NCBI RefSeq assembly: GCF_024521635.1
Contig: NW_026250425.1
Span: forward strand, 310,001 to 374,000
Direction: 5' to 3'
DNA: 64,000 bases
Origin: Tricharina praecox
Taxonomy: Eukaryota
The position numbers were made by a program, and so were the translations under genes. This document shows, piece by piece, positions 1 to 64,000 of this stretch; positions within the stretch are counted from its first letter, which is position 1; every line of letters begins with the position of its first letter. Below the pieces are notes generated by a model, which had not been told where the DNA came from, made no database searches, and saw nothing but the letters and a program-made list of their open reading frames with translations.

Positions 1-370
1 TGTGGGAGCGCTACTGTCGCGGCGTTAACGCCATCGTGTAAGCTCCTTCCGCCCCTTCGCCGACATCCGGCATACCGATACTGACTACTGCCGCAGCTTT
101 ATTGTGGACTCGGCCGACAAACCCTCGCACCCGATCGCTCGCGAAGAGCTGCACAGTCTCCTGCAGAAGCCAATACTCGAAGGCATCCCGCTGCTAGTCC
201 TCGGCAACAAGAGCGATCTGCCCAACAAGCTCGGCGTCGACGAACTCATCGAGACGATGAACCTGCAGGACATCACTAATCGCGAGGTCAGCTGCTATAG
301 CATATCCGCCAAGGAGGAGACGAATCTGGATGCTGTGTTACAGTGGTTGATCGCGCGCGCAAAGAGATGA
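1..370 (+). CDS. ARL8: Arf-like small GTPase ARL8, 3' part (5' end outside window)
   Basis: Exon 1..37 reads (M)WERYCRGVNAIV. Intron 38..96 (GTAAGC...CTGAC...CAG) follows, then FIVDSAD...PLLVLGNKSDL...REVSCYSISAKEETNLDAVLQWL. The G4 NKxD and G5 SAK motifs and this C-terminus are typical of ARL8. Confidence 0.93.
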
Positions 371-530
371 ACGTAACGCCGTAGACTTGGACGGACTGAG
401 AGGGAGCCGGGGTGAGGAACGGAGGTGGAGGTATACCAAACAGTGGGCGACCAAGTTAACGACTCTGACGAAATCTTGCGTGCATAAGACCATGTTAATA
501 AGCTTTTATTTTCCGTTCCGTTCTTTTTCT

Positions 531-562
<32 letters not shown>

Positions 563-1748
563 TTCTGTTCACTTCCCTTCTTTTCAAACTTTTTCAACTT
601 TTGTTCTTTTTTCACACACAGACACACACACACACACAAGCTCTCGATGAGAAACAAAATCCGTGGGGTTTCGGTGGTGGTAGTGGCGGCGGTAGCGGCG
701 GCGAAGGCGGGGGGAGCGAGGGGAGATTTATGGGGACCTTTCTTGTATTGTTTGTGCTGGCTTTTACTTTCCGACGTCGACGTATGATTATGATTATGAT
801 ACCTTCAAAGCTTTTTTTTTCGCGTTGCCAACTCAAACTTCAACTTCAACTCTTGCCGTGCTGTTGTTTCGTTCGTAACCCGCACCCGCGCCTGTGTCCG
901 CGTCCGCGTCTCCCAGTATGACGTGCACAGAGCCTCCTTCCTTCACATAGCACATTGGGTATGTATGTATCGTAGGGCTGCAGGAACGGGTATGCCACGC
1001 TACTCTAACTTGTACATGTGTAGATTGATTTAAATTTTAGATTATTTTCCGACAGCCTGGGCACTGGGCAGCGGACGGCGTGGTGATTGGGCGCCGGCGT
1101 TTTGTTCGTGGGTGGTGGTGTTGGTGGGTGTTCGTAGTGGTGGTGGTGTGAATTTTGTGGTGTAGGTCATGGTGGTGGTGGTCTTTATGCGTGATGCGTT
1201 GGCAGTGCGTCGAGTTTGATGTTACCTACACACCTACACACTCTAACGTTTGGGACCGACGGCTCTTAGCGAGAGAGAGGTAGGGACAGACAGACGGGGT
1301 GGGGTGCGAGAGAGAGGGAGGGAGGGGGGTGTGCGGGAGGGGGGTACTGATTTGCGGCGGGGTGGTGGGGGGGTGTGCGGTGCGGTGCGGACTGCGGGGA
1401 TACTTTACTCTAGTTGCCACCGATCGCGGTGAACGGTCGCCGCGCGGTCATGGTGGATCACTCGGCAGGCCCGCTAATTGATCCCGGTTCTGGCTAGGAT
1501 GGGTGAAGGATGCTACTGGGCATCGTGTCTCCTGCGAAGCTCCCGTTGACGTCAGCTGTAGAGTATTCATCCATCGTCCATCACCCGTCACACACTGCCT
1601 ACGATAACATGCAGTGTGTTCACACCGTACACGTGCTACCTGGTCGGTAGCCCGAGGACGCCCGAGGATACCGAGCAGAACCACCTCGCCCGGGCATGTT
1701 CTCGTACTCGATCAAACCCTAAGCATCCGATTATATATAGCCCGGGAT

Positions 1749-1879
1749 TCGATGCCGTCTCGATGCCGTCTCGATGCCGTCTCGATGCCGTCTCGATGCC
1801 GTCTCGATGCCGTCTCGATGCCGTCTCGATGCCGTCTCGATGCGTCGATCGTCTCGATGCCGTCTCGATGCCGTCTCGA
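1749..1879. repeat. 11-bp minisatellite (TCGATGCCGTC)n, about 11 copies with one degenerate interruption
   Basis: Directly visible. It generates the spurious MPSRCRLDAVS / RHRDGIETAS repeat ORFs. Confidence 0.95.
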
Positions 1880-3300
1880 AAGTCGTGGAGAAGAGTCGAG
1901 CCCGAGTGATCGTGAGCGACTGAGATCAATACTGCGGAATTACCAACTTGCCTACCTTCATCACGTTCCGGTTGTCGCCGGGCTTCTGTAGTCTATTGTA
2001 TGCACACGGAGCGCAGGTTCACACACGTGGACATCAAAGTCCAAACTCGTGCCCGGATGCATTGGGCTGTACAATAGGGCGACGGATAGAGCGATGGGAT
2101 ACCTGGTATTCGTTTGAACTTTGTGGATTCGGTTCGCCAGGCTACAGCAGTAAGGGCTTCGCGGGGGGGAGTATGGCACTGGGGGAAGGTTGAAAGCGCA
2201 GTGGATGCGGGGAGCCCCGACAAGCGGAGGGTGCGGCTGGGTGATCTGGGTGATTATAGTAGGGGAAACCCGATGCCTAAGTACCTACCGTACTACCGTA
2301 CTACCGTATCGCTGGAGCCTGATCGTCTGCACCTTGCGATCATAGCGGATCACGCTCCTTACGTCGTCCTCCTCCATCTTGGCTGGAGTATGTACAGTGC
2401 AGTAGTAAAAAAAGTGGGGGTTTATCGGTAAGTATGGAGGCAGGACCAGAGCCAGGACTAGAGCCCTGCGGCAGTAGAATAAATCCCGGTAATCCCAATC
2501 CAAAAACGGCGAAATCTTTACGAGGAGCATTTAAATGAGTGTACTGTGAAAAGTAATTCCCATTGCCATGTCGGTATGATAGCGACAGATGTGAATTGAA
2601 TCATCCTGTTGTTTGATCTTGGTCGCCCTATGTAGTATGGCAGCATGTTGGCATTCAAATGAATGCGTCTTCGCACAACTCGCACAACCTTACTAGGTAG
2701 ATCGATACAGTAACCAAATGGGATTTTCTACTCGTCAACAGACAAGACAGGATTACGTGCTATGCGCAGGCAATGGATACAGTAGCAAAAAGTGGGGTGC
2801 GACTTCTTCCGCAGGTCATGAGTAGAACCACCGTATAGGTAGGTAGAAACCCAGCAGTTCTCCGCAACTGCAGATTTATTTTGAGATTTCTTTCTTCCCG
2901 TAGTCCCAACTCTACAGTATCAAAAGTCTTTACGTAGGGTTGTTAAGATATGCATACTAAAAAGTGGGAAGAACCACTGCAGTTCTTCCAGACGCAAAAT
3001 CTTACGTGGTGTTGGGAATACCAGAGACATACCAGTACTACTACCTTGTATGCACAACAACGTAGTGCAGAGAGCACGTTGTCATGTCTCCCAAATAGGG
3101 AGGTTCTGTAAAATCTTCTGCTCGCCAACGTCAACGTAACAGAGGTAAACAGCAGGCTAGCTGGTGCTAGTGGGTGGTCGCAGGTGCACCGAAAAACGGA
3201 GGTTCTGTGAATTCTGTGCTTGCAATTCTGTGCTTGTGAACGGAACCGTGAACCGAACTTTAGTGGCAGCGGCGCCGGCCAAATTTTCTTTGCCACAGCC

Positions 3301-3418
3301 CAGTGTTCTCCATAGTCCACTCCGTCCGTCCTGAACCTTGGACTGGACTGGACTACATACATCCAGTCCGTGCGGACGTGTCTGTCGGACGGACTAGTCC
3401 ACCAGTAAGGCCGGACTG
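3301..3418 (+). mobile_element. Dispersed repeat copy A, probable DNA-transposon/MITE terminus relic
   Basis: Begins CAGTGTTCTCCATAGTCC, has multiple GGACT/AGTCC subterminal motifs, and aligns by eye with 37829..37945. Confidence 0.55.
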
Positions 3419-4125
3419 TTACACCCAGCAAGCAGGCAACATACCTCAGGCATATGGGAATACATTGGTATCGCTGTTGGTTATCATCAACCGTTACTAT
3501 TGTAATAAAGTACACTGGGAAAGTACTATACCACTCGACCAAAAGGTATTTGGATGGCTGAAGGCCATCATCCCAGTAGCTACTTAAGGCAAGGATTTCT
3601 GAACCGTGACACGGGTTACCTTCCCTCGAGATATGAACCCACAAAGAGCTTCTTGCAAGTGGTATCGAAAATAGATGCGGAATCTGATTAAATTGGAATC
3701 TTCATATGCACAGGATTAGTACTAGGTTTACTCTAACTGCAAGAAAAAAAATATATCCCTTGTAGACATGGTGTAAATTTGATGTCAGTTTCTACCTGTG
3801 TTTTGCCACGGTATAGTACTATAGTTACCAAAGAGCTCCCTAGTGCGGGGTAGTCACGGGACTACAGGTAGCTACCACTACTGCCGTCCAGACGCGCTCG
3901 CGAGTCTGAGTCGTGACCCTGTTCCTTTCACGTCACCCCCCGAACAATATTTAGAAGGCAAGGGATGACTGGGGCAATAACCCTACCCTCGCTGCACCCT
4001 TCATCTCAACGCTCAATCACTCCGCCCTCCCTCCCTCACCTGCCACTGGTGATCGTGGGGCACCATCAATTGCAACAACGTTTCTCTAGCCCACTGCGAA
4101 AGTAGAAGACAAGAGTGAAAGCAAG

Positions 4126-6329
4126 ATGCCGCTGTTGCGCCGAGTCTCCGCGTCCGTGTCGGGCTCTGACTCTGCCCCCGCTTCTGGCGACAGCGGTAAC
4201 TCTATTTCCGTACCCCTACCGCCCCCGCTCTCGCTCTAACCATCCCTCTAGACTCCGACTCGGAACTCTCGCTCCGCGCCGAAGTTACAGCCCTTCGCGC
4301 TCGGGTCAAAGATCTGGAGGAATGGAAAAATGAAAAAGCCCGGCTGGAAGAAAACCAGAAGCAGTTGGAAGCTAACCAAAAGCTACTTGTGGCTGACCAT
4401 GATGCGCTGAGGAAGCAGGTCAAAAAGACGATCAAAGCACTGGCGAAGGATGTTGATAGGCTCAAGTTGAAGGCGAAGACAGCGCGGGGGGAGCGAGATG
4501 CGCTGAGAAAGCAGGAGGTTGTTGAGGAGCGGGTCCTGGAGGAGGATGAGGACGTGTTGATGGAGTCTGACCAGGTTGCGGATGTGCATGACGAGACTGA
4601 GTTTGAGTTGAATCAGCTGATGGAAAACATGGACACCGCGACTAAGAATGGCACCAGGAAGACGGTGAAGGCGAATGGGAAAGGGAAGGGAAAGGAGCCA
4701 GAGAGGATGCAGAACGCGAGGACAGCGCAGGCGAACAGACCGGAGCTAGAACAACTCTCAGAATCGGAACCGGAACCGGAACCAGGTAAGGCCATTCTTC
4801 TAGTAAGACGTTCTCTGCTAACACCCTCAGTGCCCTCCAGTACGATCACGCCTTCCCGCTCCCTCCCCCCCTCTCCACAGCGCTCTCCCTCTCCCCTTCC
4901 ACCATCCCTCAATGTAACCGAGCGAATCATCCGCGCAACCTTCGGCTCCGGTCGACGCTCAGGAGCGATTGCGACCTTTTCGCGGGCCAATGGAAAGATC
5001 AAAAACAGATTCTCCTCCCCCTGGACCTATGCGCTGCTCCTAGACCCATCACTCTGCGTCGCCCTTCCCACCTCGCCCCAGAGTCCATGTAAGAATCTCG
5101 ATCTCTTGGATTTTGAAGCTGCCATGGAGCTACACGTGGACATTGACGCTCCATTCCCGGTATTCTGCCGAATGAAACCGGACTCGGAGAAGTACTCATA
5201 CTGCGGTATATACCGTTGGGGCGAATGGGATGTGGCCGAGTGGGCAAGTCATGGGCTCGGTCTCAGTGATGCGCAGAAGAACGCATGGGTCGCGTATGTA
5301 CTCACCTCTTCCGCCGGAAAAGCAATGTGCCGCAACATCTTTGGCCAGTTTTACACCGAGCGTCAGGTGAGAGCCGCGTTCGATAATGGACAAATACGAT
5401 TCAACCATGCGCAGCTTCTGCCGGTGGCTCACGTCGACAGCAAGGAGGTGTTTGAGACGCTGCTGGAGATGGCCAAGAGGATGAACGGCGACGAGGCGAC
5501 GGGACCAAATCCCACAGACAAGAATGCGACGCATACGGGTAAAGGGAAGAAGCGGATGAGACTCCAGAAGACGCCCACACCGACGGAGAAGCCGCCTCGC
5601 ACGTCCACCAACGACACCAACGGCGGCGCCTCCAGCCCGTCGACCAAGCGCCTGCGTGTCTCGGACCCAGACCCAGACCAATCCCCCGCCCTCCAAGCCC
5701 CCATCGCACGCATGATGCCCGCGCAGCCGGCCGGCGACGAGTCTCCTCTGCGCCTCCCCTCCAGTTCACCCATCGCCGCTCGCACCCCCGGCATAGAACA
5801 CCAGGCAGCCGACCACAACGCCATCCATTTCCCGAAAGCACCTACCACGGCCCCGCGTTCCGCGCCCAAAGCCACGCCCACCGCCCGCCTCAACCGTAGT
5901 ACTCGCCGCGCCAGCGCCATCAGCCCCGGTAGCTACGACCTAGCCGCGATTAGCCGGCGGTCCATAGCAGGTGCTGTCGGCTCCGACGAAGAGAGGATCG
6001 CTAGGGAAGAGAGGATCGCCAGGAACGAGAGGATCGCTAGGAAGAAGCAGAAGAAACCCAAGCGCAACTCGGCGGCCTCGGCGGCCTCGACGGCGAGGCG
6101 CGTCGTCGTGCTCTCTGATGATGATGACGATGAGGTTGCGGAAGGCGCAGCCACCAAGAAGGAGAATGACAAGGGAAAGGGCAAGGCGGCGGATAGGACG
6201 TGGAGCTCGGTCAATGATCCCACCCCCACCACCCTCCAGCAACCGCTATTGAAGCGCAAGAAGGACTCTAGAATGGGACCCATGGGACGCACGGTGGTCG
6301 ATTCTGAGGATGATGATGATGAGAACTGA
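4126..6329 (+). CDS. Hypothetical protein: N-terminal coiled coil, central DUF6697-like domain, low-complexity basic C-terminus
   Basis: ATG 4126. Intron 4196..4251 (GTAACT..CTAAC..TAG) splices in frame into the 654-aa ORF. Probable in-frame intron 4786..4830 (GTAAGG..GCTAAC..CAG). The segment YSYCGIY..EW..KNAW..QVRAAFDNGQIRF resembles fungal DUF6697 as recalled. Confidence 0.75.
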
Positions 6330-6827
6330 GGGCGTACGGAGGGGCGGTGGGCGGTGGATACTACTGATTCTGATTCTGGTGTTTTTGCGCTTGATTTCAG
6401 CGGACTATCTACCACATAGTTAGTTACCTAGTAGTTACTTGGCCAACTTTTGTCTCTGCCTGCGAGCGTGCTTTCTTTCTTTGTGTGTTCTGTACGAGTT
6501 TGGTGTTCCGGGACGGCTGACGGGTCGCGTTACCTTAGTATCTGTTTTTCTTGGGGTGGGGTTCTCCTTTTGTGTCTTTCTTGGGGAGTTTTGTCTGCTG
6601 TTTTGTGTACTTTGTAGTTCTGTCGTTTTTGGTGTGAATGAGTCGTCACTCGTCACTTTGGTAGAGCATCGTTAGATAATCACTCGGTGAGGTGAGGTCG
6701 TTGCCAACGAGAAGGTACCAAATATCCAAACCTTCACACCACGGCGACGTAGTATATCTAGCGGACTTTATCATAGCCATAGTAGGTACCTAGGTTGGTA
6801 TGTATAGTATACTCAACGGCCGTCGAA

Positions 6828-6996
6828 CAGAAACAGAAACAGAAACATAGCAACAGCACTAGCAACAGCACTAGCAACAGCAATAGCAATAGCAATAGCA
6901 ATAGCAATAGCAATAGCAACAACAACAGCAACAGCAACAGTCGATGTTGGATATTCCAAGTCCAAGTCCAAGCCTAAGCCCAAGCCCAAGCCCAAG
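6828..6996. repeat. Compound hexanucleotide microsatellite (AACAGA, AGCAAT/AGCAAC, AAGTCC/AAGCCC)
   Basis: Directly visible tandem hexamers. Confidence 0.9.
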
Positions 6997-7685
6997 TCTC
7001 CCCATCCAAGGAGAGCCGGAACTCATCAATCGTCGAATAGTCAGGATACCCGTATGTACGATCCTCGTACGATCCCCGTGCGAACCACGCACGAACTGCG
7101 GCGGCGGTGGCGGAGGATATTCGTGGATAGTCTGGTTTATTCCAGTTATCGTGGAACCTATCCAACCGGTGGCTGGCGATACATCTTGTAGATCTTGTAC
7201 ATGTCTCGAGAGTCTTGTGCTTGGAAACGAGAGAATGACGGTTGACTTTGAATCACGAAACATTAATCAGACAGCGTTTGTATGCAATTAACCATGGCTG
7301 TATAAAATATGATCCAACATTCCCCATCCATAAAAACAAGTGCCCAAGTAAGTGCCCAAGTTGCCTATGATACTAAAACCCATCACTCATCCCGATTTCC
7401 GATTCCCGATTCGCAATCATCCATAACTCTTATAAACCATGGTAAACCGTAGCCATAGATCAGATCCTCCTATCTACACACCTCTCCCTTTTCGGAAAAG
7501 CAGAAAGCACAAACATCCTCCCAAGTCCTCCCAGCGTTCCCTTTCATCCCGAGTATCCCTCCATCCCATTCAATCCCGCAAACAAAGCCCCCCCTCGTTC
7601 CACCAATCCCAACCCAATAAAAAGAAGTAAACGCACACACATACAGGGGGGTTTCAGGTTTGAGGTTTCATATCAGAACCAAGGT

Positions 7686-8231
7686 AGAAGAGAAGAAGAA
7701 AGAAGAGAAGAAGAAAGAGAAAGAAAGAAGAAGAAGAAAGAAGAAGAAGAAGAAAGAAGAAGAAAGAAGAAAAGAAAGAGAAAGAAGAAAGAAGAAAGAA
7801 GAAAGAAGAAAGAAGAAGAAAGAAGAAAAGAAGAAAGAAAAAGAAGAAAGAAAAAGAAGAAGAAAGAAGAAAAGAAAGAAAGAAAGAAGAAAAGAAAGAA
7901 GAAAAGAAGAAGAAAAGAAAAAGAAAAGAAAAGAAGAAAGAAAAGAAGAAAGAAGAACGAAAAAGAAAAGAAAGAAAAGAAGAAAAGAAGAAGAAAGAAA
8001 AAGAAAAAGAAGAAAAGACAGAAAGAAGAGAAGAAGAAGAAAGAAGAAAGAAGAAGAAAGAAAAGAAGAACGAAAGAGAAAGAGAAGAAAGAAGAAAGAA
8101 AAGAAGACGAAGAAGAAAAGAAAGAAAAGAAGAAGAACAGAAGAAAGAAAGAGAAAGAAAAAGAAGAAAAGAAGAAAGAAGAAGAAAGAAGAAAGAAGAA
8201 GAGAAGAAAAAGAAGAAAGAAGAGAAAGAAG
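7686..8231. repeat. 546-bp polypurine/polypyrimidine tract of mixed GAA/GAAA units
   Basis: No T on the + strand from 7686 to 8231 and only about five C. Confidence 0.95.
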
Positions 8232-8656
8232 TAAGAAGGATATGCGATATCAAAAACAACAGGCAAGGAAAACGCAAAAACTGAAAAATATGCCAACGCC
8301 ATTCACCACCCCGCCGCCTTGCCCCGCCCCGCACCCGCACCGCCCGCCATCCTCACAAGCAAGCAAGCAAGCAAGCAAGCAAAAAAAAAACATGAATCCC
8401 TAGAAAGCAAATAGTTAAAAAGATGGAGATGAAACTCCCCCGCCACACCCGAAGCCAGCTATAGTTAGATAGGAGGGGGGAGAGAAAAAAAAAGTTAATG
8501 TTACAAGAAAAAATGAGTTTGGTCTTCCGGTAAAAAAAAAACGGAGTGGAACAGCATAAAAAAGAAAAAATACAAAAACCCCGTGAAATGGTATCGCAGA
8601 AAAGGAATATATCGAAAAGAAAAAAAATGAAAAAGAATAAAAAAGCTTTCACTGAA

Positions 8657-11498
8657 TTAATGTCTCCACCTCGGCTTCCCATCCGGTCCCATGATCGCTC
8701 CGAACGGCAGGCTCATCCTCTTGCTCCCGGGTGACGTTGGTCTCGGCAACATGCTGCTCCTGCGGCCGCTGGCACTGCTGAGACGACCGCTAGCCATGGC
8801 GCTAGCGGGACGCACATTTATGCTTGGACTTCCCGGCGTGCTAGGGTGGTGGTGGTCGTTCGAATCGAACGGCGTGGGCGTTCCCTGGCGAAGTCTGCCG
8901 GAGCTAGCTTGGTGTCGTAGGCGGGGGTCTAGTGGTCGGGCTCGGTGAGACGAGGGTAGCCGTTGGTGCGTCTGCTCGATGCCGGGGAGTAGAGGCCGTT
9001 GCGGAGGTGACTGGGCGACCCAGGCGATGGCGTGTTTTCCTGACTGAGTGGGCTCGGCATCGGGATTCGTGATCCGAGCGACGACGAGTTGCGACGGCTG
9101 GCGGCCGTAGGAGGTGCCACCTTGCGGTACGGAGAGGGTGTCGTGAGCGTCAGCGGCTTGAAGTTGTGGCCGATCGAGCCGTCCTCCACTTTGTTGCTCA
9201 CGTTCCACCGAGGGTCGCGACGGTTTGATGTCGGACGTACGAGACGAGGCGTACGACGCATACGAAGCGTATGAGCCAGCAGCGCTGGGACTCGAGATGG
9301 AGCGGCCCATCGACATTGAGGAGTAGGGATTTGAATTTCCCCACGGCGATGTTGGTGGCGTAGACGAGGCGGACGAGTGGCGGCCACTGCGCCTAGCAGG
9401 GCTTCCACCGATAGAGCTCCCGGGACGTCGTATCGGAGCGGGAGACCGTTTGCGTTCTTGGCCTCGAGGTTTTGAAGGATTGAGCTGGACCGAACTTGCC
9501 GGAGAGCTACCGGGGGTGTTTCTGCCCGAAGTGATATCGAGGGACGCAAGCGAGGAGATGGAGTCGCGCAACGCTTGCGTGTCCAATTGTAGGTCCAAGA
9601 GCGTCTGATCGAGCTCTCCCATCTGGTCCTCGAGGTATCGCCAGCGCATCCGCAGCGACGCATCGAGTCGGATGATCTCGCCGTTGACGGTAAATCGATC
9701 ATTGATTCCCTTGCCGATGATCGAGAACGTCCGTTGGATTGCACTTCCTATAAGAAAAACGCACCGTCAGAAAAAATTCCTGCGGTCGCGAAAAAGCTCA
9801 GAGCCGCGCGCGCGCCAACGAACCGTTAATGCATCTTCTTCGCCTCGTAGTTTTCCATCTTCTTCTGAAGATCCCGCTCGGCCCGACCACCGCTCTCTTC
9901 CCACGCAATCACCGATTCCTTGAGTTTGTGCATGCTCCTGTCTATCGAATCGAGCATCTGTGTCGCCTGCTTGCCAGCATTGCGGAAGATGGCGACCCAC
10001 CTATCCTCGCCCAATTCCTTCTTAAGGCTATCGGCGTCGCCGTTCAGCTTCTTCCACTTCCGTTCCAACTGCTTCCGCCTCGATTCCAGCTCGTCGCATT
10101 GCCGTGGGGAAGATATCCTGTGCCCTCGACTGGAAGCTCTGCAGTCTCATGGGTAGAAAGTCCAAGCTGGCGCGCAACGGCTGCATCCTGGCGAACAGGC
10201 CGAGCAGCGAGCTGTCCTCGATCTCTGTGGCCGTCTTGCCGTTGGCTACGGGGAACATTCCGGGGTTCTCCTCCATGATGGTCTCCAGCGTGTCGATATC
10301 CACCGACCCTCCTGCTGCTGGCGCCCCGTTCTCACCCATCATCGACCGATGTCGCTTCTCCTCGAGCTCGAACACCAAAGTCTGGCACGCATCCAGTTCG
10401 GCTTGTATGTCCTGAAGTATGGTCGTCCACAACTCGGTCCACTCCATGGCGGTCTCCACCTGGTCCTTAACGCCCTTGAGCAGTTCCTCGATCGATCGCC
10501 ATCCGTCGACGGTGGCCTCGGTGGTGCTGACGAGATCCACAAGGGTCTGAGAGTCGAGTTCATCGCTATCGGGCCGACGTTGTAGCTCATCGATAAGCTC
10601 GACGTAGACGTTGATGAGACCCGAAAACTTCCGTACGGCGATATCGACCTCGTTGAGCGATTCCCGTCCCTGAGCTGCCCATTCGACATCATCCTCGGCG
10701 TCGAGACCCGTCAGTACCTTTTTCGCGGTATCGATCCATCGGCCGATCTGGCTCCCCGCGCTCATGAGCGCGTCACACATGTCTGCCGAGGTAGCCAGCT
10801 TGCAGATACGGTCCTTGAGATCCTCACTCAACGGTAGTGATAAGCTCGTAAGTCGGCTGAGTTGGGCGGAAAAAAGAGATCCTCGAAAGCGAATGCACAC
10901 TCGAACGACGCTTCAGGCCTTCTCCTCCCCACGACCCGCCGCCGCCGCCAGACATATACACATTAATATCATCATCCTCGAGACCCGGAAACGCGACTGA
11001 CGTGTCGGCCGGAGGAGTAGTAGGCGTTGTCAGTGGCTGTTGCTGCGTTGCGAACCCCTCATTGGCGCCACAAATACCACCACCACCACCAGCACCCACT
11101 CCGCATGCTGCAGCTGCAACCGCATCGTCCAACAGCGGATGATCTCCGCCACGTTCGTCTTCAATGGGAGTGGGCGGCAGGTCTTTGGCCGGCGGCATCG
11201 ATCGGACGTCGAGATTGGAGGTCGGGATACTCGTCGGCACTTCGATGGCGGACGACACGCCCGAGGCATCCGAGCCCCTGGAGCGCGAGCGATGGCGGCG
11301 GTGCGGCGATGGGCTGGGCGAGAGTCTGCTGTGGTAGTTCCGTTTCTCGGCGTCGGCTTCGAGCATCTTGATTCTTGCGGCGAGGGACGGCGACGGCTTT
11401 CGCGTTCTGACTCCGTTCGTCGAGGTTGTGTTGATTGTTGTTAAGGGAGTTGGCCTTGGGTCCGAGATCCGGCCGCGTGTGTTTTCCTCCTCGCTCAT
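8657..11498 (-). CDS. KAR9: KAR9-family cortical microtubule-capture/karyogamy protein; reading frame broken by several apparent 1-bp insertions
   Basis: Motifs LFARMQPLRASLDFLPMRL, KKELGEDRWVAIFRNAGKQA, DRFTVNGEIIRL, TPGSSPASSV and PRWN...GHNFKPLTLTTPSPY are spread over different frames. Intron 9748..9823. The frame is restored by removing single bases at about 10870-10875, 10099-10100, 9826-9827 and 9212-9214. Confidence 0.85.
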
Positions 11499-14400
11499 GA
11501 TAGGGATGTTGGGGGGGTCGGTACGTGCGTTCGTATGTAGGGAGAGTGTGGGTAGGGCGACTTTCCACTCGTAGGGGTAAAGTTGCCTCCTACTAGTTTG
11601 CTCTAGAGTACGGTCTCAGTACAGTTGAGTTTACCGGTCGACGGGGGTTTTTGGTAGGGTCGCGCAGTAGGCGGGAGTAAGCAGCTGGGCTGGACTAGGG
11701 ATCGTGGGTTCGTCGAGTACTATGATTGAGAATGGGATGCGCTGAGCAAGAAGGTGGTGGTGAGAGAGGGTTGGATGGAGGATGGAGAGGGAGGTTGGGC
11801 GCGAGAGGAGTTGGTTGGTTCGATGCTGGCGCTGGATGGAGGTTTCGAGGAGCGGATTGGGCGGGAAACTAGGGGGAGGGGGGGAGTTGGAGGAAGGGAG
11901 GGATGTGGATGGGAGTGGGATGGGTGTGGGTTACGTGGGCACCGGAACGTGTTGATGTCAATGGTTTTTTTTTTTTGAGGTGTGGGTTGTGTTGATCTTG
12001 TGAGTTGTTTTGTTTTAGAAGAGGAGGAGCGCGACTCGCGAGGCGGAGAAGAGGGTGGAAGAGGAGAAGGAGAGAGATCGGAGGGTGTTTTGGAAAAGAA
12101 TAACTGCGATCGAATACGGTACGGAGACGGAGTAACTCTATCGGAGATGCTACGAGAGTATCTGCAACATGTTCTTCTTTTCTCCTTCGGTCTTTTTGTT
12201 TTTGTTTTCCTGCTGTTTCTGCACGTCCGTTCCCTTGTTTGTCTAGGAAGCGACTCTGTGGCGCTGCTGCTTCCGATAAATATGATGTTCCGCTTCTTCC
12301 CTTTCTCTCCGTGTTTCGGGAAGAAATGGAATGCTGTTCGACGTCGATAGTAGAGAAGTGTTCAGTGAGGTGGTGGTGTGGATCAGTATTACTATTATTA
12401 TTTCTTATTATGGCGCTTTGTTTGTTGAGGAAACGTCGTCAGTCGGAGGATCGAGGGGAGGAAACAAAACAAAATTCTGCAGAGAAGCACGACAGAAGGG
12501 TGAGAACAAGAAGAAGGGTGTGGTGGAGGAAGTGGAGGAAGTGGAGGTGGTGGTTGGTGATGTGTTGTCAGATAAAATCCAGAGCAGCCATCCACACTCT
12601 CCTGAACCGGAATTCCCCAGCCGAAAGAAAGAAAGAGAGAGAAAAAACGAAGCCTCTTTGCTTCTCCCAAGTTGACTGAGAAGTTAGAACTCCCTCCTGC
12701 TCCTTCCTGTTTCCTCGTTCGCCAGAATCGCCAGATTCGCGTTCTAGGGTGAAGTTGGACTTGGCTGGCCATTCCCTTCGTTGGGCGTTGGTCCGTCCAT
12801 CCATCCATCCTTCTCTGCAGCTCTGCAGGACTGGCTTGCCGCTGCCAGAGTCCCAGCCCAGCCCAACCTCTCCAAAATCCCGCATGTGCCCATCACCACC
12901 CATAACCAACGATGGATACCTCCTCTACTCGTTCCTCTCTCTGCACATCTCTACGCACATCACACAAGTATCATACCAGTACTCACTCTACTTACATAAA
13001 CTACCAGCCATCTCCAACAGAACAGCGAACGGCTCGTGAGTTGAGTTGAGTTGCGACGGAGGCTGCTGGAATAAAGCGACCGCTTTGACTCCAACCCGCC
13101 CCCCAAGAATAATCTCCCCCCTTCCCCCTGATTCCCCGAACAAACTTCACTAGCAGATCCTCCTGGTCCTTCTATGCAACTACTCTACATAACATAACTG
13201 CTCCAGCAGACGTATGTAGGTGCGGAAATGAACTTCTCCCTCCTCCCTCTGCCTCACTCGCTAGAGAATAGCAACTACGAGCCAGTCTTCGGTTGCCCTG
13301 CCTTAGCTATGGTATGATATGTACTCCACCCCACTCCACTCCATAGTACAGTACTCTAGGTAGTTAGCGGACTGTCACGACGACGGCGACTCCTGTACGC
13401 ACTGCAGGATGACGATGCGCCGGTGCGGCTGTTAGCATGCGTACATCGGCCGTCCGATGCAAGGACGAATCTCAAATTTTGACAAGCAAGTTGCGGCTCC
13501 GAGCCTCCAATTCTTTCTTTCTCTGTGGCTTTCCATTCACGGGCTTCCCGTTTCGCTTCGTTCGTTTCGGCCCGGTTCGTTTTGTTGTGGGGCGAGATGT
13601 GAAACCCCCGTTCTCTCTTTCGTGGGGGCCGGACGGACCGGGGGCAGGGCGGGGAGGGTGGAAGGGTGGCTCAGGGAGGGGACGGGGGTAAGACGTCAGC
13701 CCTGTTTCGTAACTCCTTCTTGCTTGTGTGATGTATGATGTATGGATGGAAGGATGGATGGGAACTTGGGACAGCTTGGGAACTTGGGAAGCATCGATGG
13801 CGATCTACATATGCGTCGCAACTATTAGTACTCTACTGGGTATGAGTACGGACGGACAAGGAGGATACCTGTTCTTTTCTCCAGACTCCAGGTTCTCGCC
13901 ATGGTCTGGATAACGGATGGATGGATAGTTGGTTGCCGTACGGCGTACGCGTGTTGCGTTCTGTTGTTCGTAGCCACCCGTGGTTATCGGATCATCTAAA
14001 TCGCACGGCTGCGATTGATTTGATTGACTGTAGATGGTAGATAAGATGATCTGATTCGATTAGATACTCACTCCTTGATGTTGCTAGTCGATGACGTGAA
14101 CTTGACCGCACACATCACCTTCCATGATGGCAGGAAAGGTCGGGTTTGTGGTTGCCATAGTTGAGCAAGGCCGTATGCGATAACAAAAGTTCCATTCAGG
14201 ACGACCGTGAGGAGAACGAAGCTCCTGCGCACGTCGGTCTGAATGCCGAGGGGCGAAGACTTCACGGCGACGGTTCGGGACGGAGCTGGGGGCGGAATCG
14301 GCATTGGACGGACAGAAAGCTACTGCCGGACCGTTACGGTACACAAGCATCGCGAAGGTTTAGGACAACCGTCGAGAACTGGGCTGCTATGCAGCGAAGG

Positions 14401-15950
14401 GACGCAGAGAAGACGAGAAGAAGCTTTCCTCTTGTTGTATTTCCTAGGGAGAAGGCAGCTAAAGCCGTTCTTCTCACCGAATGTCACTTCAAAGTTCATC
14501 ATAGGGCCACGCGTTGTTTAGTCCAGGTGCGGCCGAAGCTTCAAGCAATCAGGCGATCGTCTGCAGTGAAACTGGTGTCTTGGACGATGGAATTCGCAGT
14601 TACGATGAACTGAACGGCACCCACCTGGATCCGTCTACACATGCCTCCAACTAACCCTTTGATCATCAGAGAAGTCCATTCCAGGGCTTCTTCAAACTAG
14701 GTATGGGGAGTTGTTTAGGTGCAGGCGGTTGAAAGAGCTTCTTGCACACGGCTCGGTGCTGCAAAACTGTATATAGTTGCCGTGGAGGTTTTCTTTCGTA
14801 AGATATGTACCTACTGCCTACTCGGGGTGAACCAGCCAAATCGATTCCTAGCTACGCTCCACATGTGCGGAATGAAACACAACCGTAGGCACCAATAAGG
14901 ATGGGACGGTCTGCCTTGCCGAATCAAGAGAGAGAGAGAGAGAGAGAACATCAATTTATTGTCGCATGCCCTTGCCGAATCGAAGGTGACACAAGTTACA
15001 GCATCAAAGTGATGACCGAGTGACCCACCATGCTTAACTTCGACCATAACCGTATAACGCTCCATCCCTTCCTCCCTCCCCTTCTCCGCCACGACGTAGG
15101 TATGTACCAACACGCCACTTGTCGATGGGCGGTGCGGAAGTATGATCGTACGGACGGGATGTGGAGAGAGAGAAGGAAACAAGAGATTGAATTGACCGAG
15201 TACTTGGTTGAGAAACAAAAAGAGCGGACAACATAGGTGGACAGTTTATATACGACGAGAAAAACAAGAAATGATGTACTATTGGACGACAGCTACCCTC
15301 CCAAAATCCCGAGCTCTTCCCTTCCCTCATTGCGCATAACCGTTGCGATATTCATTGCGAATGTCCATTGCGAATGGTCATTGCGTGTCCTAGGTAATTC
15401 ACTTTTCCCACATTACTTGTCCTGGCTTTTGAGTTCGCCAGGCTGTGACGACGTAACTTTCTTCACCACTTACCGCTCATGCAGAAGTAAAGGTCCGCAG
15501 AAAAAACGTTCGTTTCACTGCGAGGGCACTCGCGGCGTGGTAAATGCTTTCCATCAACAGCTCTATAGTAGGCTCTTCTCACTGGAAGCTGAGACTCTGA
15601 AGAAATGCTACTGAACATAGCAGTTCGAGCCCGACTTGTGTTGACAGGTGGGTTACGAGTGCCATAGAGAAAGGCTGACAGATGGGCGAGCTTAGTGGGA
15701 AATACCCAAAAGCGGCCGCCTGCAGGTTTACATATCAGAGTAGCCTGGCCCTTCTCTCGTCTCTCTCTCTCCCACTGTCTCTCTGTCCATACTCCCATCA
15801 CCCTTCACACTCCCCACTACTCCTCCTTCCACTACGATTTTGCACCTGATCATCCAGGCTTTTGCTCCTGATCATCCAGGCTTTTGCTCCTCAATCTTCA
15901 GTTCGTGAAGTTTTTGCTCTCCCTCACCACCACCACTGCCAGATTCCAAA

Positions 15951-17009
15951 ATGCACCTCCTCCTCCTCCCGCTACTGTTCCCAGCCTTGATCAACTCCAT
16001 TGCGATCCCGGACTCAGACACCTCCCCCGTCGTCCCCGAGCTCCTCGCTGGACAGGACGATAACTTCATCCTAGCCTACAGCAGCATGTCCGTCCCCACC
16101 ACGAACGCCGGCGCTTTCGTCGTCCCTCGTGCAGAGGAGCTTGCAGGTGTGAGTATCGCCACCACTACCCTCGCTGGCGGGACGCAGGCGTGGGTCTGTA
16201 CCCCCGCCGCCACTCCTCAGTCTCATCCTGTTCCTGTTCCCGTCGATGGCCCAGCTGCCACTGCTGCCACTGCTGCTGCCGATGCTGCCGTCCCGCTCAC
16301 TACCGTTGCTCCTGCTCCCGCAGTCAAGCGTTGCGACTGCGCTGGTGCACGGGGAGGAGATAAGCTCACCACCATTGCTCCTGCTCCCGCAGTTAAGCGT
16401 TGCGACTGCGCTGGTGCCGGGGGAGGAGATACGCGTTGCAGCTGTACACAATGCAACTGCACGAATTGCAGCTGCACACGTTGCGGGGGAAAAGCTAAGC
16501 GTTGCAACCGCACTCGCGGCGAGGGAGACGAAGTTGTCGAAGTCGACGAAGGAGTCGAAGACGAGTCGGGAGAGCAGGGGGAAGCAGACGACAAGCAAGA
16601 GCTCCTCGCCGAGTTCCGAGACTTCTTTTTGGGGGTCAAGGGACTTTCCACACAGTTTACGGACGCGGAGAAGTATAGAACGGCGCTGGTCGAGGATCTG
16701 GGCGTGGATCTGCCAACGATGGTCACGCCGACGCCGTTTATGACACTCGAGAAGAGGTCTCTCACGGAGGGGCCGCAGCCGACGATTGTTGTGGAGGGCG
16801 TTACTTATACTCGTGCGGCTGCTGAGACAACTGATCGTGCGGCGGAGAAGGTGAAGGTTCCGGTAAGTTGTGTGTTTGTGATTAGTAGTGGTGGCAGTAG
16901 CTGATATACCTAGGGGTTACAACAGCTTGATCTGGTCCGGGACTGTTTCTTGGATTTGGAGGAGGCCCTGGAGTTCGTCAGGGCGAGAGTTAGCGAAGAG
17001 GATGAGTAG
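15951..17009 (+). CDS. Secreted precursor with Kex2-type KR sites and a metallothionein-like Cys-rich peptide
   Basis: Hydrophobic N-terminus MHLLLLPLLFPALINSIA. 69-bp internal duplication (LTT[V/I]APAPAVKRCDCAGA[R/G]GGD). Intron 16863..16913 (GTAAGT..CTGAT..TAG) joins a last exon GLQQLDL...VSEEDE, stop TAG 17007-17009. Confidence 0.8.
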
Positions 17010-17065
17010 CCTGGGAAGGAGTCGTAGCCCGGGAAAGTTCATTGTTTCAGACCGGCGATTGATGG

Positions 17066-17225
17066 ATTATGATACCGACGAGGCTTTTGATAACTGTTTA
17101 TTATGAGTGGATTATTGAGAGGACTGGTGGGATTGATGGCTTGCTTTATGATCATACCGACAAGGCTTTTGATAACTGTTTTATTATGGGTGGATTATTG
17201 GGAGGACTGGTGGGATTGATGACTG
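17066..17225. repeat. About 80-bp tandem duplication 3' of the secreted-protein gene
   Basis: ATACCGAC[G/A]AGGCTTTTGATAACTG...GAGGACTGGTGGGATTGATG occurs twice. Confidence 0.9.
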
Positions 17226-18243
17226 TAGGATAAATTACATTAACTAGAAGGGAGAAGCTGGTATTTGTCCTGTCACGAAACACAACGACTGATGATGTTC
17301 CATGGGTGACATCTCATGTCCCACTATCACGTGCCAATATTCTCCACCTCCAACCGAGCAAAATAATTCCTAAAGAACTCCCGAAACAAAATCTCCAACG
17401 CTTACTCTCGGCGGGCACGACGATGACCCCCAATCCCAAGCCCATTCCCATTCCCATTACCTATTATATTTGCTTCGGAATTCGGGGCGACGATAGGGCC
17501 CGCCCAGACCCGGACGGCGGAGAGGGGGGGTGTCAGACGTACGTAAAGAGGCGCGGCTTCGATTACCTCTAAGTGACAGCGGAGCCGAACGGGGGACACC
17601 GGGACGCCCCACCTACCTCTAAGTGTTAGACCCGATGCCGACACCGGGTCTCGTGGCATGCGCGGCCTGCGGCCTGCCGTTAAGTGTTAGATCGGTCGGG
17701 AGGCTTTCAGGCTTTTCGCTGCGTTGCACTGCGTTGCGGGGCGGGTAGATGCGGCGAGCTCCGATAGGTAAACGTGTGGTGGGGTTTCAGATAGCTGGCT
17801 GGCTGCGCGAAAGCTACTCTAGCTACGGACACCTAGCTAGAGCTGTGCGGGATCGTGATGGGCTTCGGGAAGACACTCTGCTCGAGTATAAGAATGCCCA
17901 CTCTCCTCCTCCTCGAGTGGGCGATTGGAATTTCTTCTTTGACGCCCCAAGCTGAGACACATATCATACCTATCGCCTTTATCCTCATCACCACCACCAC
18001 TACCACCACTACCACGGACGTCATACAGTCCAGGGATTGGCTATCTGTCCTCCTCCCTACCCGCACCCCACATACATATAGTGCTCAGGAACCTTCAACG
18101 ATAAAGGGTCCTACACACATACCGTACTCCATTGCCTCCTCCGCCGCACCGTTTTTTTTATTTTTTTATTTTTGGCAGCAGCTGCTTTCTCTTTCTCTTT
18201 CTCCTTCCAAATAAACCTCCCGTCCATCCATCCATCCTCCACC

Positions 18244-19360
18244 ATGTCCTCAATCTTCAACCGCTACCTAGGGAAGGAGCACCACCTGGGCGTGGTAGCC
18301 GTCGGCTTCTCCGGCGGACAGGTTCGCCTTCCTCGCTCCCCTCCTCCGCTCGTAGTACTGACGCCTCTAGGGCAAATCCGGCGTCGACGCCGCACCGCAA
18401 GCCCTAATCGACGCGGGGCTTTTGACGGCACTGCACGACGACCTCTCGTACACGATCCACCACGACGGGGTCGTGCACTCGTACACCGAATACATGCCCT
18501 CCTCCGACCCGCCACTGCACGTAGCGGGGGCCAGCAAGCCCATGCTGCGACCCGTCACAGTTTCCAACGTGACGCAGGCGTTGTCCATGCAAGTGTACGA
18601 GCACGCGCGGGAGGGGAGGCTAGTGCTCACGCTCGGTGGGGACCACAGCATTGCGGTTGGAAGCATCAGCGGGACTGCGAAGGCGGTTCGGGAGCGGCTC
18701 GGGAAGGAGATCGCCGTGATATGGGTTGACGCCCACGCCGATATCAACACGCCACATTCCTCCGGAAGCGGGAATATTCACGGCATGCCCGTGGCGTTTC
18801 TCGCGGGGTTCGCAGAAGCCCCACGGGAGAACCCGGATGTCTTCGGGTGGCTCACTGAGGAGCATAGGATCAACCCCAAGAAGCTTGTCTATATCGGCCT
18901 CAGAGACGTTGATCTCGGCGAGAAGAAGATCCTCAGGGAGAATGGCATCAAGGCGTTTAGCATGCACGACGTGGATCGACATGGTATCGGAAAGGTCATG
19001 GAGATGGCACTCGAGTATGTCGGCGACTCCCCGATACACCTGAGCTTTGACGTGGATGCGTTGGATCCAATGTGGGCGCCGAGTACGGGGACGCCCGTTA
19101 GAGGCGGATTGACGCTGCGTGAGGGCGACTTTATCTGCGAGTGCGTGCATGAGTCTGGCGCGCTGGTGGCGATGGATCTAGTATGTTGCTTCTTTGTCGT
19201 TTTCTTTTTCTTGGGATGTGAGGATTGATGCTGATAATCGGGATCGCAGGTCGAGGTCAACCCACATATCAACGAACAGGGGAGCCCGTACGCTGTGGGA
19301 GAGACTGTTAGGGCCGGTTGCTCACTGGTGCGGTGTGCGCTGGGAGAGAGCTTGCTGTGA
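18244..19360 (+). CDS. CAR1: Arginase
   Basis: Introns 18322..18370 and 19181..19249. Mn-binding motifs GGDHS, DAHADINT, SGNIHGMP and SFDVDALDP, plus TGTPVRGGL and a terminal VEVNP exon. Confidence 0.97.
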
Positions 19361-20011
19361 GTGAGTAGTGGTGGTGGTGGATTGTGGATTATCAGTGGGA
19401 GAGCGCTTGCTGTGAGTGAGTGGGCAGTGGTGGACCGTGGATTGTGGATTATCAGTGGGAAAGGGCTTTCCTTTGTGTCAATAGAGTCGAGTCCGAGTAC
19501 GGCATTACCAACGGCGCATTAAGACTTGCTGATTCACATGATTCATATGATATCAACCGATCTCTTCTTTTTTGTCGTCTCAGTCGGTTGCCGTCCGAGT
19601 GAATTTGAGTCTTGGATGCCTGGTGCCAACGAGTTCCTCGATATGTGTTGAAGTGAATGGCCACTCGTGAGGCCCATTCTGCTACTGACTTAACCTAGGT
19701 GTGTAATTGACCCACATCACCATCCCTTTCTACTCTACTTCCAAGCTCACGCAACACCCAGCATCGACCCCACTCATCCCTCGACGAGCCCTGCAAACTA
19801 GGTAGTGGCACCGTAAAGATTGAGTACCGAGTCGTCGACACCTCCACCTCACACGGTACACCACCACTACCACCACCACCACCACCACCACCACCACGAT
19901 CCAACTCGCAGGAGCAGGAGCAGGAGAGAAGTAATTCGTGTATACATTAATCATGTCCAATAAAGACAAAGACCACCATTACCCTCACCCGCCCATCCTT
20001 CCACATCTGCA

Positions 20012-21255
20012 CTAAAACCTATTAACCATCCCCTTGGTGCGGCCATACTCATCGAGCGTGCCCCTCCCACCGCCCCCGGTGCCCGCATACTGCTCCATGC
20101 CATTCAAGCTCCCACCGGTCCTAAAGCTGGCAGCGTACTGACTGGCCGCACCCAGACTGCTGGCGGCGTACTGACTCCCGACCCCACCGCCCGCACCGCC
20201 CGCACCCCCAGCACCACCGCCCAGATTCCCCCCGCCGCCACTGCTAGGACCACCAAACTGCCTCCCCGGATACGCACCCATGCCGCGGGTGATCATCTCG
20301 CGATTCCTCTGTTCCTCGCCATCACTGACCTCTCCCTCCCTATTCTTCTCCCTCCTCCTCCACAACCAGAAAAACGCACCCAGCAGCACTGCGGCGCCCG
20401 CCGCGGCGCCAATAGTCGCGCCAGCGATTACTGCGGCTGGCGGCGCGCTGCCATCTCCACCCACTACCGTGTCGGTTGTTATTAGTGGTGGGGGCGCAGA
20501 GGTCGGGTTGCCGGTCGATGTGGGCGAGGCCGTGTCTAGCAGGAGGGTCGTGTCGGTTATTGACGGCGGCTTTTGCGTTGCGGTGGCGGTGTGCGTGACG
20601 TTGGTTAGGGTCGAGGTCGTGATTATTAGGAGGGTTGTTAGGACTCCTGGTGGTGGAGTCGGTGCTGGTGAAGGGGGGCCTGGCGGCCCGGGTGGGCTGG
20701 GGGATATGTTGAATGGCTCGCTGATCGTTGTGATCCCGTTGGAGGTGTGGAGGGATAGGGCGAATACTCCCGAGGTGCTCGGTGGGATCCGCCAGGTGTG
20801 GGAGCCAGTGTTGGGGATGTCGGCTGCGTGGAGTGTGAGTGATGGCTCGAGGAGAGGGGAGGTGAATGGGGAGGACGAGGTGAATGGGGAGGACGAGGTG
20901 AATGGGGAGGACGAGGTGAATGTGGAGTAGCAGGAGGAAGAGGAGGAGGAGGAGGAGGGAACATACTAGCGATTGATATCTCTGCATCTGGGGCTTGAAG
21001 CACCAACGATACTGGCCCTGGGGAATTCGACTGGCCAAAAAAACAATCCGTCAGCTACATCTTCCAGCGGACGCCGAGGGGTATGTGTGGGGGAGTGGGA
21101 CTCACAGTCCAAGTAATGGTTATATCCCTCCCAGGCTGCACTATTGCGCCGGGCGTTGGGAAAGTAAACACCACATCCGTCTCCTGCGCATGCACCGACA
21201 CCACCACCACCGCGGCCAACACCAAGGCCTTCGTAACATATTTCCAGAACCACAT
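20012..21255 (-). CDS. Single-pass cell-surface protein: signal peptide, Kre9/Knh1-like N-terminal domain, Ser/Thr/Pro-rich stalk, TM helix, Gly-rich tail
   Basis: Starts MWFWKYVTKALVLAAVVVVSVHA. Introns 21031..21105 and 20824..20966 give ITWT-SNSPGPVSLVL..IATDIPNTGSHTWRIP..SEPFNI. TM AVIAGATIGAAAGAAVLLGAFFWLW is followed by RRR. Confidence 0.8.
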
Positions 21256-23745
21256 GGCCAATAAAATAAATAAAACAAACAAGAGAGTGGACGGATCACG
21301 CTTTATTCAGGAGCGTGCCAAAAAAGTAACAGACGAAGGGATTGGATTTTTGTTTCGGCTGCGCTGGTGGGATGGGATGTTTGCGTGGTTGAGGTTGATC
21401 AGTCGGGTCAGCAAAACCCTCCATCAACCAGGGCAGATCTGCGACCCGACGGGCGTGGGAATTTATATATGTAAATTGTGGAAAGTACCCCTCCACCACT
21501 ACCACCACAGGGCGCTCCTCCTCCTCCTCCTCCTCCTCCTTAAGCTTCGGGTAAGGGGACGGCGACGGGATGGGGACAGGGACGGGGACGAGATGGGACG
21601 CCATGTGGTGCTTGGTGCTTGGGTGGTGCTGGATGGGTGCTGGGTGGTTGTAGTAGGTGGTAGGTGGGTGGGCTAATATTAACGGTATTACAGCTCGAGA
21701 TTCACTTTACCCATCGACACTCTACATACACCCATCCCCGATCATGAAGTTTATTGGGTGTGGGTGGATTGACTGGATCGACGGGTAGATAATTTCTTGG
21801 GGGAGGAGATGGCGATGGCGAATTTGACCCATTATTGACCATGCCTTACAGCCCGCATTACTGGTCTGTCGGGCGCGGCCTGGGGCGTGCGCATTTCGCG
21901 GTGGCAGCGATTGACGAATGGCAGCGCGCGGTCCGCACGGCGCTTGTTTTCCTCCCCTCTAGGCCCCGGGGATTAACGACATGAACGACATGCCTAAATA
22001 TCATGCTTACTTTTTGCTTGTGTAGATTCACGCTCGGTGGATCGCAAGGAAAAAAGAAAGAAGTAGATATGCAGAATGCGAATCGTTCACTCTCAGCTCG
22101 CTCGTGACACAGAGCACAGGCCGATGCGGGTTGGGGCCTGAATCCTCTTGCATACAGCGTGTGCAAATTTATATCCACAAGGCCTCCCTCCCCATCCCTT
22201 CCCCTTCCCCTCCCAGACTCAATCACCCACAAGGATTCCTCTCCTCTTCTCCACCTCTTCTCCTGCCCACCCAGCACGATCATATGTAAGCTCCATCGAT
22301 CCCCGAAGAGACGAAGAGACAAATAGGGAAAGTCGGACCCGAACCCGGGCACTTTTGAGTTTCGGGAAAAGAGATGCGGGCAGCCGGGGGCAACACAACA
22401 CGACAGCCCTGCCTGCGGGGACTCGAGGAGGATCGGAGTGGAGGATCGGGGAGTAACCGCGGAAAGCTTAAGGGTCAGTGCAGTGCAGACGGCTACTGTG
22501 GTCTGTACATAGGAGTTATGGGGTATGGGTGGGAGTGATGGTGGGAGTTGTGACAGGTATGTAGGCGCTGCGATACGGTAGGTGTGGTAGGTGGGTATGT
22601 GGACAGCCGTTTACCAATGGCAAGGAATGGAGGATGGATGGAAGGCAGGGAGGATGGATGGATAGCAGCAAGGTCCAGCTGGCTGCTGTAAACAAACCAA
22701 TATGTCCCGACTCCCGATGTCCACCTTCCGAGTGCTGAAGAACTCCACGCACTCAATGCCCCCCCGCCCATACATACTATACATACAAGCCCCCTCCCGC
22801 CCCATACACACCCCCAATACACGCAAGATGAGACATTCCCACGTCGCGTTGAAACCGACCGCTACGTATGTACTCCTCCATACTCCTCCATGCTCCTCCA
22901 TACTCCACCATGGTTCCCTCCTCCATGCTCCTCCATACTCCACCATGGTTCCTTGGCCGTAGGCCGCAAAAACCCGTCCTGAACCACGCCCGGTTCCAAA
23001 ATCCACAGTTGACCATGCGGCGTAACAAGTATTTGCAAACCGGCGCCCGGCGCCCGGGGGGATCGGTGCCGATGCCGGCACCGCGGTACCGCAGCTCTGG
23101 TCGAGACGTGCGTGCGTACGTATGTAGGCCTACGGCACGTTCGGGATAGTGGCCGATCTCATACCTAGTTGGCGATTGCAAGGTACATACTTCTTATATG
23201 TATAATGGCCCGGGCTGTGGAGGGCGAGGCGAGAAGTGAGAGGGGTAGGTAGAGTACTTATACTCTACATAGTAGTTATTCCCCACCCGGCCGTGACCGG
23301 ATTTTCCCGGACGATTGACTGCCGTTTAGAGAGTTTAGAGGGTTTGGAGGGTTTAGAGGGCGTGCAGCGGGCACTCGGGCTGTACCTATGCGAGCGATTG
23401 ACAGAGGTTTCCGGGAGGGCGAGAGAGTATGTGCGTGCGAGCGTGCCAGCGAAACAAGCAAATGAGTCTCAAGTCACTCGGACAGCCGAATCTCAATAAG
23501 CAAACGAGTCTCAGATCACTCGAACTCACTCACACCCACGAGCCGAATCGCAACCACTTGTATCCTCACAAGACAACAAAGCACGCTCAAGTTCAACCAA
23601 ACCCCAAAGAAGAACAGAACTAAAAAAACGCCAATTATCACCGCCCGTACAAGTATATACGTATCCTACACCCAATTACACCCCATCCCCCATCCCCCAT
23701 CCCCCGCCCCCCAGCACCCTAGCTACGCGCCCCCGTTCGCCCGTT

Positions 23746-24653
23746 TTACACCTTCGTTGGGATCCCTCCGCTCGCCTTACTACCAAAGATGCTCATGATG
23801 CCAAACACGCTGTAGAACAGCGCGAGCGGGTAGGCGACCAGCCACCTCATCTCGCGCACGCCCAGGACGCCGACAAACATATTGCTGGCGGCATAGGTGC
23901 TCCAAGCGATCGCGGCGACGCTGACGGTGTAGCCGACTAAACCGTCGAGCGGGTAAGCGACGCCGAGACCGCTGGTGAAAACGAGCGGGAGCAGACAGTA
24001 GCCCAGCACCGACGCGGACCGGATGTAGTTGAGCGAGTGCGTGGGCGGCGACATCAGGTTGAGTAGCAGGTGCAGTGACACCGAGCCCATCAATGCCACC
24101 CCGTAGATGTACCCGAAGTGCACCTTGCCCGATAGTAGCAGGAACGTGCCGAACGCGAGGCAGAACATGATCGGTCCCGCTACGTCGCTGTCGTCCATCA
24201 TGTGCTGGTCCACGGTCTGGAGGGGGTTGAGAACTGCCAGCGTCTATAATTCCGTGGTGTCAGCGCCGAGGGGGAAGGGGGAGGTGGGGGGTCCAATAGC
24301 GGGAGGTGGGGGGTGGAACCAACCTTTCCCTTGATGTGCCGAAAATTGACACCGAGCTCCTCCAGCAGCGGCGGTTCATCATCGTAGCCACCAGTCCCGA
24401 ACGCTGCCAACCAGCCCATCGTCAAACCACCACGTTCACCCGCGACACCTCCGGTCGTGGTCGTGGTCCCAATGCTGCCCATGCTGCCCATGCTCCCCAT
24501 CCCCCCAAACCCGCCGTATCCCTGAGCTGGGGTTGTGTGCCCGCTCACCCCGCCGTGTCCGCCATACGAGGATTGGTAGAATTGCAGGTTTTGTGGCGAC
24601 TGCGGTGCGCCGTAGCCGCTTTGTTGTGGCGGCGGGGAGAAGAACTGCGCCAT
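23746..24653 (-). CDS. YIP1: Yip1-domain ER-Golgi transport protein
   Basis: GWLAAFGTGGYDDEPPLLEELGVNF, then intron 24244..24323, then TLAVLNP..MDDSDVAGP..SVLGYCLLPLV..LVAYPLALFY. Confidence 0.95.
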
Positions 24654-25154
24654 GTGTTGTGTTTGTCGGCGTACGGTGATGTGCTGTGATGTGGCGCCTG
24701 TAGCTAGCTGGTTGCGCGTTGTTGATGGGCGTTCGTAAAGACTGTGGTCGTCGTGGTGATAGTCGATAGCTTGGCCGATGGTAACTAACTAACGGGACGT
24801 GTCGTGGTGTGTGTATTATTGTGCAATGTGCTGTAGCTGTAGCTGTTCGTTTGAATGGCGATGGCGATGATGATGATGATGTGTTCACGCTGGCTGGGTT
24901 ACCTCACAACGCCGACCGCATGCGTCGCACCCAGTTAACCCAAACTTCACGCTACCCGGCTGGGCCACGTGACCTTGCAACCTGCAAGGTGTCCGGAATT
25001 CGGGACAGTTGCTCTCTCACTAGGTAACTTTTTGCCGGCCGAGCTACCTAACTACCGTATCGCTCTAGTTAGCTCCAGGAACCCACCTACCTCACACCTC
25101 ACACCTCACTCGCACTTGCACCCACGATCCCACGATTCAACGAGCACGAGCACA

Positions 25155-25836
25155 ATGTCATCACGGTTCGCCCCTCCTCCGCCGCTCCCCACTTACCTTT
25201 TGTACCCCCCAGCTAACACCCCCAGCTACGGCCCCACCCTCCACGCGCGCGAGCGCGACCCCTACGACCGGCAGCGCTCGGAGCTCCTGGGGCAGCAGCC
25301 GGCGGCGCAGCAGCAGGCGTACGGGCGGTACTCGCCCGCCATCGGCGGGGGCGTGGGCGGAGGAGGCGGGTACGGCTACGCGAGCACCAGCGACCGTGTT
25401 CCCAGCCCAGCGTACCGCGCGGCGACGCCGAACCGTAAGGGCCAGTACTCGGCCTCGGTCATGGAGGAGCTCGAGGCGCAGAATGATGATGCCGTCGAGG
25501 GCCTCAGCAAGAAGGTGCGCATGCTGAAGGATGTAAGTATACTCTACTCTACTCTACTCTACTCTACATTGTGGGAAGGAGGGGAAGGGGAAGGGGAAGG
25601 GGAAGGGGCTAATGGTGGTGGTGGCGGGGTAGATTACGGTGGCGATTGGCGAGGAGGTGCGTAGCTCGACTACGCTTATGGAGGCGATGAATGAGAGCTT
25701 CGAGGGCACGCGTGAGAAGCTGCAGGGGACCATGAAGAATATGCTGCGCATGGCGCGGAGGACCGGAGTGGGCTGGAAGGCGTGGATCGCTTTCTTTGCG
25801 GCTCTGGTGGTGCTGTTCTGGTGGGTGTGGATCTGA
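25155..25836 (+). CDS. BET1: Qc-SNARE of the Bet1/Sft1 type
   Basis: Introns 25166..25225 and 25533..25632. SNARE motif ELEAQNDDAVEGLSKKVRMLKDITVAIGEEVR and a C-terminal TM anchor. Confidence 0.9.
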
Positions 25837-26439
25837 CGAGTTGATCCAGGACGGTTGACTGCAGTGCCATATTGTAGGTGGACGGGTGGGTGTGGGTGTA
25901 ATATATGTTGGTGGAATTGGTGACTTAGTCTTTTTATTGGTTTCTCATCACTTGGGTTTTATGGTTGGATTTTGTTGCGGCTTTTTAGTTTAACTGCTTT
26001 CTTTTTGAGTGCCGATTGTAACGATACGAATGATTTAATGGTACATCGCATTGCAATACATGATTAGGAGGTGCATTCTGCAGGCATGTAGGCTTAAAAT
26101 CTGAAGAAATGCGTTGACCGGACAGCTTGATATGGTATCATGTGAAATTACTCATTGTACAGACCATCAAGAATCTATGGTCATCTACGCTTCCGTAAGC
26201 CAGATCACGTGTCGTCGACCCAGACTTCAAGGTCGGGAGCATTTCAGACACTCCAGCTTCTATTACTCTCGCCACGCTTCGCCGTCACATTTCTCAGAGA
26301 AAAAAAACATTCATGATGTCATTGAGCATTCAATATCATCCCAGAACCGCATCTCTTCGCACTCCCTTCCATGGGTGTAATGTACACTTGCGGTTATCGA
26401 AATCAAACAGAAAGAAATTACAACAAAACCAATGCCAGC

Positions 26440-29400
26440 CTACGCGTCGGTAACTCTACCACCAACCTTACGCAGAGCACCTCCCAGCTTCCTTCCCGCC
26501 TGCTTACGCCTTCTGCGGTCCTCGACAACCTCCTCGAGATCATCCTCTTCGACGAGAACCATCACCGGAGTGGGTGCGGAAACACCATAGGCCATCCTCC
26601 TAACCGGAGTCTCCACCTCCCTCTCCGGAGTACTGGTACTGAAGCTGCGTCCAGGAGTAGACGACGAACTCCTGGCCCTGCTGCCCTGTCTCCTGCGTCT
26701 AAGCTTCTCCTCGAGGTATTCGACATCCCTGTTCTTCTTCTCCGCCATCGCCGTGAGCTTGAGGATTGTGGTGCGGACGCCTTCGACGGTGGGAGGCTGG
26801 TATTTGGCCCGGGTTCGGTGACGGTCACGCGCAGCAATCTTCGCTTTGAAGAGCGTCGCCTTGTACTCAGCGTCCTTGAGCGCCTTTTCGACGCGGCTAA
26901 ACGACTTGCGCAGGGTACGCTGCTGAATCTGCTGCTCGGGGGCGAGGAGGCGGGCTCTGGCGTGAGCGGCAGCGGTTGGATCGTTGTGGACGGAGAACAG
27001 ACGTTTGATCTCAGACTCTTTGGTATTGACTGCAGAAAGGTCAGCAAGAACATAATGTAATAGGATGGCGAAATCTTACGCTTGATGAATCCCCTGGTAG
27101 CACACTGTCGCCTCTCCTCCAGCTTGGGGGTCGTACTAGCGATCTTCTGCACCTCCAATTCCAAGTCGGCAATAGTCTTGGTCACTATCGCCAACTCGCC
27201 CAAGCGCCAGTTGTCGGTAGGCTTCATGTCCTCAGGTTTCTCGTGTGTGACACCCTCGGCCGGGGTCTGCTGTGCGAGGTGGTAAGACTGAAGACCACGA
27301 GCCATCTGACCGAGTTTATTGACCATCATATTGCCAGAAATCAAGAGTGCGTCAAAAGCAGTAGTGAAATCCTTCACGACAGTAATTAGAGCCCAATTAA
27401 AAAACGACAGGAACATAAACTCACGTTGACATCATTGAACTTGGTGAGCTTCTTTATTTCCGGGATTGTGACTGACGGCTTGACTGGACCATTGCACAGC
27501 TGCTCACGGATCTTTTCGTCCTCATGGTCGCTGTATTCCGCATCGAAGTCCACGACACTCTCTGCGTCGTCCTCTTCCTCCTCTGGCTCTGGCTCTTCCT
27601 CCTTCGATATTGATGCGTTCAATAGCGAGGCGATCGCCGCCGAGTTGATAGGCTTTGGGTTGACAGGTCTCGATGACTTGACATTCTTGTGCGCCAAACT
27701 TCCCAGACTTCCCAGACTTCCCAGACTTCCCAGACTTCCCAGACTTCCCAGACTTCCCAGACTTCCCAGACTTCCCAGGCTTCCATGGCTTCCCAAACCG
27801 CCCATACCGCCCATGCCCTTGGACTGTAGCGGCACTTTACCGCGTAACTGCCTCGCCGGAAGAGGGGCCTCCTCTTCCTCGTCCTCCTCATCTTCGTCTT
27901 CCTCATCGTCGTCATTCTCACTCTGAATGTCTTCCTGCTTCTTGCTAAACAAGCTGCTGAAAGGAGCATCTTTTGAGAAATTGCTGGATGAGAAAGGCTT
28001 AAAGCTTCCAGAGTTGCTAAAGATCGAGCCAGATCCAGATCCAGGCGTTGTCGCTTTTGCAGCAGGTGGGGTGGCGCCAAAAGCAGCGGGCGTTTTGGAG
28101 GCGGTGCCAAAAAGACCGGTCGCCTTAGGGGTGGCCTCAGAAGGAACAGGCGTTTTAGGGGCGGCCCCAGAAGGAACGGCCGCCTTAGGGGTCTCGGCAG
28201 AAGACTTCTCCTCTTCTTTCTTGAACTCTTCCTTGATCGGAGTTTTGGGTGCCTCGTTCTCTTTTCCTGCCTCCTCCTCATTTTCCTCGTCTTCATACTC
28301 TCCTTCTTCCTCTTCACCTTCTCCCTCCTCTTCGTCGCCTTCGTCCTCGTACTCCTCTTCTTCTTCGTCCTCTTCCTCCTCGTCGCCTTCCTCCTCTTCC
28401 TGTCCTTCATCGTCTGCACCATCTGAGTCATTGTCTTCAGGCAGAGCGGGTGGCAGCTCTGGCGGAGTTATCTGGGATGGTGCCGAGAAGTCTGGCGGAA
28501 GCGGTGCCTCCTCAGCAGCTAGAGATCCCGGTTCTGAGCTGTCGTCCGAATCATCATCGGAGTCGGGAACAGTAATCGACTTCTGCGCAAACGGATTGGC
28601 TCCGGATGAACTTGCACCAGCAGGCTTGCCTCCAAATGGATTCGTACTGGTATTACCCGTACTGGCAGGCTTCAAGCTAGCGAAAGGTGATGCGGTGGAA
28701 CTGCTGCCGAAAGAAGCGAAGGGTGAAGGCGAGGCGGGAGCAGCAGAGCCGAATGGATTTCCAGCAGCGGGCTTTGACGCTCCCATCCCAGCGAAGGGGG
28801 AGGGCGAGGATTGCCCAGCATTAGCAAATGCCGAAGAAATTGATGCGTTGCCAAAGGCCGATGGCTTGCTTGGTGTAGTAAATGGCGAACCTGTACCTCT
28901 AAAGGCTGACGTATCGAAAGCATTACCGGATGCGGATACGTTAGAACCGCTACCGCCTCCAAGTGCACCTCCAAGGGCAGAGCCAAAGCTTCCCAAAGAG
29001 CCACCGTTGTCTGGATTGCCAGACTTGCCATCATCGGCAGATGGAGTTGCTTGGTCTTTGAATACACTCCCCAATTTGAATCCGCTTGCCGTGGGCGTCG
29101 CGGGTTGGGTGGTCTTGGCTGCTCCAAAAGCTGAGTCGGTATTGCCGCTGGTTACAATAGGTTTACCGCTGCCAAAGGGGCTTCCGCCTTGCGGGACGTT
29201 GGATGCCTGCGCAGCAGCGGCAAAGCCGCCCTTATTCGCAAAAGATGCAAATGCGCTGCCACTGCCGAATGTTGCCGGTGACGCAGATCCCATTACCGGT
29301 GCCTTTCCAAAGGGTGACGCAGGACTGGGTGAGCCAAATGCCGAAGCTTGTCCGAATGCCGGTCTGCCAAATGCGGGTGCAGGGCTATTGACACCCAACG

Positions 29401-31398
29401 CAGATGGTTGCCCAAACGCCGGAGCAGCGGAAGCAGTGGATTTTGGGGTACTGGGAGGCTGTGGTGTAGTTCCCCATGGGGAAGGCTTTGCTCCAAATGC
29501 TGGAGCAGGACTGCCAAATGCTGGAGCGGAACTATTAGCACCCAACGCTGATGGTTGACCGAACGCCGGGCCGGTAGTAGTGGCACCCAACGCTGATGGT
29601 TGGCCGAAAGCCGGGGCAGTAGTAGTGGCTATTGATTTCGGAGCACTTGGGGGTTGTTGCGCGCTACCCCATGGGGAGGCTTGTGCGAATGGGGAGGCTT
29701 GACCAAAAGCAGTTCCGGAGGTCGTTGAGGGTATCGACTGTGAGAATGGTGAGGCTGCCGGCGCTGAGGGTCCAAACGCTGATGTCGCCGCAGCAAACGG
29801 GCTTGGTGTAGGTTTCGCTCCGAACGAGCTCTGCCCGAAAGCAGGCTTAGGAACTGTTGAAAATGCGCTTGCAGTCTGTGGTGCCGGGATAGCTGCTTGT
29901 GGTGGCTGTTGTGCTGGAGTCTGCTCGGTATCGTAAATCATCATCCCGGTGTACTTCTCTCCTTTTTTGATGGCATCGTTGTAGACCACGTGCCATGCAC
30001 ACAGAGTACCCTCATGGTTCAACACCATTAGGATTGGGAGTGGCCCTGGTGACTCGGTTTCGCCGCCTTCCGTGGGGCGGGTTACATTGTCCTTGCTGCT
30101 GAGGTCGAGGGCCATCCCGATTGGGGATGTATCCATGAAAGTCGGTTTTGACAACGGCAACTGCGCCTGCCGTGTCTCATCCAGGATCGCAACCGTCACA
30201 AAGGTATCTGCCTTGATATCCTTAGTATCCTCTTTGAATCTCATGATAACACCAACGTCGCCGGAGCATGTTCCAGAATAAATGATGGCATTCTTGAGTG
30301 CTGGTTCGTATTGCTGCAGTTGTGCTGTGAAGAAATATGGCGGGGATCGCTCCCTCATTCCGAACGGGGGTGCCGGAGCAGCAAGCTTCTTAAAATGAAA
30401 TAAGCCTGAAGAACGCGTAAGGAGGTGAAAGACGGATTCGTCATCGCCCGGTACTCCATCCGTCGGTAAAGGCGTGTGTGTGATTATGAATACGTTGTTC
30501 TCAATCCAAAGGATGGATGACACGAAACAGTTCTCCACGCCAGGTGGTGCCGGAAGCTCCGCCTTGCCTTCGCCGTCGGGGGTCATCTGATATCCGGTTC
30601 CGTTGCCCATTCCGCAGATAAGCTGTTTTCCCTGCTTGCTCCACGCAATCGTTCCGACTCCCTCCTTGAGGATGATGTTTCCATCTCGCGTTGTCTTGAA
30701 ACTCCTAGTGTTTAGATCCAGGATCCGGACGTCTCCTTTCATCGTGACAATAGCCACCATCTCCGGCACTGTGGGGTTCGGCTTGACTTCTCGCAGCTCC
30801 AACCCATCGGTCCCCACTTCGAATGTAGCCTTCGCATCACCGCCGCCCGCGAGCGCATCTATCGAGTATACGGCCAGTCCTCCCTGAGAAGCTCCGAGGA
30901 TGAGATGCGATTCATCAGCATTAAACGCGATGTGCGATATGCTGATGGGCGAGGGCATGGTGAGCTGTGGTGTGTAGTCTCCTCCATCTTGTGCGAGCGC
31001 TTCCCGCAGAGATGCCGTCGATCCTATGACGAAACCTAGAAACCCCATTACTCTCCATATCTTACTTGGATAACGAGCGACTTACTCTTTGGGCCCGCCG
31101 CCGCAAAGAGACCGCGTCGGTTTGCGATGGTGAAAAGCGACGAGCACGAGCGTGGCAGCGAGTCTGGAGAGAAACCCTCAGGAAGGAGCTTGAGTCTCGG
31201 CTCCTTCGTGAGACCCTTGAACCCGAAGTTCTGCGCACCAGACAGTTAGACAGGTCAGTGCCACCCACAAATCGTCGAGCAGTGACATACCTCGATCTCA
31301 CCGCCATTAGTCGTGAGATCTAGATCTTCGAGTTGAATCTGTATATCCCCGACCGGCTGGGAGTTGGCTAGTACTCCGTAGGGATTGCCGGACGCCAT
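26440..31398 (-). CDS. NUP159: FG-nucleoporin Nup159/Nup214 orthologue
   Basis: ATG 31398, introns 31231..31290 and 31036..31085, plus two more near 27372-27425 and 27030-27080. N-terminal beta-propeller (DTSPIGMALDL, LMVLNHEGTLCAW), PAFG/SPFG FG repeats, acidic linker, and C-terminal coiled coil (PTVEGVRTTILKLTAMAEKKNRDVEYLE). Confidence 0.93.
27709..27795. repeat. Coding 9-bp repeat (CTTCCCAGA)n encoding (GSL)n inside NUP159
   Basis: About nine tandem copies are directly visible. Confidence 0.92.
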
Positions 31399-32847
31399 GA
31401 TGGCAACTTTCTTCGTTCCGGCCTTTTTAGGTAAAGGTGGCAGGCAAATGATGGTCGGTAGCGAGGGTGATGGTTGGCGGTGGTAGCGGGAGGTGTCGGG
31501 GAAGGTGTCGGGGAAGGTGTCGGGGAAGGTTGTCAGCCCGGGAGCGCGTCAAGTTTTGAAAGAGTAAACGCGGTTGTTCCTAGTAGAGGGTTGTTAGTTA
31601 GTTCCGGTCGCGTGCACTAGTACTGGTATTTCGTATGTGACGGTTGTGGCTTGGCTAGAAATACGAGTGATGACTTGTGTGTGTCAATGAGTCGAAATCA
31701 CTTTAGAACCAACCGTGCACCCAGTTCAACCCTCAATACCGGTACTTAGATCATGGCAATATACACACACCGTTTTCATGTCGGACTTACATACGGTACT
31801 TCCCAAGTATTTCTTAGCCCGAGCTTGTTCAAAAACCGAGTGAGATGTCATCCCTCAACCATCATCTCGGTCGTATGTATGAGATATGAAGAAACAATGA
31901 AAGCAAGGGTCTAAATTCTTGGTGAAGCGGACTCTCAAGAAACCTAGGTACTTAGGTTGGCGATACCAAGATACTTTGTAGATGCTCGGGACAAGCTTAA
32001 CTAAAGCTTTAAAAGTGGCTAGATTGGTGTCCTAGAGCAAGTATGTTCGTACGCAGAAAGATTGTATTGGTGAACGCCTGTGATGGGCTCTTTAGTAGAT
32101 CAGGTTGGAGATCGAGCAGCCCGTTCAGATAGGGCTGTCGCCAAAGGTTGTGGTGTAAGTGAAGCCTTAATATGGCTGCTTTGGGAAGCGGTAGAATGTG
32201 TCTAAATGATATAGATAGGAGATTAGGTCCCCGTCGTGTCCGAGTCGGATCGGTGGCGAGAAAGATGGGCTGGCCAGTGATGCAATATGAGCAAAGACGC
32301 GGAGGCGGGAATTGAGACCCCATTCACTTCTTGTTAGACACGATTGCTTCACTTGGAAAGTAAGGAAACCAGGTGCCTTGCGCCTCGCATCGTGGAAGAG
32401 AGCTTTCCCCGCACTTCCATGCAGGTGGAGAACAGCAACCAGTCACGGATCACGAATAATGGAACAGTAATGGAGCGGGCATGCGCACAGTGAACCGGAA
32501 GCAACTGCTCGCACCGGCGACACCGATTTCTGCGGTGGACAGCAGATCCGGCTACGATGATGCCTGGATGATGTGCTATGAAGAATGGATTATACCGAGC
32601 TCCGTGATGCAGCGATCTTGAGATTTTTACCAGGACGGGGTTGCTTCGTGCGCATATAGTACACACACATACACACACACATGAATTTTGGTCACCAAGA
32701 CGGTGGAGCGGTCATGTAGCTTGTTGAAAAACACCTTCCGTTACAATGGTTTTCTCCTATATAGTACTTTACATGTCCAGAGTTCTCCCTCCACGGTTTC
32801 CCTCCTCCAAGGCCAGAGCTGCCCCGCCAACCCTTCTATCCAAAAAA

Positions 32848-34486
32848 TCACGGCAGCTTGAATCCACCCTTTGACAACTTCTGGAAGACGCCGGTGGGGT
32901 CGTACTTCTTCGCCACGACCTTCAAGAACTTAACGTTCGCCTCGCCGTAGCTCTCAATGATCTTCTGGCCCTCGCCCGCATCATTGAGGAACATGTAGTC
33001 ATAGTAAAGGCCCCTCTTCTTGGCCATGACCTCGATATCCGCAATGAGCTTAGTCGTAGAACCGATCACCGTCTCGTCATATGCAGCGTCGCTCCACGAG
33101 CTTGTGATGTCGAGCCACGTCTGCGCTTCCTCCTTGACGCCGAGGACGTTGCCGCCCATCTTCTTACCGTGGCGGACGGTGGAGACGGCCATGGGCTGGT
33201 AGGTGAGTGTTACTTGAAGCCCCGGGACGTTGGCGGCCGTGAAGGTCGCGTTGAATTGTGCGAGAACCTCTTTGTACAGCTCGGCATCGACCCCGATGGA
33301 GATGGTACTCATGTGCTGTCTGTATGTTTGAAATCCAGATTAGCATTCTAGACAGGGAGAAAAAAAAAGACATGCGGGGGAATATACCTTCCGGGAGCAG
33401 GTACTCCCTGGCCCGAGTATGCGGCGTTGACGAATTTTGCCAGTGTCGTTCTGTTGGTGGTATCGGACATAGGGCCCAGGGTCTTCCAGTCTTGCAGAGA
33501 CGCGGGATTGTCGGTCTCGGCGTGGAAAAGGAACGACATCCAGATCTGGGTACTGCCGCCGGTGAAGATGGCGTTCTGAATCATAGCCGCTTTCGGATCC
33601 TCGACCTGGTGCTTGTCCTGATACGTCACCAGGGTATCGATGACAGATCCGAACTTGTCGGGAGTGTACGTCGTCAAACCGGCCCAGACACCCTTTGGCT
33701 GCGGAACGGTGTGGAGATCGAAGCGGGTGACGATGCCGAAGTTGTTTCCTCCACCCTTCAGCGCCTTGAAGAGATCCCAGTTCTGCTTCGCCGATGCGGT
33801 GACGACCTTGCCGCTGGCGAGGACGACCTCGAGGCTCTTGATGGTGTCGCACGCCATGCCGTGCGAGGTGGTGTAGAACGAGTTTCCGCCGCCGGTGAGC
33901 AATCCCGCAACACCGACTACGGGTACACGGCCGCCGACTGCAGCGAGGCCGTAGGGCTCAAGGAACTGGTAAACGCTGATCCATCGGTTGCCGGCGCCGA
34001 TGGACACGACCTTCTTTGCCTCGTCGAGTGAAAGAGACGAGAGCTTTTCCATGGCTATCAGGAGGCCACCATCGGAGCTGGCAGCTCCGGGGAAATGCAT
34101 GTGGCCACCGCCCCGAACAGAGAACTCAATGCCGAAATAGGACGTAACTTTTACACCTTTCGAAACCGCGTCGGTGGTGTCCGGGGTGAATATCAGCGCT
34201 GCCGGGAGCCATGCTCTCGTTGACCTGTAGAATTCATCAGCCACTGGAAGCGAGACCTAAGGAGGAAGAACACCCACCAGTTCACTTGTTGAATCGCCGT
34301 GTAGTTTGCACTGTCGGGCCAGAAGGTTAGGTGGGGGAATAAGAGAGACAGTGCCAGCAGTCCGATTGACCCGAAGGCAGCAGCATTTGCAAGAGCGGTA
34401 GAGACTTGAGAAACATCGGACGGGGATAGGCCGAGCTGCGTTACGAAGCTGACGACGGCTTCCGGTGATGCTGTATAGTTCGCCAT
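32848..34486 (-). CDS. FAD-linked oxidoreductase (FAD_binding_4 / berberine-bridge-like)
   Basis: Introns 34225..34277 and 33320..33387. Motifs FSVRGGGH (covalent-FAD His), VGVAGLLTGGG, DLFKALKGGGNNFGIVTRF and the C-terminal FLNDA..YDPTGVFQ..GGFKL. Confidence 0.92.
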
Positions 34487-35128
34487 TCTGGAGATAGCTA
34501 AGATGCTGAAAGAAAATGGGTCTCCTCGTGAAGAGTGCGCTGGTGGTATACATATACTCGTCCATTGCACGAGCTGCCATAACCAGTGGACGTCGGCCTT
34601 AACTACGGAGTGGAGGGATTCCAGTGGATAATCCCTACTGGCTTTTCCAATACTCTCCCTGATCGTGCACCACTAGGGCACGTAGTCATGGTCCATGTGC
34701 ATGTTGGTGATATCGCGGTGAGAAAAGGGGTGGCGGTGAATTAGAGTATATTGTAAGCTCCATAACTGCCTTATATGGCAAGCGTATGATCGATTCCATT
34801 CATCGAGGTTCTGCAACTCCGTCTTACTGATCGTCGTCAGAGCAACGGAGGGTTGCAGGGGTGATGCAGGGGCGGGTGTAGGGATTTATGTTAAGCAGAG
34901 CGTCGAGGGCTCGACACGTTGTGAACAGGATGTCACGGCATCACGGTGGATTGTTGGTCGTCGATTTGGCTGGTTGTGGGTTGCCTCGCCTCGCCGCCCG
35001 ACCGGCTTTGTTTGGTTTTTGATAGACCTCGATAATCTGTTTGTTACACGGAGCTAAAGTGCGGCCTATACGTAGAGCACTCACCTCCTCCACGATACTA
35101 TACAACAACCCCTCCCGCACTCAACGAA

Positions 35129-35830
35129 ATGATGTTCCTTTCCGTATGCACTCTTCTATTGGTTTCCTACAATCTCTCCGGTTCCAATGCTCAGCATATC
35201 CCTCCAAGCCCGCCCTGGCATCTTGCCGTTCCCGGCCCGTCGTTTCGTCCGGTCGTTGTCGAAGAGTGGATGACAATCCATCAAACCGTAACCGTCACGG
35301 TAATTCAGTCTATCTTGTCTACGAATACGCCGAGGCCAGCGATAGCCTCGTCTACGAATACGCCGAGGCCAGCGATAGCCTCGTCTACGAATACGCCGAG
35401 GCCAGCGATAGCCTCGCTTCCGGACCTAGCGGTGCCAAAGCTAGACCCGGCGGCCGGCACGTACGCCAACGTCTTCCTTGTCGGCGTGTTCCTGCTCTTC
35501 GTCATGGTGGTCGTGTACCTTGGAGCATACGCTTCCTGGCACATCTTCAGCAGGTGCAGGCGGAGGTGGATGCTGGGAAGCAAGTACGAGATGGAGCTAC
35601 GCGAGGCGCGGGTGCGCGTGGGCGAGAGTGCGGGCTTGAGTGATGTGGGCAGTGCTGGTAGGGTGATTACGCAGCCGGCGGTGGGAAGGAGGGCTGGGCT
35701 TTGGTGGCGGGCAGACCACGCAGGGAGAGCTACGGAGAGAGAAGGCGGACGACGTGCATTGCGGTTCAGCGGAGTGGAATCTAAAGGGACCCAGAGGCTG
35801 AGAGGATCTGTCGTTCTGGAGGAGGTATAG
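35129..35830 (+). CDS. Hypothetical signal-peptide plus single-TM protein with three perfect 11-aa repeats (STNTPRPAIAS)
   Basis: Hydrophobic N-terminus, a 33-bp x3 repeat at 35317..35415, and TM VFLVGVFLLFVMVVVYLGAYASW followed by basic residues. Confidence 0.6.
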   Translation: MMFLSVCTLLLVSYNLSGSNAQHIPPSPPWHLAVPGPSFRPVVVEEWMTIHQTVTVTVIQSILSTNTPRPAIASSTNTPRPAIASSTNTPRPAIASLPDLAVPKLDPAAGTYANVFLVGVFLLFVMVVVYLGAYASWHIFSRCRRRWMLGSKYEMELREARVRVGESAGLSDVGSAGRVITQPAVGRRAGLWWRADHAGRATEREGGRRALRFSGVESKGTQRLRGSVVLEEV

Positions 35831-37828
35831 CCGCCATTGTTGATGAAGGCATTTGGAGATGATCACAGGGTTAGTGTACAGTATCAGTTGTTACGGTGTC
35901 ACTGAAGGCATTACAGATCACATGTTCGAGTCCACTGTACGTGCCGTCGTGGGATGGAACAATCGGCAACCTGAGAGTCGACAGTAGGTATTCGAAGCTG
36001 GGAGTCAAGACTCAAGTTGAGAACCGGCCGAGGTGAGAAATTTCGCCCTAATATACACCAGTAGTCTTTCGGACTTCCAGACTCTCGGACTCTCGGACCC
36101 TCCTACTTTCCATATCGAATTCCTTGAACTCTAGTACCGTATTCGTTCTTGCCGTATTGGTATCTACTATCTCTCGTATTCGTATACTATTATTTCCACT
36201 AACACCGATGATCAAACGTCCGGCACATATAACTAGCACGATCAGGCACGAAACGGCAGAGTTGTCCAACCGACCTCGGCTAGTTATTCATCCGGGTTTG
36301 GTCTCATCTTTATCTACACAACCATGGTATCCACAACGAGTGGTACGGTCTAGGGTCGCGTCGAGCCGAATCAAGTACATGGAGGAGAGAACCTTCTATA
36401 CCATGAGGGTCATTTATACATACTACCAGTTCCCGGCCGAGATTATGTATGAGTGCACACACAAGACTGGCTCGGGACATTGAATTTATTGAGTCCACAC
36501 CCAAGTAGGCACGTTTATTGCCTCGACAACCCAAATATAAGTTCTGGTTACTTATATATGACTATTGAAAGTATCTCCGGCGATAAATTCTGTCGGTTTG
36601 GTACCTATTCCCATATGGGGGTTTTTTCGGCTTCTATCTTAATTATTGAGGTCTGGTCTGTTGCTTGCACGAGTGGCGAGCGGCGGTTGGCATGGTAGTT
36701 ACATATAGACCCTACTGCAAGTCATGGTACATGTACCGGTACATATATCTAGGTTTCCTAGTGCCCACTGCCCACTCAAGTATGTATGGTAGGAAGATGC
36801 TAGTTTCGTAGTTAGGCCCTAGAGTCATCTAGAGCTCCGAAAAACTGCCCAGATCTATGTATCGAATCCCTCCATGATCATTGGTGGCAGGTGGTATGTA
36901 ACTAACATTGGCATCAGGGATCACACCGTTAACGGTTTGCCCGGTGGGATCGTTAGGTTAGGCAGCCACCGTCACATCGCACATATGACACAGGGATTTC
37001 CCGAGACGGTACAGCCGCGCCTGGGTTCGGACGCTGACGAGACTGAGAGGGATGGTGTCAAAATCCACAGCGTAAATATCGGAGCGATGGCTGAATCAGC
37101 GGATTTTCGATGCTCTTGTCTTCCGTGGGAGCGACGGGACGAAGCAGAGCGGGGAAACGAAGCCAGAGCGATGAGATCTAGATATATACGTAGGAGTCAG
37201 GACAGGACTCTTACGGTAGCCGAGACATGCTCGCCCTCGATACTCCCTTACTATAGGTAGTCTCTCACGGTCTCGCCAGGTGATACACATCGCAGCCCTG
37301 TATAAAAAAATAACAGTGATCGAGTGGAAACTGGGAATTAAAATCGCCGTTGTCTGGGCCGTCCTCTCCTTGTGTTCTCTCATTCTATCCTCGGCCAATC
37401 ATATACCTACTATAGGCCATCCAGTTCTTCTGTTCCGATTGAATCAAGTCGAGTCCCTCTGTGCAGCACTGTACTAGTAGATGGTCGTCGTTTCTAAACA
37501 CTACCAAGTACGGTACGGTACATCAAAGCATGACAAGTCACTCGATCATTGAAGATCACCTACTGTTGTGAATAGTGACTGAACGGATGAATTAAATTAT
37601 GCGTATTATGTCCAGAGAAGCGAGGCTGTGGCCTCGAGTCTAGGAAAGGGAGCGAAGGTCCATGCCCACGATGATAACGAGTGAGATATTACAACATCTA
37701 CTGCCTCTAGAAACATTTTTGAAGCGTGAAATAAATCGGAATGGGTTGTGTAACTGCTATGATCCAATAAGGTCAAATACAATGATGATCAGCGGGTAGC
37801 AAGGCAGCGGCGCAGTGGGGCAGCAAGG

Positions 37829-37960
37829 CAGTGATCTACAAAGTCCGGCCCAGTTCGTCCGGACCCATGGACGGGACTGGACTACGTTCGTCCAGTCCGT
37901 CCGGAGGTGTGTTGGACGGACTAGCTCACCAGTAAAATCGGACGGGACGGACTGTAGTCG
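37829..37960 (+). mobile_element. Dispersed repeat copy B, probable DNA-transposon/MITE terminus relic
   Basis: Begins CAGTGATCTACAAAGTCC and shares GGACTGGACTAC..TCCAGTCCGT..GGACGGACTAG..CACCAGTAA with 3301..3418. Confidence 0.55.
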
Positions 37961-38567
37961 ACTGCAGTCGACTGCCAAAACCGGCAAAAAATCATAAGGC
38001 GACATGAATCACAAGAAAAAAAGCTCCGCGGCGTGTCATCGGTGGTAAAATGGTTGCGGGAAGTACGAGTGTGATCGGCGCACTGCATGAAGGTGACGAC
38101 GCAGCGTTGCTGGTATGATACTAGGCAGGTCTGTAGATTTTGTAATGCACGCAATCTTCCTGGTCCTGTGTGCATTCCCAATAGTTAATGGGCTCGGAAC
38201 AGCAACCTTGCTTACCCCAGTCTTCCACCTGACTCCAGATGTATTTCGAATGGCTCTATTCCCCGTGCTGGACCATCTGCGGCGAGTGATCAGATATGTC
38301 TAAACTGCTCTGGATCCAAGACAGTCCAATTAGGTCCGGCTTAGCCAGGTGAACAGTGAACAAAAATCTGTATGGATACCTGTGTACAGAATCCCCACCC
38401 AGAATCGGCCATCCCATGTTCATCAAAAACTGCTCTTTTCCGCACATACCTGGTACTTCACACCATTCCATGCCGCCCCACCACCCCTAACCCCTAACCC
38501 AGTCCGTCGCGTCCCAGATCCCAGCCAAAGCCCCAGCACAAATCGCGTCCTCCCTCTACATAACTAG

Positions 38568-39780
<1,213 letters not shown>

Positions 39781-39906
39781 GCAATGAATGGGATGGGTGT
39801 AGTTATTGGTGGAAGGGATTTGTACGATATCCCGATTACAGTCGTGGCCGGCGTTAGGCGTTGCATTACAGTGGTCAATTCATCATCAGTTTTTCCTCGT
39901 TTGCTC

Positions 39907-40869
39907 CTACTCAACAACTGCGTTCTGAGCCCGTCCCCTCTCCACCTTCTCCAGTTCAATAGCCTCCTTCTCCTCCCGTATCGCCTGCAGCACCCTTCTC
40001 GTAATCCTATCTCTCTCGTCCAGACTCTCCTGTGTCACACTCCCATACGCCTCCTCCGTCTGCGCAATCACCGTCTCCTCCCACCCCGCCGGGAGATCCC
40101 CCTCGCCCTCCGCCCACACTTCCCTGACCGTCCCGCCCACCTTTTCCAAAAACCCCCTCAACCCGCCATTCTCCAGTTCCCCACCACCATCATGATAACT
40201 TCTAAATGGGCCTCTAACGCCCCACCTCAGACCCACACTATTCTCGACAATCGCATCCACCTCCCTTACTCCCACGACACCCTGCTGCACTAGACCCACC
40301 GCTTCCCTCAACATTACAAACGCGAGCCTATTAGCAACAAACCCCTTCCGCTCCTCCCTGATCACGACGGGTCTATACCCCACGCGCTCCCAGTACTCTC
40401 TCGCCCTCTCGACCACCACCTCCTCTGCCCCCGGGCCGGGCACAATCTCGATCAGCGGCATCACCGCCGGCGGATTAAACGGGTGGACGACGATCAGCCG
40501 CGCGGGACGCTGCATGCGCGCGCCCTGCACGCTCGCGGGGATCCCCGATGTCGAGCTCCAGAGCTGGCATTGCGCGCTGACGAGGCCCTCCACCTCCGCC
40601 CATAATGACGTCTTCCAGGACACGGACTCCGGCCCGGATTCTTGCACGAGGTGTGTGCGGGACGTGCAGGCGTCCGAGAGTGTCGGAGCGATGAGGACGC
40701 GGGAGGCGCCGTAGACGGCGAGCAGCGGCGCGAGGATGGTAGCGAGGTCGGGGCGCGGGTCAAGGATGGTTACGATGCTGCTGCTGGAGGAGCGTAGGTG
40801 CACCGCGGCGAAGGAGAGCCCGATGGTCCCGCAGCCGAGGAGCGTGATGTTTTCCATGGGGAGGAGCAT
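39907..40869 (-). CDS. 3-hydroxyacyl-CoA dehydrogenase family (L-gulonate 3-dehydrogenase/lambda-crystallin- or carnitine-dehydrogenase-like)
   Basis: Rossmann motif GCGTIG, plus QESGPE, SSTSG, HPFNPP..PLIEIV, GFVANRL and GLRW..GPF. Confidence 0.88.
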   Translation of the reverse strand: MLLPMENITLLGCGTIGLSFAAVHLRSSSSSIVTILDPRPDLATILAPLLAVYGASRVLIAPTLSDACTSRTHLVQESGPESVSWKTSLWAEVEGLVSAQCQLWSSTSGIPASVQGARMQRPARLIVVHPFNPPAVMPLIEIVPGPGAEEVVVERAREYWERVGYRPVVIREERKGFVANRLAFVMLREAVGLVQQGVVGVREVDAIVENSVGLRWGVRGPFRSYHDGGGELENGGLRGFLEKVGGTVREVWAEGEGDLPAGWEETVIAQTEEAYGSVTQESLDERDRITRRVLQAIREEKEAIELEKVERGRAQNAVVE

Positions 40870-41511
40870 GGGTTTGTGGGTATGTGGGCTGAGACGGCGG
40901 TGGTGTGATTTTATGTATGTATGTACCTAATGTGTTGGGACCGGTTGCGGGAGCGGGAGTGGGGTGGAGTGGAACGGTGGAGTAGTGAAACTAAAAGTAT
41001 GGGTGGGGCTAGTAGTTAATCCGGGGTATGGGGTATTGGGGTATTGGGGTAATGCAATAGTTAGCACTAGATTATCACATGTCATTCCACCAGTGCTGTG
41101 GGAAGTCGTTAGACGTATGCATATTACGTTGGACTCACCGGAGAACCACGCTCGAACACTTCATGGCGTTGGAAGGTTGGGAAGTTGTGGGTAGCAGGCT
41201 TCCGACATACGCGGTGCAGGGCTGATTGACGTACGACGGTATTTACAGTTTTACATACGAGAGGGGGAATTGCGCCGACGGTCCACACGTCCACACAGAT
41301 CGTTCAACCGGACCATTTCCGCAGCACACGTATGGGCACATGTATCAATGATCAAATGGGCGCACTCGAGTCTCGAGCAGCACATCGTTTGACATCAAAC
41401 TATCGCGGTAGAATTCCAAAGCCCCCACCGCCGCCAAAATGCAAAAACTAAGTAAGTAAATACAGCCAGCCCTATACATAAATCCCCACGTGCGTGCGTA
41501 CATAACGCATC

Positions 41512-43428
41512 CTAGTTCTTTTCCGCGGCCTGCAGTACGGTGGTACCAGTAGCGGTCTTTCCGTCCTCGCCGAGCTCGACCGCCGCAACCCGTGGCGAGT
41601 TCGGCGTCGCCTCCTCGTCCATGAACTTTCCTTGCTCGATCACGCCGAAGATGTTGTCCATCTCCTCGAGCGACATGCCCTTGGTCTCAGGAACGAAGAA
41701 GTAGGCGAAGAAGAACATGCCGAAACAGAAGGACCTAGAGAGAAAAAACAAACAGGTTAGTCGGGAGCGAGAAAGTGGGGGAAGAGGGGAAGACAAACCC
41801 GTATATGAAGTAGGTACCGTAACCGCCCTTTCCAACGCTGACCATCATGTTCGGCGTAGCCCTGGCGACAACGAAGTTGAAGAGCCATTGGGTAGCGGCG
41901 GCAATACCGACGTTCATAGCTCTGAGGCGGGCGCTGGGGATTTCAGACACGTAGATCCAGCAGACAGGGCCCCATCCGAACTGGAAGAACGAGGCGAAGA
42001 GGAAGATCATGACGATGGCGATGTAACCGGCAGGAGGCACATCGGCACCCTTGACTGGCGGGTCGAAGCGCACGTAGAAGCCAATGTAGTACATGGACAG
42101 GCCCTGCGCGATCGAGGTCCAGAGGAGCGACTTCCGGCGACCGAGAGTGTCCGCGACGAAGATCAGGAATGTTGCGCAGGTTACCATCTTGACGATACCG
42201 TAGATACCCGTGGCGAAGAGACCGGTTTCGGTAGAGTTGAGTCCGAGATTGGCCTACGTCCGTTAGTGCGGTTCATTAAAACTCAAAGGAAGGGGGGGGC
42301 TCACAAAGATCTGAGGAGCGTAGTAGTTGATGGCGTTGGTTCCAGTCATCTGCTGGCAGATCATGAGACCGATCGATAGGAGGGCACGGTTTCGGTTTCC
42401 ACGGACACCCCACATCTCCTTCTGCAGGTCCCAGAAGCCGGCGCCGGCGACGAGGCGCTGCTCCATCTCGAGGTGCTCACGGATCTCGGCCAACTCGCTC
42501 TGGACGTAGGGGTGGTCGACGGGGAGGTTGCGGACCCTGGCCAGAGTGGTGGCCGCCTTCTCCCATTGGTCGCTGCGTGCAAGCCATCGAGGTGACTCGT
42601 TGCTAACCAACATGCCGACACCGAGACAGACGGCGGGAAGGCCTTGAAGCGCGAGGGAAATGACGAACTGCCTGTCACCGGTTTGGTGCAGGAGGTTGCC
42701 GTAGTTGATCCAGAAGGCGATACAGATACCACTGACGATCTGTAGTCCGCTAGTTAGCCTTGCTCGCGATTCCCGGGGGAAAGACATGACTTACAAAGAA
42801 CTGGTACATTCCGGTCAAAGCACCACGGATGGCTCGAGGGGCATTCTCGGAAGTGTACAGAGGGTTCAACATGGATGCAGCACCGACAGCGAATCCGGTG
42901 ATGAGACGGCCGATATACATGACTGAGAGGATTCCGTTCGATGCAGCTTGCATAGTTGTTCCGATGATGGCGATACAGGCACAGCCGAAAAGAGAGGCCC
43001 TTCGACCATACTTATCGGCGAACCAATAGGCCACGAGAGCTCCAAAGAAACATCCGGCTTGTAGAGTCGAGACGATATTGGCTTCCAGATCGGCCCCTGC
43101 AAACAAGACATGTCAAAACTCCGTGGTCAGGGAAATCGGGGAGGAATAGATCAACAACGTACCAGCAACTGGACTGAGGTCCTGTAACCCGAATTTCTTC
43201 CGGAAGGTGTCCATCTTCAGGACACCTCCGATGATACCGGTGTCCATACCGAACAACGCACCAGCAAAACAAGCTGAGCACGAAAGAACGTAGACCCTCC
43301 AGTTGTAGATCTCTATGATGGTAGATGGGTCAGCATAGTTGTGGCCTCAGGGCGTCAGGGAGCAACGAACCTGGGGGATCATTTTTCATGGCATCGTTCT
43401 TGACGACTTTTGTAAGTAAACCTCCCAT
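41512..43428 (-). CDS. MFS sugar porter, quinate permease / D-galacturonate transporter (GAT-1/QutD-like)
   Basis: Multi-exon gene. N-terminus [35 protein letters not shown]; sugar-porter motifs [40 protein letters not shown] and PETKG. Confidence 0.9.
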
Positions 43429-46400
43429 GGTGGAAATGTGTGATCAGTGTCGTCTCGTCCCTCGAGTACAAAGTTCTGTATTCCCGGATTGTGTCGGGCA
43501 GTGATGGGTGAGGAAGTTCAATCAAGGGCTTCTTCCAGTTCGAGGGAGAACGGGGGACAATATAACAGTATATATACCTATGCTCGATCCGCCCAGCACA
43601 TGCCGGTGTCCAGTGTCTCCTGCCCGAGTGGGGGGGTGGGGAGGGAGGTCGGTCGCGAGGCGTGTATGCCGGGTGCAGATTGATGCATCCACCGACGTGG
43701 GAACAGAGCACACTGCTTCCTCGGTACCACTACATGCGATGTCCGGCGGAAGGGGTGAGTATTCGCATCAAATCCGCACACCCAAAGCGGACTCTTCTGG
43801 AGCTCGGGATTCGGGCCAATTTACGGTGGGTGTATGGCACTTTTTGCGGTGGTACTTTTTGCGGTGGTTGAGAAAGGTCCTCGCTTGGGGCCATCGGTGC
43901 TCTAGCTTGCCCAGCCAATCTGTATGTAGATGGACGGGGAGGAGGGAGTACGTATGGCTCACGAATTGTGTTGTCGATTTTGCCCGCCGAAGACCCCGGC
44001 ATCCGCGCCTGGGTCCTGTCCCCAGTGGCACGCGTGGTGGTTGGACGGTGGGCTCAGTCGCCACCACCACCTTCACCACCACCACCACCACCACCATAAA
44101 CCTCCACCACCATAAACCTCCACCACCACCACCGGCTGCAATCCTATGGCCCGCCAGTAAATTTACCCTAGTCGGGTGAAATGTGAAACGCTTGTGTGGA
44201 CGAAAGAAAGCTGGGCTAATTACCGTGGGCAGGCAGGTGGACAGGCAATGGGTATTCTCTCCTTCCTCGACGGTCCGCCTCCAGCCAATCTTGCCCGTCT
44301 TTGTGGAGAAACAAGCCTGTCAACTCCACAGTCGGGCGGCACCCATGTCTTTCCCCACACCGCGCCGGCTAAACCCCATATTAATGGATTGCAGATCTAG
44401 CGCTGGCCCCGAATTGTCAGTGAAGTCGGTGTATCACTCGACATGATGCAGACCGCACACACCGAACACACCGCAGACTGCAGAGACCACACCCACCCGC
44501 CGCCGCCGATGCAGAGTATCGGTCAGATTGTGCAGCGAGAACGACGACGACGAGGACACACACGTCTCCACGTTTCCGGATCCGACGACAAAGTGGCCAC
44601 CCACCCTGCAGCGAACGGGCTGGGGAAAATCCGGGTCCGCGACACACGCATCGCGACAATTCTTTTGGGAGCCCCAGATCGGACTGCGATTCGCTGCCAG
44701 TGTTGGGGCTGCTACTGCTGTCTCATACGTTCGTCTGGGCACGCGGCGGATACGCCGAATCATACCAAGAAACGCACCAAATCCGGGGAACATGCGCTTG
44801 CTACTAGTAAATAGACGTCAAACCTCGCGCAAGCTTATCGGTGTTTCGGACCATCAGCCCGGCGCGGGCGTCGGCCTCCCTCGGCCGCTCGCTCGCTTCG
44901 CTGCCTACCAGGTAGTTCTTCCGTTACTACCGGTCTGGATCGAATCCGAACGAACGAGCGTGCGAGCAGTAAAAGCAAGCAAGCACACATGGCCAGTCCA
45001 GGCCCCATAGTGGTGGACGAGGAGAAAACCAACCTAGTGGGGTAAACGTCATGGGCGCTTCCGCCGAGCACTCTCCCGCCCCCTCAAACCTGGGGGAGAG
45101 TGAACGAGGAAGTCTCGGAAGGGGGAGGGAGGGAATGAGTGTATGTACGTGGCATTGCATGTCATGTTTACTTACTCTTCTCACTTACCAGGCCACGGGC
45201 GTTAATTCAGTTCGATAGATAGGCAGATTCAGCTGCCTACGCATCCCCGGAATAACAGCCGGCACGAGAACGCAGGAGATCCACCCGGAAGACGCGGGTG
45301 TATGGATTATTTTACGAGGAGGAGCACAACGACAGGCACCGCAATCACGGACGACGGAGGCTGTTTGATCCGGATCTTCAGGATCATCTGTATGTACATA
45401 CATACATACATACATACGACCCTACCTATGATTCACTTTACATGTAGCCTGTATGGATCTGGAGGTTTTTCCGTGATCGTACCGTAAGGATCCGGATCGG
45501 AGAAACTATCTATCTATCTGTCTATCTATCTGGGTATGTATGTACCTACGTTGCAGGACGGCAGCGGACTTGTGCATACGGAAGAAACATTTCGAACCAT
45601 GGATAGGAAAGGATGGGCAGTGGCCGCTCCTTCCGTTGAGGGAATTGCGAGCTCGATAGATGATGGCAGGTGGGTAAACAGGCACTTCCCAGAGTGTCAG
45701 TCCACGTTTCCACCACCTCCTCCTCCACCTCCTCCACTTCCTTCTCCACCTCCTCCTCCACCTCCTCCTTCTTCCCGACTTGCGCCATATCTCGTTGGCT
45801 ACGTGGGTATGTCGTTTGTCCGTCCGTAGCCCCCAATGGTACCGTATTGGTAAGTCTTGGATCTGCACGCCAGCAGGCAGGTGAAGGAGGGAAAAAAACA
45901 TCATGAATGACCAATGACCAATGACCAAAGCATGACCATTGCCAGACCGGCAAGTTGTTTGGGGGCAGTTAGTTGTGAGCGGACCCCACATGCATAGAGC
46001 ACTCTACATACATACTTCATAAGTATCTACATCTAGATTCCTGCAAATTACACATGTATGTAGACAGTACATTACATCTCCGCCCCCATCCCCCCCCCCC
46101 ATTCCCCCCATTCCGTTCTGCAAAAGCTGGATTTCCTGAAAAGAGGCGATTCCGTGCTGACTTCCCTTGGCACCCAACACCCAGCACCCACCAATCCCCC
46201 CGATCCCCAGTGCCCAGTGTCTACAGGCAAGGTGGCAAGTTTAGCCGGGGAAGCGGAGGGGAGGGGGGGGTCTGCTCTACCATATTTATCTCCAACCGTA
46301 TCTCCAACCGTATCTGCCAACCGTATCTGCCAACCGCCAGGCCAGCTGTCAGATGTGGAGCACGGCACGGCGCGGCGAGAGCACTTCAAGCTTTTTCTTC

Positions 46401-49000
46401 GGGAGGGAGTGGAGTGGAGTGGAGTGCGAATGAGTAAACAAGAGTAAAAAGGCATGTTGTGGATCTCGATCTCGGCTCGGTTGCATGGGCATTGTAGAGA
46501 TTTTACCTACTCTACTCTATCACCACAACAACCGCCACGGGGAGGGGGGCGAAATACATACTTGGTACATGCTTGGTACATACGAGTGAACTCCGGCCGG
46601 CCGATCGTGATAATTTGCACCGGGACGGGACCAGCAGATGGTGGATTGTGGATTTTAGCGGCTAGTCCGCTGGCTCGGCGGGTTGGGTGGTGGGTGGTCG
46701 GTGGTGGGTGAGCAATTGTCATCGCCACTACCGTACATACATGCGGTATCATGCGATGTCATGCGTTCTGGAACTTGAGTTCTGCGCCACCGACATCGGG
46801 CTGGTTGACAGGTTGGATGGCTGGATGGATGGCACGGGACCAGCTGCAGTAGAATACCAACCTTTCGGCGGCAAACACTACTTAGCTAGCTGTTGGCTTC
46901 GGGCTCGAAGATGCGGCGGAATATCGATGCACCGGTACCGTACTAACTAGTATATAGGGTCGCCGAAGATGTTAGCCTCCTTTCTCGGGGAAGCATGTCT
47001 GACAGAGATGCATAATCGAAGAGTTATTCGTGAAGGTATGTAGGCTCGCGGGTTAGATGGGATGGGGATTATCGTGTCTTGCATGTAACATACATGCATA
47101 CCATACCGTAGTGAGACTTCACTGACAGGTTTTAACGACAGATCTACGGTACACATAGGCATCCAGGCAATATCTTCTCCTACATACGCTGGCGGCCTGA
47201 AAGCCTGGGCTCGTCGAGTCGAATCGTCATCGAGCCGAATGCACCCAGTATGATAGAAGTTCCAGTGACCAGTCCCAGTTCCAGTCATATGTAGCACTCG
47301 AGCCCCTTCCTGAAGATCTTATTGCAGCAGCAATCGATACCCTAGGTACATAGGTATTCGCTCCCCGCTCCCCGCATCCGTTATTTCGGACGGTACCTAC
47401 TGCCTAGACGGTATGAAGACGGTCGATTTGGTCTCCATATCGACAGTGCAAATGCACTTTGGTCCGACCCCACGCTCGACGCGGAATCACAGCACGAGAC
47501 CTATGGACACTGGAGTTGGTGGAGGATCACAGATTCACAGAAGAAGAAACCAGAGTTCAGTAAGTACCTACCGTTTCGAATCATGAACTCTGGCATTAAA
47601 CGAAAAAAAAAACTGAGGGGTACTCTCCTCTCCTCTGGGTGGACGAATGAGGACTGCAGTCCACATTGTACATTGTACAGACATTGATGATTGGTCTGCT
47701 TTCGTGAATCGTGATTTCGGCGCAACCTCTTCACACTGCACTGCACAGTCTTTAGTATTTACCAGAGAGCCGGTGCGTGGTCCGCAGCCAGCCTGCGTGG
47801 CAGGTGCAGGAAACTGTTTACGATATTTGGGCGGCGGGCCCCACGAGCTCACGAGTCCACGTTCGCCGTTGCACCTTCCAGTATTCCACAGTTCCACCGG
47901 GACGTCAGGTGCGAGTACTTGGGTATCACCGACGCACTTTTGGGGTGGAGGGGAAGCAGGTCTTTCAGGCAAGTCGTTCAAGTCATAGAGTAGAGTAGAG
48001 TAGAGTTGAGTGCCTAAAGAAGCAGTTCTCTGCCTGATTACTAGATCTCTCGCACTCAATAGCAGTTGTGTACCAATCCCATCCAGTCCAATCCAGTCCA
48101 ATCCAGTCCAATCCAGCCCAGTACAATCCAGTACACCATCCACACCAGCCACCCATCCTCCACTCATCCTCCACTCACAGCGCAGCACACACACCGGTAT
48201 CATACCAAGACACAAGTACCAACCTCCGCACCCACTGCCCATTACCCACAGCCCACTACCCACAGCCCCGTGATCCCCCATCTGCCAACCCCATCCCGCC
48301 CCCAATTCTCCATGTGCCAATTGACCAGCACCACCAGCACACCTTCCGCATGCACTCCTCGGAGTCGGGGGTCGGCGTATTTCAGCCGAAAGCCCGAGCC
48401 ACCCCTGGCACAGCTGGCGCTCCGCGCACGACAAAAGCTTAAACGGAAGCGTGCGGGGTTGGTGTTTCTCCGACACCTTCCGGATATGCCCCAGCCCCCC
48501 CGCAAGCGAGGGCTTGGATGCTCGGGAGGCGGGCCGGAGGTGGGGAGGGGGGTAGGGGGACACTCTACTCTATACTGTATCTATGATATACATACCTTGT
48601 TTAGGCGTGGGCACTGGGCACTGGGCACTGGGCGTGGTACGGTGGGCGCCTTTGATCCGAGGTGTGGTGCAATGTGGATGGCCCATGAGTGCTGCTGGCT
48701 CGGTTGATTGCGAAGAAAAAACACATGTGGACTGTGGACTGTGGATGCTTACTTAGGCACCTAAATGTGATAGCACCAGTGGATGGGCCCGATAAGTGTG
48801 TCATACTGTCATTGAGATCTGGGTGCGCCTTGCCTTTGCATGTGTCAATCCCCGCCCTTTGGTCTGGCCGCCGGTCTCTCCGGCGGACCCGCTCCCGCTC
48901 AAACGTTTTTCCGGATGTCTCAGTATTGCATTGCATAATACTTACTTAGGTATTCTACATCGAGAAAAAAAGAAGAAAAAAAAGAAGAAAAAAAAGTATT

Positions 49001-50453
49001 CTACTCCAGAACCAGCCTTCCATCCTTCTCCACAATCTTGACGGTCCTCTTCTCATCGAGCGAGACCCTGCCGGCATGCAGGATAGCCGTAGTAATCACT
49101 GTGTTCCTCAGCGTCGGCAGGCCCTTCTTGTCGAAATCCTCGACGGTGGCGGTGCCGGCATTGACACGGTTGCAGGCGTCGACAAACTTCTCAAAGCTGA
49201 CGTAGCCGTAGCCGGTCTGACCGCCGAAGTTTCCGTCCTCGTCGGGCGCGTAGCGCATGTAGAACGGATTGTACCAAGCGATGGCGCCGACATTGTCGTC
49301 GGTAACGTCGTAGCCGCGCTTCGCCTGGTTCGCGCGGATCTCGCCCTGCGACGCCATGTAGTGGAAGTACTGGTTGGAGTGCACGCCGGCCTTCTGCGGC
49401 GCCGTCCACGACGCCGTGTACACGCCCGTCGCGACCCGCGCCCGGTCGTCCCGCTTCGCCCAGTCCGTCAGCAGCGTGATGGTGTCTTCGGTGCCGGCGA
49501 CGCAGCCGAGGTCGGTGGCGCAGCCGCGCGAGCCGGAGGCTGTCACTTGCGTAGGCACCCAGTCGGGAACCATCGACTCGTTGATGTCGACGTGGTGCGA
49601 GTTGAGGTAGTAGCTGATGTCGCTGTCCTTGCCGGCCCACGCCTTGAACGTCTCGAGCTGCGACTTGGGCTGCGACATGTACGAGTAGAAGTAGTTGAAG
49701 TCGCCGAGCGTCTTGGCCTTGGCCCGCGCATCCGAGTAGACGGGATCGTAGCGCTTGTGGTGCTCGATGTACACGAACACGCCGTGTTTGGCGGCCGCGT
49801 CGAGGAGTGCGTAGTGGTCCGTCAGCGTCTTGGTTGCGGGCTTGGTGATCAGGACGTGGATCTTGCGCTCAATGGCGTACAGTGCGATGTCGAAATGTGT
49901 GGTGTCGGGAGTACTGCGGAAAAGAAGACGTCAGTCACCAGCTCGCTCGCTCGCCCGCCATCGCTCACACCGGGGGTGGGGAAACAAACAAGATAGTGAT
50001 AGCATCTCCAGGGCTCAACGCATCGATAGCCGTCTTGTACGATTCGGGATCGATCTTATCGTCTGCGGGGAACGACTTGAAACCGACATCGAGGCCATTG
50101 TAGACGCCCTTGATGTTTGTCTCCAGATGCTTGCGAATGTCGGGGTACTTCTTGCCGTTGACGCCGACCATCGAGAGGTCTCCCACCTTGCCCCGCCGAC
50201 GCAGGTCGAAGAATGTCAGGCCCACTACACCGACCTGATTACTGCGTGTCAGTGTACGAATGGTTTAACGGAGGGAAAGAGTTGGGAGACGGACCTTCTT
50301 GTCTGATTTCGAACCCCCCGAGCCGGTCCAGCCGGTCGTGTACTCGCCAGTCCCCACCTAGTTGCGGCAAACCATTAGTTGTGCTGGTCGACAGAGAGTG
50401 TGTATGTATATGTGTATGTGTGTACATACCATGAGAACGTTGACAGGAGCCAT
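49001..50453 (-). CDS. gaaA: D-galacturonate reductase (Gfo/Idh/MocA fold)
   Basis: Exons rebuild MAPVNVLM|VGTGEYTTG..SDKK|VGVVGLTFFDLRRRGKVGDLSMVG..|TPD..IEHHKRYDP..YMSQPKSQLETFKAWAGKDSDISYYLNSHH..SWTAPQKAGVHSNQYFHY. This closely matches Aspergillus niger GaaA as recalled. Confidence 0.92.
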
Positions 50454-51214
50454 ATCTGCGATTGGTATGTGTGTATGTATCAGAATTCGTATGTATATGT
50501 GTAGGCCCGGTGTTTTCAATACAAGTCTGCACTGCTGCCAAAGGAAAGGTTTTCGAAGCGGATTTTCGTCAACTACAATGGAACAAAGCTCTTCTTTAAC
50601 GAGCGGACCCTGACGAATCTATATTCCCAGCTGGCAGCACGAAGCAAGGCGCGAATGTCCGTACGCCTGCTCCGGACCATCTCTCGGTCGCCGGTTTTCC
50701 GAGGTGCAGTGCAGTGCAGCAATCAAGCGTAGCATCCATCCCCCGACGAGGCGAAACGCACGCAGCGAGAATCCGACGATGGGAAGGAACAATCGAGGGG
50801 AATTTTGACGCCATAGCACCCCGCAGTCGGCTAAGGCGAATCTCAATACACCGAGCTATACATAGTTGCTATATTCAGCATTAAGGCTGAACGAAGCAGC
50901 AGATCCGTGGTAGTTACTAATGGTTAGCTGCATGTGGGGTATGTATCAGCCATTTAGGCGCGGCGGGATCTTGTCGTTTCTCCACCGAACATCAACCGTT
51001 CAGATTCCGTCCTCCACTAGGTGGGTGACTACGAGCGAGTGGGCACTGGGTAGACCTCAACGATCCCGTAGATATAGAGCCGTGCAAACGGTACACACGC
51101 TCGGAAAATCCACTCGCGTACCTACAGTATTTTCTTATTACCTGTCCCAAACAATCCCCCCCATCTCCCAAGGAGAAAAAGAAAAGAAAAGAAAAAACCC
51201 TTAACGGAAAAAAA

Positions 51215-53344
51215 ATGCCTCCGCCACCACCCCCCACAAACCCACTCTCGGGCAATCCCCTGCGCACCCGCGGCAACCTCCAGGAAGCGCTGAGGGCCAT
51301 CCTCACTCCGCTCGCCGCATTCACGTCTCCGGGCGGCGCGCAGGTGCGTCTGGGCGAGACAGCCGTGCACTACGATGAGACTGCTGCGAATCTCGAAGGC
51401 TTCGCGCGGCCGCTGTGGGGACTTGCGTCCTTGCTGGGAGGCGGCGCCGATTTCGACGGCCAGCAAAAGTGGGTCGACGGTCTGAAGGCTGGAACCGATC
51501 CCGAGAGCGACGAGTACTGGGGCGAAGTTAGAGATCGCGATCAGAGAATGGTCGAGATGTGTCCCATGGGCTATTGGTTGGCCCTCTGTGGCCCAGGCGA
51601 GAATGGCTTCTGGAAGGACTTCTCGGGTAAGGAGAAGAGCAATGTTGTGGCCTGGTTCGGAAGTGTCAATACTCGTGAGGTGGGTTCCATGAATATATGC
51701 CTATGCCCCACAAGTGATTGAGATTCTCATGTGTTGGTACGTATAGATGCCGAACACCAATTGGTGAGCAAGCCCGCGGCAGTCAAAAAGAAACCAAAAA
51801 ATCCTGCATGAAAGGCTGATGGAACTTCTCCTCTTGAAGGCTCTGGTTCCGTGTCTTCGCCAACCTGGCTCTCAAAAAGCTAGGAGCAGTTCACAGCGCC
51901 GAGAAGCTGGTTGCTGATCTGGACCATCTGGATACGTTCTACGACTCCCAAGGATGGTCGAACGACGGCCCTCCGGATACTTTACAGATGGACTATTATT
52001 CTGGACCGTTCGCGATCCAGACTTCGCAGTTGATCTACTCTAAACTGGCGGCAGATGACGACCCAGAAAGGTGTAAGGAGTACCGCCAGCGCGCCTTGAT
52101 GTATCTGGAAAGCCACATCCACTATTTCGATCCGCAAGGTAAGCGTGTCCGCCATCGTGCAAAAAGTATGGGCATACCCCCAACTGATCTCATCAGGTCG
52201 TGCGATCCCCTTCGGACGCTCAACAACCTATCGATTCGCCATGGCCGCTTTCTGGGGTGCCTTAGCATTTGCCTTCAGCGACCCCGGCCGGTACGAACTC
52301 CCACACACGTACGGATGGGGCGTAATCAAGGGCTTCCTGCTCCGAAACCTCCGCTGGTGGGCGCAACAGCCCATCTTCACTCCTTCAGGGACGTTGACGA
52401 TCGGATATGCGTACCCGAACATGTACTTCACCGAGAACTACAATTCGCCGGCGTCGCCGTACTGGTGCATGAAAGCATTCTTCCCGCTCGCGCTCCCAGA
52501 ATCGCATCCATTCTGGTCCGCGGAGGAAGAGGCGTACCCAACGGATCTGGAGAGCGTCGCGGCGCTCACAACGCCGCTGCACATCGCGAGCCATCTGGGC
52601 GGCCACACGTTCATCCTCTCGTCGGGGCAGGCGTGCCACTACGCACTCAAAGCGACGCAGGCAAAATACGGCAAATTCGCGTACTCCTCCGCGTTCGGCT
52701 TCTCGGTGCCGACGGGAAGCTTCAGCCTCGAGCAGCATGCCATCGACAGCATGATCGGCCTATCCGACGACGACGGCGAGACGTGGAAGACCCGGCGGCT
52801 GGCACCCGAGGCCAGGATCGAAGCGGCCGAAGGCCCGGCTGGTTACCACCTCGTTAGCAAGTGGTTCCCGTGGCCCGACGTCGAGATCGAGAACAGGCTT
52901 GTTCCGCCGACAGATAAACACCCCAACTGGCACGTCCGCATCCACCGCGTCAAAGCCGGGCGCAAATTCCAGAGCGCCGAGGGAGCGTTCGCCATCTACG
53001 GGCAGGAAGCGAGTGGGCGGCACCTCCCACCGTTCAATGGCTCCGAGGGATACGATGAAGCCGAGGGCTCTGTCTTTGCGGTCTCCAGAGCCGGCGCGGT
53101 GGGCATCGTTGAGTTAACGGCAGCGCCGAGGAGGGGTGAAGTCCTCCGCGTCGATCCGAACTCGAATCTGATGGAGAGCAGGACGGTGCTGCCGACGCTC
53201 CATGCCGACTTTGAGAGCGGCGAGGAGAAGGTCTTTGTCACGGCGGTGTTTGCCGTGCCCGAGTGTGTACCGGGCTGGAAAGAGAGCTGGAGGAAGGCGT
53301 GGGAGCAGCGGCCGCAGGTGGAGGATTACAAGATGTACATTTAA
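51215..53344 (+). CDS. DUF2264-domain protein
   Basis: [24 protein letters not shown], introns 51680..51746 and 51764..51839 around a 17-nt micro-exon giving [14 protein letters not shown], intron 52139..52196, then [21 protein letters not shown] and [15 protein letters not shown]. Confidence 0.9.
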
Positions 53345-53654
53345 AGTAGTCGAATGATAAAAGCACAAGGTAAATCGAGGTATTACGGAGTAGCTTCAAA
53401 GCAAGAATGAAAACGGGAACGTGCAAAACGGGTACCTAGGCCATTTGGTGCGTGAATTACGGTTGCGTTTATCTGCCAAGTCGGGTCTCGGCGGGAGGGA
53501 GAGAAAGAAGATCAGGGCAGGGAAGGTTGGATAGGATGTTTTTTTTTATTCAATCATCATTGCATTTGACCAGAAACCTAGACCATGGCTGCATAGGTAG
53601 GTACACACATGTCCGGTTCCTCGCCACCGTCTCCGACCACTGGCCGTGACTAAG

Positions 53655-53795
53655 CTCGGTGTGGGAGAGATCTTCAGTTTATTTCGCATGCAGCCTATCT
53701 AGACCATGGCGAATACTCAGTATAGGAGAGAGATAGAGATCTTCAGTTTATTTCACATGCAGTCTATCCAGACTATGGCGAACGCTCGGTGTGGG
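53655..53795. repeat. About 70-bp tandem duplication (two units plus the start of a third)
   Basis: GAGATCTTCAGTTTATTTC[G/A]CATGCAG..AGAC[C/T]ATGGCGAA occurs twice. Confidence 0.9.
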
Positions 53796-54974
53796 TTTCC
53801 TACCTATTGCTCCCCGTCCAGCCCTCTCCCGAGTTCCGTGCCATGAAGCCGAAACCCCGAAAGACAGATGGACAGATAGACGAAGGAAATAACGAAACTC
53901 GAAATAAATTACATATATCCGAGAAAGACGGTACAGTCGGGTACATAGGAGGTCTCGGCGGGCTCATGCTCCCCAATCGGTGCCCGTGGCGGTAAGATAG
54001 CAGTGAGATTCTGTGACGCAATAACAAAATCACAGGTGTTCACTCGACATTAGAGAACACACCACATTTGCTTCAAGAGACTTCGAGGCAATAAGATATG
54101 CAATATGCAGGTTAGTTTTGTTACAGCTGCCGCTGCCTCTACTATAACCCACTTGTACTTCAAACATACTCGGTGCCAATACCAGAGACAATGAGCAACA
54201 GGGCTGATACGGAGGTTATGAGGCCATGACTCGAGTCACAAACAGGAGCCAAAAGTTTAGGGGGGAGGGAAATGGACATTTACGCCGCTAGATCCGTAAT
54301 GGTAGGGAGGTTTACTAACTTATGCAATTACACAAGTTGCTCTGCGGAATCTACTCGAATGCTTTGATATCACTCGTTTCGAACCTAGGTATTTTCACCG
54401 GTCCAGATTTGGCCAACTTCATGCACTGAAACAAACTTACAAGCGCAGGGCATGTAGGGGATAGTCCGACGAGCTTCATCAGCTCCCTCTTCGCCGTATG
54501 TATGTACTTGGGTACGCATAGTTGCATAGGTGGCCAATTGATATGTACAAGAGGTCTTTTTCTTACGGCCGTAGCCAGCCCCTCCATATAACAGCCAACA
54601 AGTATCATTGCTCGAGCAGCACAACAACCAATCACCCATCCAGTCCCCAACATCTCGCCCCCCGCAACGCGCAACCTCGGAAACCGAGTGCACAATCATG
54701 ACCGGCTCCGCTCGGATCGCGGCTAAAGCCGGCAACTTCCGTCCACGGGCGCCGGCTAAATAGAGTACCAGTTAGTACGTTAGTACGGTTCACCGTTCCA
54801 CAGTTGTCGTGCAGCAGCAGCAGCGTGGCTCCGGCGCGAAACCCTCTCCTCTCGTCTCCCTCTTCCTCCTCGCTCGCACTTACACGTCTCCTTCCCACTC
54901 CACACACTCACGCCCGCCCGCCGAAGCAAACGAAAGCAACAGAAAGCGACTATTCCGTGCTCCGCTGACTCGCC

Positions 54975-55393
54975 ATGCCGCCGCAGTCCGCGACCGCCTC
55001 CGGCGTGCCCGCCGACACCGTCGCCGAGATCAACCGGCGCATACTCGAGTCCGGCGAGCTCCACAAGTACGTTGTTGCACACTCAATCACCTCTGAGGGG
55101 GAGTGGGGGGGGGGATCGAGCGGGCGAGGGAGGGGCTGACGGCAAGGTGTGAGGGGGGAGTGTAAAAAAGGCTAGAAACTCTCCTCCTCCAGCTACTGCA
55201 GGAATCGGGATGGACCGAGAAGCTGCGCGCGCTGTGTCAAGACCGGCTGCGCGATCCGAACGCCGCCGTCGGGAACTACGAGGAGCTGCGCGTCGCTGTC
55301 GATCAGGAGGCCAGGGAGACGGTCCCTGAGGCTGTCAAGGTCGAGATGGTCAAGAGGGTGCTGCAGGTGCTGAGGGGTATGGTCGAGGATTAG
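54975..55393 (+). CDS. SUS1: Sus1/ENY2 (SAGA DUB module / TREX-2 subunit); absent from the ORF track
   Basis: Exon 1 MPPQ..INRRILESGELH, intron 55067..55170 (GTACGT..GCTGAC..AAG), exon 2 KLETLLLQLLQESGWTEKLR..ARETVPEAVKVEMVKRV..VED*. The ESGW and VP..VK motifs are those of ENY2. Confidence 0.85.
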
Positions 55394-56032
55394 GACGAGG
55401 ACTACGGCGAGGGGGAGGGGAGGCGGAATGGCGTTATGGGGTTTGGAGTTCTACTTTATCTTCTTCTTACTACACTCGGGTTTTGTTTAGGGGATACAGG
55501 AGCTGGAGAGGTGGTAATCGGCGGTGGTGGTGCGGATATATTCTACAGGTGGTGCTGGTACCTTACTTGTTAGAAGGTGGGCGCGTCGGAAGAACTATGG
55601 ACGTGGTGGTAGTGTTGCTCTACGTGAATTCTCAACCATCTCTCGCTATCGAGGTCGTTCGCACTGGTACATACATAACTTGGGATCTCACTCGCATCTG
55701 GTCCTGCTAATCGTACCCCGCATTCATCGCACGTGTTCTGGTCTAGATAAACAGGCTGGACTGCGCATGCACATTTGCAGATCTAGAACCAGATAGCTTG
55801 GTACCCTGCGGCACTTGAAATACGGGCCGCTGCCCTGGGCGGCACCGGGAAGTTATGCGGATGTGGTGGGTGGGTGGGTGGCAATTACTTTGACTCAAAA
55901 CCCATTCCACGCATCAGTTAGTGTAGGGATCTCTCTGCACGAAGCTCCCCGTGATCATTGACGCTCCTTGCTTCCCAAAATTCAAATATGTACAATTACT
56001 ATGATAGCTACAGTATTACACCACCCCATCCT

Positions 56033-56818
56033 TTACTCATCGACCACCCGTCTCTCGTCTCGTCTATCGACGACGTACAAATTCCTGACCGTCACAAACC
56101 CCAGCAGCTCATACAGGTCCCGCGCGGGGGCATTATCTTCAAACACCGTCAACCACACCTCGCCCTGTCCCGCCTTCGCCCACCACCTGACCACCTCGCC
56201 GACCAACCACCTAGCCAGGCCACGCCGTCTATGCGGCTCCATGATCTCCAAGTTCGAGATGTACAGGCGGCGCGACTCCGCATCGGGTAGCACGGTGATC
56301 CAGCCCGCGCGCTGCGGAATCGACCTTGAGGTATCCATGACGCTGAAGACCTGCTCACCGGCGGCGTGGACTGTGTTCGCCAGGTGGGGATGTTTCGCCA
56401 AAAACCAGGCTTTTGTCGGCAGCGGCGCAGCGGCCTTGTAGCCCTTTGGCGGGAGCGGCGAGGAGCTGTAGAACGACGTCGGGAACGACGAGGTAGTCGG
56501 CGACGCCGACGGCGTCGGGTACCCGCTCGTCGTGTTCGTCGTGTAGGGCGCCGCCACTCCGAGCTTCATCTCCCGTAGCTGCGACACTTCGTGGCCTTCG
56601 GACCGCGCCCATGATGCGAGGAATGGGTCGTACGTGTTCAGTGTGTGCCATTTGGGCCGCAGCGAGGAGACCACGGCGTCCGGTACGCAGTCGTGGAGGA
56701 AGAGCCAGGTGCGCTTCGTGGGGTGCAGGGTGAAGTGCGTGTATTCCTCGGGCGACGGGTGCACGACGTGCGAGGGCGAGCTGTGGAGGTAGTGCTTTGC
56801 GATTAGGTCGTCACACAT
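56033..56818 (-). CDS. GNAT-family N-acetyltransferase
   Basis: LYISNLEIMEPHRRRGLARWL (acetyl-CoA motif A) and VWLTVFEDNAPARDLYELLGF (motif B). Confidence 0.85.
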   Translation of the reverse strand: MCDDLIAKHYLHSSPSHVVHPSPEEYTHFTLHPTKRTWLFLHDCVPDAVVSSLRPKWHTLNTYDPFLASWARSEGHEVSQLREMKLGVAAPYTTNTTSGYPTPSASPTTSSFPTSFYSSSPLPPKGYKAAAPLPTKAWFLAKHPHLANTVHAAGEQVFSVMDTSRSIPQRAGWITVLPDAESRRLYISNLEIMEPHRRRGLARWLVGEVVRWWAKAGQGEVWLTVFEDNAPARDLYELLGFVTVRNLYVVDRRDERRVVDE

Positions 56819-57560
56819 GTTTGCGCTGGAGGGTATTTTCTTCGTTTAGGTATCTGGAGGGTTTGCGGATGGAGTTGATAATGGGTCCGGATTGGAAGGC
56901 AACATTGATGGCGATGAAGGGGGAGGCTTAAATAGCAATTGCTTTCTTTGTTTCCTGCCCCGTGGTGAAGGGATGGCGAGGTGACCGAGTGGTATCTTGG
57001 TTTGATAGATCCCACGGAGAGCTAAACAGGCAGATCGTAGATCATGGCCACTGTATCGGCCATCGTCATACGTAAGGGTACTTATCTCTAGACTTAGCAA
57101 TCAATTTGTTTCTTATCCGTGGGCGAGTCGATGCGTGGCGCCCCACGGTGGAGAAACTGCATTCATGGTTGGTTCGGCAGTTTGTGTTGTTTGGGACTGG
57201 TGTGTGAAGGGATGCACTTTGCACGGTGGCCAATGATACGTTGTGAAGCTTTGGTGGTGGGGTTGTGGTGGTATAGCTATCCTGGCGATATATGTAAAGT
57301 TTGTCTTGGAGGATGAGATGGCGAGGAACGGGGTCAGTGGTGGGGGACCGGGCACAGGCCATTTCCAGGCAGGGGTGTGGCTTGCCTCGATCGTGATGTC
57401 ACTGTCATACTCTATTAGGTATACACTCCTCCCCCCACTAGAACGCCAATCCAGTGTCCACACCCCTCTCCTCCACAATTGCCGGACTCACATCCCACAT
57501 CCGCTATCGACTTCGCCATCGACAATTCATCACCACAATCGAGCATAGCATAGCAACAGC

Positions 57561-58073
57561 ATGCGTCCCGATCACCCGCCATCACGCGAGACGCTGCTCA
57601 CGGCGGCGCTCGGCCTGTGCACCGATTTCTCGAACGGCTGTTCTCCAGAGGTGCTTCTCGCACACTTCACGCACGCGGTCCCGCCAGTGGCGATCGAGCA
57701 CGGGCTGCAATCGCTGGCGCCGTTCATAGGGCGGCAATTCTTTGGCCGGGCCGAGATAACAGAGTACTTTAAACTCCTGCAGAAGTACGTGACGTTCGAT
57801 AAGATGTGCTTCTGCGAATATATCGTCGACACAGACACCATGAAGGTCTCGTGTAAGGGCCATGCGAGTTTCACTTGGAAGGAGACCGGGCAGGGCTGGG
57901 ATGAGGTGTTCACGTATACCCTCGATTTTGTCCATGAGGGTGGTGACGGCGAGATCAAGGTCAGGAGGTATCAGGTTTGGGCGGACACCGGAGCGGCATG
58001 GTTGGCGAGTAAAGGCGAGTTGAAGGGGAAGAGTGGGGAGGAGGCAGGCGAGGAGGGCTGTAAGAAGTGCTGA
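57561..58073 (+). CDS. Small conserved fungal protein, probable NTF2/SnoaL-like fold
   Basis: 170-aa ORF with EHGL..LAPFIGR.F.G, F.WK.TGQGWDEVF.Y.LDF and YQVWADTGAAWLA. The fold assignment is inference. Confidence 0.7.
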   Translation: MRPDHPPSRETLLTAALGLCTDFSNGCSPEVLLAHFTHAVPPVAIEHGLQSLAPFIGRQFFGRAEITEYFKLLQKYVTFDKMCFCEYIVDTDTMKVSCKGHASFTWKETGQGWDEVFTYTLDFVHEGGDGEIKVRRYQVWADTGAAWLASKGELKGKSGEEAGEEGCKKC

Positions 58074-58240
58074 GTTGGGATGTGATGGGGAGGTTTGTTT
58101 TGGTCTTTTCGAGATGGATTAATGTTTACTTGAGTTGTGGAAATAGCATACAAAAAAGGAAGGCTTGAAGACAGCATATCAACATCATCATTATCCACCT
58201 CCATCGACCCCACCCCCCACCCAGCTCCGACCACATCTCC

Positions 58241-59375
58241 TTACTTCAACACCTGCTTCCCATTCCATTTGCTCATATGGTTCTTTGTTTGCCCCCGCAC
58301 CCTGTTCTGATACCATATCGGCCAGCCACGGATACCAGTGTAGAGATTATACATCCTTGGTAGGACTATATGTCCGCTCTGATGCCTGAGGACCTTCTCC
58401 ACCACGGCGTCGGCCACCGTCTCCGTCTCCAAACCCGGGAGCATGAACCAGTTAGTATTCTTAAACCCCTGGAATAGCGGAGTCTTGACATATCCCTGGC
58501 TAACGAGCGTAGTCCTGACCTTCGGTGCATTATACCGATGCACCAACTCGAGGCCCAGGCCTTCATGGAAGCAGTGAGCCGCCGCCTTGGAGGAATTATA
58601 GTCGACCATCTGCGGGGCAGCCATGTATGCGCCGATGCTAGCGACGGTAACGACATGTCCGTGGTTCGCCGAAATCATCGCGGGCAGGAATTCCCGCGCA
58701 AGGTTGAAGTGGCTGAGCGTGTTGACGGCGAAGGTGAGCTCGTTGTCCTTTGCGGAGGAGTCGAGGATCGTCTTGCCGCGGCATACGCCGGCGTTGTTGA
58801 TGAGGACGGTAGGGTTGCCGACCTCCTCGCGCACGCGTTTGCAGACTTCGCCGATGTTGTCGGACGAGGAGAGGTCCACGGCGAAGAAGTGGACGTTTTT
58901 GGCTGGAGGCGGTCGTCAGTCAGTGGGTGGCACCACGTGAGCCACAAATTCCCATCGGAGCCATACCAGCTTCGTACAGCAACGGCTGCACATCCAGAAC
59001 GACCACCGCCTTGATGCCCAGACCCGGCTTTGTGAGCTCTCTCACCATCGCCGCGCCAATACCACTGCTGCCACCGGTAACCACCACGATCTCGGATGAT
59101 GGGCTGAACTTATCCCGCCGCCAGTTATTCGAACTCATCTGCGACAGAAACCCATTGATTCTGCCCACGAGGCCGAGCGCAAGGAGGATTTTGAACTTCG
59201 AGAATAGCTTGGCTCCGCGTGGTCCGAGTGACTTGAGGAGAGCTTGCCCGCGAGGGGTGTACTGGAGCGCGAGGAATATCGGGAGGGTTAATGTTGGGTT
59301 GAGCAGGGTCCTTTTAAGTAGGATGGTGAGTGCGTCGAGCGTGAAGATACCTTCACGCGGGAAGAAGGGCGCCAT
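58241..59375 (-). CDS. Short-chain dehydrogenase/reductase (retinol dehydrogenase / 17-beta-HSD11 / Tda5-like)
   Basis: TGGSSGIG, intron 58903..58966, LINNAG and catalytic YNSSK. Confidence 0.92.
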
Positions 59376-61034
59376 CGTGAGGTGGGAATTTCGATATCGA
59401 TCGTATGTTCGTGAGGATTTTTTCGAGTGATAAGCTGGTGAACCGCAAAAAAGGAATTCGAGTTCTCTCGGAAAACAGGAAGCCCATTCCTGCCCTTTAT
59501 GATCGATCTCTACTCGTGGGCTTGGTTCACATGGAAGACATAACTACCTATCCGACCCGTCCGCCCAATGAACTCCATCATGACCTCGGCCGCTGAGCTA
59601 GCCACTGGTGTGAATGCGGGGAAGTTGGCTAAGCGATGTGGCCTTCCTGTTTGGGGATTGTGGGGAACAGAAGCGGGACCTTCTTGAGACGGTTTGGGTA
59701 CAAGATAGAGTGTATATCGATGTTCACGAGCAAGTATGTAGACATCGGTAACTATTGCTACCGTGATGGAAGCGAGGATGTGTGGTCCGATTGGTGGTGA
59801 CGAAGTGGATGTTTCCTCTACCCACTCCGCCGCTCGCCCAGACACCTGGAAACAATTAATTGGCCATGGAAAAGCACTTTGGATGGTGATCGATGAAGAA
59901 GCCCACCGACGTCCCAACAGAATCTGGATAACTGCCCTTGGGAGGCCAAGACTAGGGCTGTATATAACAGTGTAACGACGAGCTGAGGAGTTCTGGCCAG
60001 TGGCCATGCAGTTGAAGTCAGTCCACCGTACTATTCGCGTGCTCTGAGTTGTACATACTACTACCTATACAGGTAGTAGCAGCCTTACACCTGGATAACA
60101 ATTCGATATTCACATGGGCATGGTCATCGTCATGGTCCAGGAATATCCCATGCCTCCAATCATCAATGCCTTCACAAAAAGCGTGCGACGCTAGGATTGG
60201 CATGCGGCCGATCATGAATCCAAGATTCCATGGGCCCAAAATCCACTTGATATTCCGTATCCGGAGAATCGATGAGCGCGCATCCGATCCACCCCCGAGT
60301 ATCTGGAGGACGTCTGCTGCTGGTTGCTGGTTGGGTGGCGGTGACTGGGGCGGCGGGGGCGGCGGGGGCGGCGATGCGGCTGAGGAAGCCCGCAGAACAG
60401 TCGGGCCGGGCCCAAAGATTTGGCCCCAGTGCAGTGTGCACCCGGCACGTGAAAGCGGGCCAGTGTCACTTGACTTTTTTTTCTCTTTCTTTCTTTCACA
60501 GACCCTCCCAATTGTGTTGCACGCCGCTGAAATTTATCATTTCAGCTGTCTACACGCCTAAATCCGATACTTCAAGCTTTAGAATTCATCGTCAATGTGT
60601 GCACTGTCTGATTCCAGGCATGAAGCGGAACTCACCTCAAACACATGCCCAATCCATTTCCGCCTTTGTCCTAAAGGTTTTAGAGAAACACCTTTAAGAT
60701 CTTTAGCGCGTCAAATATGGATTGCAAAGATTGGACTGGTGTTGTTGTCGTTGCCAAGCCAACACATAACGCGATCAACGCGGTCGTCGACTACACGTGT
60801 GCACCTTCATCTCCATCTCATCCTACCGACGAATTCTGCAGCCATCGAAGCACTCAGCCCTACCGAAACACCACATTACTGGGGGTCTCACGCCTTGCCT
60901 CCAGCCGAACGCGTAGACTCCGATACTGTGTTCACACGACTGGAGAAAAGAAAAAAAAAAGAAAGATATGCCGGCGGCCCCGCTTACTACGTCGGCTTAA
61001 CAATCGCTAGATACTTTATACCCGCTCTACTCTC

Positions 61035-64000
61035 ATGTCCACACGAAACAACCTCGCTCTGCACCTTCCCTGGCTACAGCGAGAGAAGCCGTTCATTCCA
61101 CCGCCGCTGAAAGAACCGCGTCCGAGCAATGCGGCACTGCCTCCTGTAGCCATACCGCGTGCGTCCGCTCCTTCGCTTTCGCCGCCGCCTCCATCTCCCC
61201 CGCCACCGCAAACTGCGCCGCCAACGAATCCCCCCGCTACATCCTTCTCGATTCCCTCTTGGAAACCCGTTCAATCACTGCCACCGTCACGGCTGCCACC
61301 ACAGTCGGCAAACCGAGAAGAAGAAGACCCAGACGCGGAAGAGATGGTGGGCGCATTGAAACTAAGCTCGTCGGTTCGAGCCAAGAGACCGAAGCTTGGA
61401 AGTCTTCCTCTCGATTCACATCCGAACTTCGAACGATCAATTCCGACCTCGAATACAGCCAAGCCAGTCCCAAGAACACCAGCAGTTGGATCGCTTAGCA
61501 GGGAGGAGTCAAGGACTGGGCTGCACACCGGTATGGGCTTCTGTACTGTTGTCTCTCGGCTTCGGACGTTGCTGATGTTCCACCCAAGTAACAGGATTGA
61601 TGACGCCTGCTCAAACAGGTGGAAGCTCACGACTCGTTGCGTCTACTACTACTACCAAACGTCCGCCGTCAGATATTATGCAAATCGACACGATCGACCT
61701 CACGGGTGACGACGACGACAATGGTGCGAGACCACCCGTGTACGCTACCCCGCGCTCAGCTGCGCACTCCGCTCGAACGGATGCCCATACGAAGCGGGGC
61801 ACAAGCCGCTATATGGACTCGGACCAAGATCTACCGCCGGTACCGACAAATCCCAGGGCGAATTCCGCCATGCCAATGGTTCCGCCACATGGGTTGAGCA
61901 ATAGTAGGGCTGTCAGGGGAAAGAAACGATTCAGCGGCGATTTCATGGTAGACGATTACGATGTGTCGGCCTCATGCTCCGATGGACCACCTTCGTCAAA
62001 GTCGCCACGGCTGTATAATGCGCGCGCTTTGTCTGCTACTTTGCGGAGCCCGCAGAGACAGCGGCGGATCAACCGCGGGATCGATGAGTCTTTACCGCCA
62101 GCTTCGTCACAGGCCCCTCCAACTCCGGATGCCGATCTCCCTGCTGCTCGGTCTTATCGCCCTCCTCAGCCTACTAGGTCTTCCAGTACGGTTGTTGAAT
62201 CACCCAATACCATACAGAACAAGAGGAGAAAGGTCCAGAATCAGTGTACCACGTGGCAGTCCGATGAGGAGAAGAAGGAAGAGGAAGAGGAAGAGGCGGA
62301 AATGTTCACGCGACAAAGAAAAAAGCGGGCGACATCGCGAACTGCAGGCGTAAAGGAGGAAACTACGCCAATGCACGTACCCCGGCAACTACAAGAAAGC
62401 CAGGACAGTCAACGTTCTCGATCTCAGTGGTTCACACAAGGAGTGGTCAAAGATTCAGACGATGAAGAGGACTTCTCCGATAGCGGCGATCACGAAATGG
62501 AGGAAAGCTACGGTATGGGGGATGATGCTGACCTTCTGAGCTTGCTGGAGGACGAAGAAGCTGCCAGTAACCACAACCCAATCCAGAGGGCCAGCGATAA
62601 GGGCAAAGCATACGCCACGCCAGTACCACGAATTTCGCCTGCTAAGGTCAGACGGTCACCCCGCAAGGCTAAAGATCTTCCAGAGCCAGTTCCACCCAAC
62701 GTGGAGGACGATGACGAGTTTGCAGGGATGTCCGAAACACAGTTGAAGACGATGCTTTCAAGTCTCAAGCAACAGAATTACGAGTTGCTAGATGTCCTCC
62801 AGGATCAGTACTACGATGCGGGAGAAGCACCCCCAATGAAGCTGATTACCGAGAAGAAGAAGCTGAAAGCGAAAATTGATCTCGTTACGAAAAGAATTGC
62901 CAGTGGTGTCTCAATACCCACTGCCAGCAGTAATCCTTCGTTGATCTCTAGCCCCATCAAGAAGCGCAGCGGCATGGTAGAAGCTACTCAGTATCCTCAA
63001 CTGCAGCCGTTCAATGAACCTCCCACGCATACTAATCCTATACCGTCAACGCCATCGAAACGCAATAAGTACGGGGATGAAACCACGGCTAGCCCCATCA
63101 CCCGGACAATACGATCTCCGCTCAAACCTCCGTCCAGGAGACATTTGCATCCTCCTCCTCCCCCGCCAAACCGTCAACCATCTCCGTCTGTTCGACGAGG
63201 CTTTCCCCAGCGAACTCTCGAGGGCCTACGTCCTCCCGACTCTCCACCGCCGTTCGATCCGGACGATTTTGATTTCGAGGAGGTTGATCCAGTTCCTCGG
63301 AATGTTCCTCAGAATGTTCCTCGGCCCGCTTTACAAAGTGAAGACGAAAACTTTGGCAGTGATTTCGAAGTCGAGGATCTGGAAGAAATCGAGGATGATG
63401 ACATTCGGATAATCGATCCACCACCAACTAGAAAGAGAGCACCCCTCGGTCCTTCAACCGGGAATTCACCAACCCGCAGGACCATCGACCAGGTTCTCGG
63501 AAAGAAGCCCCAGTCAACGCAGCTCGCAAATCCACACATTGAGCTCCTCCAGGGGAAACACCATACCCAGCGTGCCGCGACGGTCGATCTGAATAGTCCT
63601 ACCATGCAGTACCCATGGTCAAAAGAAGTCGCCGCTGCCTTGCGCCACCAGTTCAAACTGAAAGGGTTCCGAAGCAATCAGCTCGAGGCCATCAACGAAA
63701 CTCTTTCTGGAAAAGACGTCTTTGTGATCATGCCCACGGGAGGCGGAAAGAGTCTGATCTACCAGCTTCCTGCTGTGGTTAAGTCGGGAAAGACCCGAGG
63801 CGTGACTATCGTTGTCTCGCCATTACTCTCTCTGATGACCGATCAGGTGGATCATCTTCACGCGAACAATGTTATGGCGTTCTTGCTCAACGGAGAGATC
63901 GAGGAGGCGAGGAAGAAGTTGATATTTCAATGGTTGCGAGACCCCGATGTCGAAAACATGATATCCTTGCTTTACGTAACCCCTGAGATGATCGGAAAGA
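61035..64000 (+). CDS. SGS1: RecQ helicase Sgs1/BLM orthologue, 5' part (runs off window)
   Basis: N-terminus MSTRNNLALHLPWL, intron 61531..61594, a long low-complexity exon, then YPWSKEV..FRSNQLEAIN..MPTGGGKSLIYQLPA..VVSPLLSLMTDQV..LLYVTPEM. Confidence 0.95.

Follow-up and report, generated by a model that had tools for sequence, protein, structure and literature searches.

A recent repeat insertion probably underlies the metallothionein-like peptide of a putative Kex2-processed precursor in Tricharina praecox

The window, by which we mean the whole stretch of 64,000 nucleotides of Tricharina praecox DNA analysed here, carries a gene that, on the reading we favor and regard as reasonably likely, encodes a secreted precursor of a small family resembling Kex2-processed repeat proteins, with a young cysteine insert that would be either disulfide-bonded, as a cross-link or tether, or a tolerated passenger. 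The piece of the precursor that looks like a metallothionein is probably a recent repeat insertion and not a conserved metal-binding system, and the family itself is probably restricted to Pezizales. The analysis defines a small fungal family with a conserved KR-delimited module that lacks a named family or function assignment, and it shows how the cleavage site of a precursor can itself supply the material for a new, cleavable, cysteine-rich peptide.

Gene structure, expression and precursor layout

The gene, which like all features described for it lies on the plus strand, has two exons and a spliced product of 335 amino acids. Exon 1 (15951..16862, aa 1-304), delimited by its open frame, the splice joint and a donor at the same place in the orthologue, is followed by a 51-nt GT..AG intron with a branch-site-like motif (16863..16913), which interrupts a 317-codon open frame starting at 15951, and by exon 2 (16914..17009, aa 305-335 and the stop codon), which has no Pfam match. 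Contigs from two of three runs, X1 and X2, skip exactly 16863-16913, X3 having contributed no contig; transcription and splicing of the gene on the plus strand are thus evident. Two introns of the adjoining arginase gene are likewise skipped in these contigs, and it is the three GT..AG joints in all that show the contigs to be spliced, X1 and X2 having been taken as RNA by guess and their depth being unsuited to ranking genes. One X1 contig (record 3) spans the cysteine-rich peptide at 16401-16496 with 0 differences; the listed X2 contig pieces leave 16417-16553 uncovered, which carries no weight either way. The transcripts include a 5' leader (15787..15950) with a 22-nt tandem duplication (15838-15881), the contig starts at 15787 and 15792 being no proof of the true start, and, from the contigs and repeat comparison, a 3' untranslated region (17010..17255) with a tandem duplication of ~83 nt (17059-17224). 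On the minus strand, a frame of 281 codons is open across the gene (16074-16916) and looks like a shadow of the real frame.

Two identical copies of the gene were found in the genome, on contigs C21 and C54, and a genome search for paralogues returned none, both matches being this same gene. C54, a 79-kb contig (loci L005 and L006), was compared over 20 kb (window 5539-26006), where it matches the region at 99.4-100% identity, and is probably a redundant haplotig or assembly duplicate.

No other window of the protein is as hydrophobic as the first 19 residues (Kyte-Doolittle 1.98), and the best 19-residue window away from the N-terminus scores 1.17, such that hydropathy gives no transmembrane segment and a putative signal peptide of about aa 1-18 (15951..16004; cleavage site inferred) is the sole strongly hydrophobic segment. 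Leu-rich N-termini are found in all five full-length homologues. Four KR sites, starting at aa 126, 149, 183 and 268, delimit five fragments, and a Kex2-like protease is encoded at one locus in the genome. Between the second and third KR sites lies the cysteine-rich peptide (aa 151-182, 16401..16496), with 9 Cys in 32 residues, and between the third and fourth lies an 85-aa fragment (aa 185-269, 16503..16757) with 22 Asp and Glu residues, in which an acidic spacer is followed by a conserved module, a layout common to the homologues P0002, P0003, P0004, P0008 and P0009. These features suggest that the precursor probably enters the secretory pathway and is probably cut into pieces at KR. The preliminary description of this DNA had already recorded the signal-peptide-like N-terminus, the four dibasic sites, the aromatic-free 32-aa peptide with its 9 Cys and the D/E-rich segment after it, all of which we recovered at the same places; it made no mention of a 91% tandem copy preceding the peptide, of two sequons within it or of the 14 Cys in the whole precursor.

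Le Marquer et al. 2019 (PMC6339444) define KEX2-processed repeat proteins (KEPs) by a signal peptide, no transmembrane segment, at least four fragments at KR or RR sites and at least three similar fragments covering at least 15% of the protein. As in the KEPs described in this and a second paper (PMC6339444, PMC9769878), the precursor combines a putative signal peptide, no membrane segment by hydropathy, five KR-delimited fragments and internal repeats. In contrast to these KEPs, it has two near-identical 23-aa copies (91% at the DNA level) and a diverged third start (a further junction at 77%) instead of three clear cores, and its conserved module is single and without Pfam match or named family. 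Judged by its sequence, the precursor is therefore KEP-like and agrees with part of the published definition. Its relative P0008, with three KR-flanked copies of one module, is closer to the KEPs of that paper, and would fit as a good KEP candidate (compare P0004) and a better entry point to the family. On the reading we favor, the protein would fold after entry into the ER, Kex2 would cleave its KR sites in the Golgi, and the functional, ancestral product would be the released acidic and module fragment at aa 185-269.

Homologues and the conserved KR-delimited module

A protein search yielded seven homologous proteins (P0002-P0006, P0008 and P0009), five of them full-length and one from Wilcoxina mikolae (Pyronemataceae, Pezizales); P0007 (E 1.2e-5), a low-complexity match to a bacterial-type protein, was dropped before counting. 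A metagenome scan added five loci, L008-L012. Three of these, L008-L010, encode P0002, align with the window in the region upstream of the gene (11191-13308), across the gene itself and on through arginase (17257-19378), and have their intron donor at the same place as the window gene; on this comparison P0002 is a true syntenic orthologue, since flanks, gene and donor position all agree. The remaining two, L011 and L012, encode a P0003-like protein and adjoin arginase too. The non-coding stretch 17257-17800 between the gene and arginase also aligns with the orthologous loci, as part of a 72% match. Within the protein, an N-terminal region (aa 1-87, 15951..16211) is common only to the close orthologue (53/81 aligned residues identical, dN/dS 0.30), and aa 270-304 have a dN/dS of about 1 by a crude pairwise estimate.

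All seven homologues share a module of ~60 aa that ends in the fourth KR site (aa 210-269, 16578..16757) and has two predicted helices followed by a Pro/Thr tail. It is 36-78% identical in five relatives, with 14 invariant columns, and its dN/dS against the orthologue is 0.18 (a crude pairwise estimate), which indicates at the sequence level that the module is under purifying selection. Two copies are present in P0003 and P0004 and three in P0008, each acidic-led and closed by a dibasic site. Searches of the module against Pfam, PDB sequences, Foldseek folds and the ESM Atlas gave no usable match. A low-confidence structure model from six sequences (pLDDT 65, pTM 0.29) places helices at 2-27 and 30-40 before an extended tail; the first helix is amphipathic, its hydrophobic moment ranking 2-28 among all 11-mers in 12 of the 12 copies found.

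Deeper relatives point to the cell wall. Just beyond its last dibasic site, L011 matches PF10645 at 27.3 bits (cut-off 25), and P0006 has a weak match below the cut-off (E 0.003). In a glucan-binding protein secreted by a fungus, PF10645 corresponds to the CBM52 module (10.1101/2025.07.03.663104), and these relatives resemble in this respect the CBM52 glucan-binding proteins such as the Magnaporthe GBP, from which the window gene and its close orthologue differ, neither having a CBM52 match in Pfam. Because a CBM52-type glucan-binding domain, or a weak match to one, is present in two deeper relatives, we propose that the fragment would act at the cell wall, where the amphipathic helix of the low-confidence model would most likely bind a membrane or a protein partner; this role is borrowed from those relatives, since the window gene and orthologue lack the match. 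The CBM52-type domain at L011:5461-5874 (and in L012) lies past the annotated gene end and is probably an unannotated second exon.

Origin of the cysteine-rich insert

The cysteine-rich peptide is lineage-specific. The Cys block is absent from all seven homologous proteins, which reach a maximum of 2-4 Cys per 32 aa compared to 9 in the window gene. The orthologue keeps the leader, the first KR, the acidic run, the ~60-aa domain and the last KR and is without the block: 38 residues separate two anchors that are 131 residues apart in the window gene, and its DNA shows a 200-nt gap at the block. Consequently, the two parts of the preliminary description fared differently. Its secreted precursor with KR sites has held up, in that the gene is expressed, the product is probably secreted and the orthologue retains the first KR as well as the last; its extracellular metallothionein fails as a conserved system because the Cys block is missing from the orthologues, the syntenic one included. 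The conservation that it had proposed to check accordingly extends to those two KR sites and not to the Cys spacing. Gain of the block in the lineage of the window gene is the parsimonious reading of this distribution; among the homologues recovered, no close relative showing intermediate states of the insert was found.

The block itself is repetitive. A 69-nt tandem duplication (16295..16432) comprises the first and second KR sites and two C-x-C motifs, its copies (16295-16363 and 16364-16432) being 91% identical with 6 codon differences, 3 of them synonymous and none in Cys or KR codons; the 23 residues preceding the peptide are thus a tandem copy of the peptide's start. A third copy of the KR junction, containing the third KR site (16493..16527), is 77% identical to the second over 35 nt and shares 17 of the 24 nt after the KR codons. 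Four 15-nt units (16431..16490) between the second and third copies encode T-x-C-x-C, the fourth in decayed form. Self-identity there reaches 0.62 (lag 15) and 0.61 (lag 30), other lags giving 0.22-0.32, but in a control with redrawn synonymous codons 744 and 627 of 10000 sequences do as well, such that the periodicity does not clearly exceed what the protein repeat imposes. These units are alike at 8-12 of 15 nt among themselves and at 9-11 of 15 nt to the K-R-C-x-C junction unit, and 11 of 12 Cys codons are TGC. The single junction of the orthologue can be aligned with each of the three copies in the window gene, with 0, 3 and 24 of 2000 codon shuffles scoring as high. Excluding the KR codons leaves a weak similarity (135, 760 and 124 of 2000 shuffles), and for this reason the idea that C-x-C derives from S-x-S of the orthologue is no more than suggestive. 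We infer that the lineage saw two duplications of the first KR junction and, between the resulting copies, the amplification of a 15-nt C-x-C unit.

Whether such an insert does anything is a separate matter. It may be neutral, recent repeat noise in a hypervariable linker, with the extra KR and Cys as functionless by-products, a reading we hold to be unlikely. It would account for an orthologue without the insert, for family linker regions that cannot be aligned, and for a locus that duplicates readily, with tandem copies in both untranslated regions of the gene as well. Furthermore, Cys-rich strings arise easily in the DNA of the window: an off-frame read of the gene's Ala-rich stretch (16184-16333, frame +1; apparently a shadow of the real frame) contains as many as 12 Cys per 32 residues, and a count of at least 8 is reached at two further places. 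The tail motif C-x-C-x-x-C-G-x-K, with 17 occurrences in the genome compared to 12 for a reversed-pattern control, is likewise close to chance level. Twelve free Cys in a secreted protein are, however, unlikely to be inert given what is generally known of ER folding, and the frame and Cys codons were kept through several substitutions: while other codons changed, every Cys codon has been retained in the 69-nt copies and in 15-nt units one to three. This retention could reflect selection for Cys, on small numbers and a pattern chosen after the fact.

Another possible source is a real metallothionein gene or cDNA inserted in frame at a KR site. The start and tail of the peptide do resemble, by eye, the Neurospora peptide as given in PMC4755600, but the start duplicates KR junctions of the gene itself, and protein, DNA and pattern searches of the genome found no donor (2 of 2 matches were the gene itself). 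Of the 17 loci with the tail pattern, 12 were translated, 10 of them among the 15 other than the gene, and none of these looks like a free-standing metallothionein. A short-protein search with the peptide, a weak query at 32 aa and low complexity, gave 0 of 34 candidates at E<=10. We consider such a capture highly improbable.

Metallothionein likeness, metal binding and the neighborhood

A third possibility is that the repeat-born insert was selected de novo to bind Cu(I), Cd or Zn through thiolates, the 32-aa peptide being released by Kex2 as an extracellular chelator. The comparative evidence, beginning with the absence of the insert from every homologue, makes this a minority reading that we hold to be quite improbable. 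In composition the peptide is well suited to it: it is 28% Cys, with gaps of 1,9,1,2,1,2,1 and 2, four C-x-C motifs, small spacers and zero aromatic residues, thus sharing the general metallothionein feature of high Cys in C-x-C without aromatics. It is also cleanly flanked by KR sites and transcribed, and its Cys codons were kept while spacer codons varied. Like the family-8 metallothioneins of Neurospora crassa and Agaricus bisporus, it is a short Gly/Ser/Cys string with C-x-C motifs and a C-x-C-x-x-C-G-x-K tail, and by eye this tail (C-N-C, C-S-C, C-G-x-K) resembles that of the Neurospora protein; moreover, fungal metallothioneins are known to grow by tandem amplification (PMC4755600).

The likeness does not extend to spacing or architecture. 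Both strict and relaxed forms of the 7-Cys family-8 pattern, X2-CXC-X5-CXC-X3-CXC-X2-C-X3 in PMC4755600, fail on the peptide, whose 9 Cys are spaced by gaps of 9, 2, 2 and 2 where family 8 has 7 Cys and gaps of 5, 3 and 2. Family-8 proteins are described there as short free-standing polypeptides (~26 aa) or tandem 7-Cys boxes, whereas the peptide sits inside a precursor of 335 aa whose leader is hydrophobic, carries two N-glycosylation sequons (aa 169 and 172), is unconserved and has no sequence match. Searches with this 32-aa low-complexity query, in which they are weak, gave no Pfam family and no PDB chain at E<=10. The peptide is therefore not a family-8 metallothionein by pattern or architecture, and its metallothionein look appears to be convergent.

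The redox state expected for the insert also bears on thiolate binding. In the secretory pathway, Cys are normally oxidized to disulfides in the ER before Kex2 cleavage in the Golgi. The preliminary description had taken the odd Cys count of the peptide to favor thiolate binding; this argument fails because the whole precursor has 14 Cys, an even number, and disulfides form before Kex2 cuts. On the reading we favor, the 12 Cys so created would most likely form disulfides in the ER, pairing inside the peptide or with the lone Cys at aa 83, 185 and 315. The insert, which may be N-glycosylated, would hold the cut pieces together as a cross-link or tether, or would persist as a tolerated passenger.

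There is a precedent for a secreted Cys-rich chelator in rice CAL1, a defensin-like protein that binds Cd and is like the precursor in being Cys-rich with a signal peptide, but it differs in fold and kingdom and is a single domain on a conserved defensin scaffold without KR release (PMC5811569). Our literature search, which fell short of most subscription journals, found no paper on a fungal metallothionein that is secreted or released by Kex2. Extracellular metal binding by the peptide, if real, would make it a secreted fungal metallothionein and represent a new fungal metal-handling route and a testable convergent origin of a metallothionein by slippage at a Kex2 site, for which the insert-free orthologue is a natural control.

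Upstream sequence and neighboring genes lend the chelator no support. We scanned 14951-15950 for four metal-response motifs and found 0 MRE-like sites and 1 Ace1-like site compared to 1.1 expected. The only enriched motif of the four was TTTGCTC, with 3 sites compared to 0.06-0.09 expected locally. These sites sit in the transcribed leader, two of them within or beside one tandem duplication, none of the three has the final A of the published Mac1 consensus (PMC11563359), and the orthologous region has 1 (L010), 0 (L008) and 0 (L011); we rejected them as copper-response elements. No metal-handling family was present among the 44 frames scanned in window 1-36 kb. The genes identified there are KAR9 (8660-10912, minus), arginase (18244-19517, plus, two introns seen), Yip1 (23749-24243, minus), NUP159/214 (27389-31081, minus) and a FAD-binding protein (33351-34256, minus).

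Precursors of fungal RiPPs (dikaritins) have DUF3328/UstYa or tailoring genes alongside. None was found among the 44 of 60 long frames scanned in window 1-36000, a scan that could miss short exons, and the flanking genes are KAR9 and arginase.

Several further features of the surrounding DNA were recorded. A dispersed element of ~345 nt (15120-15466), ~490 nt upstream of the start codon, has several copies elsewhere at 77-87% identity and internal short direct repeats; no terminal inverted repeat was found in it and no match in the orthologous loci. Two further dispersed repeats, at 2776-3096 and 3501-3611, have many genome copies at 88-97% identity. A 19-nt motif occurs three times between the gene and arginase, at 17562, 17612 and 17673, and may mark arginase regulatory sites. 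Downstream of arginase, L008:7919-9822 and L010:8222-10122 match window 24301-25844 in reverse, which points to a local inversion or rearrangement.
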